NCBI GenBank assembly: GCA_963743305.1
Contig: CAVUPH010000033.1
Coordinates: forward strand, 32,001 to 96,000
DNA length: 64,000 nucleotides
Direction of reading: 5' to 3'
Source: an uncultured delta proteobacterium
GTDB lineage: Bacteria > Desulfobacterota > RBG-13-43-22
In this document: positions 1 to 64,000 of the stretch, piece by piece
Position numbering within the stretch: the stretch's first letter is position 1
Layout: every line of letters begins with the position of its first letter
Notes under the pieces: generated by a model
Told to the model about the DNA's origin: nothing
Seen by the model: only the letters and a program-made list of their open reading frames with translations
The model's database searches: none
Translations under genes and position numbers: made by a program

Positions 1-122
1 TCTTTAAGGGGAAAATGTTGGATTATCAGGTGTCCGGCACTCTTTCGCTGGCTGATGAGAAAAAAGTCTGGGAGATCCCGGTTTCCCTCATTGCTAAAGC
101 CCGTTTGGTGTTTGAGGGCTGA
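1..122 (+). CDS. rimP: Ribosome maturation factor RimP, 3' partial
   Basis: Frame from base 3 reads FKGKMLDY...WEIPVSLIAKARLVFEG*, a RimP-like C-terminus, directly upstream of nusA. Confidence 0.85.
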   Translation, partial: FKGKMLDYQVSGTLSLADEKKVWEIPVSLIAKARLVFEG

Positions 123-141
123 TTTATAAGGAGAAAAAACT

Positions 142-1575
142 ATGGGCCTGATTCAACGAAAAGAAAAGGATTTGACCGGCGGGATTTCTCTGGATCTTAA
201 ACGCGTCATTGACCAGGTCAGTCGTGATCGGGGCATAGATAAACAGATACTCATTTCCACCTTGGTCGAAGCGATTCGCCAGGCCGCCAAAAAAAAATTA
301 GGGCTTAAACAGGAAATCGAAGTCACTTACAACGAAGAATTGGGCGAGGTCGAAGTCTTTGAATTTAAAGAGGTGGTGGAAAAAGTCAAAGACCCCCAGA
401 CGCAGATTACCATGGAAGAGGGCCGCAATCTGGACCCGGAGTGCGAACTGGGAGACAGCTTGGGCATTAAGATGGAGACCAGTTCATTCGGACGGATTGC
501 CGCCCAGTCGGCCAAACAGGTTATCATCCAGCGGATGAAAGACGCTGAACGGGATATTATTTTTGAAGATTTTAGAGACCGCCGGGGAGAAGTGATAAAC
601 GGCATCATCCAGCGCTTCGACAAAGGAGCGGCGATTATCAACCTGGGGCGAACCGAAGCCATACTCCCGGTGACCGAACAAATTCCCACGGAGACTTATA
701 AACAGGGGGATCGCTTAAGGGCCTATGTGCTGGAAATAAAAAAGATCAGTAAGGGTCCGCAAATCATCCTCTCCCGCACCCATCCCCAATTTGTGGCGGC
801 TTTGTTTGAAATGGAAGTCCCGGAAGTATCGGAGAAGATCGTTCGGATTATCAATGTGGTCCGGGAACCGGGCGGCCGGACCAAGATTGCCGTGGCTTCG
901 GATGATAGACAGGTGGATCCGGTGGGGGCCTGTGTGGGCATGAAAGGCAATCGGGTTCAAAACGTCGTTCAGGAATTGCGGGGTGAAAAGATCGATATTA
1001 TCCCCTGGAACCCGGACCAGGCCAAATATATCTGCAGTGCTTTGGCCCCGGCCGAAGTCGTCCGGGTGATCATCGACGAAATAAGCCGTTCCATGGAAGT
1101 GGTCGTGCCCGATGACCAATTGTCCCTGGCCATCGGCAAACGAGGGCAGAATGTTCGCCTGGCCTCCCGTTTAACCGGATGGAAAATCGATGTTAAAAGC
1201 GAATCCAAGTACGACAAGTCCATTAAGGATGGATACCAGTCCCTGCTGCAGATTGCCGGTGTGGGAGAAGTGACGGCCGATGTCCTTTACAAAAAAGGCT
1301 TCCAATCCGCTCAAGAGGTGGCCGAAGCCTCGATAGAGGAACTCATCGAGGTCCCCGGCTTGAGCCAGAAAAAAGCCGAAAAGCTTTTGGAGTCGGCCGC
1401 CTCCTACGTCCAGCTCGAGCGTCAAAAAGACGCCCTGGATAAACAAAATCAAGCCCTGGAAGAGGAACAACGGGTCGCTACCGAAGCGGCGGCTACCGAC
1501 TTGGCTCAAGAGCCGCTCGAAGTGCCCGAAGTGCCGGAAGAGCCGAAGGCCGATGAACCGGAGGAACAGCAATAA
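142..1575 (+). CDS. nusA: Transcription termination/antitermination factor NusA
   Basis: FGRIAAQSAKQVI, S1 and KH domains (DPVGACVGMKG, SLAIGKRGQNVRLA), C-terminal HhH repeats. Confidence 0.98.
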   Translation: MGLIQRKEKDLTGGISLDLKRVIDQVSRDRGIDKQILISTLVEAIRQAAKKKLGLKQEIEVTYNEELGEVEVFEFKEVVEKVKDPQTQITMEEGRNLDPECELGDSLGIKMETSSFGRIAAQSAKQVIIQRMKDAERDIIFEDFRDRRGEVINGIIQRFDKGAAIINLGRTEAILPVTEQIPTETYKQGDRLRAYVLEIKKISKGPQIILSRTHPQFVAALFEMEVPEVSEKIVRIINVVREPGGRTKIAVASDDRQVDPVGACVGMKGNRVQNVVQELRGEKIDIIPWNPDQAKYICSALAPAEVVRVIIDEISRSMEVVVPDDQLSLAIGKRGQNVRLASRLTGWKIDVKSESKYDKSIKDGYQSLLQIAGVGEVTADVLYKKGFQSAQEVAEASIEELIEVPGLSQKKAEKLLESAASYVQLERQKDALDKQNQALEEEQRVATEAAATDLAQEPLEVPEVPEEPKADEPEEQQ

Positions 1576-1869
1576 ATGGCGGCGGCTATTCGGGAAAGAA
1601 CCTGCCGGGCCTGTCGACAAAAAAGGGAAAAAAGCGCCTTCCTTCGTTTGGTGATCCATAAGGATTCTGTGCTGGAAGCGGATCCTGAACAGGTCCTGCC
1701 GGGCAGAGGCTGGTATCTTTGCCTCCAAAAAAATTGTTTATCGATTTTCGACAACCCCAAACAATGTCGCCGAGCCTTCGGTCCCTTTAGGCAGGTAGGT
1801 CCGATTCTCTGCGAATATATTAAGAATCCGCTGGTAGGGGGTACCCATGACCAAAATGCGCGTATATGA
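1576..1869 (+). CDS. ylxR: YlxR/DUF448 family RNA-binding protein
   Basis: RTCRAC...GRGWYLC motif, located between nusA and infB. Confidence 0.85.
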
Positions 1870-4408
1870 GTTAGCTAAAGAATTGGAGATGGAAAATAAG
1901 GTCCTGGTGGACGCCATACGGGAGATGAGTATCGAGGTTAAAAGCCATTCTTCATCGCTCTCCGACGAGGAAGTGGCGTTAATTAAGGGCCATCTTAGCG
2001 GGACCAAATCTTTGGTAGTGGAGGAACAACGGATCAAATCCACAGTCATTCGCCGCAGAAGGAAGGTCGTGGAGGTGGTACCGGAGCCGGAGGTAGAAAT
2101 TCCAGCTATCGAACCCCCTCCCCAGCCGGAGCTGGAAGCACCTCCGGCGCCAGAGCCACCCCCTCCCAGCAAACCGTCGCTGGAAACACCAGAGGAACGG
2201 GAAATGGCGGGTGCCCCATCCGCACCCCCGGAAAAACCACCCTTGAAAGAAGAGTTGGATCGACCGGCTAAACCGGCTCCGGAGGTTCTCCCTAAACCGG
2301 TCAGGCCACCCAAGCCACCTAAAATGACTCCGGCCAAAGTGATTCGGGCGGCTGAGCCGGTCGCCCCCCCAGTTCCAGCTCCAGCTCCGGCGCCGGCTAA
2401 GAGGATTGAAGAAAAGAAGGAGGAAGAGACTCCCAAAAAGGAAAAAGTTCCCATTAAAAAGGGCTTAAAAACCACTCGGGTGTCGCCGGAAACGGAAACG
2501 GCGAAGTCCAAGGTATTCAAAAAACGAAAAGAAATCCTGGAACGCGCGGCGCTCTACGATGATTCCGCCCGGGAAGGTCGTCCCGGAAAGGGGATGAGAA
2601 GCGGTAAATCGGCAGCCAAAAAGTATAAAAAAACCGAAATCACCACGCCGAAGGCCAGCAAACGCCGTCTCAAAATTTCCGAGGCTATCACGGTAGCCGA
2701 ATTGGCCAAGCGGTTGGGCGTGAAAAGCGGCGAGTTAATGAAAAAACTCATCGCCTTGGGTCTGATGGTGACCTTGAATCAAGCCATTGATTATGAGGCC
2801 GCCGCCTTGGTGGCCGCCGAATTCGGGTACGAAGCCGAAAAGGTTTCTTTTGAAGAGGAGCAAGCTGTCCGCTTACATACCGATCAACCGGAAGAACTAA
2901 AGCCACGACCTCCGGTGGTCACCATTATGGGTCATGTGGATCACGGGAAAACCTCTCTTTTGGACTTGATTCGAAAAACCAATATCACCCAGGGGGAAGT
3001 CGGCGGCATCACCCAGCATATCGGAGCGTATCACGTCAAGCTGGATCGAGGGGAGATCGTTTTTTTGGATACCCCGGGCCATGAGGCCTTTACCGCTATG
3101 CGGGCCCGGGGGGCCCAGATTACCGATATCGTGGTGTTAATCGTGGCGGCCGACGACGGGGTCATGCAGCAGACCAAAGAGGCCATCGATCATGCCCGCG
3201 CGGCGGGAGTGCCGATTATTGTAGCCATCAACAAGATCGATAAGCCCAACGCTAACACAGAACGGGTCAAAAGGCAGTTGGCCGAATACGGACTGGCGCC
3301 GGAAGACTGGGGAGGGGAAACAATTGTGGCCGAAGTCTCGGCCAAAAGCGGCCAGGGGGTGGACCATCTTCTGGAAATGATCCTGCTGCAGGCCGAAGTC
3401 TTGGAATTAAAAGCCAATCCCAAAAAACCGGCCCAGGGGCGAGTGGTGGAAGCCCGGTTGGATAAAGGGCGGGGGCCGGTGGCTACGGTCCTCATTCAGG
3501 GAGGGACCCTCAAGGCCGGAGATCCGTTTATCTGCGGCATTCATTTTGGGAAAGTACGGGCCCTCTACAACGATTGGGGGCAAAAAGTGGATCAAGCTCT
3601 CCCCTCCAGCCCGGTGGAGGTCCACGGTTTCAGTGGGGTGCCCAATGCCGGAGAGGAGTTTCAGGTCAGTGAAGACGAGCGGATGGCCAAGCAGGTCAGC
3701 CTGTACCGGGTGCAGAAAAAAAGGGAGGCCGAACTCTCCAAGACCAGTAAGCTCACCCTGGAAAAATTGTACGAACAAATACAAGAAGGCCAGGTCAAAG
3801 AGCTGACGCTGATTCTGAAGGCCGACGTCCAGGGATCCCTCGAAGCCATCAGTGAGGCCCTGAACAAATTAAGCACTGCGGCGGTAAAGGTCGTTACCCT
3901 TCACAGTTCCACCGGAGCCATCACCGAGACCGATATCATGCTGGCCTCGGCTTCCAAAGCCATCATCATCGGTTTCAACGTTCGCCCCAATCCCAAGGCC
4001 CAGGAATTGGCGGAACAGGAACAGGTGGACGTCCGTTTTTACGATATTATTTATAATTTGGTTTCGGAAGTGAAAGACGCTATGACCGGCATGCTGGACC
4101 CCATCCATAAAGTGGTGGTCAACGGTCACGCCGAAGTCCGTGAGTTGTTCCACGTTCCCAAGGTGGGCACCGTGGCCGGGTGCGGCGTCACGGATGGGAA
4201 GATCGACCGCAATGCCAAGGCCCGCCTCCTCCGGGACAACGTGGTGATCTTTGACGGTCGCCTTTCCTCCCTGCGGCGTTTCAAGGACGATGCCCGGGAA
4301 GTCTTGGCCGGTTTTGAATGCGGCCTCAGCCTGGAAGGGTATAACGATATTAAAGTCGGGGATACGATTGAGTCGTACTATCTGGAGGAGGTCAAGGCCA
4401 CGCTGTAA
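1847..4408 (+). CDS. infB: Translation initiation factor IF-2
   Basis: [11 protein letters not shown]-terminus; [13 protein letters not shown] and NKID GTPase motifs. Confidence 0.99.
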
Positions 4409-4471
4409 GGGCCCTTTTTTGGATTCAAGGGTCTAAGAACCCGAACGTTGCTTTTCAGAGACTGGAAAACG

Positions 4472-4759
4472 ATGGTTATTGGCGTCCTGGAAATAGTCCT
4501 TTGGCTGCCTGAGTCCCATTCCCTGAAGGCCAAGCGTCAGGTTATCAAGAGTCTCAAGGATAAAGTGAGAAACCGGTTTAATGTCTCCATCGCCGAAGTG
4601 GGCGATCAGGAGTTGTGGCAAAAAGCCCATTTGGGAATCTGCAGTCTCAGTAACAATCGCCGGGAGGTCAATGCCCGTTTAGACCAGGTAGTCAATTTCG
4701 TAGAGCGGCTGCAGGTGGCTGTGGACCTGGAGTTTCGCCTGGAAATGATCGATTATTAA
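4472..4759 (+). CDS. DUF503 (YlxP) family protein
   Basis: HSLKAKRQVIKSLKDKVRNRFNVSIAEV motif; position between infB and rbfA; ATG at 4472 chosen as start. Confidence 0.9.
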   Translation: MVIGVLEIVLWLPESHSLKAKRQVIKSLKDKVRNRFNVSIAEVGDQELWQKAHLGICSLSNNRREVNARLDQVVNFVERLQVAVDLEFRLEMIDY

Positions 4760-4771
4760 ATTAGGACGGAC

Positions 4772-5155
4772 TTGCCAATTAGGATGATAAAAACCAACGT
4801 CGGCAGACCCAAACGAACCGGACAGGTTGGAGGGCTGATCCAGAAAGAAATTTCCGATCTGCTCCTGCGCAAAGTCAAAGACCCTCGCCTGGAGATGGTG
4901 ACTATTACCGGCGTGGAGGTCTCTCCGGACCTGAAGCTGGCCCGAGTTTTTTTCAGCCGCCTGGGAAATCCCGAGGAAATCCAGAATACCTGGCAAGGAT
5001 TGAAAAAGGCCTCGGGTTTCATTAAACGGGAATTGGGCGCTCGATTGCACTTACGGCATGTGCCGGAGGTGGAATTTTTTCACGATACTTCTTTTGAATA
5101 CGGCGACCGGATCGAAGGACTGTTGCGGGGCCTTAAAAAAGATCAGGAAGAATAG
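4772..5155 (+). CDS. rbfA: Ribosome-binding factor A
   Basis: VKDPRL..VTITGVEVSPDLKLARVF, LRHVPEVEF; start may be ATG 4784. Confidence 0.96.
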   Translation: MPIRMIKTNVGRPKRTGQVGGLIQKEISDLLLRKVKDPRLEMVTITGVEVSPDLKLARVFFSRLGNPEEIQNTWQGLKKASGFIKRELGARLHLRHVPEVEFFHDTSFEYGDRIEGLLRGLKKDQEE

Positions 5156-5164
5156 CCCTAGACC

Positions 5165-6118
5165 ATGCTGAAAAAAGAACCCCCAGCGGATCTCCATTCT
5201 CCTAGACCCTCCCCCTGGGAAGGTGTTTGGGTAATAGACAAACCGCCGGGACGCACTTCCCATCAGGTTTTGCAGAAATTCCGGGCACTTTCCCGGCACC
5301 GCAAAATGGGGCATATCGGCACCCTGGACCCTTTAGCCACCGGGGTATTGCCAGTCTGCGTGGGGTGGGCTACCAAGCTGATCCCCTTTATTTCCGTATC
5401 CCCCAAGGTTTACCGGGCCCAGATGGTCCTGGGCCGGTCTACGGACACGCAGGACGTTTCGGGGCAGGTCCTCCAAGTGTCCCTTGAACCGCTCCCCCGG
5501 CCCGAGGCTATTGTGAAAGCCTGCCAATCCTTTGTCGGGACCCAACGGCAGATCCCCCCGGTATATTCGGCCCTTAAATTTCAAGGCCAACCCCTTTACC
5601 GCTGGGCCCGGAAAGGAAAACCGATAGTCAAACCATCCCGGGAGATTACCGTTGAATCGATCCGGATTTTGGAAATCGAGGGGGGGGTAGTTGATTTCGA
5701 AGTGACCTGTTCCTCGGGCACCTATATTCGAACCCTGTGCGCGGATATAGGCACACTGCTCGGTTGCGGGGCTTATTTAAATACGCTGCAGCGAACCCGA
5801 AGCGGACCCTTTACCCTGGAACAAGCCGTCCCCTGGAAAATTCTGGAGCAAGCGGCCTTTCAAGGGGGGCAGGAAGCCTGGAGGCTGCCCTTGGATTTTA
5901 TCCTGGGGCAATACCCCCAAGTTAAGGTTGAGGAAGCCTGGAAACAAAAAATAAGGCAGGGTTGTTGGATCGAACCCGAGGAGGCCCTTTCCGAGTGGCC
6001 GGCAGTTCAACCCGGTGAACCCGTTTGTGTGATCAGTCCGGAAAACCATTTACTGGCGATTTATCACCTCCCCGGGGATTTGAAAAGAGAACTCAAACCC
6101 CTGCGGGTTTTGATTTAA
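5165..6118 (+). CDS. truB: tRNA pseudouridine(55) synthase
   Basis: DKPPGRTS, GHIGTLDPLATGVL, CSSGTYIRTL motifs. Confidence 0.97.
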   Translation: MLKKEPPADLHSPRPSPWEGVWVIDKPPGRTSHQVLQKFRALSRHRKMGHIGTLDPLATGVLPVCVGWATKLIPFISVSPKVYRAQMVLGRSTDTQDVSGQVLQVSLEPLPRPEAIVKACQSFVGTQRQIPPVYSALKFQGQPLYRWARKGKPIVKPSREITVESIRILEIEGGVVDFEVTCSSGTYIRTLCADIGTLLGCGAYLNTLQRTRSGPFTLEQAVPWKILEQAAFQGGQEAWRLPLDFILGQYPQVKVEEAWKQKIRQGCWIEPEEALSEWPAVQPGEPVCVISPENHLLAIYHLPGDLKRELKPLRVLI

Positions 6119-6147
6119 TTTATTAACTTAAACGAAGGAGGTCTAAA

Positions 6148-6417
6148 GTGGGATTAACCTTAGATCAGAAGAAAGAAGTTTTAGGTAAGTTTAGTGTCCA
6201 TCCAACCGACACGGGATCCCCTGAAGTCCAGATTGCCCTGTTGAGCGAGCGAATTAAATACCTGACGGAACATTTCAAGACCCATGCCAAGGACCATCAT
6301 TCCCGACGGGGACTGCTGAAGTTGGTCGGTCAGCGAAAGCGATTACTGGGTTACCTCAAGAAAAAGGATGCTCAGCGGTATCGTAACCTTATTCAGGAAC
6401 TGGGGATTCGTAAATAA
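6148..6417 (+). CDS. rpsO: 30S ribosomal protein S15
   Basis: [22 protein letters not shown]; GGAGG RBS before GTG. Confidence 0.99.
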
Positions 6418-6453
6418 ATCCCCTGGGTTCCCAATTAAAAGGAGTATGTTTGA

Positions 6454-8550
6454 ATGCCTCATCAATTAACGACTGAAGTCAATGGCAAAACTTTAAGTAT
6501 AGAAACCGGTCGCGTGGCCAAGCAGGCCACCGGAGCGGTATGGGTCCAATACGGCGAAACGATCGTCCTGGTCACCGTGGTCTCCACCCAGGACGTCCGG
6601 GAGGGGATCGATTTTCTTCCTCTCACCGTGGATTACAAGGAGATGGCCTATGCGGCCGGACGGATTCCGGGAAGCTTTTTCCGAAGAGAAATCGGCCGTC
6701 CCGGTGAAAAAGAAACCCTCACCTCCCGTTTGATCGACCGTCCTTTGAGACCCCTGTTTCCCAAGGATTATTTTTATGAAACCCAGGTGATTGCCACGGT
6801 CCTTTCGGTGGATCAGGAAAACGATCCCGATATTTTGGCAATCATCGGGGCTTCCGCGGCTCTGGAGATTTCGGATATTCCCTTTCAGGGGCCGATTGCC
6901 GGGATTCGCGTCGGCCGCATCGAGGGGGAGTTGGTGCTCAATCCTACCAGTTCTCAACTGAAGGACAGTGATTTTAATATCATCGTGGCCGGCACCCAGG
7001 AGGCGGTGGTCATGGTGGAAGGCTGGGCGCGGATGACCAGCGAAGAGGACTTGGTCCGGGCTATTTTTTACGGCCATCAGGGGATGCAAGGCATCCTGGA
7101 AATGCAAAAAAAACTAGCTCAACTAGTCGGCCCCAAGAAAAGAACCTGGACGGGCACACCGGTCAATGAAGAATTGACGGCCCGGATGACCGCTGCCGCG
7201 GCACCCGCAGTGGCCGAGGCCTTGACCCTGTCCGGGAAAATGGAACGCCACGAGCGGATGCGGGAAATCCTGCTTGACCTCCAACAACAATTTGGCGAAG
7301 ATCCGACCCACCGTCCTCTCATCAGGAAGATATTTGAAAACCTGGAACGGGACACGGTTCGACGGATGATCGTCAAGGAGAAAAAAAGAATTGACGGTCG
7401 AAAATTTAACGAGGTCCGCCCCATTTCTTGTGAGGTCGGGGTTCTTCCCCGGACCCATGGATCGGCCCTGTTTACCCGGGGGGAAACGCAGGTCCTGGCC
7501 GTGGCCACCCTGGGGACTTCCTCCGATGAGCAGCGGATAGATTCCTTGATCGGAGAGACCTTCAAGTCCTTCATGCTTCATTACAATTTTCCACCCTTTT
7601 CCGTGGGCGAGGCCCGAATGCTCCGGGGACCGGGACGAAGGGAAATCGGGCATGGGGCCCTGGCGGAACGCTCCCTGCTTCAGGTGCTGCCCAGCAATGA
7701 CACCTTTCCTTACACGATCCGGATCGTTTCCGAGGTGCTGGAATCGAACGGTTCTTCCTCCATGGCCACGGTCTGTGGCGGCAGCCTGTCCCTGATGGAC
7801 GCCGGGGTGCCCATCACGGCCCAGGTAGCCGGTATCGCCATGGGCTTGATTATGGAAGAGGAGGAGGTAATCATTCTAACGGATATTCTGGGGGATGAAG
7901 ACCATTCGGGCGATATGGATTTTAAAGTAACCGGCACCGTGGAGGGCGTCACCGGTTTACAAATGGATATTAAAGTCCAAGGGGTCAACCAGGATATTAT
8001 GGGACGGGCGCTAGAACAGGCCCGGGAGGCCCGGCTGTCTATTCTGGCCCTGATGGAAAAGACCATCGCCCAACCACGAACCAGCTTGTCCGACTATGCG
8101 CCCAAAATAACCACCATTGATATCAATCCCGAAAAGATCCGGGAAGTGATCGGGCCGGGGGGAAAGGTTATCCGGGCCATTGTCAGTGAGACCGGGGCTA
8201 AAATCGAGGTGGAAGATTCAGGGAGAGTTATTATCGCCTCTCCGGACGGGAAAAGTTCGGAGAGGGCCATTGCCATGATCATGGAAATCGTCCAGGAAGT
8301 GGAAATCGGGCGTTTGTATATGGGAAAGGTGAAAAAAATAATGGACTTCGGGGCCTTCGTCGAAGTCCTGCCCGGGACTGAGGGGCTGATTCACATCTCT
8401 CAACTGGATAACCATCGGGTCAACAAGGTGACCGATGTCCTTCAGGAAGGGGACGAAGTGCTGGTCAAGGTGCTGGAGATGGATAAGCAGGGAAAAATCC
8501 GATTAAGCCGGAAGGCCGCTTTGGGGCAATCCCTGCCGGAGAAATCCTAA
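6454..8550 (+). CDS. pnp: Polyribonucleotide nucleotidyltransferase
   Basis: [39 protein letters not shown] and S1 domains. Confidence 0.99.
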
Positions 8551-8554
8551 GTCC

Positions 8555-9814
8555 ATGGTTCAGAAGACGGTTTTGCCCAACGGGCTCAGGATTATTACCG
8601 AAAAACTCCCTCATCTCGTTTCCGTTTCCATGGGGATCTGGGTGGATAACGGGTCACGGGATGAATCCCCGGGGCTGAACGGGATTTCCCACTTTATCGA
8701 ACATATGATCTTTAAGGGGACCCGGAACCGCAGCGCACAACAGATTGCCAAGGAATTGGATGCTATCGGAGGACTTTCCAACGCCTTCACCTCCAAGGAA
8801 CATACCTGCTTTCATGCCAAGGTCTTAGGCCACCACCTGCCGCAAGTCAGCGAGCTCCTGCTGGATATCTTCCTGCAATCGGTCTTTGAGCCGGAAGAGG
8901 TGGAACGGGAGCGGATGGTGGTCCTCCAGGAAATCAGCATGGTGGAGGATACCCCGGACGAATTGGCTCATGTCCTTTACGGGGAAACGGTTTATGAGGG
9001 AAACCCCCTGGGCCGGAACATCCTGGGGACCCCGGAAACGGTGCAGGCCTTTACTCAGGAAAATCTTCTACACTATCTTCAGCGGGCTTATGGGCCGGAG
9101 AAAGTGGTGGTGTCTGCCGCGGGGCAGTTGGACCACGAGGACTTCGTGAAGTTGCTGGCTCCGGAGCTTCTGAAACTTCCGCCCGTGGGGAAAAACCCTG
9201 ACCGTCAGAAACCCCTGCTGGCCTCCAAGTTTCGGGTGGTTCCCCGCGATTTGGAGCAGGTCCATCTGGCCATGGGGACCTGGGCTCCGGCGGCGGCCGA
9301 TGAACAACGCTATGCCGCCACGTTGCTCAACGTGCTCATCGGGGGAAATATGAGCTCCCGCCTGTTCCAGGAAGTGCGGGAGAAACGGGGGTTGGCCTAC
9401 GCCATTTATTCCTACCTGTCCTCCTTCCAGGACACCGGCATTTGGGGCATCTATACCGCGGTGGCCAAAGAAACTTTGCCGGAGACTTTGGAAGTTATCG
9501 GCCGGGAGTTGATTAAAATAAGAAAGGGGGAGGTGACGTCGGGCGAATTGGCGATGGCCAAAGAGTTTGTCAAAGGCGGCATATTGCTGGGCGCGGAAAA
9601 CAATGACAATCGCATGACCCGCCTAGCCAAGAATGAGTTTGTCTTTGGCCGCCATTTGACCTTCGAAGAAATCATGGAGGGATTAGACGCTGTTGCTTTG
9701 AAAGACTTGGTCAACCTGGCCGAGGAAACCATCCGGGGAGATCTTTTTTCTCTGGTGGCCCTGGGTCCGGTGTCGGAGGGGGAAATTCCCTTTCCCTGGA
9801 TTTCCTGGTCGTGA
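8555..9814 (+). CDS. M16 (pitrilysin) family metallopeptidase
   Basis: [11 protein letters not shown] (HxxEH) zinc motif; [16 protein letters not shown]. Confidence 0.95.
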
Positions 9815-10266
9815 GAGAATTGACTGTTCAGGTGATGCGGGTTTTCCCGGACCGGGACCTGGATTTGCCGCTCCCGGCCTACCTGAGTTCAGGGGCGGCG
9901 GGGATGGACTTGGCCGCTGCTCTGGAGGACGAGCTGGCCCTGGCTCCCGGGGAGATCCGGTTGATTCCCACCGGCCTGGCTCTGGCCATCCCCGAGGGGT
10001 TCGAGGGACAAATCCGGCCCCGGAGCGGATTGGCCTTGAAACACGGGATCACCCTGATCAACAGCCCGGGGACGATCGACTCCGATTATCGCGGAGAAAT
10101 CGGACTGCCGGTGATCAACTTGGGGACCCGTCCCTTTACTATCCGCCGGGGGGAGCGTCTGGCGCAATTGGTCGTTCAACGGGTTTACCGGGCCAATCTT
10201 CAGGAAACCGATCACTTGGAGACGACCGAAAGGGGTCAGGGGGGGTTCGGGCATAGCGGGACCTGA
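9811..10266 (+). CDS. dut: dUTP diphosphatase
   Basis: [27 protein letters not shown] motifs. Confidence 0.98.
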
Positions 10267-10285
10267 TCGGACTTCTCTTCCCCGA

Positions 10286-10516
10286 CCCTTTTGGGGTGGG
10301 TAGTCACAATTTGGCCAATTATCAATAACCAATAATCAATTCTTAATTAATAATTGACAATTGATTAATAACGATTCGTTTTTTTGAAGGGCCTTATTCT
10401 CATGCTTCGGAGTGCCCCTGAACAGGGAGGGTTAATCTGAAATCGGAGCTTTGTGGCCGCCGTGACCCGGCGGCCATAGCGGATATCGATGGTACCCACC
10501 CCCAAGGGCGAAGCGT
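10286..10516. repeat. Nested palindromic repeat family A, collapsed copy (no core)
   Basis: Outer IR CCCTTTTGGGGTGGGTA (10286-10302) / TACCCACCCCCAAGGG (10493-10508); inner hairpin GTGGCCGCCG-TGACC-CGGCGGCCAT (10453-10477); 3' tail AAGGGCGAAGCGTC shared with the 14.1 kb and 19.2 kb copies. Confidence 0.8.
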
Positions 10517-10547
10517 CTCAAAATATTTTTTGTTACGGGTTTAGGCG

Positions 10548-11504
10548 GTGACGGGTTATTTAGGTATTGATGTGGGTTCCATCAGCACCAATCTGGTGGT
10601 GCTAGGCGACTCCGGAGAAGTGGTGGCCAAGAACTATCTCAGGACCCGGGGGCAGCCTATTCAGGCGGTCCAGCAGGGGCTCAGGGATATTCAAAAAGCC
10701 TTGCCGCCTGGTTTGACCATCGGCCGCGTCGGAACCACCGGCAGCGGCCGTTTTATCACCGGTATCCTGGCCGGGGCGGATGTAATAAAAAATGAAATCA
10801 CCGCCCACGCCTTAGCCGCGATCCATACGGATCCCCAAGTACAAACCGTGCTGGAAATCGGGGGCCAGGATTCGAAGGGAATCATTATCCGCAATGGGAC
10901 GGTGGTGGATTTTGATATGAATACCGTCTGTGCCGCCGGAACCGGATCTTTTTTGGATCAACAGGCCTCCCGCCTGGGGATCCCGATCGAGGAATTCGGC
11001 CCTTTAGCCCTGCAATCCAAAAGACCCACCAAAATCGCCGGCCGGTGCACGGTCTTCGCCGAGTCGGACATGATCCATAAACAACAAATGGGACATACCC
11101 GGGAGGATATTGTGGCCGGCCTTTGTCAGGCCTTGGTCCGCAATTATCTGAATAATCTGTTTAAAGGCAAAGAGATCCGAGAACCCATTCTCTTCCAAGG
11201 CGGGGTGGCCGCCAATCAGGGTATGGCCCGGGCTTTCGAACAGTCCTTGGGTTGCCCCGTCATTGTGCCGCCTCATTATGAAGTCATGGGGGCAATCGGC
11301 ATAGCCCTCCTGGCCAGGGAATCTCGACCAGAACAGGCGGGCACGCGTTTTAAAGGCTTTGATCTGACTCAAGTCCACTACCATTTTAATAGCTTCGAGT
11401 GCACCGGTTGTTCCAATGGTTGTGAGGTCTTCTCGTTTGAGACCGATGAAGATCGGCCCATTTATTGGGGGGACCGTTGTGGCCGCTGGGAAAACATGCC
11501 TTAG
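10548..11504 (+). CDS. 2-hydroxyacyl-CoA dehydratase activator-type ATPase (ASKHA family) with C-terminal Cys-rich module
   Basis: GIDVGSIST, TTGSGR, EIGGQDSK, CAAGTGSFL, CTVFAESD, GGVA; C-terminal CTGCSNGC...GDRC. Confidence 0.9.
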   Translation: MTGYLGIDVGSISTNLVVLGDSGEVVAKNYLRTRGQPIQAVQQGLRDIQKALPPGLTIGRVGTTGSGRFITGILAGADVIKNEITAHALAAIHTDPQVQTVLEIGGQDSKGIIIRNGTVVDFDMNTVCAAGTGSFLDQQASRLGIPIEEFGPLALQSKRPTKIAGRCTVFAESDMIHKQQMGHTREDIVAGLCQALVRNYLNNLFKGKEIREPILFQGGVAANQGMARAFEQSLGCPVIVPPHYEVMGAIGIALLARESRPEQAGTRFKGFDLTQVHYHFNSFECTGCSNGCEVFSFETDEDRPIYWGDRCGRWENMP

Positions 11505-11516
11505 TCGGGGCGTTTA

Positions 11517-11996
11517 ATGGCTATCCAGAAAAAACGAGGAACCATAAACCCGGCGGAACAGGGACGCAGGACCAAAGAGGCTCAACCCTCGGGCAAAAGG
11601 AATGTACCGGATCGATGGCCACCTGATCAAAAGGGGGTCTGCCCGGACCCCGCTCAAGCTCCGAATGATGGAGTGCTACTCGCGGGATTGGAAAAAAAGT
11701 TGAAACGGGCCAACCGGCGTCTGGAATCCTTTCAAACCATCGGGAGACTACAGCGCGCCTTCTTGTCCCTTCAGTCCCATCAAATCCGGGCCCAGTTGCA
11801 TGCCGTCATGGGGTATACCGAATTGGTTTTAAGAAAAACCCAGGGGCAGTTGCCCGCTTCCCAGGCGGAAAATTTGAAGAAATTGTTGCTGAGCGTCGAA
11901 GGCTTAAAAGCCGCCATTGAGGGTTTGGAGGGATTTCCATTGTTGGATCCTAAAAAGTCCCCGACGACAGTAATGAGAAATCCGAATTCGAAATAA
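11517..11996 (+). CDS. HisKA-like dimerisation/phosphoacceptor-only protein (truncated or degenerate histidine kinase)
   Basis: SHQIRAQLHAVMGYTELVL resembles the H-box SHELRTPLNAIIG; no HATPase domain follows. Confidence 0.55.
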   Translation: MAIQKKRGTINPAEQGRRTKEAQPSGKRNVPDRWPPDQKGVCPDPAQAPNDGVLLAGLEKKLKRANRRLESFQTIGRLQRAFLSLQSHQIRAQLHAVMGYTELVLRKTQGQLPASQAENLKKLLLSVEGLKAAIEGLEGFPLLDPKKSPTTVMRNPNSK

Positions 11997-12023
11997 AATT
12001 GGTAAGGAACTAACCTTCGGGAG

Positions 12024-13442
12024 GTGCTGATGGCCGACAGTACACGCTACCGCATTTTATTGGTCGAAGACCAACCCTTGGAGGCCGATTTTATCCGGCA
12101 AGAACTTTCGGATCAAGGCTATGCCGTCACCTGGGTGCAAGACGGCTTGGAGGCGCTCAGGGTGATTCGGGACACCATTCCGGATTTGGTTTTAATGGAC
12201 ATCCGGCTCCCGAAACTGGATGGGCTCGCCGTGGTCAAGCAAGTGAAATCCGATCCCCAGACTCAGTTCATCCCGGTAATCATGGTCACCGCTTTAACCG
12301 AATTGGAAGAGCGGGTCAGGGGCCTGGATGCGGGGGCGGATGATTATATCACCAAGCCCTTTCAATCCTTTGAACTTTTGGCCCGGATTCGGTCCACCCT
12401 GCGCATCCGTCGCATGTACGAGGACCTGGCCTCCACTCAGGATAAATTGAAAAGAACCCGGGAAGAAAACCGACAGTTGCGCCGGGAGATTCAGGGCAAA
12501 TACTCTTTTAATCAAATCTTGGGACAAAGTGCGGCCATGCGCCAGGTTTTCCATTTGATGGAGAAAGCCGTCGAAAGCCCCATTACGGTGGTCATCCTCG
12601 GGGAAACCGGTACCGGCAAAGAATTGGTCGCCCGCTCGATTCATTATAACAGCCCTCGGAAAGACCGAGCCTTTGTGGTTCAAAATTGCGGGGCCTTGCC
12701 GGAAAGCCTTTTGGAGAGCGAGTTGTTCGGCCATAAGAAAGGGGCCTTTACCGGGGCAGTGGCCGACAAAAAAGGCCTTTTTGAGATGGCCCATGGGGGT
12801 ACTATTTTTTTAGATGAAGTGGGGGATACCCCTCCGGCTTTGCAGGTGCGATTATTGCGGGTGTTGCAGGAAGGTGAAATCCGTCGCCTTGGCGAAGTAA
12901 AGCCCCTGACAGTGGATGTCCGGGTTATCGCCGCCACCCATAAAGACCTGAAAGAGGAAATTAAGGCGGGGAAGTTTCGGGAAGATCTTTTTTATAGGAT
13001 CTACGCCTTTCCCATTCCGCTTCCTCCCCTTTCCGAGCGGACCGGGGATATCCCGGTGCTGGCCGACCATTTCCTCAAGAAATACAATCAGCGTTTGGGG
13101 AAAAACTGTCGGCTCAGTTCAGACTGTTTAAATCTATTGGAAAAATATCCCTTTCCGGGAAATGTTCGGGAGTTGGAAAATGAAGTGGTGCGGGCCCTGA
13201 CCCTGGCGACCGAGGAAGAGGAACTCCGGCCCAGACACTTCTCCGATAGTATTCGGGAGACGGGTTGGGGGTACTCCCCGGTCAAGGAGGGTTCAATTCA
13301 GGATCAAACCAGCCATCTGGAGAAGGCCATGATTGAGGAAGCCTTGAAGGCCTGCCGGGGTAACCGCAGCAAGACCGCCTTGAAGCTGGGTTTGAGCCGT
13401 CGGGGATTATTGAACAAGATTAAGCGGTACGGTCTGGACTGA
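12024..13442 (+). CDS. Sigma-54-dependent response regulator (REC-AAA-Fis HTH)
   Basis: Receiver domain, GETGTGKE, ESELFGHKKGAFTGA, FPGNVRELEN, C-terminal HTH. Confidence 0.96.
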   Translation: MLMADSTRYRILLVEDQPLEADFIRQELSDQGYAVTWVQDGLEALRVIRDTIPDLVLMDIRLPKLDGLAVVKQVKSDPQTQFIPVIMVTALTELEERVRGLDAGADDYITKPFQSFELLARIRSTLRIRRMYEDLASTQDKLKRTREENRQLRREIQGKYSFNQILGQSAAMRQVFHLMEKAVESPITVVILGETGTGKELVARSIHYNSPRKDRAFVVQNCGALPESLLESELFGHKKGAFTGAVADKKGLFEMAHGGTIFLDEVGDTPPALQVRLLRVLQEGEIRRLGEVKPLTVDVRVIAATHKDLKEEIKAGKFREDLFYRIYAFPIPLPPLSERTGDIPVLADHFLKKYNQRLGKNCRLSSDCLNLLEKYPFPGNVRELENEVVRALTLATEEEELRPRHFSDSIRETGWGYSPVKEGSIQDQTSHLEKAMIEEALKACRGNRSKTALKLGLSRRGLLNKIKRYGLD

Positions 13443-13463
13443 AAAGCCGGTGACGAGAATCTC

Positions 13464-14069
13464 ATGAGTAGGAACTCCTCTTGCGCGGGGATCATCTTGG
13501 CCGGCGGTCTGAACAGCCGGATGGCCGGCCGAAACAAGGCCCGCTTGCCCATCGAGGGGCAGACCATCCTGGATCGGCTCGTGCCCCTATTCCGGGCCTT
13601 TTTCGATCCCATCCTGATCGTTACCAACCAGCCCCGGGACTATCTGGATGAAGGAGTAATCCTGGTCACCGACTTGGTCGAAATCCGGAGTTCGTTGACC
13701 GGTATCTACAGCGGCCTGTTTTACTCCCCCCGACCCCATGCCTTCATCGCCGGCTGTGATATGCCTTTTTTGAAACAGGAGCTTCTGGAATTAATTTTGA
13801 AAAATTTAGAGGCCCGATGGGATGTGGTCGTTCCGGTCACTGAGGAGGGGTATCAGCCCCTAGCGGCGATTTATTCCCGACGGTGCTTGGAACCCATTGC
13901 CAGCCAGTTGGCCGAGGGGAAGTTAAAAGTTTCCCATTTTTATTCCCAGGTGAGGATCAAGGAAGTACCCGAATCGAGTTTAAGACAGGTGGATCCGGAA
14001 TTGAAGTCTTTTTTTAACATCAATACCCCGGAAGATATGGATGGTCTGGAACCGTCATTGCAGAAATAA
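13464..14069 (+). CDS. mobA: Molybdenum/tungsten cofactor guanylyltransferase
   Basis: ILAGGLNSRM..NKA, CDMPF, FFNINTPED. Confidence 0.92.
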   Translation: MSRNSSCAGIILAGGLNSRMAGRNKARLPIEGQTILDRLVPLFRAFFDPILIVTNQPRDYLDEGVILVTDLVEIRSSLTGIYSGLFYSPRPHAFIAGCDMPFLKQELLELILKNLEARWDVVVPVTEEGYQPLAAIYSRRCLEPIASQLAEGKLKVSHFYSQVRIKEVPESSLRQVDPELKSFFNINTPEDMDGLEPSLQK

Positions 14070-14075
14070 AGGTTG

Positions 14076-14390
14076 TTCGCTCTTTGGGGCGGGTGGCCAC
14101 AACCGAGGGAAGATTATCCTGGAATTGGGCCTCCATGGCCGTCGGGTCTCGGCGAAAGGGTTTTCCAAAGGTCCTCCGGACTTCGAATCCGGGCCGAACT
14201 TACTAATTTTATTTAAAGCAGGCCCAAACTCAGAGACTTTTGGTGCCTCCAAGGCTGGCCCTGCCTCCGGGAAGAATTAATAACACGGGGGCCGGGTTAG
14301 AACCTAAAAAGCAATATGGAAAACCCTTTCGCCAAGACCCGACGGCCATACCAGATAGGCGGGGGTACCAACCCCAAAGGGCGAAGCGTC
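14076..14390. repeat. Nested palindromic repeat family A, copy with core in + orientation
   Basis: Inner 33-bp IR at 14135-14167 / 14317-14349 (32/33 match) around a 149-bp core; outer imperfect IR at 14076-14094 / 14367-14385. Confidence 0.92.
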
Positions 14391-14428
14391 AAAATAAAAT
14401 CGACCACCGTTTTTAGTAGGAGTATCGT

Positions 14429-15871
14429 ATGCCTGAATGGGAAGCCGTTATCGGTCTGGAAGTACACGCCCAACTATTGACCGACAGCAAAATATTTTGT
14501 GGCTGCTCCACTCGTTTTGGGGCCGAACCCAACTCCCATACCTGCCCGGTTTGCCTGGGACTGCCCGGTTCGCTGCCGGTTCTGAACAAAAAGGTGGTGG
14601 AGTATACCTTGCGCATGGCCCTGGCCACACAATGCACTATCACCCCGTACAGCCTCTTCGCCCGTAAGAATTATTTTTATCCGGATTTGCCTAAGGGATA
14701 TCAGATTTCCCAGTTTGAAGAGCCGATCGCCTTGGGGGGGAATCTGGAGATAACGGTTCAGGGAATTCCGAAGCGGGTAGGGATCACCCGCATCCATATG
14801 GAAGAGGACGCCGGCAAGTTAATCCATGATGAAAGCCAACCGGTAAGTTACGTGGACTTTAACCGCACCGGGGTGCCGTTGATGGAGATTGTCAGCGAAC
14901 CGGACATGAGGACCCCGGAAGAGGCCGGCGAGTACCTCCGGCGGCTCAGGGAGATCCTCCGATACCTGGGGATTTGCGACGGGAATATGGAAGAAGGCAG
15001 TTTCCGCTGCGATGCCAACAGTTCCCTGCGTCTCAAGGGAGAAACCACCTTGGGAACGAAGGTGGAATTGAAAAACATGAATTCCTTTAAACACGTGGAA
15101 AAGGCCTTGGAATTTGAACTTCGCCGGCAGCGGGCGGTATTGGAAGACGGGGACCTGGTGCTCCAGGAGACTCGACTCTGGGATGCCGCCCGGGGAGTCA
15201 CGCTCCCTATGCGCGGCAAAGAAGAGGCCCATGACTACCGTTATTTTCCGGATCCGGATCTGGTCCCGGTGGAAATCAGCCCGGAATGGATTGATACCGT
15301 CAGGAATAGTCTTCCGGAACTCCCCGGGGCCAAACGCCGTCGTTTTGTCGACGAGTACGGGTTGCCGGAATACGACAGTGAAATTTTGACTTCTTCCAGG
15401 GCCTTGGCCGAATTTTTTGAACAGTGTGTCCGGCTCCACCCCCAGCCCAAGAGCGTCAGCAACTGGATCATGGTAGATTTAATGCGAGAACTCAAGCGAG
15501 AGGAAAAGGAAATCGAATTTTGTCCGATCACCCCCTCTCAATTGGCGACTTTGCTGGACCTGATTCAAGAGGGGCAGATCTCAGGAAAGCAGGCTAAGAC
15601 GGTTTTTGAGGAGATGTTTCAGAACGGCCGGGATCCTCGGGCCATCGTGGAAGGACAGGGAATGGTCCAGATGACCGATCCCGAACAGATCCTTCCGGTC
15701 ATAGAGGAGGTCCTGGAGGTCAGTCCCGGCCAAGTGTCCGAATATCGGGCGGGGAAAAACAAGGTGTTCGGGTACTTCGTGGGCGAGGTCATGAAGCGGA
15801 CCAGGGGGAAGGCCAATCCGAAACTGGTTAACGAACTGCTGAAGAAAAAGCTGGAGGCGGATTATGATTAA
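14429..15871 (+). CDS. gatB: Asp/Glu-tRNA amidotransferase subunit B
   Basis: [37 protein letters not shown]. Confidence 0.99.
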
Positions 15872-16961
15872 AACCATTGACTGGAAAGAAAACCGGGTGG
15901 TCATGATTGATCAGCGCAAGTTGCCCTGGGAAGAAATCTATGTGGTTTGTTCCGAATATCCCCAGGTCATCGAGGCGATTCGGACTATGGTCATCCGGGG
16001 GGCCCCGGCCATAGGGATTGCGGCGGCCATGGGCGCGGCCCTGGGGGCCCAAACCCTAAGCGCGGAAAATCCGGAGCAGTTCAGGAAAGGGTTTCAGAGC
16101 ATTTGCCGCGAAATCGGTGCGGCCCGGCCCACGGCAGTCAATCTGACCTGGGCCTTGGAGCGGATGGCGGCCACGATGGAAGACCGGTTGTCCGGGCGAG
16201 GGATGGCGGTTAAAAACGCGTTGATTCGGGAAGCCCGTCGGATGCTGGCCGAGGACGTGGCCATCAACAAAAAAATGGGACTGATCGGGCAGGAAATGAT
16301 CCGGGACGGAGATACTATTTTGACCCACTGCAATGCCGGGGCACTGGCCACCGGCGGCTACGGTACGGCCTTGGGCGTGATCCGGGCTGCTAAGGCGGCC
16401 GGGAAAAAGGTCCGGGTTTTCGCGGATGAGACCCGTCCCTTTCTCCAGGGGACCCGTCTGACCGCCTGGGAACTGGCCCGAGACCGCATTCCCGTTACCC
16501 TGATCACCGACAATATGGCCGGCTATTTTATGAAGAAAGGGCTGATCGATCGCGTCATTGTGGGGGCGGACCGCATTGCCGCCAACGGAGACGCGGCCAA
16601 TAAGATCGGCACCTATTCGGTGGCGGTCCTGGCCAAGGCCCACCGGATTCCCTTCTACGTGGCCGCCCCTTGTTCCACCATCGATGCCCGGATAAAAACC
16701 GGTGAGGCGATTCCCATTGAAGAACGGGATCCGCGGGAGGTCACCCACTGGCGGGAGCTACGGATTGCCCCGGAAGGCATCAGCGTCCTGAACCCGGCGT
16801 TTGACGTCACCCCGCATTCGTATATTGCCGGGATTATTACCGAGCAAGGCCTCTTAAAGCCGCCCTTCACCCAAAGTATTCGGAAAGCCCTGCGAGGGGA
16901 GGGGAGGCGGGAGATGGAAGATGGAAGAAAGAAGAGGGAAGCAAAAAACGACGCCAGATAA
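15864..16961 (+). CDS. mtnA: Methylthioribose-1-phosphate isomerase
   Basis: [40 protein letters not shown]. Confidence 0.97.
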
Positions 16962-17031
16962 AGGAATGGCTGTACTATTCTTTCAAGTTCAAGATGAAGC
17001 CGGCGATTGGCAACCGGGAATCAGATGAACA

Positions 17032-17829
17032 TCACTTTTTTGCCGGTACGATTCTAACCTCCATCATCTTCTCCTCTTTGTACCTCACCAACTCGGCGGC
17101 GCTGCCCAGGTTGCAGGCTATCTCGAGGTACCCGCTGCTGCCGAAAAGGGCCAGAAGGCGGCCCGGTTTTTCCTGGGTGTAGTTTTCCCTGATTCCCCGG
17201 ACGATCCGGCGGCCGATCCGAACGGTCAAATCTCTTTGATCGGAATAACGATTTGTTGCCTCCCGGCTCAGGTTGGTGATGAGGTTGCCGAAGCCGTCGG
17301 CATAGAGTACCTGGCCGATGAGCAAGTTGCTTTTGAACACCGGTTCGGGCAGGTCCAGGAGGACAGGATCGGAAATCGGCTTTCCAAAAGCAGTTATCGG
17401 AAGGCCCCGGCTCAGGTGGGCGGCGGCCGGGGCGAAGATATCCCGCCCGTGAAAAGTTTGGGAAACCGGAGTTAGAAAGTATCTTGGAGTGGTCAGGTGA
17501 AAGATACAAAAATCCGGGAAGGCCCGCAGAATTTGAGTGAATAGGCCGTTGTCGGGGCCGATCCAGTAGTGGTCTCTGGTTTTGACCGCGATCGGCCGGC
17601 GGGCGCCACCCACGCCGGGGTCGACTACGGCCAAGTGAATGGTTCCTTTGGGGAAGTAGCCGGCGATGGCCGCCAGCTTGAAAGCCGCTTCCGGGAGCCG
17701 GTGGTGTGAAAGCCCGTGGGTGATATCCACCAGCGTGGCCGAGGGGTTGATTCCCAGAATAACACCCTTCATGATCCCCACATAGGGGTCGTCCCAGCCG
17801 AAGTCTGTGCTAATGGTGATTATCGGCAT
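17032..17829 (-). CDS. SAM hydroxide adenosyltransferase / chlorinase-fluorinase (DUF62) family protein
   Basis: TDFG..DPYVG.MKGVI, VVDPGVG, GPDNG, TFHGRDIFAPAAA, DGFGNLITN. Confidence 0.95.
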   Translation of the reverse strand: MPIITISTDFGWDDPYVGIMKGVILGINPSATLVDITHGLSHHRLPEAAFKLAAIAGYFPKGTIHLAVVDPGVGGARRPIAVKTRDHYWIGPDNGLFTQILRAFPDFCIFHLTTPRYFLTPVSQTFHGRDIFAPAAAHLSRGLPITAFGKPISDPVLLDLPEPVFKSNLLIGQVLYADGFGNLITNLSREATNRYSDQRDLTVRIGRRIVRGIRENYTQEKPGRLLALFGSSGYLEIACNLGSAAELVRYKEEKMMEVRIVPAKK

Positions 17830-17904
17830 TTTTTGACCTTTCGAGAGTCGATTTCTTCCTTATGGTTTCGGGCGCGGCCTGAAACCGTCTTTCGCGGTTT
17901 TAAA

Positions 17905-17933
17905 TTGACAAATTATCCATAATGGAGTATAAA
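17905..17933 (+). promoter_or_regulatory. Sigma70-type promoter of the TA operon with a palindromic operator
   Basis: TTGACA-17 bp-TATAAA; spacer contains the palindrome TCCAT-A-ATGGA; ATG follows 6 nt after the -10 box, so the mRNA is probably leaderless. Confidence 0.75.
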
Positions 17934-17939
17934 GGTAGT

Positions 17940-18173
17940 ATGAAAGTCAAGACTTCTGTCACCCTTTCCAGGGAGCTTCTGGAGATCATCGATGCCCGGG
18001 CCAGGCAATCCAAAAAGAACCGGTCTGATTTTGTTGAAACCGCGGTTCGGCTGTTTATCCGGCAATTGGTGCGGGAAGAGCAGAACGCCAGAGACCTGGA
18101 GATTATAAACCGCCGCGCTGATCATCTCAATCGGGAGGCGGCCGACATTCTGACCTACCAGACCCCGCTATGA
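17940..18173 (+). CDS. Ribbon-helix-helix antitoxin
   Basis: [16 protein letters not shown]....NRSDFVE RHH pattern; ATGA overlap with the toxin gene. Confidence 0.85.
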
Positions 18174-18496
18174 AGCGGGGCGAATTGTACCGGGTGGCCA
18201 ATCCCACAGCCAAGGACCCAAAGAAATTCCGGGTCTTTGTAGTGGTCAGTCGCCAGGTGTTGATCGACTCCCGGTTTTCAACAGTCATTTGCGCACCGAT
18301 CTATACGGCCTACGACGGCCTGGCCAGTCAGGTCCCCGTGGGACCGGAAGAGGGCCTCAAGCACGAAAGCAGCATCCACTGTGACGAACTGGTTAGCCTC
18401 TTCAAGTCGGTTTTAACCAATTTTATCGGGACGTTGGCCACGGGCCAAATGGAACAACTGGACCGGGCCCTGCGGATCGCCATGGATCTTCCCTGA
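18170..18496 (+). CDS. PemK/MazF family toxin
   Basis: MKRGELYRV...RVFVVVSR...VICAPI...[13 protein letters not shown]. Confidence 0.9.
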
Positions 18497-18559
18497 TTTC
18501 CATTTTGAACCGATCAGGTCGGCGTGATGGTGTCTCCTCAGGTTTCGCTCTTCCGGGCC

Positions 18560-19063
18560 GCATTCGATAAAGCCTGATTCCCACCGGTTTTCTGATTATC
18601 GTCATCGAAGGATTGAATTGTAGCCGGTTTTATGAGCCTCTCCCGGGATGACCGGACCGCCGCGGCGGTGCTGCCGGCCCTGATCGGGCTGCTGCCCATG
18701 CCCGGGGGGGCACTGTTTTCCGTCCCCATGGTGGAAACGGCCTTGTGCCGCAACCCGATGACCGGGGAACAGCGGACAGCGGTCAACTGCTGGTTCCGGC
18801 ACATCTGGGAATACTGGTGGCCCCTCTACCCGGCGGTGGCCCTGCTGCGGGTGGAACCCTGGCTGTTTATGGCCTTCTTGGCCCCCATGACCGTTGTCAC
18901 GGTCCTGGCCGGCGTACTGTTTATATTGAAACCCCTGGGGTCCGGGACCGTTCGCCAGCAGGCGAGATTTTCCTGGACGGGGCTGAAAGGATTTTTATGG
19001 GAGATTATGCCGATCCTGATCGTGGTCCTGGTCTTTGATCATCCCCCTCGTCGATTTTTTTGA
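18560..19063 (+). pseudogene. DUF401 family membrane protein fragment
   Basis: LPALIGLLPMPGGALFS.PMV and WFRHIWEYWWPLYP motifs, but both ends are missing or frameshifted; only about 143 aa remain in frame. Confidence 0.7.
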
Positions 19064-19154
19064 TCCATCTCTTCGGCGACTTATGGTCACCGGAAATCGT
19101 TGGTCGACTGGCCAACCATCTGGGGGATGGCTACAATATGTGGTAGCTTAGGCT

Positions 19155-19435
19155 GAATTCGGGCCTCCGTGGCCGCCGGGTCTCGGCGAAAGGGTTTTCC
19201 ACCTTGCTTTTTAGGTTCTAACCCGGCCCCTAGGTTTTCAAATCTTCCAGGAGGCAGGGCCGGCCTGGGTGGCGCCAAGAAACCCGGGGTTCGGGCCTGC
19301 TTTAAATAAAATTAAACACTTAGGCCAGGATTCGAAGTCCGGAGTACCTTTGGAACCTTTGGCAAGGCCTTTCGCCGAGACCCGGCGGCCATACCAGATC
19401 TGGGGGGTACCCAACCAAAAGGGCGAAGCGTCAAA
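19155..19435. repeat. Nested palindromic repeat family A, copy with inverted core
   Basis: Flanks in the same orientation as the 14.1 kb copy; IR at 19169-19201 / 19360-19392; core is the reverse complement of 14168-14316. Confidence 0.92.
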
Positions 19436-19803
19436 TAAATTGCCGCCTACCGAGAGTTTAGACGGTTCCCGATTGGCGTTCGATTAATTGACCAGCGGGA
19501 AATCGGGGTCGGATCCCAATTCCCCAGGCAATTACCTCAGAATAAGCGGCAGGACTCACTGTGCCCAGAGCGTTGCCAATAGCATCAAGCGCATAGAATT
19601 TTTGACCATCAAAAGCCAGCCCGCCTTCAAAGGGCAGGTATCCCTGATTGGGGGGGTCCTTCAACAATTTCCGTTTGAAATTTTCTCAAAAGGGCGATCC
19701 GTCAAAAACAAGACTTCAGGAAGCTATACGTACTAAAATCTGAATTTCTTATTGAAGTTAATAGGTTACATGTTTCCTAAAATCTCATAGTTTGGTTCTT
19801 TCG

Positions 19804-20697
19804 TCAAGCATTATTTGGGTGGCCAGCCGTTTGTTGCCTAATCACCTCCATGGCTTTGAAGTAGTCTCTCTGAACCTTAAGGTTTGAAATCCGGCAGTAC
19901 CGTTGTGTGGTTTTCACATGGCTATGACCCAGGAGATCTTGAATGGTGGAAAGATCGGCATCGGCATTGAGCAGTTGGGTGGCCATGGTATGGCGAAGAT
20001 GATGACAGGACACCTTGAGCTTGGCTTGGCGAGCATAAGTTTCCATGCGCCGCTGAATGCCGCGGATGGAGATGGGCTGCCCCTGACAAGGTTTCTTTTC
20101 CGCCAGAAAGATCTTTCTGGCCTTGGATGGCGGCCTCACCGTCAGATAGGCGGCCAGGGCCTGAAGGGCATCATGGCTCATATAGACGACCCGATCTTTT
20201 CCACCCTTACCGTCTTCCACCAGGATAGTCCTGCGTTTGACGTCTATGACCCCGATCGTTAGCTGGGCGACTTCTTCCACCCGTAGCCCGCAACGGAGCA
20301 TGAGCATGAACATGGCCCGGTCACGGACGCCCTTGATGGCCTTAAAAAAGGTCTCCACCTGATCATCTCTCAGGTGTCGGGGAAGGGGCTGGGACATCTT
20401 CTGGAGATGAGTCTTCTTGATGGGGTTGGTGATAATCACCCCTTCCTCATCCCGCAGGTAATGGTAGAACTGGCGAATACCGTTCAAGTGGCAGTTGACC
20501 GTCTTGGGCGCCAGCCTCTTCCTCATGAGATGCTCGATGTAGCGCGACACGGTTACGTGGGTTACGGCCTCCACCGGCACATCCAGCCAGATGATAAAGT
20601 GTTTAATGAGGTTCAGATAGTTCTTCACGGCATGGGGCGAACAGTTCCGCCGCTTTAAAAATCTCTGCCAGTTCAGGATCGCATCGGTCATCGCCAT
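19804..20697 (-). CDS. Tyrosine recombinase/integrase (XerC/D-like), downstream gene of the pair
   Basis: GLRVEEV, GKGGKDRVV, HHLRHT, LGHSH.KTTQRY; full R-K-H-R-H-Y catalytic set. Confidence 0.96.
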   Translation of the reverse strand: MAMTDAILNWQRFLKRRNCSPHAVKNYLNLIKHFIIWLDVPVEAVTHVTVSRYIEHLMRKRLAPKTVNCHLNGIRQFYHYLRDEEGVIITNPIKKTHLQKMSQPLPRHLRDDQVETFFKAIKGVRDRAMFMLMLRCGLRVEEVAQLTIGVIDVKRRTILVEDGKGGKDRVVYMSHDALQALAAYLTVRPPSKARKIFLAEKKPCQGQPISIRGIQRRMETYARQAKLKVSCHHLRHTMATQLLNADADLSTIQDLLGHSHVKTTQRYCRISNLKVQRDYFKAMEVIRQQTAGHPNNA

Positions 20698-21742
20698 TAC
20701 TGTCCCTCCTCTCTATTTTCGACATGGCTCTAAAATACTCAGCCTCCCGGGTCTTATCAGTCAGCCGGGCATACCGCCGGGTCTCCTCAATGCTCCGGTG
20801 CCCCAACAAAACCTGGAGACACTCCAGACGCATGCCGGCGTTGAGAAACTCCGTAGCAAAGGTGTGGCGAAGGGTATGCAGGGAATATCCCTTGTCGGCC
20901 AATCCCGCCTTCACCAGATAGCGCATAAAAATGGTCCGGGCGGTGCTGTAGGACATGGTCTCTGTCCGGGTATAGATCAGGTACTCCTCACTGGGATTCC
21001 TCTTCTTCAACCACCCCCGCAGAGCCAGGACCGCATCGTCGCTGAGATAGACCACCCTCCCCAGGCGGTTCTTCTCCCCTTCGTAAATCTCTATCCTCCG
21101 CTCCTTGAGATGGACGTCGGCCATCTTGGTATTAAGCAGTTCACCGATCCGCAGGCCCGTCCTCAACAAGACCAGGACCATGGCCCGGTCACGAATATCT
21201 TCAATGACCGAAAGCAGCTTCTGGAGATCGTCAGGATCCATGGCCCGCGGCAGCCGCTCCGGTAACTGCAACCGTATCCTCCTGCTGAATAGTTCCGCGG
21301 AAACCATCCCTTCTTCTAACAGGTAACGGAGAAAGGCTTGCACACTCACCAGCCTGGTCCTGATCGTTGTAATCTTAATCCCCCGGTCCTGCTCCTGCTC
21401 AATGAACGCCTCCACATCCCTTCGGGTAATGGCTTCAAGGGATGCTTTGCCGCTCTCTCGTATCAGGCCAAGAAAAAGAATGATCGCCCCAAAACGACTG
21501 TACAAGGTCCTCGGTCTGCGGTTGCCATGAGTCAGGTGACGAAGATAGGCTTCCACCTGATCCTTCCCCGGAAGGTCCATCCGGACCAGCCGTTTTAAAA
21601 TCTGGCCAAGCGCTTCTAAACAGTCTTTAGAATTTATTTTAAATCGTAATCGCGTTTGATAATAATGGGGAGCGTTACCGGCGGGAATCTTAAAATCAGA
21701 AGATTTACTCGTCTGCTGTAGATCACTATGTCCGTTCATCAT
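20603..21742 (-). CDS. Tyrosine recombinase/integrase (XerC/D-like), upstream gene of the pair
   Basis: GLRIGEL, EKNRLGRVV, HTLRHT, LGHRSIEETRRY; AAGGAG RBS; 3' end overlaps the partner gene by 95 bp. Confidence 0.96.
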   Translation of the reverse strand: MMNGHSDLQQTSKSSDFKIPAGNAPHYYQTRLRFKINSKDCLEALGQILKRLVRMDLPGKDQVEAYLRHLTHGNRRPRTLYSRFGAIILFLGLIRESGKASLEAITRRDVEAFIEQEQDRGIKITTIRTRLVSVQAFLRYLLEEGMVSAELFSRRIRLQLPERLPRAMDPDDLQKLLSVIEDIRDRAMVLVLLRTGLRIGELLNTKMADVHLKERRIEIYEGEKNRLGRVVYLSDDAVLALRGWLKKRNPSEEYLIYTRTETMSYSTARTIFMRYLVKAGLADKGYSLHTLRHTFATEFLNAGMRLECLQVLLGHRSIEETRRYARLTDKTREAEYFRAMSKIERRDSNGDDRCDPELAEIFKAAELFAPCREELSEPH

Positions 21743-21899
21743 CTCTGTCTCCTTTTCTTAAATCAATAAGAAAATCAGACAGATGATGACTAATAAACTC
21801 TTATCTGTCAAACATCAGCTTGGTACGTATAGCAGGAAGCAGTCTTTTCCGAAAGAACAAATCTCCTTCCCTTCTAGCGCGTATAGATAGGAATAACAG

Positions 21900-23189
21900 T
21901 TAAGGCCGCTCCGGTTTTCCTCCTACCATCCGCTGGGTGATCTCCCAGATAACCTGTATTCCGGTTACCAAATCGCTGATCCGGATCCGTTCGTCCACAC
22001 CGTGTATACGCCCGGTATCTTCGGCCTCCAGCATAGCCGGGATCCAGCCATAACAGACCATTCCGAGGTCCCGAAAACACCGCGAATCGGTGAAGCCGGG
22101 GAAAATCCCGGGCAGGAAAACGGCCTGGGGAAAAAATTGTTTAGCGGTTTGTTCCAGACATTGAAAAAATTCGTTTTCAACCGGGGAAAGTGAGGCCGGA
22201 AAGGATTGAATGGCCTGCAGGGAAAAGGGGCCGGGAGGAAGGGTTTCTTTGATTTCAGCCTTCACGGCCTCCAGGGACCGTCCGGGGAGTACCCGCAGAT
22301 CCAAGGTAGCCTCGGCCCGGGCGGGGATCACGTTGGGTTTGAAACCGGCCTGGAGCATGGTGATGCTCAGGGTGTCCTGGAACATGGCCCGCAAGTGCGG
22401 GATCTGAAGGAGGGGATGGCCGGCCAAGGCCTCCGGGGTCAGTTCCGCCAGTCCCAGATTTTTCAACAGGGTCTGCATCTCGGGGAGGACCCGCAAAGGG
22501 CGTCGAACGGCTTTCAGAGCCGACAAGCCTTCCAGCAGGGTATCGCAGGGATTTTGTCCGTGAGGTACGGAACCATGGCCGGCTTTCCCTTCGGCGGTCA
22601 GCCGAAGCCAGAGGGGGCCTTTCTCGCCGAAGCCCAGGATGACCGCCTCCCAATCTCCCATTTTCCAGCCGGAACCCCCTTCGTTCAACAACCAGGCGGC
22701 TTCCAGTTCCGAGGCATGATGCTTCGTTAGATATTCGGCCCCGTTTTGGCTGCCGGTCTCTTCATCGCAGCAGACGACCAGCACCAGGTCTTTGCGCAGG
22801 GGCAGTTTCTCCCGTTTGGCCAGAACGAAGGCCATTAGTTCCATGATCCCCATGCCTTTCATGTCCAAGGCGCCCCGGCCGTACAGATATCCGTCCTTGA
22901 CCATCCCGCCAAAGGGGGGGACCGTCCATTCCTGGGGATTGGCGCCCACCACGTCACAGTGGTGCAGGAGCATCAACCCTTGGGGATCTCGGTCAGAGGT
23001 CAGCCGGCTGATCAGGTTGGGGCGTTCCGAATCCGCCCCCAGGATGGCAGCGGGAAGTCCTTCTTTCTTGAGGAAGCGGCTTAGAAACTCGATGGCCTTT
23101 CGTTCGTTGCCCGGCGGGTTGGTCGTGTCAATCCGAATGTATTCCGAAAGCAAATCGGTCGCCTCCTGTTCAATAGCCTTCCAATCCAT
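21900..23189 (-). CDS. M20/M25/M40 family metallopeptidase/deacylase
   Basis: HCDVV, YGRGALDMKG, DEETGS, GFTDSR, HGVDERI. Confidence 0.94.
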   Translation of the reverse strand: MDWKAIEQEATDLLSEYIRIDTTNPPGNERKAIEFLSRFLKKEGLPAAILGADSERPNLISRLTSDRDPQGLMLLHHCDVVGANPQEWTVPPFGGMVKDGYLYGRGALDMKGMGIMELMAFVLAKREKLPLRKDLVLVVCCDEETGSQNGAEYLTKHHASELEAAWLLNEGGSGWKMGDWEAVILGFGEKGPLWLRLTAEGKAGHGSVPHGQNPCDTLLEGLSALKAVRRPLRVLPEMQTLLKNLGLAELTPEALAGHPLLQIPHLRAMFQDTLSITMLQAGFKPNVIPARAEATLDLRVLPGRSLEAVKAEIKETLPPGPFSLQAIQSFPASLSPVENEFFQCLEQTAKQFFPQAVFLPGIFPGFTDSRCFRDLGMVCYGWIPAMLEAEDTGRIHGVDERIRISDLVTGIQVIWEITQRMVGGKPERP

Positions 23190-23191
23190 AG

Positions 23192-23536
23192 TTATCCTTC
23201 CCGCACGAAATGGGGCATCTGAGCCGGGATTTCCAGAGACAGCTCGATAAAGCCGGCGTAGCGGCCGTCTTGATACCAGGGGGAATGACAGATCAGTCGA
23301 TGCCGGCCTTTTTTTTCAATAGTATAGACATTGGACCTTGGATCCTCCATCATCCGGGCCAATTTGGTCCTGGCTGGCTCCGGGTGGCATTCCAGGACAT
23401 TGGTTCCGATCAACCGCCGCCCGCCCTGGCGGCCATAAACCGCTGCAGATTGATCGTTCATGAATAAAATGGTCCCTCGGGTATCGCAAACCATTACAGC
23501 CCCCGGAAATTCTGTCACCCAATCCACTGCTTCCAT
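23192..23536 (-). CDS. Small PAS-domain protein
   Basis: VMVCDTRGTILFMN...LIGTNVLECHP PAS pattern. Confidence 0.8.
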   Translation of the reverse strand: MEAVDWVTEFPGAVMVCDTRGTILFMNDQSAAVYGRQGGRRLIGTNVLECHPEPARTKLARMMEDPRSNVYTIEKKGRHRLICHSPWYQDGRYAGFIELSLEIPAQMPHFVREG

Positions 23537-23545
23537 GCCCAGCCC

Positions 23546-24400
23546 CTACATCTTCTTGAGTACTTGATAGATGGCCGAAAAGTCCAACGCATCCTGGTTC
23601 TTGGTAAAGGTCAGGCCGAAAAGTTCCTTGGTCACCCCGGTAAGAAAGGCCGATTTCTTAAGGCTCCGGGCCAGGTCCTGGAGATAATGAAGGTCCTTGT
23701 AGATCAGGGCGGAGGAAAAATGGGCTGAAAAATCTTCGGTCAGCAGTTTCTCGCGCTTGGCGTTTAAGACCAGGGATTGGCCGGCCCCTTCGTTTAGTAT
23801 TTCCAGGACTTTTTCCTTGCTTAAGCCGGAGGCTTCGCCCAGTACCAGGGCTTCAGCGATGGCCGCCATAAAAGCCCCCAACGCTAAGTTATTGATTAGT
23901 TTCATTTTGGTGGCCGACCCGGGTTCCTCCAGGTAGAATATCTTCCGGCTCATTTTTTCGAGGATGAATCGGGAGTCCTCGTAGGCTTTCTTGTCGCCGC
24001 AGACCAGAGACACCAAGGCCCCTTGAGAAGCAGGGACGACACTCCCCAGGACCGGCGCCTCCAGGTAATGCCCCCCCTGGCTCATCAGGATGTCGTGAAA
24101 CAAAAGGACCTCTTCGAAGTGATTGGTGGAGGTGTCAATGAGGATCTTGCCGGGTAGACCTCCCTGAATGAGGCCGTCCTTCTTGAAAAAGACCGATTTG
24201 ACCGCTCGGCTGTCAAATAGATTGATTATCAGCGTGTCGACCTTTTGGACCAACTGGGCCGGAGATTCGGCGACCGGCACACCCAGATCGGTGGCCTTTC
24301 CCGCGGTTCTATTCCAGACCACCAATTCCAGCCCTTCGGAGATCAACCGCCTGGCCATCGCCTTTCCCAAATGTCCTAAACCGATGAAGCCTATTTTCAT
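23546..24400 (-). CDS. NAD(P)-dependent oxidoreductase, 3-hydroxyisobutyrate dehydrogenase family
   Basis: IGFIGLGHLG, WNRT, EAPVLGS, MKLINN, KDLHY. Confidence 0.93.
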   Translation of the reverse strand: MKIGFIGLGHLGKAMARRLISEGLELVVWNRTAGKATDLGVPVAESPAQLVQKVDTLIINLFDSRAVKSVFFKKDGLIQGGLPGKILIDTSTNHFEEVLLFHDILMSQGGHYLEAPVLGSVVPASQGALVSLVCGDKKAYEDSRFILEKMSRKIFYLEEPGSATKMKLINNLALGAFMAAIAEALVLGEASGLSKEKVLEILNEGAGQSLVLNAKREKLLTEDFSAHFSSALIYKDLHYLQDLARSLKKSAFLTGVTKELFGLTFTKNQDALDFSAIYQVLKKM

Positions 24401-24638
24401 GTTTCTTCTCCTATCGATGATTGATGAAGTTGTTCAAAACACGAAAATTTATTCTCTCACAAACATCGAAAAGGATCAATTGGAACCTCCAATTTATGGT
24501 TAAGAAAAGAAGTTTGAATAAATCGATATCCCGGAGAAAAATCGAAGGACTTGGTTGACACTCTGGAAATAGGAATTATCATAATTAAACAGAGGTGAAG
24601 AAAAACAGCCTACGTTGAAACAAAAGGAGAGGGAACCA

Positions 24639-24830
24639 ATGAAAAACAAAATGTGGATGACTGTTTTAGCGTTGTCCTGTTTGGCGGTTGGTCTGCTGAG
24701 TGGTGGGTGTGTGTTCCCGCAAGCCGGCCAAAGATCTGAACGTGAACAAAGACCGGTGATTGGAGTTTCTTCCGAGTTGCCGGAAGTTATCTACCAAAAC
24801 GGCTCGCGCCGTCCCCCTTCGAATCCTTAA
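24639..24830 (+). pseudogene. Short lipoprotein-signal ORF, probably a truncated gene
   Basis: AAGGAG RBS, signal peptide with LSGGC lipobox-like motif, then RPVIGVS and an early stop; TTGACA promoter-like sequence at 24555. Confidence 0.4.
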
Positions 24831-24869
24831 AGACGGAAGTGTTTTGAAATAATTAAAGGAGGCGACCCG

Positions 24870-25532
24870 TTGGAATTTAGTGAAGCCGTCCGCAGAAGGC
24901 GAAGCGTCCGTTTGTTTCTTCCCGACCCTATTCCCCGTGATACCATCACGCGCATCGTCGATCTGGCGCGGTGGGCTCCCTCGTGGGGAAATACCCAACC
25001 CTGGGAGATCGTGGTTGCCGACGGGGACCAGGCCAGACATCTGGCCGAGGCTTTCGAGGCGGAAGGGAAGAAAGGCACCCCACCCCGTCCTGACCTGGCG
25101 ATTCCCTTGGACTTCCCGGAAGTTAACCAGAAGCGTTATAGGGGGCTGGGAAAAGAACTGCTGACTTTCATGGGTATCGCCCGCGATGACCAGCAGGCGC
25201 GAGTGCAGCACTACCTGAACATGTACCGATTCTTCGGGGCGCCGGCGGTCATTTACCTCCTTATCGATGGGGCACTCAATGAGCCTTACGCTTGCCTCGA
25301 TATCGGGTCCATCGGAACATGCATTTGCTACGCCGCCGTGCAGGAAGGTTTGGGGACCATCTATCTCGCGGCGTCCATGCATTTCCCGGACATCGTCAAA
25401 GGGGTGCTGGGCATACCGGCGGACAAGAAGATCGTGATCGGGATCGCCCTTGGAATTCCGCACCCGACCGCGCCGGCCAGCCTGTTTCGGAGCAGCCGCG
25501 TCCCGGTCGAGGAGATCCTTCGATTCGCTTGA
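24870..25532 (+). CDS. Nitroreductase family protein
   Basis: RRRSVRLF, APSWGNTQPW, GLGTI, IGIALG. Confidence 0.94.
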   Translation: MEFSEAVRRRRSVRLFLPDPIPRDTITRIVDLARWAPSWGNTQPWEIVVADGDQARHLAEAFEAEGKKGTPPRPDLAIPLDFPEVNQKRYRGLGKELLTFMGIARDDQQARVQHYLNMYRFFGAPAVIYLLIDGALNEPYACLDIGSIGTCICYAAVQEGLGTIYLAASMHFPDIVKGVLGIPADKKIVIGIALGIPHPTAPASLFRSSRVPVEEILRFA

Positions 25533-25549
25533 GGGGCGGAAATCTTCGG

Positions 25550-26743
25550 CTAGTGTTTGCTCATCATCTGAGTCACGGCCTTTTCCAGGCCGTCGAGGGT
25601 CAGTTCAAACATGGGGAAGATTTCCCGGATCTGCAGGATGGTGTGGGTGTAGGGCCAGCGTTCGGCCATGACCGGGTTGATCCAGACCGATCGCGGAAAG
25701 GTCTGGGCGATAAACTTCAGCCGTTCGAAGCTCGGCTTCCCTGACCGGTCCCCCACATAAATCGACCCGTCCATGCCCAGTAACTCGTAGGGGGCCATGC
25801 TGGCGTCTCCGAGGATGACGAAGCGGGTTTCCGGGTCCAGGCGGACCAACTGTTCCACCGGGAAAGGTTTTGTCCGGCGGGATGGATCTTCCCACAAGTA
25901 ATCATAGATGGTGTTGTGGAAGAAAAAGGTTTTCAGGTCTTTGAACTGGGCCCGGGCATAATTAAACAGGGTCTGACAAAGCTCGATATAGGGGTCCATG
26001 GACCAGCCGCCGTTGTCCACCGCCAGGATGACTTTTAAGCGGTCTTTTAAACTGCGGTCGAAGATAATTTCTATTTCCCCTGCGTTTTTCATGGTCTGGT
26101 AGATGGTCTTGTCTACATTGACCCGGTCCTTGGGGCCGGTCGGGATCAGGTTCCGCAACCGCTTCAAGGCCTCGCCGATCTGGGCCTGGGTCAAGGGCCC
26201 TTCCTGGGAATAATCTCGATAGCGCCGCTCCATGGCCACCTTGACGGCCGACTTGTTGCGCGACAGGCCTCCCACCCGCATTCCGCCGGGATGGAATCCC
26301 GAATGCCCCACCGGCGAGGTTCCTCCCGTGCCGATCCACTTGCCGCCGCCGTGATGGGCCTCGGTCTGTTCTTTTAAACGGTCCATAAAATATTTCAGCA
26401 GTTCCTCGGGAGTCAATTTTTTGAGTTGATCTTCGTCGATTCCTAAAAAGTCGGCCAGGGTCTGGGGATCTTTCAACCAGTCTTCCAGCAGGGCGCGGGC
26501 CACTTCCGAAAGCTCGAAATCTTCGGGGGAGATAAATTCCAGGCCCCTGAAATGGTGGGCAAAGGCCCGGTCGTAGAGATCGAAATACCTTTCGCTCTTG
26601 ATCAACAGCGTCCGAGCCCCAATGTAAAAATCATCCAGGGAGTTGATCAGTCCCTGACTTAAGGCCCGCTGTAGCTTCAGAAAGGCCGTGGGACTTACCG
26701 GGATCCCGGCCTCCTTCAAAAAATAAAAAAATTGTACGAACAT
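25550..26743 (-). CDS. VWA-domain protein (MoxR partner)
   Basis: GGKWIGTGGTSPVGHSG, DNGGWSMDPY (degenerate MIDAS), GDASMAPYEL; start set at ATG 26743 because the longer ORF runs into a repeat. Confidence 0.88.
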   Translation of the reverse strand: MFVQFFYFLKEAGIPVSPTAFLKLQRALSQGLINSLDDFYIGARTLLIKSERYFDLYDRAFAHHFRGLEFISPEDFELSEVARALLEDWLKDPQTLADFLGIDEDQLKKLTPEELLKYFMDRLKEQTEAHHGGGKWIGTGGTSPVGHSGFHPGGMRVGGLSRNKSAVKVAMERRYRDYSQEGPLTQAQIGEALKRLRNLIPTGPKDRVNVDKTIYQTMKNAGEIEIIFDRSLKDRLKVILAVDNGGWSMDPYIELCQTLFNYARAQFKDLKTFFFHNTIYDYLWEDPSRRTKPFPVEQLVRLDPETRFVILGDASMAPYELLGMDGSIYVGDRSGKPSFERLKFIAQTFPRSVWINPVMAERWPYTHTILQIREIFPMFELTLDGLEKAVTQMMSKH

Positions 26744-26757
26744 GGTGTCTCTTTCTT

Positions 26758-26921
26758 CATGGTTTCGCAAAAAGTCGGAAACCCCGTCATTGCGAGCGAA
26801 GTGAAGCAATCCCCATCATGGGAACTGGCTGATTCTTGGGGATTGCTTCGTCGCTTCACTCCTCGCAATGACAGTGCTGGGAACTTTTTGCGAACATATC
26901 ACTTGATGAACTCGTAAAAAG
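26758..26921. repeat. Palindromic repeat family B bracketed by TCGCAAAAAGT end motifs
   Basis: GTCATTGCGAGCGAAGTGAAGCAATCCCC...GGGGATTGCTTCGTCGCTTCACTCCTCGCAATGAC (26786-26872) inside TCGCAAAAAGT / ACTTTTTGCGA. Confidence 0.9.
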
Positions 26922-26930
26922 ACGAATTAG

Positions 26931-27782
26931 CTATATCTTGAAACGAGTCACCCCTTTTTGGGCGACCGCGTAGTCGGGGCTTTTCTTGAACAACACCCCC
27001 AGATAGGGCACCTCACCCTTAACCAGGTCCTTGGGACGAAAATCAGGGTCGGAGCGCAGGGCCCGAATCCAGTTGATCAGTTCCCGGGTGGCCGGTTTTT
27101 TTTCAATGCCCCGGATTTCGCGCAGCCGGTAGAAGGCCTGCACGGTGCTGTCCAGCAGGTCCCGGCTGATTTCCGGGAAATGAACCTGGATGATTCGGCG
27201 CATCATGTCCGGCTCCGGAAAGGCGATGTGGTGGAAGTTGCAGCGGCCCAGGAAGGGGTCGGACAGGTCTTTCTTGGCATTGGAGGTAATGACGATCACC
27301 GGGCGATGTTTGGCTTTGACGGTTTTGTCGATTTCAATGATGTCGAACTCCATCTGGTCCAGCACATCGAGCATATCGTCCTGGAAGTCCGTATCGGCCT
27401 TGTCGATTTCATCGATCAGCAGGACCACTTTTTTATCGGTCACAAAGGACTGCCCAATTTTCCCCATTTTGATATATTCTTCGATATTGCTCACCTCCCG
27501 ATTGGAGTCGCCGAAACGGCTGTCGTTCAACCGGGTCAGGGTGTCGTATTGATAAAGCGCGTCAATCAACTTCATGCTCGATTTAACGTTGAGCACGATC
27601 AGGCGCATCTTTAAGGCCTCGGAAATGGCGTAGGCCAGCATGGTTTTGCCGGTCCCCGGTTCCCCCTTCAGTAACAATGGCATCTCCAAGGACATGGAGA
27701 TGTTGATGATCTTGGCCAATTCCTCGTCCAGGACATATTTGGACGCCCCGGAAAATTTTTGCGGTTCGGTTCCACTTGCCAT
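26931..27782 (-). CDS. MoxR family AAA+ ATPase
   Basis: GEPGTGKT Walker A, VLLIDEIDKAD Walker B, KKPATRELINW. Confidence 0.94.
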   Translation of the reverse strand: MASGTEPQKFSGASKYVLDEELAKIINISMSLEMPLLLKGEPGTGKTMLAYAISEALKMRLIVLNVKSSMKLIDALYQYDTLTRLNDSRFGDSNREVSNIEEYIKMGKIGQSFVTDKKVVLLIDEIDKADTDFQDDMLDVLDQMEFDIIEIDKTVKAKHRPVIVITSNAKKDLSDPFLGRCNFHHIAFPEPDMMRRIIQVHFPEISRDLLDSTVQAFYRLREIRGIEKKPATRELINWIRALRSDPDFRPKDLVKGEVPYLGVLFKKSPDYAVAQKGVTRFKI

Positions 27783-27870
27783 GCTGTGACTCCTTCGTTT
27801 AATTTAACTGCTTATAATATAAGAAAATTTAGGTTTCTGGTCAAGGGTTTTATGACAAAACGCGGTCTAT

Positions 27871-28086
27871 TCAATGTTTTCGGCGGGTATAAATTACCTG
27901 ATACCGGTCGCCAGAGGCCATCAGGCAACTGGTGCATTCTCCGGTCAACTCCAGGGGGTCCAAAGGCTCCAGATGGACCTCGAAACCCATTTCCCGGTAT
28001 TCTTCCACCGCTTCACTCAATCGGGGTTCATCGGCGGTAAATTGTTTGACCCAGCCTTCCTTTTCTAATTCCTGATGCCGGCTCAT
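27871..28086 (-). CDS. Small hypothetical protein with CxxC
   Basis: GGAG RBS; GW.KQF.ADEPRLSEAVE.Y..MGFEV..EP...CTSC; lies in the operon behind the ferredoxin. Confidence 0.75.
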   Translation of the reverse strand: MSRHQELEKEGWVKQFTADEPRLSEAVEEYREMGFEVHLEPLDPLELTGECTSCLMASGDRYQVIYTRRKH

Positions 28087-28095
28087 AGAATCTCC

Positions 28096-28386
28096 TTACC
28101 AGGAATGGGTGATAGCTCCCGGTTTACAGGCGGCCACGCAGGGTAGGGGAGACCGATGAAACGCCGGTTTACAGGAGCCGCAGACGTATTTGATTTTTTT
28201 ACGTTCCGAATCCTTAACTACCGCCACCGAAGTATCACGGAAAGGATCGTTCGGGTCCCCATCCAGGACCTCAAAGACCCCAGCCTGGCAGGCCAAAACG
28301 CAGTCGCCGCAGCCGTCGCATTTATCCGTATCGAGGCGGATAAAGAATTCCCCCGAACCGTCGAGATATCCGTAATGGGCGATCAT
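28096..28386 (-). CDS. BzdM-like 4Fe-4S ferredoxin
   Basis: MIAHYGYLDGSGEFFI.LDTDKCDGCGDCVLAC N-terminus typical of bzd-type ferredoxins. Confidence 0.85.
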   Translation of the reverse strand: MIAHYGYLDGSGEFFIRLDTDKCDGCGDCVLACQAGVFEVLDGDPNDPFRDTSVAVVKDSERKKIKYVCGSCKPAFHRSPLPCVAACKPGAITHSW

Positions 28387-28492
28387 AACAAATCACCGGG
28401 TTCAAGGTATAAGGTTAAAGGTTCAGGGGAATGCCTAAAGGAAAACTGAATCAAAGATCTTACCCGTCCACCTTGCGCCCTGGACCTTTTTG

Positions 28493-29353
28493 TTATTTTC
28501 CTTTTTCCGCCAGGGCCTTGGCAAATAGGGCGGCGCCGAGGGCCCCAGCGATCTGGGTATCGTAGCTGGGCTTGAGGGCCTTGAGGCCCAATTCCTTTTC
28601 CAGCCGGGAAACCACTCCGCTATTTTTGGCAATACCGCCGGTGATGGCGAAGTCTGGCTCCAGGCCGATCCGTTTCAGCAGGGTAGCCACCCGGTGGGCC
28701 ATGGCGGAGGTGTAGGCGGCGATGACTTTTTCCTTGGGCCACCCCTTCCGCAGAAGACCCGAAGCCTCGGACTTGGCGAAGACCACACAGGTACTGCTCA
28801 CCGGGGGCGGCTCTTCCTTCACTTTCAACGACAGTTCGCCTATCTCATTAATGGAGACCCCCAGCAGGTCGGCAAACACTTCCAGGCCCCGGCCGGTCCC
28901 GGCGGCGCATTTATCGTTCATTAGAAAATTGGTCACCTTGCCCTGTTCGTCGATATGGATGGCCTTGCAGTCCTGGCCGCCCATGTCCAGCACGGTGCGG
29001 ACCGTGGGGCCGTACATAAAATTGGCGCCCCGTCCATGGCAGGCGATTTCCGTGATGGCTCGTTGGGAAAAAGGCACATTGACCCGGCCGTAGCCGGTTC
29101 CCACGATAGAGCGAATTTTATCCAAAGTCAGACCGGTCCTCTCCAGTGCCCAGTTCATGGCATTAGCGGCGCTGTTGGGGCTGTCGGACCCGGTGCGCAT
29201 GTTGGCATAGCAGTAGATTTCGCCGTCGGTCATCACCACCGCCTGGGAACTTACTGAACCCACATCCACTCCGGCGGTGATGAGCGTAGCTTTTCTCCAG
29301 TCTTTATCCGGCGCGGTCCACCGGGATTCTGTCCATCTCCAAAATTCGGCCAC
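28493..29353 (-). CDS. bzdQ: Benzoyl-CoA reductase bzd-type ATP-binding subunit Q
   Basis: EFWRW.ESRW N-terminus, GVDVGSVSSQAV, NMRTGSDSP.SA, GTGYGRVNVPF, NDKCAAGTGRG. Confidence 0.85.
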   Translation of the reverse strand: MAEFWRWTESRWTAPDKDWRKATLITAGVDVGSVSSQAVVMTDGEIYCYANMRTGSDSPNSAANAMNWALERTGLTLDKIRSIVGTGYGRVNVPFSQRAITEIACHGRGANFMYGPTVRTVLDMGGQDCKAIHIDEQGKVTNFLMNDKCAAGTGRGLEVFADLLGVSINEIGELSLKVKEEPPPVSSTCVVFAKSEASGLLRKGWPKEKVIAAYTSAMAHRVATLLKRIGLEPDFAITGGIAKNSGVVSRLEKELGLKALKPSYDTQIAGALGAALFAKALAEKGK

Positions 29354-29374
29354 GCGTCTATCCTTCCTGTCAAT

Positions 29375-30142
29375 TTAGGCGCCGGCGGCCAATAGGGCCG
29401 CGCCATAGGCACTGACCGTTTCCGGGGTTTCCGGGATGAAGATTTCCGTATCCAGTTCCCGTCGCAACGATTCCACCAGCCCAACGTTTCGGGCTACCCC
29501 GCCGACGAGCATCACCTCTTTTTCCATCCCCACCCTCTGGACCAGGGAGACGATCCGGTCGGCGATGGCCTCGTGGACGGCCCGGGCTATATCCGGCTTG
29601 GGGATTTGGGAATGAATCAGAGTGACCAGCTCCGATTCGGCAAAGACGGCGCATTGAGCGTTCATGGCCACGGCTTTGGTAGACTGCAACGAAAGCGGCC
29701 CTAACTGTCCAATGGTCACTTCCAGCGCCCGGGCCATGGCTTCGGTAAAGGCCCCGGTCCCGGCGGCGCATTTTTCATTGATGGCGAAGTCCACCACCTT
29801 ACCGCCGGCGTCGATCCTGATGGCCCGTGCTTCTTCGGCCCCTACGTCGATGACGGTTCGGATGCGCGGCTCCAATCCGATAGCGCCTCTGGCCACTGCC
29901 GAAACCTCACTGACCTGGCCGTGGGCTTCGGAAACTTCTTTCCTCCCGGCGCCGGTGGAGATGATCCGATCTATTTGATTCAACTGGACCCCGACCTGGG
30001 GCAGGGCGTCCGCCCAGGCGGCCTGCATCGATTCCCTGAGGTCATATCCAACCGGGATAATGGTTTGGCCTATAATCAGGTTATCCTTTAAAAGGATGAT
30101 TTTGATGGTTTTCGCGCCCACGTCCACGCCCGCTGTAAACAT
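29375..30142 (-). CDS. bzdP: Benzoyl-CoA reductase bzd-type subunit P-like activator ATPase
   Basis: GVDVGAKTIK, STGAGRK, IDVGAEEARA, NEKCAAGTGAF, NAQCAVFAESE; adjacent to bzdQ. Confidence 0.75.
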   Translation of the reverse strand: MFTAGVDVGAKTIKIILLKDNLIIGQTIIPVGYDLRESMQAAWADALPQVGVQLNQIDRIISTGAGRKEVSEAHGQVSEVSAVARGAIGLEPRIRTVIDVGAEEARAIRIDAGGKVVDFAINEKCAAGTGAFTEAMARALEVTIGQLGPLSLQSTKAVAMNAQCAVFAESELVTLIHSQIPKPDIARAVHEAIADRIVSLVQRVGMEKEVMLVGGVARNVGLVESLRRELDTEIFIPETPETVSAYGAALLAAGA

Positions 30143-30157
30143 GATGTTCTTCCTCTT

Positions 30158-30240
30158 TTATTCAAAAGGTCTTCCGGCGGCACCATTTCCAGAAAGGCTT
30201 CCAGGCGAATTTCAAACCGGCCGATGTCCAGTTCCGGCAG
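30158..30240 (-). pseudogene. C-terminal remnant of a BzdN / 2-hydroxyacyl-CoA dehydratase-type subunit
   Basis: Minus strand reads LPELDIGRFEIRLEAFLEMVPPEDL with no start codon, directly upstream of bzdP. Confidence 0.65.
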
Positions 30241-30411
30241 ACTACCAGGCCTCTTATTGTTTTGTCCAGTGGTTGTGGAGGGTTATGGTAGGCGGGGACA
30301 ACGGTCTGCGATCCGAGGCAATGGACCGCTTCGGACCGATTTATGGAGGGCTGACGGACCAGGCGCATAACCCCGTTTTTGATTTTGTTCCGGAACGGTA
30401 TGAAGCCTGGC

Positions 30412-31026
30412 CTATTCCTCTGATTCGGGTTCGGAGGAGGCCGGGGGAGATAGGAACGCTTGGGTCAGAACATAAGCGGCTTGAACGGCCTCTGTAGGAC
30501 AAAGCGGAAAGCATTCTTTGCAGTTCCAGCACTCCTGAGCGGCTATTTCCGGAATAAAGCTGATCTCCTTCCATATACCTCGGTCTATAAACCCCACGGC
30601 GTTCTTTTTCTTGACCTCGGCACAGTAGCGTACGCACAGACCGCAATGAATGCAAAAGGAGGCCTCTTTTTCAAACCGGTCTTTGTCGGCCCCGTACTCT
30701 CGAGCCAAATCCTGTAGCTCAAAGGCATCTGGAGCATGAGCCAATAGCAACTGCAGGATCATTTTGCGGATTCTATCCACCTTCGGAGACCGGGTTCTGA
30801 CGACTAAATTTTTTTCCACCGGGTAAACGCAGGAAACAACCAGTCGGGTCCCGCCGCGACTCTCCAATTCCACAAGGCACAGCCGGCAACCTCCAAAAGG
30901 TTCTAATTTTTCGTGGTAACAAAGTGTCGGAATCGAAATTCCCGCACTTCGGGCGGCTTCCAAAAGGGTCATTCCTTCCTGGGCGCTGACCTCTTTTCCG
31001 TCAATTTGCAATAGGATTTCGCTCAT
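30412..31026 (-). CDS. bamI: Class II benzoyl-CoA reductase subunit BamI (NuoG/HoxU-like Fe-S protein)
   Basis: IPTLCYH..L.PFGGCRLCLVE, CIHCGLCVRYC, CWNCKECFPLCP; last gene of the bam cluster. Confidence 0.88.
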   Translation of the reverse strand: MSEILLQIDGKEVSAQEGMTLLEAARSAGISIPTLCYHEKLEPFGGCRLCLVELESRGGTRLVVSCVYPVEKNLVVRTRSPKVDRIRKMILQLLLAHAPDAFELQDLAREYGADKDRFEKEASFCIHCGLCVRYCAEVKKKNAVGFIDRGIWKEISFIPEIAAQECWNCKECFPLCPTEAVQAAYVLTQAFLSPPASSEPESEE

Positions 31027-32952
31027 TTTTTCTTACTCTCCCGGACTATCGTTCGCGCTTCTTCGGGAACAGGAGGCGGCACCGGCTCGCCGGAAATCTT
31101 GTTCACCGAGCGAAAGCGAGGGGGGCAGACTTCAAAACAGGTTCCGCATTTGGTGCACTTCTCCTGGTCAATGACATGGATCCGGTTCTTGCCCCCTTCA
31201 ATCGCTCCGGCCGGGCACTTCTTCAGACAGATCATACAGGCCTGGCACTTCGCCGGGTCTATATGGTAGGCAATCAGCTCCTTGCAGGACAAGGCCGGGC
31301 ATCTTTTCTCCTTGATGTGGGCCTCATACTCATCCCGGAAGTAGCGTAACGTGCTTAGAAACGGGTTCGGAGCGCTCTTGCCCAAAGCACAGAGGGCGGC
31401 TTCATTCGCCGTCTCGGACAGCTCTTCCAGAAGCTCGATGTCACCCTCTTGGCCTTTCCCCTGGGTGATATTCGTGAGAATCTTCAGCATCTGCCGCAAG
31501 CCTTCACGGCAGGGCACACATTTGCCGCAGGATTCATCGGTGAGGAAGTTCATGAAGTACCTGGAAACATCCACCATGCAGGTATTTTCATCCATCACAA
31601 TCATCCCACCGGACCCCATCATGGAACCGACCTGGGTGAGCTCATCAAAACCGACCGGCAGATCCAATAATTCTTCCGGGATGCAGCCGCCCGACGGTCC
31701 CCCGGTTTGTACGGCCTTGAAGCGCTTGCCGCCCGGGATGCCGCCGCCTATCTTGAAGATAATATCCCGCAGGGGCGTGCCCATGGGTACTTCCACCAGG
31801 CCGGTATTAGTGATCTTGCCGACCACGGAGAAGATCTTCGTGCCCTTGCTGGTCTCCGTACCATATTGGGTAAACCAGTCCGCCCCTTTATCGATGATCA
31901 AGGGCACATTGGCCCAGGTCTCCACATTGTTCAAAACGCTGGGTTTACCCCAGAGGCCCACGATATTGGAGCGGATATATTTCGGTCGGGGCTCTCCGGC
32001 CCGGCCTTCCAGGGCCGTCATCAAGGCCGTTGATTCACCACAGACAAAGGCGCCCGCCCCCTGGTGGACGATCACTTCGAAATCAAAGCCCGATGCCCAG
32101 GATGTTCCGGCCCAGCAGGCCGTACTCCTCCGCCTGCCGGATGGCGAGAAACACGTTTTCCACGGCTAAAGGGTATTCCTGTCGAACGTAGATATAGCCC
32201 TCGTGGGCGCCGACGGCATAGGCCCCGATGGTCAACCCCTCGAGGACGGCGTGAGGGTTCCCCTCGAGCAGGCTCCGGTCCATATAGGCTCCCGGGTCCC
32301 CCTCGTCGGCATTGACGATGACATATTTGATCTCCTCCGGGGCATTGCGGGACCCTTCCCACTTGCGGCCGGCAGGAAAGCCGCCGCCCCCCCTCCCTCG
32401 CAGGTTGGCTTTCTTGACTTCCTGCAACACCTGATCGGAGGTCATTCCGGAAAGGGCTTTGGCCAAGGCGGAATAACCGCCAATAGCCAGGTAGTCATCG
32501 ATATTCTTGGGATCCACACTGCCGTTGGAACCGAAGACCAGCCGCGTTTGGTACTTGTAGAAGGGGATATCCCGTTCATGAACGATCTTCTCCTGGGTGT
32601 TGGGGTCGGTATAGAGCAGACGTTCGACGACCTTCTTTTCTTTGATCGTCTGGGAGAGGATCTCCGGGACATCCTCCGGTTTTATCTGGAAATAACAGAT
32701 TTCTTCGGGATGGATAACGATAATGGGACCCCGCTCACAAAAACCGTGACAGCCGGTCTTCCGGAGGTCGACCGCAGCGCCTAAACCTTGTTTCTCAATC
32801 TCTTCTTCGATACGCGCCGCGACTTCCCGACTGCCGGTAGCATGGCAAGCCGATCCGGAACAGAGGGTGATGCACGGTTTTTGAGGGTCTCGGGTCGAAA
32901 GGATTTCCTTCCGCAGTGCTTCCAACTCAGCGGGTGAATTTATCCGCGCCAT
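31023..32952 (-). CDS. bamH: Class II benzoyl-CoA reductase subunit BamH (NuoF-like); +1 frameshift at about 32094
   Basis: LRGRGGGGFP, NADEGDPGAYMDR, GAGAFVCGE, ESCGKC.PCREG; deleting one base restores NILGSGFDFEVIVHQG (642 aa). Confidence 0.9.
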
Positions 32953-32961
32953 AATTCTTCC

Positions 32962-33414
32962 TTACTCATAGGTTTTCAACACGTTGGCGGCCTCGGCCGG
33001 CGCCATCTTCCCGTGGGTTTTCCCATCGATTTCCATCACCGGCCCCAACGCACAGCAGCCGAGGCAGTTGACGGTCTGCAGGCTGAACTTCAAATCCAGG
33101 TCCGATTCCCCGGGGTGAATACCGGTCAGGTCCTGCACCGTATCGAGAACCCGCTGCGCCCCACGGACATGACAGGCCGTCCCCACACAAATGTGAATTT
33201 CATGGCGTCCTTTCGGGACCAGGCTGAAGGCCTTATAAAAGGTGGCGATATGCTGGATGCGGGTCATGGGAACCTGCAGCCGCTCGGCGACCCGCTCCAG
33301 GGCTTCCCGGGGGAGCCAATGTTTTTCGGCCTGAATCTCCAACAGTACTTGAATGAGCGAACTGGGCTCACCGTGATGTTTATCGATGATTTGATCGATT
33401 CTTTCGTTATCCAT
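32962..33414 (-). CDS. bamG: Class II benzoyl-CoA reductase subunit BamG (NuoE-like 2Fe-2S)
   Basis: ATFY, CVGTACHVRG, CLGCCALGP. Confidence 0.9.
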   Translation of the reverse strand: MDNERIDQIIDKHHGEPSSLIQVLLEIQAEKHWLPREALERVAERLQVPMTRIQHIATFYKAFSLVPKGRHEIHICVGTACHVRGAQRVLDTVQDLTGIHPGESDLDLKFSLQTVNCLGCCALGPVMEIDGKTHGKMAPAEAANVLKTYE

Positions 33415-33468
33415 AGCCTCTGTTCCTGATCTCTCTCTTACTCCTAACGCTACGCTCTTTTTTTCACC

Positions 33469-34236
33469 TCAGGCGAGCGCATAGCGCTTCAGGGTTTCAT
33501 CATACCGCACCAGTCGATGTTTGGAGGAAATCCCCAAGTGTTTGGATACTTCAGACGGGGTGAGACCGACACCCTGGGCGATTTCTCCGGTGGTGAGGGG
33601 CCCTTTTCGCAGCAGCGACACAATCTGGCCTATGGCCAATTTTTCGATAATCGTCTCATCAAATATCCGTTTCAGCTCGTCGCTGTCAAAGAACTTCTGG
33701 TACGCCTCTTCCGCCAGGGCCGGCAACCTCAGCCGCTCCCTTTCCACCAGTCTAATGTAAGGGATGAGTTCGGTCACCACCCCCAGCTTGAGCTGCAATC
33801 CTTTGGCCTCCAGGCCTTCGCCTGCGCCCAGTGGCCCCAAGGTCTTAACCTGTTTGACGAATTCATTGACAGAATCCACAAAGAGGCCTCCCTCGGCCCC
33901 GGACATAAATTGGATCTTGACCCTTTCCGGGCTCAGCCCGATATGCTCCAGGATCTTCTTGCAGATATGCACCATGGTCAAGGCATGGAAGTTCCCATGG
34001 GTAATGTAGTTGCATTCATTGAGATGGCAGGCACCGATAAAGACCCCATCCGCGCCCTTGGAGAAAGCCCGGAAGACATGGGCCAGGTCGATCCTGCCGG
34101 AACACATGACGCGAATAAGCCTCATTTCGGTGGTATATTGCTGTCTGGAAACTCCAGCCAGGTCCGCGGCGCCGTAGGCTCACCAATGGCAGACAAAACC
34201 CAATACTTTTGGCTTAAATCTAGGTCCGGCACTCAT
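33469..34236 (-). CDS. bamF: BamF (MvhD/FlpD-like) selenoprotein, Sec at codon 19, with C-terminal HTH-like extension
   Basis: MSAGPRFKPKVLGFVCHW-TGA-AYGAADLAG continues in frame into RVMCSGR; the TGA (34180-34182) sits at the conserved C-x-W-C position. Confidence 0.92.
34141..34161 (-). promoter_or_regulatory. Bacterial SECIS hairpin of bamF
   Basis: CTG-G-CTGGA-GTT-TCCAG-A-CAG starting 18 nt after the UGA. Confidence 0.75.
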
Positions 34237-34277
34237 TCGTTCCACCCTCCGTTCCGGCTTCAGTCCCGCACAGGCTT

Positions 34278-37200
34278 CTAGGCATTTACAGCCGCCGCCA
34301 TAGGTTCTATGATCGTTTCATCGGAAATCGCCGCGTCAATTTCGCTCAAGATCTCTTCGTCGGTAAAGTGCTTTAGAAAAATGGCGCTGGTGGCGCACTT
34401 GGTGTTGCAGAGGCCGTCTCCTTTGCAGAGGACCGGGTTCACCTTGGCCTTTCGGCCCCGCGGCGTCTCGTAAAACTCAATGGCGCCGTACGTGCAGGCC
34501 GTAATGCAGGCCCCGCAGGAAACACACTTCTCCTCATTCACCTCGCAGACGGCGCCGGAAGCGACGACGGTCTCATGGGAGAGGAGCGTTAAGACCCGGC
34601 CGGCGGCTCCATAAGATTGGTTGATTGTTTCCGGAATAAACTTGGGATAATGGGCCAAACCGCAGAGGTAGACGCCGTCCGTGGCAAACTCCACCGGTCT
34701 CAATTTGACATGGGCTTCTTTGAAGAAGCCGTCCGGACTCAAGGTTACCTTGAAGAATCCGGCAATTTCTTTGGTGCTGGCGGAGGGAATAACCGCGGCC
34801 GCCAGGGCCAGGATATCGGCCTCCAGTTCCAGCTTCTTGCCCAAGATGGAATCGGTCTGGGTAACTTTGAGAACGGGACGACCGTCCTCCGAGGTCCCCG
34901 CTTCTACCTGAGGCGCGTCCTGCGGCTCGTAGCGGATAAACTTGACGTCTTTATTCGAGGCTTCCCGGTAATAATCTTCTTTAAAGCCATAGGTCCTCAT
35001 ATCCCTGAAAAGTATGGTGATATCCATCCGCGGGTTGAGCTCTTTCAGTTTCAAGGCATGCTTGACGGACTGGCTGCAACAAATCCGGCTGCAATAATTC
35101 CGGTCTTGATTTCGGCAGCCGATGCATTGGATCATCACCAGACTCCGGGAGTTAATCACCCGTTCATCGCCTAGAGCGATCCGCCCTTCCAGCTCCAGGT
35201 GGGTCAGAACCCGGTCATCTTCTCCATACAAGTATTCCGTCGGTCGGTAAACCTCGGCCCCGGTGGCGATGACGGCGGCGCCATGTCGTATCTCGCTGAC
35301 CCCTCGGTCGGATTTCACTTTGGTGACGAAACTCCCGATATATCCGGTCGCTTCGGTGATGGTCGCCTCGGTATAGACATGGATCAAGGGGTGCCGATAC
35401 ACCCGACTCACCAGATCACGCACCTGGGCCTGGACGTCCAGGCCTTCCAGGGTATAATGGATTTTTCGGGCGATCCCCCCCAAATCGGTTTCCTTTTCCA
35501 CCAGATGCACCTCGTGCCCCTGGTCGGCAATGGAAAGCGCACAAGTCAGGCCGGCCAGACCCCCGCCGACTACCAAGGCCGCCTTGTTGACCGGCAGATC
35601 AAATTCTTGCAGCGGCTCCAGGTGACAGGCGCGGGCCACCGACATGCGGATGATATCTTTGGCTTTCTGAGTGGCTTCTTCCTTTTCCTTCGAGTGAACC
35701 CAGGAGTTATGCTCTCGGATATTCGCCATGTCTAAGTAATATTGATTGATTCCCGCCTCCCGCAGGGTGTCCCGGAATAACGGTTCCAGGGTTCGGGGGG
35801 AGCAGGCAGCGACAATGACGCGATTGAGCCCTTTTTCCCGGGTCATGTCCGTTATTTCTTTGGCCGAATTCGTCGCACAGGAAAAAACCTGATTCTGAGC
35901 GTGAACCACATTGGGCAGGGATTTGCAGTACTCGACCGTGTCGGGAACATTCACCACGGAGGAGATATTCGCCCCGCAATGACAGACAAAGACCCCGATC
36001 CGCGGCTCCTCTTGGGAAACATCCCTTTCCGGGGGATAGATTCTTTCCCGGGTCAACTTCCCGCGCCGGTAGTTCAGGAATTGGCCGCATTGGGAGCCGG
36101 CTCCACTGGCACTGAAAACCGCCTCCGGGATATCGACCGGCCCCTGGAGGGCGCCGCTGACAAAGATCCCGGGCCTGTTGGTCACCAGAGGATTGACCGG
36201 ATCGAGCTTGCAAAAATTGTGGTGATTGAGTTCGATGCCGAATTTCTTGGCCAACCCCGATACCTCCGCCGGAGGATTCAATCCGACGGATAGCACCACC
36301 ATATCGAATTCTTCCTCTTGGACGCCGTCTTCGGGGGTGGCATACCGCAGGGTGACATTCTTGGATTCCGGGATCTCTTTTCCTATAGATACATAGCTTC
36401 TGATAAAGCGAACCCCGGGGAGGTTCTCGGCCCTTTGGTAGTAGCGTTCGAAATCCTTCCCGAAGGAACGAATATCGTTATGGAATATGGTACATTCGGC
36501 CTCCGGGTGATGATCCTTGGTCAAAATCACCTGTTTCTGGGTATAGGTGCAACAGACGGCGGAACAATAGCTGTTACCGCCCGGAGGGTTGATCTGTCTG
36601 GAACCGACGCATTGGATCCAGGCGATTTTACGGGGATGCTTCAGGTCGGAAGCGCGCAGTATCTCACCAGCGTAGGCCCCGGTGGAGGATAAGAGCCGTT
36701 CATAGTCCATACTGGTCACCACGTTTTGGAACTCTCCGTAGTGATAGTCTCCCCGTACCTTAGGGTCAAAGGGCTCGAGGCCGAGGGAGAGAAGGATCGC
36801 CCCGACCTTTAGCTCGAGCTTCTCCGGCACTTGATGGAAGTCGATGGCCTTATTTTCGCAAACGCCTTCGCAGATACGACATTTCTTCTCCTTCAGGTAA
36901 AGACAGCTTTCGTCGATATAGGAGACCAGGGGGATGGCCTGCGAAAAGTAGATATGGACGGCTTTATTCTCCGAAATCTCCTGATTAAATGGATCGGGAT
37001 ACAAAACCGGGCAGTATTTCACGCAGGTGGTACAACCCGTGCAGAGGTCCTCTTTGATATATCGGGGTTTTCTGGTCAGGGAGACCGTAAAATCTCCCGC
37101 TTCTCCTTCGATACCATTTACTTCAGTATACGTCAGGACTTCGATGTTGGGATGCCGGCCGACCTCGACCAGTTTGGGTGACAGGATTCACATGGAGCAG

Positions 37201-37403
37201 TCATTGGTGGGAAAGGTCTTGTCCAATTGGGCCATGTGGCCCCCGATGCTCGGTGCCTTCTCAACCAGGTAGACCCTAAAACCCGCCGTGGCCAGATCGA
37301 GTGAGGCTTGAATACCGCTGATCCCGCCACCGACTACCAGGACGTCGCCGAATGTACCGGCGTCGAGACTATTCGCATGCTGTTCCATCTGTTCTTTTTC
37401 CAC
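34278..37403 (-). CDS. bamE: BamE (HdrA-like flavo-Fe-S protein) selenoprotein, Sec at codon 72
   Basis: [30 protein letters not shown] joins the 71-aa and 914-aa ORFs in one frame (1041 aa); HdrA motifs CSAVCC, FVCHCG, ACSPRT. Confidence 0.93.
37155..37172 (-). promoter_or_regulatory. Bacterial SECIS hairpin of bamE
   Basis: CTGGTCG-AGGT-CGGCCGG starting 15 nt after the UGA; G-containing apical loop. Confidence 0.75.
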
Positions 37404-37447
37404 TTCTTTTTCCTTCTTCAGGTTTCTCGGGTTAATTTTCGGGTTAC

Positions 37448-38599
37448 TTATATGGTTTCCTGAATAATTTCCGTGAGATCCTTCACCTCGAGGCGTTCGC
37501 TAAGCTCCAGAGTCAACCGGCTGTCTTCGAACATGGTAATGCAGTAGGGGCAGGCCGTCACCAGCACCTCGGCCCCAACCCCCAGGGCCTGTTCCAGGCG
37601 GAGTTCGGAAAATCGTTCGCCCTTGGGCGTCTCCATCCAGATCCGGCCGCCGCCTCCTCCGCAACAGAGGCTGTCAACCCGTGAATCCGGCAGTTCCATC
37701 AGCTCCAACCCGGGGATTTTCTTTAAGGCCTCCCGGGGCTCGTCAAATATACCATTATGGCGACCCAGGTAGCAGGGGTCATGATACGCTACTTTTTTCC
37801 CATATTCCTTTTTGATCTCCAACCTCCCTGCCTGAAGCAGCTCGAATAAATACTGGGAGATATGCATGATCTCAAAATTCACCTGGAATTCCGGATACTC
37901 ATTCTTGAAGGTATGGTAGCAATGGGGGGAGGAAACCAGGATTTTTTTCACCCCATGATCGATGAAGGTTTTGATGTTTTCCCGGGCCAGGCGTTTGAAT
38001 AATTCCTCATCGCCCGCCTTGCGGATGCTCTCTCCGCAGCAATTTTCCTTCGTACCCAGTATCCCGAAGTCCACCCCGGCTTGATTGAGGAGAGCGGCTG
38101 TGGCCCGGGCCACCTTTTTTAACCTGGGATCATAGCTGAGGTAACAACCGGGGAAATATAAAATTTCCATCCCCTCGGTGAAGGGCTTGACCGACAGACC
38201 TTCCGCCCACTTGGCTCGGTCTTTTCGCGCTTCAGTCAAGGGGTTCCCTTCGTCAATGAGGCTGGCGCTGGCGGTACGCACCGGCTTGACGGCCTTCGGA
38301 AAAACTTGGTATTCTGTGGCAATCCGGCGCAGGGCGATCCCGGATTGTATCTGTTGGACGTCTCGGGGACACCGCTGCGGGCAACGGCCGCAGGTCGTAC
38401 AGCGCCAGATTTCTTCACTTTCTATGTCCGTCAAACCGAACGTGGCCTCCCGAACGATCTTGCGTATACTGAAGTTTCTGACCCGGTTCCAGGGACAAAC
38501 CGTATCGCATAATCCGCATTGATAGCATCGCTTGAAGGCGTCTCCACCGCTCGCCTTGATGACTTCTATGATCTCTTGATAGGGGGCTACAGTCTCCAC
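37448..38599 (-). CDS. bamD: BamD (HdrD-like, CCG-domain Fe-S protein)
   Basis: [43 protein letters not shown]. Confidence 0.92.
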
Positions 38600-38720
38600 G
38601 GTCTCTCTCAGTCCTTTTCCCGGGGCATAAGGGGATGTTTACCCTTTCTAATCCGAAAACGGTTTTCTAAATCGTTACCCGGCGGGCTATTAATTTCAGC
38701 CAAAAATTGAAAAGTTTCGG

Positions 38721-39272
38721 CTAGCCCTTCTTGGACACGGACATCCGGGCCGCAGTGTCCAGAACCTTCTCCAGGCCATATTTGTCCACCAATGATTCCA
38801 ACCCGATTTCCACGTCCTCTGCCTTCACCTCTTCTTCGACTTCCTCTTCCCTTTCTTCGTACGACAGGGCATTCACCAGGCACCACTTGACGCACAAGGG
38901 CTCCTTCTCGCCTTCACACATATCGCATTTCAGCGGAAGACCGGAATCGGGTTCCTTGAAAAGATCCCGGGAGGGGCAGGAAGAGCGGCAAAAAGCACAT
39001 TCGTCGTATTCCTTGCCGTCAATCACATATTTGTCCCGCCCCATACACTCGGCTTTAGCATTTTCGCCGGCGTAAACGGGAACATAAACGTCTTTCAGCG
39101 GTTCACGGATCACTCGAATACGGGACCTGGCCGGATTATTGCTACTATATTGGGGTGCCGCGTGAAAGGCGGAGCAGGCGACCTCGCAGGCTCGGCAACC
39201 GTTGCATTTATCCACATCGACCTTTATCGTTTTAACTATTTTCTTTTTCTTCTCACCCATGACGATACCCAC
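38721..39272 (-). CDS. bamC: BamC ferredoxin-like subunit
   Basis: CNGCRACEVACSAFH..P.YSSNNPARSRI, CAFCRSSCPSR, CDMC; start may be ATG 39260. Confidence 0.92.
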   Translation of the reverse strand: MGIVMGEKKKKIVKTIKVDVDKCNGCRACEVACSAFHAAPQYSSNNPARSRIRVIREPLKDVYVPVYAGENAKAECMGRDKYVIDGKEYDECAFCRSSCPSRDLFKEPDSGLPLKCDMCEGEKEPLCVKWCLVNALSYEEREEEVEEEVKAEDVEIGLESLVDKYGLEKVLDTAARMSVSKKG

Positions 39273-39297
39273 CTCTTCACTTTATTTCTCCAGCCAT

Positions 39298-41290
39298 TTA
39301 CGCCGAAGCCGCTTCAGATGGAGTCCCTTCGTTTTCCGTGTAGATCCCTCTCTTTTCAAAGTCTTCGCTCACGTAATCCAAACCCAATTCATGCAGGGAC
39401 TCTTTCGTGGGAATTCCCTCACTATTCCAACCCTTAAATTGGTAATAGGTATCTAAAAGCTCCTTTTCCAATTCGGGAAATCTTTTTTTCCAATGGTCTT
39501 CCGGCGGCTTATCATCTTTTCTCCTCAGGCCTCTGCGGATATTTATAGCCCTAACCAAAGTCCGGTACCTCTTGGTGGCTTGCGTCAGTTTGTCTTCATC
39601 CATTTCGATCCCGGCACCAGACGAGATAAATTTAGGGTAGTTATGTATATGATAGGGGGGCTTCAGGGGAAAGGATGACAAACCGGCGCACATCCCGAGG
39701 GCGTCATCAATGTAGTGCATCCGTTCCTGCCAATCGACAATGTCACAACACATTTGCACCGTGGGGTAGAAGGGCATGGATTTCTCCCCCCGGGGTTCCC
39801 AATCCAAAAAAATCTGCTTGAACTTTTCGTCCGGAACGTGAAACCAATCCTGGACAAAGGCCTCCCGCTCCTCCCGCGTCGGAAAAGGCGCCTGGGGGAA
39901 CTGCCCTTCAATTTGGGTGATGTTGATCTTTTCGCCGGTGGCATACATGAGGAAATAAATGGGATTGAGCATGGACAGCTTGAGGGGCAGTTGCTCGTGC
40001 TTTTTAATATTATTATGGGCATAGGCTTCCGCGCCCTTGCCGATCTGCCGGGCCGCCCAATAGGTGCCGTTGGCCAACACATCGCCGATCCCGTCCCGCC
40101 GAACGATGCGGTCCAATAACCAGTGAAATCTCCCTTCATTATCGGAAGGCATTCCGGGAAAGTCCTGATCAGTCAAAATGCCGGCTTCATAAAGCTCCAG
40201 GGCGAAGGCCATGACCTGGGGGGCGGAGAAGGCGTCCACCCCATACTCCGTGGCGCTTTGAGCGATACCCAACCCAAACTCCAGATCGGACATGGCCGCC
40301 ATGGTATAGGTAAGTTTCGAGAAGCATTTCATCATGTAGGTGGGCTGTCCCGGGGGCGCAATGGTGGCCCCGCAGGTCATCGGACAGTTGTAGCAACTGA
40401 TCAGCCGTCTCCGCATACTATCCAGGGTCTCCGCCCACTGGCTGGCGATCTCCTCGTTCCAAAAATCTTTGCGGCGGGTGCGGGAATTCCCCCACATGAA
40501 ATTTTCGGTGTGCCATTTTTCATCATGGACTTTCATCTCTTGCGGCGACCCCAGCCCGGCTAAAATGGGCATGACCCCGGGAACCGGATTTTCATTTCGC
40601 CATTTTATGTAGTTCAAAACTTCGTTGCACAGTCCCATGAATTCAGCCGGCCGGGCCACATTGATGTCCCGGGTTCCCCGCACGACTATAGCCTTGACGC
40701 CTTTGTCGCCCATCACGGCGCCTATGCCGCCCCGGCTGGCACTGGATCGGCCCTGCTCGATGGAAGCAAAATAGACCCTGTTTTCACCTGCCAGGCCGAT
40801 AGCCGCCACCTGGGCCTTGGGCTCCTTCAACTCCTGCCGAATTAGTTCCGCCGTTTCCACGGCGCCTTTACCCTTCAAATGAGCGGCATCCCGTATTTCC
40901 ACTTTATCATTGTTTATCCAGATATAGACCAGATGAGGGGACTTGCCGCGCAGGACCACTTTGTCATAACCGGCATACTTCAATTCCGGCGCCCAAAAGC
41001 CCCCCATCATGGAATAGGCCATTAATTGCGTCTGAGGGCGAAATGGTGGAAACGATGGTCCGATTACACCCGGTGGCCGGTGTCCCGCATAAAAGACCGG
41101 CGCCGAAGATCAGAAGATTATCAGGGGAAAAGGGTTCGGTTTCGGGGGGAACCCTATCCCATAAAAGCTTGGCGTTTGTCCCCAGGCCCCCCAGATAAAG
41201 TTCGGTGTCTCTCGGATCGGTTTCTACCCGCTCAATGTTTCCTCGGGATAGATCAATTTCTAAATTAAACCCCGTCTCGGCGTAACGCAT
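39298..41290 (-). CDS. bamB: BamB, tungstopterin active-site subunit of class II benzoyl-CoA reductase (AOR family); +1 frameshift at about 41036
   Basis: MRYAETG.NLEIDL start, GSPQEM.VHDEKWHTENF, MMKCFSK, QIEG; deleting one base restores ISPQTQLMAYSMMGG (663 aa). Confidence 0.93.
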
Positions 41291-41397
41291 TTTTTTCCCC
41301 TTCTAGATTACCTGAACCCGTGATGGAAGTTATTCTTCCGTCAAAATCAAGATCGTGAGTTCAGGGGCTAGTAAGCCTTTAATGTCGGATCAAAAAA

Positions 41398-41865
41398 TTA
41401 CTCTTTCGGTTCCAATTTTTTATATAGATTAATAAAGTTGCTCCGGTTAAACCCGATGGATTTAAAAAAGGAAAGTATATCCACCGCGTCCCAACGGGCG
41501 GCCGTGTAAATCTCATTGATTTTATTTTTTTTAAACAGCTTGAACAAATGGGTAATCAAGGACTGGCCGATGCCGGTCCCCATGTATTTGGGATGAACCC
41601 CGATGATCTTGATCCAGCCGCTCTGGTCCAGGCCAAAGCTATTGGTCATGATTTCGCTGATGATGAAGCCGACCACCTGATCCCCATCCAAAGCCGCCAG
41701 ACTCAGGCTGCTGTCATTCTGAATGGTATCCCCCCATTGGGCAATTTTCTTGGGGCCGATCTTTTTTTTGGTGATAATCTCCTGAATATGTATCACCTGG
41801 GGCAGATCGGCGGTCAATAATTTTCGGAATTTAATCGTTTTCAAGGCCATCTCGCTCTCCATCAA
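41398..41865 (-). CDS. GNAT family N-acetyltransferase-fold protein
   Basis: VVGFII, IGVHPKYMGTGIG acyl-CoA binding loop, FFKSIGF. Confidence 0.9.
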   Translation of the reverse strand: MMESEMALKTIKFRKLLTADLPQVIHIQEIITKKKIGPKKIAQWGDTIQNDSSLSLAALDGDQVVGFIISEIMTNSFGLDQSGWIKIIGVHPKYMGTGIGQSLITHLFKLFKKNKINEIYTAARWDAVDILSFFKSIGFNRSNFINLYKKLEPKE

Positions 41866-42062
41866 TCAATGCGAATGATTTTGACGTGTTTCCCCACCCA
41901 TTCCGGGGGAAGATAAACCCGTCCGCTGTTTCCGCTTTGTTTGACCTCTTTTTCAATCATTTCTTCCCCAAATACTTCAAATTTGGCCTTGAGTGATTTG
42001 CTGGTTTCTTCGATATTCTCAGGGAGTTCTCGGGGATAGTTTTCTCTTTTCAGGGGTACCAT
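41862..42062 (-). CDS. DUF2080 family small protein (AbrB-like, putative DNA-binding)
   Basis: KFEVFGEEMIEKEVKQSGNSGRVYLPPEWVGKHVKIIRID; stop overlaps the GNAT start. Confidence 0.8.
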   Translation of the reverse strand: MVPLKRENYPRELPENIEETSKSLKAKFEVFGEEMIEKEVKQSGNSGRVYLPPEWVGKHVKIIRID

Positions 42063-42200
42063 ATTATTCCCTTATCCGACTAAAAAGTCAAACCCGGTTT
42101 GATGGTGCCAGCAGGTCATAATCCATTGAATTAGTGATAGAAAAATAATAAAATCGCCTCTTCCGTTGAACTCTCAGGAAGGAATATCTATGGCTATAAA

Positions 42201-42254
42201 TTAACTACAATTTAACTATAAAGTAGTTATAGGTATTTTTAAAAAGTTTGTCAA
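42201..42254 (-). promoter_or_regulatory. Sigma70 promoter of the DUF2080-GNAT(-bam) unit with operator-like repeats
   Basis: TTGACA-17 bp-TATAAC; TAACTA-N5-TAGTTA palindrome plus an extra TAGTTAA half-site over the -10/+1 region. Confidence 0.8.
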
Positions 42255-42265
42255 GGGAAAAATAA

Positions 42266-43129
42266 TCAGGGAAGATTTTTTATGGTCAGGGATTTCAAGC
42301 AGGGGGCGGCACAGTTTTTAGCTCCGGTCCAGAACCCTTGGGGGTCGTAACGACGGATAATCGCCAATTCTTCCGAGGTAGGGGCCGGGCTGATAGTGAT
42401 CTTCGAGGCTGTTTTCAGCTTCCAACCGGTTTGCGCGATGACGGTTTCCGGGGAAATGCCGGGATGCACTTGGCCTAGATAGGCCTCGCGGGTAGTTGGA
42501 TCGAAACGCAAGACCCCTAAAGTGGTGATGACCGCCGAGGGGCCACCACGGACAAGTCCCTGGCGGTTGCGCCAATCTCCGCCGTCACCAAACCCGGACG
42601 AGGTGATATAACTGACTTTTTCCACAAAGCGGCGTTTCTCATGGGTCATGATAATCAACAGCTTGCGGGCCAACGAAGCGATATCCCCGCCGCCGCCGCT
42701 GCCGGGGAGGCGAATCGGGCCTTTCGGCCCGCCCACCTGGGTGGTGTTTAAATTGCCGAACTTATCCACCTCCGCTCCACCGATAAAGCCGATATCTACC
42801 CTCCCTTTTTGTAGAAAACCCATGACCGTCAACATATCGCAGCACATGGTGGCCTGGAAGATATTGGGGGGATCCCCCATGGTGACCATGGGGCCGGCGG
42901 CTGGGATTTCTCTGATGACGCCGTTTTCAAAAAGACCGATCGCTCTCGGGGCATGGGTTATTTTGGCCAAAATAAAGGCCAGCAAGGGCAGCCGCATACC
43001 GACGAAAACCACGTCCCCGTCACAGATTTCCCGAGCAGCGATGGTGACCATCAGCTCGGCGGGGGTGTAGTCCCGTGAGGCGCAAGGCGCAAGGCGCGAA
43101 GCGTTTGATTTAGGGGGATACATTCCCAT
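42266..43129 (-). CDS. Family I CoA-transferase beta subunit (GctB-like)
   Basis: VFVGMRLP, LFENG catalytic Glu, GGAEVDKFGNLNTT, RLPGSGG. Confidence 0.9.
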   Translation of the reverse strand: MGMYPPKSNASRLAPCASRDYTPAELMVTIAAREICDGDVVFVGMRLPLLAFILAKITHAPRAIGLFENGVIREIPAAGPMVTMGDPPNIFQATMCCDMLTVMGFLQKGRVDIGFIGGAEVDKFGNLNTTQVGGPKGPIRLPGSGGGGDIASLARKLLIIMTHEKRRFVEKVSYITSSGFGDGGDWRNRQGLVRGGPSAVITTLGVLRFDPTTREAYLGQVHPGISPETVIAQTGWKLKTASKITISPAPTSEELAIIRRYDPQGFWTGAKNCAAPCLKSLTIKNLP

Positions 43130-43134
43130 AAGTT

Positions 43135-43611
43135 TTAAGCAAAAGCTGGATGGCCGGGAACAGGTTTGATTTTATCCTGATGAACCGACATCAGGGTGAC
43201 CAGAGCCTTCGCGGCCAGGACTTCCCCAGCGGATCTCAGGTCAAAGACCTCGGATTCTCCCACCAGGATACGAATTCCTTCCCGGAGGATCCGGGATTTA
43301 CAAATCAAACCCTGCCCGTAAGCCGGCTGCAGGAAATTGATTTTAAATTCAATGGTCAAGATGCGGTGCACTTCATCCACCAGGCTGAAGGCGGCGTACC
43401 CGGCCGTATGGTCGGCCATGGCGGCCAGGACCCCCGCATGAATGTACTGATCCTGCTGGCGATGGCGGTCCAGTACCTGCAGCCGGGATTCCAGGTAGCC
43501 TCGGCGGTATTCCTGGACCCGGTAGCCCACATCTCCAATAAAGCCCCGGGAATAGTCCCGGGTCAAAAAATCCCGGCGCTCCGGCGAAAATTCTTTACTC
43601 GCTCCGGCCAT
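43135..43611 (-). CDS. PaaI family thioesterase
   Basis: HRQQDQYIHAGVLAAMADHTAG, TIEFKINFL hotdog-fold motifs; ATG 43611 chosen as start. Confidence 0.9.
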   Translation of the reverse strand: MAGASKEFSPERRDFLTRDYSRGFIGDVGYRVQEYRRGYLESRLQVLDRHRQQDQYIHAGVLAAMADHTAGYAAFSLVDEVHRILTIEFKINFLQPAYGQGLICKSRILREGIRILVGESEVFDLRSAGEVLAAKALVTLMSVHQDKIKPVPGHPAFA

Positions 43612-44422
43612 CGTTTTGTCCCAATAAGGTGAACCAGGTATGATCCGTTTCCCATTCCCCGAGCAGGGGAAAGCCCGGGTGGTCAAGCCGTCTTTTGATC
43701 TCGGTGTATTCGCTTCTCAGCAGCCCGGAAAGAACGACCCATTTTTTTTCGAAAAATGCCGGTTGCTCAATCAGTTCCCGGACGACCGTGAAATGCAAAT
43801 TGGCGAAGAGTAGATCGGCCTTCTGCTGGAGGTATTCCTCGGCCAGCCCTTCTTCCACCCGAATTCGGGAGGATAATCCGTTTAATTCAATGTTTTTCCG
43901 GGCGGTGGCCACGCAGGCCGGGTTCCAGTCGATCCCCAAGACTTCCCGGGACCCTAGCTTGACGGCGGCAATGGCCAGGATCCCGGTCCCCGTCCCCAGG
44001 TCCAGGACCATTTCGGGCGTTTCTCGGTCAAAGATCGAGAGCAGGGCCTTGAGGCAATCCCGGGTGGTGGGGTGCTGTCCGGAGCCGAAGACCACCCCGG
44101 GGTCGATAATCAGGGGAATCCGATCCCCGTCCTCCGGGACCGGGTGACCCAGGGGGATGATCCGCAGCCGGCCTATGGATAGCGGTTCCAAACTTTCCCC
44201 GGCCTGCCAGTCCCGGTAACTGATCTCGTGGGTCCGGACCCAGGAGAGGCCGGGGCGGTCGGTCAAAAAGGTCTGAAGTTCAGCCGCCGAGGGACGAGAG
44301 AAAAAGAGAAACGTGCTCTCCCCTTCCCGCCAGTGGGCGATCAGGTTGTTTTGAAAAAAGGATTCCGGCTGGGACACCGTCCCCGACAGTTCATAAATAT
44401 ACAGACGGTCTTCGGGGTTCAT
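43595..44422 (-). CDS. PrmA-like SAM-dependent methyltransferase
   Basis: DPGVVFGSGQHPTT, VLDLGTGTGIL, LSGLL. Confidence 0.88.
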   Translation of the reverse strand: MNPEDRLYIYELSGTVSQPESFFQNNLIAHWREGESTFLFFSRPSAAELQTFLTDRPGLSWVRTHEISYRDWQAGESLEPLSIGRLRIIPLGHPVPEDGDRIPLIIDPGVVFGSGQHPTTRDCLKALLSIFDRETPEMVLDLGTGTGILAIAAVKLGSREVLGIDWNPACVATARKNIELNGLSSRIRVEEGLAEEYLQQKADLLFANLHFTVVRELIEQPAFFEKKWVVLSGLLRSEYTEIKRRLDHPGFPLLGEWETDHTWFTLLGQNDGRSE

Positions 44423-44479
44423 GCTTGAATGACTTTTTGTGAAACCTTCCTGGTGATGGGCTCGTCCGACCCGAAGTCA

Positions 44480-44522
44480 AAACAACCCGGCCCCTGGAAT
44501 AAAGAGTTATTTCAGGGGCCGA
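44480..44522. terminator. Strong hairpin downstream of the thiolase/OB-fold pair
   Basis: CGGCCCCTGGAATAA-AGAG-TTATTTCAGGGGCCG. Confidence 0.5.
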
Positions 44523-44605
44523 AGTCTGAATCTTGCGCCGCGGCTACCCGCGGGCCTTTCGATCGCTGCGGCAGTCGGTGCAACCTGAGTGCCGCCCCAG
44601 AGAGG

Positions 44606-45106
44606 CTACTCTGCCGGGACCCAATAATAATCGAGTACGGTGTTCGTAGGTTTAGCGGTCCGGAACTCGGCCTTGACCTTCATTCCGATGAAGGGTTTCC
44701 CGTGTAAGAGATAGCTCTTGGGGATGGTCGCCAGTTCTGGGATTTCCACGTCGATCTGCCAGTAGGGGGTGGAAAGCTCTATCCCGATCCCGGCATAGAC
44801 CACTTCGGTAAAGGCATAGACCTGACCGATGACCGGATTGCGCAGGGCCTTCCATTTCATTTCCGTATGGCAGTCGGGACAGTGCGCCCGCGGGGGTATC
44901 CAGAGGCGGTTTTCGGTACATTGCTTATTGGGGCAAAAGGTGGCCATCAGTTTTCCTTCCGTCAGTCCCTTGAAGAAAGGGGATAGCATCCCATAGGTAT
45001 GTACATGGGTTAAGCTTCGGGGCCACTCAATAACCGTCTGGGGTTCGGTCTGCCGAATTTTAGTCGTCTGACCAATGAATTTGGTCTGCAGTTGTTTTTT
45101 AGCCAT
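44606..45106 (-). CDS. Zn-ribbon/OB-fold (DUF35) protein
   Basis: FFKGL.EGKLMAT.CPNKQC...PPRAHCPDC...GQVYAFT; ATG 45106 follows a GGAGG RBS. Confidence 0.9.
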   Translation of the reverse strand: MAKKQLQTKFIGQTTKIRQTEPQTVIEWPRSLTHVHTYGMLSPFFKGLTEGKLMATFCPNKQCTENRLWIPPRAHCPDCHTEMKWKALRNPVIGQVYAFTEVVYAGIGIELSTPYWQIDVEIPELATIPKSYLLHGKPFIGMKVKAEFRTAKPTNTVLDYYWVPAE

Positions 45107-45120
45107 GGTTTCTTCCTCCT

Positions 45121-46491
45121 TTACCAGCTCTTCCTGAGAATACCGACGGTCACATGCGATCCGACCCCTGCATGGGAGACCCAGAGGGCCTGCTTGCTTT
45201 TTTTCGGGATCTGCAGGCTCTTCCAGTCCCGGGGTTTGGTCTTGCCCCATTTTTTCCAGATCTTCGAGTCACCGTGAAACTGATCGTATTTTTGCTGCAA
45301 TTGCCAGAGGCACTCCACAGCCTGGAAGATGCCGGTGGCGCCCACGGCATGCATGGTCCCCAGCAATCCGCCGGACAAGTTGGAGGGACATTTCCCGCCG
45401 TAATAGGCGTCTCCCGATTCGATATACTCCTGTTCCTGGCCGTAAGGCCGGAGGCCGATATCGCCGTAGGTCTGAAGATCGCTGATGGTGAAGGCGTCAT
45501 GGAGTTCCACCAGATCCAATTCTTCCAGCGGGTCATGAATTCCGGCCATGCGATACGCTAAGTAAGCGGCAAAGCGAGCGGCCAGAAAACTCTCGAATCC
45601 CGGATAGCGGCTCCCTTCCTTCAGATAATTTTTATACATTCCCGGTTTTTCGTTGGGCAGCAGCGGGATTTCCATGTGGCGCCGGTCGGCCACCCGCAGG
45701 GTGTGGGAACCGCCGCAGATGAAGACCTCCACCGGGTGGTCGGTCAACTTGTAGGCCGTTTTTTCATCGCAGAGCAGGGCACAGGCCGAACCGACGCTCA
45801 TGGCGCAGCATTCCAGGAAGCGCAGGGGATAGGCCGACATGGGGCTGGCCAAGACCTCTTCCACGGTGTGCTTACCCGGTTGTTGCGCATAGGGGGAAGA
45901 GCAGGCATAGAGACGGTTTTTGACGGCGATCTTAGCCCGGGTGGTTTCCGATACATCGAAAGCCCAAGCAAAGCGGTTGGCCATGGCGGCATAATAAGCA
46001 GAATAGATGCGAGCCAGCCGGGTTTCAAAATCCTTGCAGGCGGCGGTAGCGATATAAAAATTTCCCGTCCGGGTATCGACTTCGTCCATCCGTTCCCAGC
46101 CGGCGGCCAGAGCCACGTCGGCATAGCCCGAGGCGACGGCCATGGCGGCGTTCAGGATGGTGGTTCCGCCGGTGGCCCCTCCGGTTTTGACTCCTACGTT
46201 AAACATAGGGTCCAGACCGAGATAATCATGAACCTTGGCCTCGCAGAGCAGTTGATCTTGGAAGTGATCGGCAAATTCGCCATAGGCGGCATAGTTGATC
46301 AGGCCCTTGACTTCCAGGGGGTCCATTTTAAGATTGTTATTTTCGAGCATTTGTTTGAAGGCCATCATGACCAGCTCTTCCAGTCTGTATTCCGGAAAAT
46401 ACTTTTTGTAGGCCGTCGTGCCCCCGGCGACCAAGAAGACCTTGCGATTCCATTTGGGAATCCTCAAATTACCCTTCTTGAATGTAATCAT
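45121..46491 (-). CDS. Thiolase-superfamily (SCP2-type) protein lacking the N-terminal nucleophilic Cys
   Basis: ELHDAF, NLSGGLLG.MHAVGATG; KTGGATGG occupies the usual xACASG position. Confidence 0.88.
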   Translation of the reverse strand: MITFKKGNLRIPKWNRKVFLVAGGTTAYKKYFPEYRLEELVMMAFKQMLENNNLKMDPLEVKGLINYAAYGEFADHFQDQLLCEAKVHDYLGLDPMFNVGVKTGGATGGTTILNAAMAVASGYADVALAAGWERMDEVDTRTGNFYIATAACKDFETRLARIYSAYYAAMANRFAWAFDVSETTRAKIAVKNRLYACSSPYAQQPGKHTVEEVLASPMSAYPLRFLECCAMSVGSACALLCDEKTAYKLTDHPVEVFICGGSHTLRVADRRHMEIPLLPNEKPGMYKNYLKEGSRYPGFESFLAARFAAYLAYRMAGIHDPLEELDLVELHDAFTISDLQTYGDIGLRPYGQEQEYIESGDAYYGGKCPSNLSGGLLGTMHAVGATGIFQAVECLWQLQQKYDQFHGDSKIWKKWGKTKPRDWKSLQIPKKSKQALWVSHAGVGSHVTVGILRKSW

Positions 46492-46538
46492 CCCCGATCC
46501 TCCTCCAATTTTAATCTTGTAACCCGAATAGAAGCTAC

Positions 46539-46566
46539 GTTATAATTGAAATTTGAACGCTGTCAA
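46539..46566 (-). promoter_or_regulatory. Sigma70-type promoter of the thiolase operon
   Basis: TTGACA-16 bp-TATAAC upstream of the GGAGG RBS. Confidence 0.65.
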
Positions 46567-46603
46567 GCAGAAAGTCGTCTTTAGACTTTTTGCGAGGTAA
46601 TCA

Positions 46604-47512
46604 TTGATCGCCTCTCTCCATCCCTGCATTCGTAAAGAGATTAATATCCTCTGCGCCGGCCGGTCCCTCACGGACCGGGAGAAAAAACGGCTTCAAAAAG
46701 CTCGGGCGGTTATCCTCCCCCAGGGAGTAACCGCCGAAGTTTACCGGGAGTGTCGCCGTCTGGTACCCCGGGTCTTTCCCAATTACGATCTGCGATTCGG
46801 TTTGGAAGGCAAAGTCGGCGACGCCCTTCTTTTTGAATATTTCCAGGTCCCCCATCCCCGAACCCTGGCCTTCGTCGACCGGGAATCGTTCCGTAAGGCC
46901 TTCCCTGACCCAGAATTGCCACCCGTCCTCCTTTCCGGCTATCCCCTGGTCATGAAAGGGAATGAAGGAGGGGAGGGGTCCCTGGTCTTTCGAATTGAAT
47001 CCAATCGGGACCTTGAGGACAAACTGGACCTATTGCGCGGTTCAGCAGTCCGGGATCAGGGGTTTGTCCTTCAGGAGTTTATTGACCATGGAGGGCGCGA
47101 TTTGCGGGTGGTGATTCTCTATGATCAACTGTTCGCCTATTGGCGGGTTCAGCCTGACCCCAGCCGGTTCCGGACTAATCAAAGGCAGGGCGGAACGATT
47201 GACCATGGTGGAGATTCAAGGCTGAGAGAGAAGGCCATAAAGTCGGTGGAACGGTTTTGCCGCCGTGCAGGGATTCAGGTGGCCGGAGTTGATATCCTCT
47301 TCAATCGGAAACGCGATCCGGACACTCCTTTATTTTTGGAAATAAATTATTACTTCGGAAGAAGGGGACTGGGCGGATCTTTGCTTTTTTATGAACTTTT
47401 CGAGCAGGCCGCGGATCGCTGGCTGGCCTCCGGGGAACCAGAGGAAAGGTCGGGGTTTAGTACGAAAATAGAAGGTTCGGCGGTTATTCCAACTCCTTTC
47501 AAATCCCCCTAA
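46604..47512 (+). CDS. ATP-grasp (RimK-like) protein
   Basis: PLVMKGNEGGEGSLV, VLQEFI...RDLRVV, AGVDIL, FLEIN. Confidence 0.85.
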   Translation: MIASLHPCIRKEINILCAGRSLTDREKKRLQKARAVILPQGVTAEVYRECRRLVPRVFPNYDLRFGLEGKVGDALLFEYFQVPHPRTLAFVDRESFRKAFPDPELPPVLLSGYPLVMKGNEGGEGSLVFRIESNRDLEDKLDLLRGSAVRDQGFVLQEFIDHGGRDLRVVILYDQLFAYWRVQPDPSRFRTNQRQGGTIDHGGDSRLREKAIKSVERFCRRAGIQVAGVDILFNRKRDPDTPLFLEINYYFGRRGLGGSLLFYELFEQAADRWLASGEPEERSGFSTKIEGSAVIPTPFKSP

Positions 47513-47627
47513 ATCCCCCTTTGTTAAAGGGGGACTTTAACTCCCCCCTTAGAAAAAGGGGGGCGGGGGGGGGGATTTTCATGCTTCGCGGGTGGCCCCT
47601 GAGCCATGTGGGTTTAGTACGAAAATA
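47453..47627 (+). repeat. C/G-run palindromic repeat family C, bracketed by an 18-bp direct repeat
   Basis: AAATCCCCCTAAATCCCCCTTT..AAAGGGGGAC...GGGGGATT; GGGTTTAGTACGAAAATA at 47453 and 47610; homologous to 54608-54761 on the minus strand. Confidence 0.88.
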
Positions 47628-47695
47628 AGACGAACATCGAATATCGAATTTAGTACGCCAATAAATTGTTGCTCGTTGCTGGTTAAAAAACTCTT

Positions 47696-47792
47696 GTCAT
47701 TGCGAGCGAAGCGAAGCAATCCCCCAGATAGACTTTTGTTGGCTGCCAAGCTTGGGTGGGGATTGCTTCGTCGCTTCACTCCTCGCAATGAC
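47696..47792. repeat. Palindromic repeat family B, second copy
   Basis: Arms nearly identical to 26786-26872, with a different central loop. Confidence 0.92.
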
Positions 47793-47947
47793 GCGGCCTT
47801 GAATTTTCATACTTCGCGGGGCCCGTTCCGGCCTTGGGGGTCTCGTTCGAAGCTAGGTTTTTTAATTTCCGGTGATTCAAGTTGTTTTTATCCCGCGGGT
47901 AAAGTAAGATTTGTACAATAGGTAAAAGGAGGTCGCCGTTAAACCCC

Positions 47948-48184
47948 ATGTGCTTAGCTATACCGATGGAAGTCAAAGAGATCAGAGAGAACTGGGCCCT
48001 GGTGGAATATGAGGGGACCCGCCGGGAGGTTCGGCTGGATATTGTGGACCAGCGACCGGAGGTGGGGGATTATGTGATCATTCATGCCGGGTTCGCCCTG
48101 CACCGGATTGACGAGGACGAAGCCAAAATCAGTTTAGCCTACTGGAAGGAAATCCTGGCCCATGCCCCTGAAGCATTTGAGTGA
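47948..48184 (+). CDS. hypC: Hydrogenase maturation chaperone HypC
   Basis: MCLAIP, GDYVIIHAGFA. Confidence 0.97.
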   Translation: MCLAIPMEVKEIRENWALVEYEGTRREVRLDIVDQRPEVGDYVIIHAGFALHRIDEDEAKISLAYWKEILAHAPEAFE

Positions 48185-49250
48185 ATACCGGGATAAAGAC
48201 CTGGCTCAGAAACTGATCGCCGCCATCCGGTCCGAATCCCGCAAACCGGCCCGTTTGATGGAGGTCTGCGGCACCCATACGGTTGCCATCTTCCGGCACG
48301 GCATCCGGCAATTACTGCCGCCGTCGATTCAACTTATTTCCGGCCCCGGCTGTCCGGTCTGTGTGACCGCCACCGAGGATATTGATCAGGCGATCAAGTT
48401 GGCGCGATTCCCGGAAGTGACGGTGACCTCCTTCGGTGACCTGCTCCGGGTCCCGGGTTCGAATTCCTCCCTGCAGCAGGAAAGGGCTGTCGGGGCCGAT
48501 GTCCGCATCGTTTATTCCACCTTTGACGCCCTGAAATTGGCCCAGGAAAACCCGGCGAAGAAGGTTGTTTTTCTGGCCATCGGTTTTGAAACCACGGCGC
48601 CCACCATTGCCGCCGCGGTGGCCGAAGCGGAGCGGTTGGACCTGAAGAATTTTTATATCCTGGCCGCGCACAAACTGCTCCCTCCGGCCTTGGGGGCCCT
48701 GCTGGGCCTGGGGGAGCTGAACCTCCAGGGGTTCATTTATCCGGGGCATGTGACGACCATTATCGGCACGGAAGCTTATGAAGGAGTGGCCCGGGAGTAT
48801 GGGATCCCCGGGGTGGTCTGCGGGTTTGAACCGGTGGATATCCTGGAGACGATCCTGATGCTGGTTCAACAGATCGAAAAGAATGAGGCTCGGGTGGAGA
48901 TCCAGTATAAGCGGGGGGCCACGGCCCAGGGAAATCCGAAGGCCAGGGAACTGTTGAATCAGGTTTTCGAACCCTGTTCGGCCATCTGGAGGGGCTTGGG
49001 CCCTATCCCGGAAAGCGGCCTGACCCTGAAACCGGCCTATCGTCGGTTTGCCGCCGAAGACGTTTTCGATCTGCAAGTCCCCCCGGCCAAGGACCATCCC
49101 GGGTGCGGCTGCGGGGAAGTGCTTCGCGGCATGATAACGCCCCTGGAATGCCCGCTCTTTCGAAAAGCCTGCACCCCTGAATCCCCCATCGGCCCCTGCA
49201 TGGTCTCCACCGAAGGCACCTGCGCCGCCTACTTCAAATACCACCAGTAA
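48162..49250 (+). CDS. hypD: Hydrogenase maturation protein HypD
   Basis: MEVCGTHT, GPGCPVCV, GFETTAP, PGHV, GPCMVS.EGTCAA. Confidence 0.98.
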   Translation: MPLKHLSEYRDKDLAQKLIAAIRSESRKPARLMEVCGTHTVAIFRHGIRQLLPPSIQLISGPGCPVCVTATEDIDQAIKLARFPEVTVTSFGDLLRVPGSNSSLQQERAVGADVRIVYSTFDALKLAQENPAKKVVFLAIGFETTAPTIAAAVAEAERLDLKNFYILAAHKLLPPALGALLGLGELNLQGFIYPGHVTTIIGTEAYEGVAREYGIPGVVCGFEPVDILETILMLVQQIEKNEARVEIQYKRGATAQGNPKARELLNQVFEPCSAIWRGLGPIPESGLTLKPAYRRFAAEDVFDLQVPPAKDHPGCGCGEVLRGMITPLECPLFRKACTPESPIGPCMVSTEGTCAAYFKYHQ

Positions 49251-49278
49251 AATCCTCCAACATCCTGGAGGAACGGGT

Positions 49279-50052
49279 TTATTTCGGCAGTTTGGTGATG
49301 AAGGCCTCAATGGCCTGGTTGACTTCCTTCGGCCTTTCCAGCATGACCAGATGCCCGGCAGAGGGGATTACCACCAGGCGGGAAGAGGGGATTTTTTGGT
49401 TTAAGCTTTGGGAAAAGGACGGGGGGGTCATTTTGTCCTCTTGACCGACGATGATCAGGGCGGGTAGGGTGATGGTTGAAATGTTTTCCGAGCGGTCGAA
49501 ACGGTTGCAGGCTATGAAATCATTGGTGATGATGGGGATAGACGTCTGTTTGAGGATCTGAAGCGACTGTTGAATCAGCAGGGGATCGGTGTTTATGGGG
49601 AGACACCACCGGTTGATTAGGGCCAGGGTCTGATCCGGATCGGTTAGCAGGCCCTCCAGGATCTTGGGGGAGACATTAAGTTCTTCCCCGGTGGCGATCA
49701 GGATGAGCCCGGCTAAAGGCAGGGAAGAACGAAGGGCCAATTCCTGGCCGATGGCGCCCCCCATGGAATGACCGCCCAGGACATAAGAAGGGATCGGTAA
49801 ATTGGACAACGCCTTTTCCACCCAGTTCGCATAAGCGCTGATAGTATCCTGCCCTGGTCCGAAAGTGCCGCCATGGCCCGGAAGATCGAAGGCCAGGACA
49901 TTCATTGTCCGGTCAAGATGGCGAAGCTGATGGAGAAAGGCCTGAGAGCTGCTTCCGGCCCCATGGAGCAGTACCAAGGTAGGTCGGTCCGCTAAAATTC
50001 CCTTTTCTCCGATTTTATAGCCAATATCAGGAGCCAAACCAAATTTATTCAT
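49279..50052 (-). CDS. Alpha/beta hydrolase
   Basis: LLHGAG, DLPGHG, GHSMGG nucleophile elbow, AGHLVMLE. Confidence 0.94.
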   Translation of the reverse strand: MNKFGLAPDIGYKIGEKGILADRPTLVLLHGAGSSSQAFLHQLRHLDRTMNVLAFDLPGHGGTFGPGQDTISAYANWVEKALSNLPIPSYVLGGHSMGGAIGQELALRSSLPLAGLILIATGEELNVSPKILEGLLTDPDQTLALINRWCLPINTDPLLIQQSLQILKQTSIPIITNDFIACNRFDRSENISTITLPALIIVGQEDKMTPPSFSQSLNQKIPSSRLVVIPSAGHLVMLERPKEVNQAIEAFITKLPK

Positions 50053-50155
50053 AGGGCGTTGGAAAAAAAGCGAAGGGCAAACCGGAAGCGTGGCGGCAGG
50101 TCGCCGCCACGCAGTCTGAGTGAGTTTGCGGCAAAAAAAACTTAATGGCCATCAA

Positions 50156-51142
50156 TTAAGATAGGATCTTTTTAAATTCCTCTTTTAACACCGGAACGAT
50201 CTCGAAAAGGTCCCCCACAATCCCGTAATCCGCCTTCTGGAAGATGGGAGCATCCGGGTCCTTGTTGATGGCCACGATGATTTTGGAGGAGCCCATGCCG
50301 GCCAGGTGCTGGATGGCTCCGGAGATGCCGCAGGCGATGTACATGTTGGGGCAGACCACCTTCCCGGTCTGGCCCACCTGATCGGTGTGAGGCCGCCAGC
50401 CGGCATCGACTGCCGAACGGGAAGCGCCGACACTGGCTCCAATAACGCCGGCCAGTTCCTCCAGGACCTGGAAGTTTTCCTCCGCCTTCATGCCCCGACC
50501 GCCGGAGACGATAAAGGTAGCCTCGGTCAGGTCGACCTTGCCGCTGGCATCGGCCAATGATTCAACCAAGGTCGTGCGTAAATCATCCGGCTTCAGCTCG
50601 ACCGGAACGGCGACGATCTCGGCCTGACGGCCGGGGTCCGGCTCCGCCACGGCCAGGACATTGGGCCGGGCCGCGGCCATCTGAGGCCGGGCGGTTTCAC
50701 AGGCCACGTCGGCATATACCTTGCCGGCATACAGAGGCCGTTTGGCGATCAACAGGCCGTTTTCCAGACGGAAGGACACGCAGTCCTGAGCCATTCCGGT
50801 CTCCAGACGAGCGGCCAGTTTGGCGGCCAGCTCTTTTCCCTGGGCGCTGGCGCCCAGGAGGACGATATCGGGCTCTTGTTTCTTGATCAAATCGGCCAGA
50901 ACAGCCGTATGGGCCTCCGGGGTATAGTCGGCCAAGGCCGGATCATCGACAACATAAAGGGTGTCGGGCCCATAGGGGATCAACTTCTTGGCCTCTTCTC
51001 CGATCTGAGAGCCGACGACGACGGCCGCCAAAGGCTGGCCCGACTGATCGGCCAACCGACGACCCTCGCTGGCTAATTCATACGATATCTTGCGCAGGGT
51101 TCCCCCGCGTTGTTCGGCTATAATCCAAATTCCGTTTGCCAT
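50156..51142 (-). CDS. etfA: Electron transfer flavoprotein alpha subunit
   Basis: [37 protein letters not shown]. Confidence 0.98.
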
Positions 51143-51157
51143 GGTTTCTTCTCCTTG

Positions 51158-51955
51158 CTAAATAATTTTGGCTTCTTCCCGCAACAGCTTGACCAGACCG
51201 GCGCCTTTTTCCTGAGGCGTTTCCCCGGAAACGATCTGGCCGGCTTTCCGTTCCGGCGGCGGGGTTAACCCCAGGATCTTGATTTTGGAACCGGCTTCCC
51301 CGGCCTGGCTGGGATCCAACCCTAAATCAGCTAATTTTTTAGCGGCCAGGGGTTTCTTTTTGGCTTTCATGATCCCGGGAAGGGAGGCATAGCGGGGCTC
51401 GTTCAAACCTTTCTGGGTGGTAATCAGCGCCGGCAAGGTGGATTCCAAGACCCAGTTGGCCCCCTCAACGGAACGCAGGATGCGGACCTTGGTCTTGTCT
51501 TCGGAAAGGTCCACTTTGGTGGCCACCGATAACAAAGGGATATTCAATAATTCGGACAAAGCCGCCCCGACTTGGCCATTGTCATGGTCCACGGCCCTTT
51601 GTCCGCAGAAGACCAGGTCAAAAGGGACCGTTTTAATAGCGGCGGCCAAGGCCCGGGCGGTGGCCAGGGAATCCCCGCCGTCGGCGGCCGGGTCGTCGAT
51701 ATGAATGGCTTCATCGGCCCCCATGGCCAGGGCGGTGCGCAGGGATTCTACCACCCGCTGAGGTCCTAATCCGACGACGGTGACTTTTCCTCCGCCCGCC
51801 TTCTCTTTAAGACGCAGCGCTTCTTCCACACCGAATTCATCGTAGGGGTTCATCACCCATTTAATGTCGGCGGTTTGAATGCCCTTACCTCCGGAATCGA
51901 TCTTGATTTGCGCTTCCGTGTCCGGGACTTGTTTAATGCAGGCCAGTATGTTCAC
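51158..51955 (-). CDS. etfB: Electron transfer flavoprotein beta subunit
   Basis: CIKQVPD, MNPYDEFGVEEAL, ALAMGAD, NEPRYASLPGIMKAKKK. Confidence 0.98.
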   Translation of the reverse strand: MNILACIKQVPDTEAQIKIDSGGKGIQTADIKWVMNPYDEFGVEEALRLKEKAGGGKVTVVGLGPQRVVESLRTALAMGADEAIHIDDPAADGGDSLATARALAAAIKTVPFDLVFCGQRAVDHDNGQVGAALSELLNIPLLSVATKVDLSEDKTKVRILRSVEGANWVLESTLPALITTQKGLNEPRYASLPGIMKAKKKPLAAKKLADLGLDPSQAGEAGSKIKILGLTPPPERKAGQIVSGETPQEKGAGLVKLLREEAKII

Positions 51956-52637
51956 GTTTTCCTCCTTTCCGTGTCCTGCCGCTGTGAGGAGCAGGACCGG
52001 GTTGTTTTGTTGTTGGGGGTTCAGGGGTCACCATCCCCTGCAGGAAATAGCCGCTGATCTGCCGGGCGGCCAGCGGGATGGAGTGTTTTTTTATGGGGGA
52101 GAGGACCAGGAGTCGGGAGATTTCGTCCAGAGCCCCAAAAAAAGCCCTTTTGGCAATCCCGGGATGGATATCAGACCGAAAAATCCCCTGGTCTTGTCCT
52201 TCCCGGATGATGGCGGAGATCAGGTCCAGGTACTGGGCAAATTGTTGATTATCATATTCCTTCATGAATTTGCTGCTTTGGCGAACCTCCACCTGAATGA
52301 CCTCCGCCAATTCTTTGTTCTTTTGAACCAACCCCAGGTGGGCTTGGGCAAATTGTTCCATCATCCGGACCGGATCGTTCTCCCGGGCGATAACGGTTTT
52401 CATTTCTTTAATGATGTTGGTCATCTCCTCTTCGAAGAGGTTGATCAGAATATCGTCCTTATTGTGAAAATAGAGATAGATCGTCCCGTCGGCCACTTCG
52501 GCTTCCCGGGCAATTTCGGAAACCTTGGACTGATAGAACCCGTTCCGGGCAAAGATCCGAACGGCGGCCTCCAGGATTTTTTTGCGTTTGTTGGTGTCTC
52601 TCATGGGTGTCGGCGGACGCGAAACCGGTGAGGACAT
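51933..52637 (-). CDS. TetR family regulator, FadR/YsiA-like
   Basis: ILEAAVRIFARNGFYQSKVSEIAREAEVADGTIYLYFHNKDDILI; upstream of etfBA; exact start uncertain. Confidence 0.9.
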   Translation of the reverse strand: MSSPVSRPPTPMRDTNKRKKILEAAVRIFARNGFYQSKVSEIAREAEVADGTIYLYFHNKDDILINLFEEEMTNIIKEMKTVIARENDPVRMMEQFAQAHLGLVQKNKELAEVIQVEVRQSSKFMKEYDNQQFAQYLDLISAIIREGQDQGIFRSDIHPGIAKRAFFGALDEISRLLVLSPIKKHSIPLAARQISGYFLQGMVTPEPPTTKQPGPAPHSGRTRKGGKREHTGLH

Positions 52638-52663
52638 CTGGGTCCCCAGGGGCCGTCTTCTTT

Positions 52664-52712
52664 CTGAATGAAGCGTCATTCAGGATATAGATGAAAGATT
52701 GGCCGCTGTCAA
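52664..52712 (-). promoter_or_regulatory. Promoter with a FadR(YsiA)-type operator
   Basis: TTGACA-17 bp-TATATC followed by the palindrome CTGAATGA-N4-TCATTCAG (52664-52683). Confidence 0.8.
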
Positions 52713-52739
52713 GCATTTAATTGGGCGGAAATCTTTCCG

Positions 52740-52768
52740 TTGACAATGATCAGGATAGGGAATAGAAT
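52740..52768 (+). promoter_or_regulatory. Sigma70 promoter of the second TA module
   Basis: TTGACA-17 bp-TAGAAT. Confidence 0.7.
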
Positions 52769-52802
52769 ATATAAAAAAAACAACATAACTATAGAGGTTA
52801 TT

Positions 52803-53036
52803 ATGAGGACGATACAGATGACTCTTGACGATGAACTGGTTGAGACTGTCGACGCCCTGGCGAAAGAGCTTAAAACCTCCCGGTCCGCTTTTACCCGCGA
52901 AGCCTTGAAAGGGGCCCTCCAACACTATCAGATCAAAAAGCTGGAAAGCAGACATCGTCTGGGATATGAGCGCTTTCCAGCGGTCAAACAGGAATTTGAT
53001 TCCTGGGAAAAAGAACAGGTGTGGGGGGAGGAATGA
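52803..53036 (+). CDS. Ribbon-helix-helix (CopG-like) antitoxin
   Basis: MRTIQMTLDDELV..VD.LAKEL.TSRSAFTREAL; GAGG RBS. Confidence 0.88.
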   Translation: MRTIQMTLDDELVETVDALAKELKTSRSAFTREALKGALQHYQIKKLESRHRLGYERFPAVKQEFDSWEKEQVWGEE

Positions 53037-53344
53037 AAAGAGGGGAGATTCGATGGTACAGATTCATCCATCCCGATAAGAAACGGCCAATCCTTATCCT
53101 AACCCGGGATTCCATTCTAGAATATCTTGGTGAGGTCACTGTCGCCCCAATTACGACAACGATGCGGGATATTCCGAGTGAAGTCATCTTGACCCAAAGG
53201 GAGGGAATGCCGATGGACTGCGCCGTAAATTTGGATCATATCCAGACCGTTTCCAAGGGTAAAATCGGCCCACTGATCGCTACCATTTCCTCGGATAAAT
53301 TAGAGAAAGTCGCCGAGGCTATTCGATTTGCACTCAATATTTAA
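53033..53344 (+). CDS. PemK/MazF family toxin
   Basis: MKRGEIRW...PDKKRPILILTR...VAPITT...NLDHIQTV; ATGA overlap with the antitoxin. Confidence 0.92.
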   Translation: MKRGEIRWYRFIHPDKKRPILILTRDSILEYLGEVTVAPITTTMRDIPSEVILTQREGMPMDCAVNLDHIQTVSKGKIGPLIATISSDKLEKVAEAIRFALNI

Positions 53345-53356
53345 GAGGATTTACCC

Positions 53357-53911
53357 ATGGATTTGATCGCCAAATGGCAGCGCACCGGCCGTAAGGTCCT
53401 GCATTCCTTTCGAATTTTTTCAATCCGGGAAGACCGCTATCGCCTTCCCCGAAACAGTCGGGAGGTACCTTTTTACGTCCTGGAAAGCTCCGACTGGGTG
53501 AATGTCATCCCCCTGACGGATTCGGGAGAGGTTATCCTGATTCGCCAATTCCGGTTTGGTACGGAAAGTGTCACTGTGGAAATCCCGGGTGGTATCGTGG
53601 AGCCGGGGATGACACCCCTGGAAGCCGCGCAGAGAGAGTTGCTGGAGGAAACGGGATATCAATCCGTGGAATGGGACTATTTGGGATATGTACATCCTAA
53701 TCCGGCCTTCTTGAACAACCGCTGCCACAGCTTTGTGGCCCGGGGGGTGAAGAAGACGGGGGAAATCGACTTGGACGAGAGTGAGGAAATCGAGGTCACA
53801 ACGACGCCCCTGAAGAACATACCGGATTTAATCGCCGCGGGGGAAATCACCCATTCGCTGGTGGTTTGCGCCTTTCATTGGCTGGGGCTAAAAAAAATCC
53901 ACCCCCAATGA
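53357..53911 (+). CDS. NUDIX hydrolase (ADP-ribose pyrophosphatase-like)
   Basis: GGIVEPGMTPLEAAQRELLEETG Nudix box. Confidence 0.94.
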   Translation: MDLIAKWQRTGRKVLHSFRIFSIREDRYRLPRNSREVPFYVLESSDWVNVIPLTDSGEVILIRQFRFGTESVTVEIPGGIVEPGMTPLEAAQRELLEETGYQSVEWDYLGYVHPNPAFLNNRCHSFVARGVKKTGEIDLDESEEIEVTTTPLKNIPDLIAAGEITHSLVVCAFHWLGLKKIHPQ

Positions 53912-53935
53912 ATTGGTCTTGGGCGTTGATTTTTT

Positions 53936-54595
53936 TTAAAAGTTCCCCATCTTTTCCCTAAAAGTTCTGATAGTCTTCTTATAGTCCGGGGTGTGAAAAA
54001 CGGCCGATCCGGCCACGAAAATATCGGCCCCGGCACTGACCAGAGTACCCACGTTGTCCGGGGTCACCCCGCCATCCACTTCGATGTCCACTTCCAGGTT
54101 TTGTTCCCTAATCATTTTTTTCAGGTCCCGAATCTTACGAATGCTGCTGGGGATGAATTTCTGCCCGCCGAAGCCCGGATTGACGCTCATGATCATCACC
54201 ATATCCACCTCCTCCAGGATTTGATCCAGCAGAACCAGAGGAGTCGCAGGGTTCAGGACCACCGCCGGAATCATTCCGCATTCTCGGATCAGGTTTATCG
54301 TCCGGTTCAGGTGGGGACAAACTTCGATCTGGACCGCCAGGATATCGGCCCCAGCCCGGGCAAAATCCGGGATGTATTGATCCGGGTTCTGGATCATCAA
54401 ATGGACATCCAAGGGCAGGCAACTGATCTTCCGGGCGGCTTCCACCATGACCGGCCCGAAGGTGATGTTGGGGACGAAATGGCCGTCCATCACATCGATA
54501 TGGAGGTAGTCGGCGCCGGCGGCTTCCACCGCCTGGATTTCCTCGCGCAGACGGCCGAAATCGGCGGAGAGGATGGAAGGGGCAATTCGTTTCAT
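53936..54595 (-). CDS. rpe: Ribulose-phosphate 3-epimerase
   Basis: IAPSILSADF, HIDVMDGHFVPN, MSVNPGFGGQ, EVDGG. Confidence 0.99.
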   Translation of the reverse strand: MKRIAPSILSADFGRLREEIQAVEAAGADYLHIDVMDGHFVPNITFGPVMVEAARKISCLPLDVHLMIQNPDQYIPDFARAGADILAVQIEVCPHLNRTINLIRECGMIPAVVLNPATPLVLLDQILEEVDMVMIMSVNPGFGGQKFIPSSIRKIRDLKKMIREQNLEVDIEVDGGVTPDNVGTLVSAGADIFVAGSAVFHTPDYKKTIRTFREKMGNF

Positions 54596-54607
54596 TTTCT
54601 AAACCTT

Positions 54608-54761
54608 TATTTTTGTAATTTAAACCATGCCCGCGGCGGGCAACCACGAAGCCTGAATATCCCCCCCAACCCCCCCTTTTTCTAAGGGGGGAGTTGAAGT
54701 CCCCCTTAGCAAAGGGGGATTTAGGGGGATTTCCAATGAACTGGAATAACCACCCAACCTT
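54608..54761 (-). repeat. C/G-run palindromic repeat family C, second copy
   Basis: Reverse complement aligns with 47472-47627 over about 150 bp. Confidence 0.88.
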
Positions 54762-54779
54762 TTTTTCCTCATTCCAAAG

Positions 54780-56132
54780 CTATTTTCGTACCAACCGGGC
54801 GGCGAAGAAGCCGTCGGTCCCGTGTCGGTGCGGCCAGGCGTAATAAAAACCCCGGGGATCAGCTAACCCCCCCGCCGGTCCCGGCAGATAGGGAGCTACC
54901 GAATCAAGGAAAAATTCGGTGTGCCTGGTCAGGAATCGTTCTATCACCCTTTCGTTTTCAAGCGGGCATAAGGTGCAGGTCGAATAAACCAACGTTCCCT
55001 TGGGTTTAAGGTATTCAGCCGCCTTTTGCAAGAATTTAATTTGCTGTTCCGCCAGGCGTTCGCTGTCTTCCCAGCGGATGCGCCATTTAAGGTCCGGGTG
55101 ACGCCGGATCACCCCCCAGCCGCTGCAGGGGGCGTCGACCAGGATGCGGTCAAAGGCTGGTTGATCTTTCTGGAAAAAGTCCGGTTGCAGGAAATCCCCG
55201 GTCCGGAAGCGGATATTTTTTATTCCCATCCTGAGGGCATTTTTCCATAAATCCCGGATCTTCCGGGGGTTGGAGTCGACCGCTAAAACCGATCCCCGGT
55301 TTTCAAGGAACTGGGCCAGATGGGTGGTTTTTCCCCCGACGCCCGAGCAAAGATCCAGGACCCTTTCTCCGGGCTTGGGATGGAGGAGATAAGCGATCAA
55401 CTGGGAAGCCTCATCCTGGATCTGGTAAAGCCCCTCCCGGTAAGGTCCCGAGGCATGGAGCGGGGCCTGAGGCCGAAGGATACGGAGGCCCACCGGTGAG
55501 AAGGGCGTGGGGCTCAGCGGTCCGACCTCCCTTTCCAGACGAGGGTACAGTTCTTCCCGGCTGCCCTTGAGGGTGTTGACTCGCAAGTCCAGGGGCGGGA
55601 TTTGATTGTCGGCCTCGCAGAGGGAAAGGGTTTCCTTCGGTCCCAAGGTGTCCAGCCAGTAGTTCACCAGCCAGACGGGGTGGGATTGGGTAATGGTCAA
55701 GTAACCCGGGAGATCGTCGGGAGTGGGAAAGGCCAAAGATTCCTGTATTCGGCACAAAGCTCGAAGGGTCCCGTTGATCAACCCGCCGGTCCAGGGCTCG
55801 GGCCCGGACTTGGCCAATTTGACCGATTCGTTCACGGCGGCCGAGGCCGGCACCCGGTCCAGGAGAAGAAGCTGAAAGGCCCCCAGGCGGAGAATGGACA
55901 GAGTCCGGAAAGAAAGTTTCTTTAGGGGGGCGTGAAGGCACTTTTCCAGCGCCCAGTCGATCCTGGACCGCCAGCGATAGACTCCGAAGAGCAGTTGCTG
56001 GATAAAGGCGCGGTCAATCGAGGGGATGTCCGGATGTTTCTCGTAGAGTTCCCAGAGCATTCGATCCGGAAAGAGGTCGGTTTTTTGACCATGAAGCAGG
56101 AGGGTCAGGGCCCAATCACGGGCGGAGGGCAT
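54780..56132 (-). CDS. rsmB: 16S rRNA m5C967 methyltransferase
   Basis: NusB-like N-domain, QDEASQ, DAPCSG.G..RRHPD, YSTCT, DGFFAA. Confidence 0.96.
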   Translation of the reverse strand: MPSARDWALTLLLHGQKTDLFPDRMLWELYEKHPDIPSIDRAFIQQLLFGVYRWRSRIDWALEKCLHAPLKKLSFRTLSILRLGAFQLLLLDRVPASAAVNESVKLAKSGPEPWTGGLINGTLRALCRIQESLAFPTPDDLPGYLTITQSHPVWLVNYWLDTLGPKETLSLCEADNQIPPLDLRVNTLKGSREELYPRLEREVGPLSPTPFSPVGLRILRPQAPLHASGPYREGLYQIQDEASQLIAYLLHPKPGERVLDLCSGVGGKTTHLAQFLENRGSVLAVDSNPRKIRDLWKNALRMGIKNIRFRTGDFLQPDFFQKDQPAFDRILVDAPCSGWGVIRRHPDLKWRIRWEDSERLAEQQIKFLQKAAEYLKPKGTLVYSTCTLCPLENERVIERFLTRHTEFFLDSVAPYLPGPAGGLADPRGFYYAWPHRHGTDGFFAARLVRK

Positions 56133-57086
56133 TTATGGACCTAATTTTTCCCCAACCCGAAGATGAAAACCAATCAGGAAATCCTGACTGTTCAGGCGGC
56201 GATGACCTTCCAATTGAACTTCCAATAAAGACAGCGTTCCCTCCCCGGTAAGGACCTGAATTTGGGCATGCTCAAAGGAAACTATGGTGCCCGGCTCACC
56301 GGAGGCTTTTCCCTCCAGGGGTTGAGCACAGTGGATGATCAATCGTTTCCCCCGCAAAAAAGTAAAGGCTCCCGGCCAGGGCGTCAAGCCCCGTATCCAG
56401 AAATCCAATTCCGGCGCGGAAAGCTGCCAGTCGATCCGGCCTTGGGATTTTTTTAAGGGGGGAGCATAACTGGCCTGTTCCGGATCCTGGGGGCGGGCCT
56501 CTAAGGTCCCGGCCCTCAAAGACTGGAGGGTCTTGACCAACAGATCGGCCCCCAGACCGGCCAACCGGTCATGGAGGGTCTGGGCCGTGTCGGTTGTTGA
56601 AATGGGAGTCGGTTCCTGGAGCAGCAGAGCCCCGGTATCCAGGCCCGCGTCCAGGCGCATGGTAGTGATCCCGGTTTCTTTTTCCCCCGAAATCAGTGCC
56701 CATTGAATGGGAGCCGCCCCGCGAAATTTGGGGAGTAGGGAGGCATGAACGTTGATGGACCCCCAGGCCGGAATATCCAGAACAGGTTGAGGCAGGATCA
56801 GGCCATAGGCCACGACGATCAATAGATCCGGGCGGTAGGCGGATAGGGTTTCCATCACGACGGGATCTTTAAGTGATTTGGGCTGCACCAGAGGGAGCCC
56901 GTAAGCCAGGGCCGTTTCCTTTATCGGGGATCGGGCCAAACGCTGTCCGCGTCCTTTGGGGCGGTCCGGCTGGGTAAAAACGGCCAACACCTGTTCGTTA
57001 TTATCCAGTAGTTTTTTCAGGCAGGGCAAGGCAAAGCCAGGGGTCCCCATAAAAACCAGACGGGAATAATCAGACGAGTCCATCAA
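56133..57086 (-). CDS. fmt: Methionyl-tRNA formyltransferase
   Basis: FMGTPGFA, TQPDRPKGRG, NVHASLLPKFRGAAPIQ. Confidence 0.98.
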   Translation of the reverse strand: MMDSSDYSRLVFMGTPGFALPCLKKLLDNNEQVLAVFTQPDRPKGRGQRLARSPIKETALAYGLPLVQPKSLKDPVVMETLSAYRPDLLIVVAYGLILPQPVLDIPAWGSINVHASLLPKFRGAAPIQWALISGEKETGITTMRLDAGLDTGALLLQEPTPISTTDTAQTLHDRLAGLGADLLVKTLQSLRAGTLEARPQDPEQASYAPPLKKSQGRIDWQLSAPELDFWIRGLTPWPGAFTFLRGKRLIIHCAQPLEGKASGEPGTIVSFEHAQIQVLTGEGTLSLLEVQLEGHRRLNSQDFLIGFHLRVGEKLGP

Positions 57087-57172
57087 TAATAACCTCGCAA
57101 AAAGTCAAAAAACGACTTTCTGCTCGGCGGGGGAGGGTTTCCCACTCCCCCGCCATTGGAAATGAATTCCAA
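57082..57172. repeat. Intergenic repeat mosaic: 43-bp family D unit plus palindromes
   Basis: 57082-57124 (minus strand) matches 46566-46608 at 39/43; adjacent GGCGGGGAG..CTCCCCGCC and CCATTGGAA..TTCCAATGG hairpins. Confidence 0.8.
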
Positions 57173-57215
57173 TGGTGCCACCCCCTCCCAGCCCGGCGCT
57201 TAATCGCGCTCGGGC

Positions 57216-57746
57216 TTATGATGGACTTTGAACGAGTCCATCATTTGACTTCAGTTGTTTTTGGCGCCGTTTCTTGTAAAGGGCCCTTTTCAGGGGGCTG
57301 ATGCGGTCCAGCATGAGGACTCCTTCGAGGTGGTCAATCTCATGCTGCAGGACCACGGCCAGCATCCCTTCTCCGCAGATTTCCACCGGTTCTCCCTGGG
57401 CGTTTAATCCCCGAACGGTAACCCGGGCGTGCCTTTTCACCTCCGCATAATACTCGGGCACGCTGAGACAACCCTCTTCCTGAGTTTGAGAGCCATCGGC
57501 GGAGATGATTTCCGGATTGATCAATGCCTCGGGGTTTCGGGGCTGATCCTTGGGAGTGATATCATAAACGATGAGCCGCAGCGGTTTTCCCACCTGGTTG
57601 GCGGCCAGCCCGATTCCCGGCGCTTGGTACATGGTCTCAATCATATCCTCGACCAATTGAAGGACGGAGTCGTCAATGGCCGTTATGGGAACGGCCTTTT
57701 GCTTCAGGACCGGGTTGGGGTAGGTACAAATGTTTAAAACAGGCAT
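57216..57746 (-). CDS. def: Peptide deformylase
   Basis: GIGLAANQ, EGCLS, QHEIDHLEG. Confidence 0.99.
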   Translation of the reverse strand: MPVLNICTYPNPVLKQKAVPITAIDDSVLQLVEDMIETMYQAPGIGLAANQVGKPLRLIVYDITPKDQPRNPEALINPEIISADGSQTQEEGCLSVPEYYAEVKRHARVTVRGLNAQGEPVEICGEGMLAVVLQHEIDHLEGVLMLDRISPLKRALYKKRRQKQLKSNDGLVQSPS

Positions 57747-57796
57747 ATCCTAAAATAACAATTTATACGCCAAATTTCAAATATTTTTGGCTAGTT

Positions 57797-60208
57797 TTAC
57801 AACATATCCACCGGATCCACATCCAGAATCAGTTGGACTCCGGAGCCCCTGAGGAACCGCCTGCTGTTTTCCAGAACCCAGGCGGAGATCTGATGCAGCA
57901 TCCGGGGGTCTTTCCCTTTCAGTAAAATCTGCCAGCGGTACCGACCTTTGATTTTATTGATCGGAGCCGGTACCGGACCCAATAGGGTCAGGGAGGAGAT
58001 CAGATTTCGTTTTTCTCTTTCCAGAGACAGCTGGATACCGATTTCCTGGGCCTTCTCTCGGACCCCTGTTTCCGGGTTGCCCTGAATAAGTATATGGACC
58101 AACCGGGTGAAGGGGGGATATTCAAATTCACGGCGGAATTTGAGTTCCTGGCGGTAGAAACCCAGGTAATCGTGACGACGGACATATTCAAAGATATAAT
58201 GATCGGGGTTATAGGTCTGAATGAATACCTTTCCCGGATAGGGGCCCCGTCCGGCCCGGCCGGCGACCTGGGCCAAGAGCTGGAAGGTCCGCTCCCCTGA
58301 TCGGAAATCCGGCCAATTGAGGGATAGATCGGCGCACAATACGCCGATCAGGGTTACTCCGGGGAAATCGTGCCCTTTGGTGATCATCTGGGTGCCGACC
58401 AGGATCTGGGTTTTTCGATCCTGAAAACGTTTGAGGATCTGGTAATGAGCATTTTTCTTGGACACCGTATCCCGGTCGAGTCGATCGATAACGGTTTCCG
58501 GGAAAAGCATTTTAAGTTCTTTTTCAACTTTTTCGGTGCCCCAGCCGATGGTCTTGATCCCCTCTCGCCCGCAGGCCGGGCAAAGAGGAAGCAAGGGCTG
58601 ATGAAAACCGCAGAGATGGCAGAGCAATTCCTGAGAAGCCGCGTGGAAGGTTAAGGAGACCGAACAGTTTCGGCAGCGGACCGGAGCTCCGCAGAGAGTG
58701 CATAAGGTCAGCGGTTCGAACCCCCGTCGGTTGAGGAAAAAGAGGATCTGGTGTCCCGCTTCCACCTGGGTCCTGACGGCTTCCAACAAAGGAGGCGACA
58801 GCGGCGTTCTCTGACGCCCTTTTCTGAATTGCTTAAGATCGATCAGGCTGATCTCGGGCATGGCCCGCTGACGAACCCGACGGGTCAACGGGAGATAAGC
58901 CATTTTTTTCCGGTCTTGAAGGTGAAGGGTGGTCAGGGAAGGAGTGGCAGAACCCAAGACGGCTACTGCCTGGGCCAGTTGGGCCCGGACCAGGGCCAGA
59001 TCCCGGGCATGGTATCTCAAAGATTCCTGCTGTTTCAAGGAGGGATCATGCTCCTCGTCCACGACGATCAACCCCAGGGCTTCCAGGGGGGCAAAAATCG
59101 CGGATCGGGTCCCCACCACGATCGGGGTTTCCCCCACTTGGATGCGCCTCCATTGATCCAGTCGTTCCCTGGGGGAAAGACCGCTGTGGAGGACGGCAAT
59201 TTTTTCACCAAACCGGGTACGGAACCGTCCTTCCATTTGGGGCACCAGACCGATTTCCGGTACCAGGATCAGGGCTTGACGGTTCCGGACCAGGGTATCC
59301 TCCGCCGCCCGCAAATAAACTTCCGTTTTCCCCGAACCGGTGACTCCGTGAAGAAGTAGAGACCGGTATTGCCCGTCGGCCAGTGCCCGCTTTATTTTTT
59401 CCAGGGCCTGCTCCTGCTCAGCGGTCAAATCAACCGGCCTTTCTTCAACGCAAAAAATTTCCCCCAGCGGGTTTTGAATACAGGGTTGTTCCCGGATCTC
59501 CAGCAGGCCTTTCCGACACCATTGGTTTAGCCGCCGGGACGAAAGGGGGAAAAAAAGGCGCAAATCCGTTAAGGGCATTCCTTCCGGCCGTTGCAGATAA
59601 GCATGGAGGGGCCGATCCTTTTCAGAAAAAGCCTCCTCCGAAAAACCGGGACCGGGATAGATCCATTTGATTTTTTTGGTGCGGGTCTTCTCTTTCGGCA
59701 GGTCTTTTCTTCTGCTGATCAAACCCTGGGCCTGCAACCGGGCAACCAATTTTTTTTGTTCTACGTCCAACTTACCCCAGGGCCGTCTTTTTTGGGTAAG
59801 ATCGGTCAGTAATTCCCGCTCCAGCCGGGGCAAAGGAGACGTTTTAAGGGTTTCCACGCCGCGGGGGGTGATTTCAATCACTTCCCGACTGTTCACGGCC
59901 AGTCCCGGGGGCAGAGCCGCTTTGATCACCTGTCCCAGAGGGTGGTGGTAATATCGGGAAATCCAGCTTAAAAAGGCCCGCAGGGAGGGACTGAAAAAGG
60001 GTTGAGGGTCGAGGATCTGCTCGATCATTTTTATGGATTGTTCGGGACCGGGGTCCAGGGCCGGCCCCCAGAGATAGCCGGTAACCCGCTGGTTCCGTAA
60101 GGGGACCAGGACCCGTTGCCCTATCTCCGGAGGAATAGGGGTTGGCGTTGGGAGCTGATAGACATAGGGCTGGTCTAAAGGTGGGATGACCACCTGGAAA
60201 AAAGACAT
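57797..60208 (-). CDS. priA: Primosomal protein N'
   Basis: GVTGSGKTEVY, DEEH, four CxxC motifs, QVAGRAGR, DVDP end. Confidence 0.98.
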   Translation of the reverse strand: MSFFQVVIPPLDQPYVYQLPTPTPIPPEIGQRVLVPLRNQRVTGYLWGPALDPGPEQSIKMIEQILDPQPFFSPSLRAFLSWISRYYHHPLGQVIKAALPPGLAVNSREVIEITPRGVETLKTSPLPRLERELLTDLTQKRRPWGKLDVEQKKLVARLQAQGLISRRKDLPKEKTRTKKIKWIYPGPGFSEEAFSEKDRPLHAYLQRPEGMPLTDLRLFFPLSSRRLNQWCRKGLLEIREQPCIQNPLGEIFCVEERPVDLTAEQEQALEKIKRALADGQYRSLLLHGVTGSGKTEVYLRAAEDTLVRNRQALILVPEIGLVPQMEGRFRTRFGEKIAVLHSGLSPRERLDQWRRIQVGETPIVVGTRSAIFAPLEALGLIVVDEEHDPSLKQQESLRYHARDLALVRAQLAQAVAVLGSATPSLTTLHLQDRKKMAYLPLTRRVRQRAMPEISLIDLKQFRKGRQRTPLSPPLLEAVRTQVEAGHQILFFLNRRGFEPLTLCTLCGAPVRCRNCSVSLTFHAASQELLCHLCGFHQPLLPLCPACGREGIKTIGWGTEKVEKELKMLFPETVIDRLDRDTVSKKNAHYQILKRFQDRKTQILVGTQMITKGHDFPGVTLIGVLCADLSLNWPDFRSGERTFQLLAQVAGRAGRGPYPGKVFIQTYNPDHYIFEYVRRHDYLGFYRQELKFRREFEYPPFTRLVHILIQGNPETGVREKAQEIGIQLSLEREKRNLISSLTLLGPVPAPINKIKGRYRWQILLKGKDPRMLHQISAWVLENSRRFLRGSGVQLILDVDPVDML

Positions 60209-60329
60209 GGGGACAGGTTTTTTACCTTTATTTATCGGATGGTTAATTGTAGCATACGGGTTGGTTGAGGTACCGTCGGTTAAAAGGACAGACCTACAAA
60301 ATGTCTGTCATCAGCGACTAAGGATTCCC

Positions 60330-61238
60330 ATGCGTTCCATTGAGCAAATCGTTTCGGCCTTGGAAAAACATCATTATATAACGGATCGGCCTCTGGCCAC
60401 AGTTTTATTTCTGGCCCAAGCCCTTAAGAAACCTGTTTTTCTCGAGGGGGAGCCCGGGGTAGGGAAGACCGAGGTGGCCTTGGTGCTTTCCCGGATATTA
60501 AAAACCCGGCTGATTCGCCTTCAATGTTACGAGGGGTTGGACGTCCAGACCGCCTTGTATGAGTGGAATTATCCGAAACAGATCTTAAGCATCCGCCTGG
60601 CGGAAGCCGCCGGCCGGGGTTCGAATGACCTGGAAAAACATATTTTTAGCGAGGAATTTCTGATAAAGAGGCCCTTGCTCGAAGCGATTCTCAGTTCGGA
60701 ACCCCGGCCGCCGGTCCTCTTGATCGACGAACTGGACCGGGCTGACGAAGAATTCGAAGCCTTTTTGTTGGAAATACTTTCCGATTTCCAAATATCCATC
60801 CCCGAAATCGGGACCCTCAAAGCCAAAAAGCGTCCTTGGGTGATCATTACCTCCAATCGGACCAGGGATATCCACGACGCCCTTAAGCGGAGGTGTCTCT
60901 ACCACTGGATTGAGTACCCATCGATGGAAAAGGAATTTCAGATCATCCTCTCCCGCATACCTAAGATCGATCACTCCCTGGCAGGGAAAATCGCCCGGTT
61001 TATGTCCAGGCTGCGCAGCCAGGATCTTCAAAAAATGCCGGGGATCTCCGAGAGTCTCGACTGGGCCTGGGCCCTGATTCACTTGCACAAGCCGACCCTG
61101 GATGAACAAACCGTGGAGGAAACGTTGGGCTGTATCCTGAAATACCAGGAGGACCAACGTTTTTTTCGGGAAAAAGTGCTGGGGGATGAAGGACGGCGGC
61201 AAGCCTTTTTTGGGACCGATGCCGGGGCCCCGGGTTAA
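60330..61238 (+). CDS. MoxR family AAA+ ATPase (CoxD-like)
   Basis: GEPGVGKT, RLQCYEGLD, LYEWNY, IDELDRADEEFEAFLLE; ATG 60330 chosen as start. Confidence 0.93.
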   Translation: MRSIEQIVSALEKHHYITDRPLATVLFLAQALKKPVFLEGEPGVGKTEVALVLSRILKTRLIRLQCYEGLDVQTALYEWNYPKQILSIRLAEAAGRGSNDLEKHIFSEEFLIKRPLLEAILSSEPRPPVLLIDELDRADEEFEAFLLEILSDFQISIPEIGTLKAKKRPWVIITSNRTRDIHDALKRRCLYHWIEYPSMEKEFQIILSRIPKIDHSLAGKIARFMSRLRSQDLQKMPGISESLDWAWALIHLHKPTLDEQTVEETLGCILKYQEDQRFFREKVLGDEGRRQAFFGTDAGAPG

Positions 61239-62424
61239 CCTGCCCGTCTGCGCCGGACCGGGTCCTCTGCCCGGGGTCCTGAACCAAGAGCGGCTCTCCG
61301 GAAGGGTTCATCGTTTTGGACGCCGATTGAAATCCTTGGGAATACCGGTGACCCTTACCGGGGTTCGCGATGCCCTGCGTTCTCTGCTCTATGTGGATAT
61401 AACCCGAAAAGCCGATTTCGAGATCGCCCTGCGGGCCAATTTAATTTTTCGAAAGGAGGATCTGGGTCTTTTCGAGGCCGAATTCGATTATTTCTGGCGT
61501 TCCCTGGAAATCCCGGAAGAACCGGGGCCCAGCCGGGAGTCCGGGATCAGCCCCAGCCTTTGGCCGGCAGATCGGGGGATGGGGGAGGAAGATTCACGCG
61601 TCGTCGAAGAGAAGACCGGAAGGCTTTTCAGCCGGGCCGAGGTGCTGGCCGAAAAAGATTTCCAGGCCTGGGAGGAGGACGACTGGCAGGAGGTCTCCCG
61701 CTGGGTGCGGCATTGGGTCCGTCCATTGATTAACCGCCATTCCCTTCGTTTTCGATCCTCCCATCGCGGATCGAGGCTCGAAATCCGAAAAATGCTTCGC
61801 CGGAGCCTGCGGGTGGGGGGGGATTTGACGGCCCTGGCCTATCGCCGGAAGAAAATCAAGCCGCGGCGGTTGATTTTTCTGGCCGATGTAAGCGGGTCCA
61901 TGGAGCAGTACGGACGGTATTTCTTTCTTTTTCTGCAGGCCTGGCTGCAGGACCGTTTTCCGGTGGAGGTTTTTGCTTTTTCCACCCGTTTGACCTATTT
62001 AACCCCTTTGATTAAATCAAAAAAGAGGGAAGAGGTGAGGGAGATCGTTTCCGCTCACGTCCCTCAATGGTCAAGCGGAACCCGGATCGGGGAGTCTTTA
62101 GGGCAGTTTTTACGGACTTACGGCAAAAAGCTTTTGGGGACCCGAAGTCTGGTCCTGATTTTCAGTGACGGCTGGGACTTGGGGGAGCCGGAGGTATTGC
62201 GGGAGGCCATGCGTAGAATTCACCGACGGTCTCATAAGATCCTCTGGTTGAATCCTCTGATGGGGTGCGCCGATTACCAACCCATTTGCCGAGGCATGGC
62301 CGCGGCCCTGCCCTGGGTGGATCGCTTACTTCCGGCCCATAACCTGCGCACCTTTTGGGAAACGGCGGCATTAGTCAAGAGCCTGTTGGTCACCGGAAAA
62401 TATGTTGATTTGGAAGGCGTATGA
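61186..62424 (+). CDS. CoxE-like VWA-domain protein
   Basis: DVSGSM MIDAS, FSTRLT, WSSGTRIG, SDGWD, WLNPL. Confidence 0.92.
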   Translation: MKDGGKPFLGPMPGPRVNLPVCAGPGPLPGVLNQERLSGRVHRFGRRLKSLGIPVTLTGVRDALRSLLYVDITRKADFEIALRANLIFRKEDLGLFEAEFDYFWRSLEIPEEPGPSRESGISPSLWPADRGMGEEDSRVVEEKTGRLFSRAEVLAEKDFQAWEEDDWQEVSRWVRHWVRPLINRHSLRFRSSHRGSRLEIRKMLRRSLRVGGDLTALAYRRKKIKPRRLIFLADVSGSMEQYGRYFFLFLQAWLQDRFPVEVFAFSTRLTYLTPLIKSKKREEVREIVSAHVPQWSSGTRIGESLGQFLRTYGKKLLGTRSLVLIFSDGWDLGEPEVLREAMRRIHRRSHKILWLNPLMGCADYQPICRGMAAALPWVDRLLPAHNLRTFWETAALVKSLLVTGKYVDLEGV

Positions 62425-62484
62425 CGAGAAATCGGGGAATGGTAATTCGATACCTTGAGCAATCTGAATCTCGGTCTCGGTAAG

Positions 62485-63609
62485 ATGAAAGTTTCCTTCG
62501 TTACCTCGGATTTGAAACTCTCGGGAGGAATAATGGTAGTCGCTGAATATGCTAGCCGTTTAGCCGCCCGTGGGCACCAGGTTTGCGTAATTAGTTCCGC
62601 GGGGGAGGCGAGCCCCTTGATCGCTCTTCTATTGTCTGAGGTAGAAATTAGGAAAACAGAAATTTCATTAGAGCGCGTTTTAAAAAATCGGTGGGGGCAG
62701 TTACGTTTTTGTTGGCAGTTAGCCCAAAAAGTTCCTTCCTCCGATTGGGTCATCGCCACACACACCCCGACGACTATTCCTACTCTTTTGGCCACCAGTT
62801 GGTTTTGGCGAAAAGGGAGTCCCTCCTGGTTGTACGCCGATTTCCGGGAAATGTTTGACACCCGGACCATGGAGCGATGGCTCGTTACCGTAGCTCCCCG
62901 ATTTTTTAAACGACTGCTGGTTTTCTCTCGAGACAGTCAGGAAGAAATTTGGAAGAATTGCAAAAAAAAATCGATGGTCGTGGGATTGGGTCTAAGCAAC
63001 CTGGCCGATTTCAATCAGGTAATTCCTAGAGCGGTCAACCAGACACCTTTTAAGGTAATGACCATTACGGATAAGCGGCCGAGGAAAGGATTGACTGATT
63101 TTTTGTCGGCCATGGACAGAGTCGGTCGGAAAATTTCTGGTCTTCAACTGATCATCGTCTCCAAGGAACCGCTGGAAGTGGATAGCAGTCTACCGTATCG
63201 ATTATTTATTAACCCACCCCGCAGTCGGCTGATAAAATTATTGCACGAGGCGTCCCTTTTCGTTTCCGCTTCTTGGAAGGAAGGGTTCGGGTTACCGCCG
63301 TTGGAAGCCATGGCCAGTGGAACCCCCGTGGTATTGACCGATTCAGGAGGAGTCAGAGATTATGCTCAAAACGAGGTCAACTGCCTTCTCGTGCCGCCGA
63401 AATCACCTGTTAAACTGGCGGAGGCGATTATCCAGTTGCTTAATGATAACCGGCTGGCAGAGAAATTCTCCCGAGCGGGGTTGGAAACTGTGAAAACTTT
63501 TTCCTGGGAAAAGGCGACTGACCGTTTTGAACAGGCGCTAAGTGGACCTATCCCGCGAGGGATTCTTCCATCCACTTGGAGAGTATTTTGGCCGCCGCGC
63601 CGACACTGA
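62485..63609 (+). CDS. Glycosyltransferase family 4
   Basis: SGG..VVAEYA..L..RGHQV, EGFGLPPLEAMASG. Confidence 0.93.
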   Translation: MKVSFVTSDLKLSGGIMVVAEYASRLAARGHQVCVISSAGEASPLIALLLSEVEIRKTEISLERVLKNRWGQLRFCWQLAQKVPSSDWVIATHTPTTIPTLLATSWFWRKGSPSWLYADFREMFDTRTMERWLVTVAPRFFKRLLVFSRDSQEEIWKNCKKKSMVVGLGLSNLADFNQVIPRAVNQTPFKVMTITDKRPRKGLTDFLSAMDRVGRKISGLQLIIVSKEPLEVDSSLPYRLFINPPRSRLIKLLHEASLFVSASWKEGFGLPPLEAMASGTPVVLTDSGGVRDYAQNEVNCLLVPPKSPVKLAEAIIQLLNDNRLAEKFSRAGLETVKTFSWEKATDRFEQALSGPIPRGILPSTWRVFWPPRRH

Positions 63610-64000
63610 GGCGTTGATGATAAAGTCGGCGACCATTGGCCCCCAGGGTCTTACGCAGCGTATCATCCCCGATTAAGGTTTCAATCGCTTGGGCTAAGGC
63701 CTGGGCATTAGCGGTAGGACACATGAACGCATCCTGGCCATGGGTTAATACCTCGCGGTTGGCTGGGGTATCGCCAACAATAACGGGTTTAGCATTCGTC
63801 AAGAATTGAAAAGTTTTATTAGAAATAACGCGATGGGCCTTGGGAATATCTGAAAAATGCCCCCCTAAACAAATATCCGCCTGGGCGATGTAATGGGCCA
63901 GGTCTTGGTAGGGTATCGGGCCGGTGAACTCGATATTGGTCAATCTGCTCCGGTTAACCTCCTCCAGGCATTTGGGGAATAAGGGGCCCTTCCCCCCCAA
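63548..64000 (-). CDS. Glycosyltransferase family 4, C-terminal part (runs off the window)
   Basis: FTGPIPYQDL....ADICLGG.F...ISNKTFQ...KPVI. Confidence 0.85.
   Translation of the reverse strand: MGGKGPLFPKCLEEVNRSRLTNIEFTGPIPYQDLAHYIAQADICLGGHFSDIPKAHRVISNKTFQFLTNAKPVIVGDTPANREVLTHGQDAFMCPTANAQALAQAIETLIGDDTLRKTLGANGRRLYHQRLSVGAAAKILSKWMEESLAG

Follow-up and report, generated by a model that had tools for sequence, protein, structure and literature searches.

A probable site-specific integrative element composed of two tyrosine recombinase genes, with a constant 7-bp core, in an uncultured delta proteobacterium

Background

Two overlapping tyrosine recombinase (YR) genes in the genome of an uncultured delta proteobacterium raise the question whether they form a mobile element of their own and, if so, how such an element would select its insertion site. 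The locus was analysed within a stretch of 64,000 nucleotides (the window). An initial annotation had proposed a minimal element with inverted ends, flanked by an 8-bp direct repeat and relaxed in its target choice, whose rejoined ends resemble loxP. According to our analysis, positions 19724-21832 comprise an autonomous, IS-sized, site-specific integrative element with core-directed recombination as proposed below, at a probability of about 0.8.

Element boundaries and internal layout

An ORF scan detects the two YR genes as the only cargo of the segment 19724-21832 (Table 1). A sequence check recovers all features listed in the initial annotation where it had placed them: CAGGAAGC at 19717-19724 and again at 21833-21840, CTATACGTACTAA beginning at 19724, TTGGTACGTATAG finishing at 21832, AAGACT before the left repeat and AGTCTT after the right repeat.

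Table 1. Features of the element and of its flanks, in window positions
Feature	Position	Strand	Description
Left-flank intergenic repeat ("module")	19441..19716	+	Target DNA, outside the mobile unit
Target-side arm, left	19710..19716	.	AAGACTT
Left core copy	19717..19723	+	CAGGAAG; inferred crossover/overlap region; other subfamilies with other 7-mers here
Mobile unit proper	19724..21832	- (genes on minus strand)	2109 bp between the cores
Left terminal arm	19724..19736	.	CTATACGTAC(TAA); first 10 bp are a perfect inverted repeat with the right arm
Left subterminal repeat	19739..19755	.	TCTGAATTTCTTATTGA; 17-nt inverted repeat with 21763-21779, 94% complementary
ORF2	19804..20697	-	297-aa Xer-like tyrosine recombinase; Pfam PF00589 E 6.7e-40 and SAM-like domains
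ORF1	20603..21742	-	379-aa Xer-like tyrosine recombinase, variable N-terminal extension; Pfam PF00589 E 1.8e-37
Right subterminal repeat	21763..21779	.	TCAATAAGAAAATCAGA; pairs with 19739-19755
Promoter-like site	21783..21811	-	TTGACA-17-CATCAT upstream of ORF1; consensus scan 10/12; consensus match only
Right terminal arm	21820..21832	.	(TTG)GTACGTATAG
Right core copy	21833..21839	+	CAGGAAG; homology with every other copy stops right after the core
Target-side arm, right	21840..21846	.	CAGTCTT

The element termini are perfect 10-bp inverted arms (CTATACGTAC), each abutting CAGGAAG; over 13 nt the ends agree at 11 positions. Allowing up to one mismatch, the arm 10-mer occurs in the window at two places only, the two element ends. 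Because 10 of 100 shuffles also reach two matches (mean 0.52), this count alone is weak evidence for the arms; arms and core are nevertheless beyond chance, since the same arms and core flank the same gene pair in dozens of loci. Homologous gene pairs possess the CTATACGTA ends, the left arm being kept as CTATACGTA[A/C]C across the element family. BLAST matches in relatives stop at 21839-21844 and at 19704-19724. The 17-nt subterminal inverted repeat, absent from the initial annotation, has equivalents in distant family members, and a TTGAC motif ~20 nt from the element end recurs in loci of several subfamilies.

The recombinase genes

ORF1 and ORF2 overlap by 95 nt and are probably translationally coupled. 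Both possess Pfam Phage_integrase and SAM-like N-terminal domains, with scores of 129 and 137 bits against a Pfam cutoff of 27.1, which places them in the tyrosine recombinase superfamily, and they are paralogues with ~30% identity to each other. The catalytic residues of ORF1 (R198, K224, H289, R292, H315, Y324) are invariant in 37 family rows and those of ORF2 (R139, K164/K167, H232, R235, H258, Y267) in 35, apart from alignment gaps that correspond to truncated ORFs. Judged by these intact residues, both proteins are catalytically competent, as the initial annotation had held.

The best PDB matches of ORF2 are XerC-like, XerA and XerD. In a sequence search of the PDB at E<=1e-5, each protein matches Xer-type structures and neither retrieves Cre. 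The best NCBIfam Xer equivalog scores, 157.5 for ORF1 (XerA, cutoff 220) and 204.4 for ORF2 (XerC, cutoff 335), stay far below the cutoffs. By fold and sequence the two are Xer-like, yet not members of XerC, XerD, XerA or XerS. Against the NCBIfam model of integron integrases, which includes the IntI-specific insertion and has a cutoff of 265 bits, the two proteins score 71 and 109.6. The AlphaFold model of ORF1 shows a single CB domain, an additional helix near the N-terminus (38-53) and, at low confidence, another at the C-terminus (356-367). Residues 1-36 are at pLDDT below 50, and between CB and CAT the model places just a 4-residue helix (149-152). A predicted complex of ORF1 (55-348) with ORF2, run without controls, scores 0.30 against a mark of 0.32.

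Wherever contig extent permits, ORF1 is directly followed by ORF2, even in relatives at only 48% and 57% identity. Related loci always encode a pair, never a trio, of recombinases.

Copies, mobility and distribution

Three copies in genome G020 are 99.5-100% identical between the cores and five copies in G061 are 99.0-100% identical, with the 70-bp flanks of same-genome copies only 51-70% identical. The element is mobile, because same-genome copies agree at 99-100% from core to core and are unrelated beyond. No flank conservation beyond the ends is found among same-genome copies, and the drop of identity at the cores confirms a discrete IS-sized unit with exactly the boundaries first proposed. 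That the segment is instead a stationary recombination module of the chromosome, or belongs to a larger island, might be suspected from the left flank, as three genomes of the genus have module and upstream DNA together with the element. This is contradicted by near-identical copies in differing surroundings within one genome, with identity ending exactly at the cores, and by decayed solo ends at other loci, and we consider it very improbable. Among the solo left ends in G017, two are assembly breaks, being located at contig ends; others are true remnants of 110-331 bp.

DNA matches are present in 15 of the 61 related genomes, a count that includes G000; within the same family, 12 of 20 genomes have them. 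At the protein level, 41 loci in other genomes encode an ORF1 relative and ~40 related loci carry the gene pair. Species-representative genomes contain 525 stretches encoding ORF2 relatives, the best 80 of the 525 at >=58% identity. The element type is common in MAGs of Desulfobacterota and Thermodesulfovibrionales; most genomes compared are MAGs, in which repeats can be misjoined. A search of viral contigs found no close relatives (best 37% identity). The family is large and apparently undescribed, in genomes of sulfate reducers and syntrophs. The suspicion of a poorly described family appears to be borne out by literature searches, in which no two-recombinase IS-like element was found; such pairs might be included in Table S3 of PMC3414803 and in the PMC8138268 datasets.

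A constant core in place of a target duplication

CAGGAAG is constant at both junctions in all copies of the window element's subfamily; in a few decayed copies such as L018 and L035 the core differs at 1-2 positions. All right junctions have the sequence GTACGTATAG-CAGGAAG, after which they diverge; this holds as well for a 152-bp remnant (L002, G000 C16). The base following the right core in 26 distinct copies outside the window is A in 12, T in 8, C in 4 and G in 2. Because this base varies, the core length is 7 bp and not 8, so that the 8-bp direct repeat of the initial annotation shrinks by one base. In sequence terms the direct repeat is a constant 7-bp core rather than a target duplication, and the eighth base, C in the window, matches by chance. 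A transposon that duplicates its target, with loose target choice, would fit the 8-bp repeat around the window copy; it is refuted by the same 7 bp at every copy of the subfamily and at a remnant in the window's own genome, together with the variable eighth base, and is hardly credible. The copy-by-copy comparison of the direct repeat that had been suggested for detecting a duplication has this same outcome.

Sister subfamilies keep the arms and possess other 7-bp cores. Both arms could be located in 54 elements, and in 44 of these the left and right junctions share one 7-mer: CAGGAAG (19), GTAGGTG/CACCTAC (16), CAAATAC (4), GTAGATG (2), CTGCTAT (2) and CCTATAT (1). In a further 5 the two junction 7-mers differ at 1-3 positions. 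Mapped on a 44-row tree of ORF2, core type requires 11 changes (minimum 8, shuffled mean 25.1), and the CAAATAC and CACCTAC groups lie inside the CAGGAAG clade, some with starred support. By this tree the cores switched several times among close recombinase relatives.

Target site and intergenic module

Flanking positions are conserved on both sides of the core. In 24 distinct left flanks, A occurs at -4 in 21, T at -2 in all 24, and T or A at -1 in 23; in 26 distinct right flanks, A occurs at +2 in 24 and T at +4 in 13. The T-T / N-A signature is also found beside other cores. Integration is site-specific because a fixed 7-bp core is common to element and target and flanking positions are conserved. 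Target choice, read from these alignments, is specific (A-N-T-W / core / N-A), which overturns the relaxed choice first assumed. The target is palindromic about the same centre as the element site, as had been noted, although weakly so.

The insertion site is often located at the end of a dispersed intergenic module, which consists of a conserved 70-bp part (~19655-19716) and an extended, more diverged part reaching back to 19440, where a MITE-like repeat ends. The window copy is situated at a module end and adjoins the 3' end of an M20 peptidase gene. The window's own genome contains ~12 module copies detected by nhmmer, mostly without the element, and the core occurs at ~12 modules there; element copies within one genome adjoin different modules. 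When 9 empty modules, stripped of the core, are used to build an HMM, it matches 10 of the 24 left flanks and none of the 26 on the right. Modules already contain 4 of the 12 best-consensus sites of the window's own genome.

The module was considered as an RNA (small RNA or riboswitch) and this was dropped: a search against Rfam at E<=1 returns no match for window 18000-23000 or for any of four module loci, and RNAalifold assigns six extended modules -0.62 kcal/mol with 5 pairs. In one module the core lies within a terminator-like hairpin; most empty modules do not possess a good hairpin. An integron-like array is improbable as well, the modules being dispersed with ordinary genes between them. 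At C19:3073 the sequence CTATACGAAC after a module suggested another element; no recombinase is encoded by the ORFs downstream, and CTATACGAAC there is perhaps a decayed end.

Empty site and rejoined ends

An empty site, the search for which had been proposed, exists in a sister genome at G002:C12. The orthologous right flank, 91% identical over 1360 bp and free of the element, starts exactly at window position 21841 and is preceded by a module and GGACTA-CAGGAAG, the full site being GGACTA-CAGGAAG-CAGTCTC. The left modules of window and G002 differ, the left flank is not syntenic, and 10.3 kb of G002 are missing in the window. Because this filled/empty pair is not clean, at least one further rearrangement took place. 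Flank searches for the G061 and G002 copies found no orthologous loci and hence no cleaner pair.

Rejoined, the ends would give inverted arms around a short asymmetric spacer, in line with the initial proposal. This motif has one match in genome contigs (L201) and one in metagenome contigs (L202). Neither is a circle or a tandem: both are chromosomal arm-core-arm sites at a module end, on contigs without recombinase genes. With a GTAGGTG core, the motif has 0 matches in public contig collections. Contigs of four out of 20 metagenome runs contain no circle or excision joints, and unitigs in those runs break off at 19712 and 21839, the behaviour expected at a repeat edge. Such a contig-level absence neither supports nor refutes excision.

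The modules could alternatively take part in an exchange of cassettes akin to that of integrons, with module ends as recombination sites at which the two enzymes delete, capture or shuffle chromosomal segments, and the two-gene unit as one such cassette. The module is always on the same side (10/24 left versus 0/26 right flanks), free-standing arm-core-arm sites occur at module ends, and in G003 a single gene immediately upstream of the corresponding M20 gene has a module on either side, the two in direct order; moreover, one breakpoint of the ~10-kb G002 stretch missing in the window lies exactly at the core, and in two cases the module-side flank is common between genomes while the other flank is different. 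Modules are, however, dispersed and mostly solitary, without arrays, and the genes between them are ordinary and varied in size and orientation. Swapped flanks are also explained by homologous recombination between element copies; with 4 of 12 best-consensus sites inside modules, the association may reflect where good sites occur, and the integron-integrase scores are far below the cutoff. Cassette exchange is, on balance, quite unlikely.

Proposed mechanism

In an integrative element of this kind, the core is common to element and target and for that reason appears a single time per junction. The two junctions would recombine within the 7-bp core and release a circle carrying a lox/FRT-like arm-core-arm site; excision would restore the chromosomal site A-N-T-W / CAGGAAG / N-A-N-T, and integration would be the reverse reaction. 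The 7-bp core would act as overlap region, whose identity between the partners sets target and orientation, and lineages would retarget by a change of core with arms and enzymes kept.

Because both sites are dyad-symmetric with different arm sequences, one paralogue may bind the element arms and the other the target arms, each junction then being a Xer/dif-like mixed site. Tentatively, this may amount to an undescribed division of labour, with a homodimer on the element site and the other homodimer on the target site forming a 2+2 heterotetramer, with targeting set mainly by the element's core and with repeated natural rewriting of the core while the enzymes stayed unchanged, giving a spacer-retargetable system; we regard this as possible rather than probable. 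If it is true, the free-standing sites L201 and L202 are natural landing pads or relics of the cycle.

Cut-and-paste movement is not guaranteed, because related multi-recombinase SEs circularise without leaving an empty site, according to PMC10214605. With the same boundaries and site specificity, the element could instead move by a replicative or strand-biased "copy-out", in which a circle or a single-strand copy forms, the donor stays and excision regenerates no empty sites. Several copies per genome, the lack of an excision product in the metagenome contigs searched, and attL x attR recombination that leaves no empty site in multi-YR SEs (as described in PMC10214605) are in line with this mode. 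Excision after replication would account for copy number just as well, and the extras are hard to accommodate: SEs and GInts need four core genes and Tn554 needs TnpC, for which 2109 bp offer no room. We rate copy-out as unlikely, the present data fitting both modes equally. It is described for SE/GInt and perhaps for Tn554-type elements.

Significance

Two enzymes, two arms and one core make the integrative element apparently the smallest autonomous type of tyrosine-recombinase element found described, and its unusually legible sites render the biochemistry directly testable. At least six natural cores on near-identical arms represent a ready-made, probably orthogonal set of recombination sites, and the family could supply new pairs of recombinase and site. 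It also poses in its simplest form the old question why RIT, Tn554 and SE/GInt elements need more than one tyrosine recombinase. In genome annotation such pairs are currently named only as generic integrases, and the elements mark rearrangement breakpoints in host genomes.

Comparison with known systems

An identical core at the junctions and at the empty target, together with an element-encoded recombinase, assigns the window element to the site-specific integrative elements. Its rejoined ends would share with Cre/loxP and FLP/FRT the perfect inverted arms around a short asymmetric spacer, which is identical in both partners, sets orientation and, in its variants, defines separate specificities. 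In contrast to the single recombinase of Cre/lox, two enzymes are conserved here, the spacer has 7 bp, and the arms of the natural chromosomal partner are of another sequence and weakly conserved. The resemblance to loxP is one of architecture. XerC/XerD at dif are likewise two Xer-like paralogues, and the integrated junction similarly joins two different arms around a short centre, but the window enzymes are encoded by the element instead of the host and the target is not a unique terminus site.

SE/GInt elements require two or more tyrosine recombinases and are bounded by short inverted repeats, with four conserved genes plus cargo in 7-14 kb and more, as given in PMC10214605; the window element has two genes, no cargo and not the four core genes. 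BIM, in the description of PMC3414803, combines a recombinase with a conserved protein of unknown function and predicted SMC domain. Both are two-gene modules with a tyrosine recombinase, whereas both genes of the window element are recombinases.

RIT elements encode three recombinases in ~3.5 kb, of which RitA has two CB domains and RitC an additional C-terminal helix; PMC3414803 reports no convincing sites for them. By the accounts in PMC3414803 and PMC8138268 they resemble the window element in being IS-sized and multicopy, with overlapping YR genes as sole cargo, inverted repeats and mobility inferred from distribution. The window element is set apart by description, with two apparently plain CB+CAT proteins in 2.1 kb; its 2109 bp contain two YR ORFs only instead of the trio ritA, ritB and ritC, and it possesses sharply defined arms of 10-16 bp abutting the 7-bp core.

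Tn554-type tandems (TnpA and TnpB, with or without TnpC) share the two adjacent, overlapping YR genes. Tn554 inserts site-specifically without target duplication. In a plasmid collection the best ORF1 matches include short TnpA-like tandem partners (H1, H12, two contexts examined), and ORF1 is 36% identical to the short partner of H12 over the catalytic domain; ORF2 does not favour the long tandem partner (24% identity, E 1e-15) over the short one (26%, E 4e-22). Unlike these, the window element has perfect terminal inverted repeats, no TnpC-like third ORF and a second gene of 297 aa versus partners of 611-695 aa, and consequently not the Tn554-family set of TnpA, long TnpB and TnpC. The Tn554 TnpA subgroup of Smyshlyaev et al. 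2021 has two N-terminal beta-strands and a helix inserted between CB and CAT, as outlined in PMC8138268; these strands are not seen in the ORF1 model, of which residues 1-36 are of low confidence. Without the defining features of either, the window element is closest to RIT and Tn554-type elements.

The element and its recombinase genes

The sequence letters quoted in the initial annotation are all found in the window at the positions it gave, and the direct repeats are bordered on the outside by AAGACT (left, the ORF2 side) and AGTCTT (right, the ORF1 side). The 2109 bp between the repeats are filled by two minus-strand ORFs overlapping by 95 nt, with a promoter-like sequence match (TTGACA-17-CATCAT) upstream of ORF1.

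Features of the two-recombinase element and of two free-standing arm-core-arm sites
Feature	Location	Position	Strand	Description
Direct repeat	window	19717-19724 and 21833-21840		CAGGAAGC, read from the window sequence
Left end	window	starts 19724		CTATACGTACTAA, read from the window sequence
Right end	window	ends 21832		TTGGTACGTATAG, read from the window sequence
Subterminal inverted repeat	window	19739-19755 and 21763-21779		17 nt, just inside each end
ORF1	window	20603-21742	minus	379 aa
ORF2	window	19804-20697	minus	297 aa
Arm-core-arm site	L201	1417-1439	minus	CAGGAAG core, arms 8-9 bp, at module end
Arm-core-arm site	L202	1207-1229	plus	CAGGAAG core, perfect 13-bp arms, at module end

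The two proteins are paralogues of ~30% identity, and Pfam assigns a tyrosine-recombinase catalytic domain and SAM-like core-binding domains to both. The catalytic residues R-K-H-R-H-Y are invariant in 37 aligned rows of ORF1 and 35 of ORF2, gaps in truncated ORFs aside. By sequence both recombinases resemble Xer proteins: the top NCBIfam models are XerA, XerC and XerD, with scores all far under the cutoffs, and the top solved-structure matches in a sequence search are XerC-like, XerD and XerA. Cre is absent from the solved-structure matches of either protein at E<=1e-5. The ORF1 model has low confidence at the N-terminus (residues 1-36) and a single extra helix ahead of the core-binding domain, and the N-terminus is weakly conserved across the family, so that a lambda-integrase-like arm-binding domain is unlikely.

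Copies and boundaries

The genome of the window (43 contigs) contains a single full copy of the element and, on a different contig, a remnant of 152 bp from the ORF1-side end (L002, G000 C16:9593-9744, 97% identical). The remnant begins within the first ORF1 codons, and its homology ends right after CAGGAAG, exactly at the core that abuts each end of the element. Other genomes have ORF1 relatives at 41 loci; most of these genomes are MAGs carrying the label Smithellaceae, Syntrophales or delta proteobacterium. The DNA search finds element matches in 15 of 61 genomes (that of the window counted), including 12 of the 20 genomes of the same family.

Some genomes hold several copies. Between the cores, identity is 99.5-100% among the three copies of G020 and 99.0-100% among the five of the Smithellaceae genome G061; their 70-bp flanks, by the same global measure, are 51-70% identical on either side. 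Near-identity inside the cores and low identity outside them define the unit as the 2109-bp body plus one core on each side. The element is a discrete mobile unit that ends exactly at these boundaries, as the initial annotation had proposed, and the kind of element named there, a mobile unit with two recombinase genes, was right.

The copy on contig C13 of the related genome G001 (L085, 10134-13699) is split by a 3.57-kb insertion at the equivalent of window 20530-20534; the insert is also present elsewhere in the genome of the window (C23, C9) at ~90% identity.

Core and target consensus

All right junctions of the CAGGAAG subfamily read GTACGTATAG-CAGGAAG and all left junctions CAGGAAG-CTATACGTAC, and divergence of the flanks begins immediately outside the core. 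The base that follows the right core varies: in 26 distinct right flanks from beyond the window it is A in 12, T in 8, C in 4 and G in 2. The repeat is thus a fixed 7-bp core and not a target duplication; the 8-bp repeat annotated initially is one base too long, its eighth base (C) matching in the window by chance, since this base varies among copies.

Counted outwards from the core, position -2 of the left flank is T in all 24 distinct left flanks, position -4 is A in 21/24 and position -1 is T or A in 23/24; on the right, +2 is A in 24 of 26 distinct flanks and +4 is T in 13/26. These conserved positions are dyad-symmetric. The empty site reconstructed earlier fits this consensus, and the relaxed target choice suggested with it is contradicted by such conserved flank positions as the invariant T at -2. 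CAGGAAG itself occurs 1569 times in the genome of the window, the full flank consensus in just 12 places, four of them inside the modules described below.

Intergenic modules beside the element

In most copies a module of ~70 bp, related but divergent between sites, lies left of the left core, with a distal motif ATT-N-C-N-N-TTTGAA ~50 bp from the core. The element does not include the module, since copies in the same genome sit beside differing modules and most modules occur without an element: the genome of the window has ~12, most of them without one, each ending in T/A-CAGGAAG. An HMM built solely from nine empty modules of this genome, core excluded, matches 10 of the 24 distinct left flanks vs none of the 26 right flanks; a match at L067 was dropped from this count, being in the genome of the window and not at an element copy. 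Modules may be no more than places in which good sites happen to lie. An Rfam search gave no match, and no conserved RNA fold was found in them. A subset has an extended module of ~200-330 bp, which at one locus includes a leftward promoter-like TTTACT-16-TATAAT. Among 13 sites examined, the nearest upstream-side gene points away from the module at 11 of the 12 with an upstream ORF.

At L067 (3065-3090, G000 C19) the module ends in CTACAGGAAG, followed by CTATACGAAC, which resembles the left arm of the element (its terminal inverted repeat). It is probably a decayed end, since ordinary genes come next.

Constant arms and switched cores

The order ORF1-then-ORF2 is kept on every contig of sufficient length, at identities as low as 48% and 57%. 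Species-representative genomes, scanned by motif plus tblastn with the ORF2 alignment, yield 525 stretches, the best 80 of which are at least 58% identical; their sources are mainly Desulfobacterota orders and Thermodesulfovibrionales, with a few short contigs whose bins bear odd labels. The junctions were surveyed in the 54 elements with both terminal arms located. Almost all have arms that read CTATACGTA[A/C]C, and in 44 the two junctions have the same 7-mer just outside the arms, namely CAGGAAG (19), GTAGGTG or its complement (16), CAAATAC (4), GTAGATG (2), CTGCTAT (2) and CCTATAT (1). Five of the remaining ten have 1-3 mismatches between the junctions, and five could not be clearly scored.

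On an ORF2 tree of 44 rows core type requires 11 changes, vs a minimum of 8 and a shuffled mean of 25.1, and the CAAATAC and CACCTAC groups are nested within the CAGGAAG clade. Cores cluster on the tree, yet have switched several times. The core behaves as would be expected of an overlap region that has to agree in both partners while the proteins do not read it. The flank signature T-T / N-A recurs beside other cores, and GTAGGTG-core elements have a conserved flank motif of their own ~40 bp from the core.

Relative to the genes, one and the same core can point either way, as CACCTAC (L038, L147-L151) vs GTAGGTG (L153-L172); in the GTAGGTG clade it is flipped between otherwise palindromic arms. 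One MAG (L030 and L031) carries two or three elements within 9 kb in both orientations, CAGGAAG-type and CACCTAC-type copies side by side. At L160 the right core is followed by CTATAAGTAACAA, a near-copy of a left arm, which suggests a remnant of a tandem neighbour.

Empty site and a probably rearranged locus

The predicted unoccupied site is present in the sister genome G002, where the element is absent and a module with the end GGACTA-CAGGAAG precedes the ortholog of the right flank of the window; the orthologous stretch begins precisely at window 21841 and is 91% identical over 1360 bp. The module left of the element in the window is a different variant from that of the G002 site, and left-flank synteny holds only to about 19036. 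Between this end of synteny and an M20 peptidase gene, G002 carries ordinary genes over 10.3 kb that are absent from the window. A DUF401 gene at 18632-19063 is apparently truncated (143 aa, profile positions 96-190 of 393). A 427-aa ORF of G002 overlaps the syntenic stretch (L081 2113-3396). The window locus is not a simple insertion; on the simplest reading it was rearranged later, the breakpoint lying inside the element or right at it.

In G002:C10 and G001:C13 the element lies next to the same left-flank DNA as in the window (~19434-19716), and the right flanks differ. Two other loci (L007, L008) have the element and 3.1 kb of module-side flank in common at 97.5% identity and nothing in common on the other side. 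Flanks that travel with the element on the module side and differ on the ORF1 side are thus found in two independent cases (L007/L008; the window vs L005/L084 and L060/L085), which suggests rearrangement breakpoints at or within the element. Either a right junction recombining with a different core site or homologous exchange among copies could produce such rearrangements; misassembly of MAGs at repeats may also lie behind the odd flanks. The left flank further contains a repeat of ~310 bp (19122-19440) with inverted ends, its last 80 bp matching its first 80 bp in reverse, which has 88 matches in the genome of the window and 41-88 per genome in three sister genomes and looks like a MITE-like element. 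Overlapping RHH (CopG-like) and PemK/MazF-like genes at 17922-18496 form, by Pfam, a putative type II toxin-antitoxin pair.

Predicted excised form and inferred mechanism

The region occurs in 20 public runs, available as assembled contigs. In the contigs of the four runs analysed no joint of rejoined element ends is found, and unitigs end at 19712 and 21839. Across public contigs the rejoined-ends motif has two matches, L201 and L202, both chromosomal, and no recombinase genes are found on either contig. These lox-like sites may serve as landing pads, be left over from tandem insertions or represent ancestral sites; as they are free-standing, a PCR product over a 'circle junction' would alone be no proof of a circle.

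Tyrosine recombinases exchange DNA conservatively, inside an overlap of 6-8 bp that has binding sites in inverted orientation on its two sides. Ends, shared core, target consensus, core switching and a conserved, catalytically intact pair are established for the element. From the chemistry of these enzymes, excision would join the two cores and release a circle with an arm-core-arm site, and integration would be the reverse reaction at a site carrying an identical core. The arms of the element site are perfectly symmetric, those of the target symmetric and of different sequence. The most economical role for the two catalytic paralogues, we infer from this difference, would be one per arm type, making each junction a mixed, dif-like site. 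A complex prediction for ORF1 with ORF2 returned no verdict.

Comparison with known systems

The likeness to loxP is one of architecture. Among known kinds, multi-recombinase elements come closest: RIT, Tn554 with its tandem relatives, and SE/GInt. Tn554 and these relatives combine TnpC with two recombinases, of which one is long. The best matches of ORF1 in a plasmid collection include short partners of Tn554-like tandems (two matches with inspected context), that of H12 being 36% identical over the catalytic domain; ORF2, by sequence comparison, shows no specific kinship to their long partner. RIT elements, in the passages of PMC3414803 and PMC8138268 that describe them, consist of three recombinases and nothing else, whereas the present element has two. 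SE/GInt elements have four core genes according to the corresponding part of PMC10214605, in contrast to two genes only. BIM elements, as outlined in PMC3414803, pair one recombinase with a non-recombinase, whereas here the second gene is a recombinase as well. The 2021 classification of simple tyrosine recombinases (PMC8138268), in the part covered here, has no two-enzyme IS-like group, and no description of such a two-recombinase element was found in a search of openly accessible main texts; the family is provisionally regarded as undescribed. Its novelty lies within the multi-recombinase site-specific elements, and its interest in being a minimal system with legible sites and a natural series of cores on constant arms.
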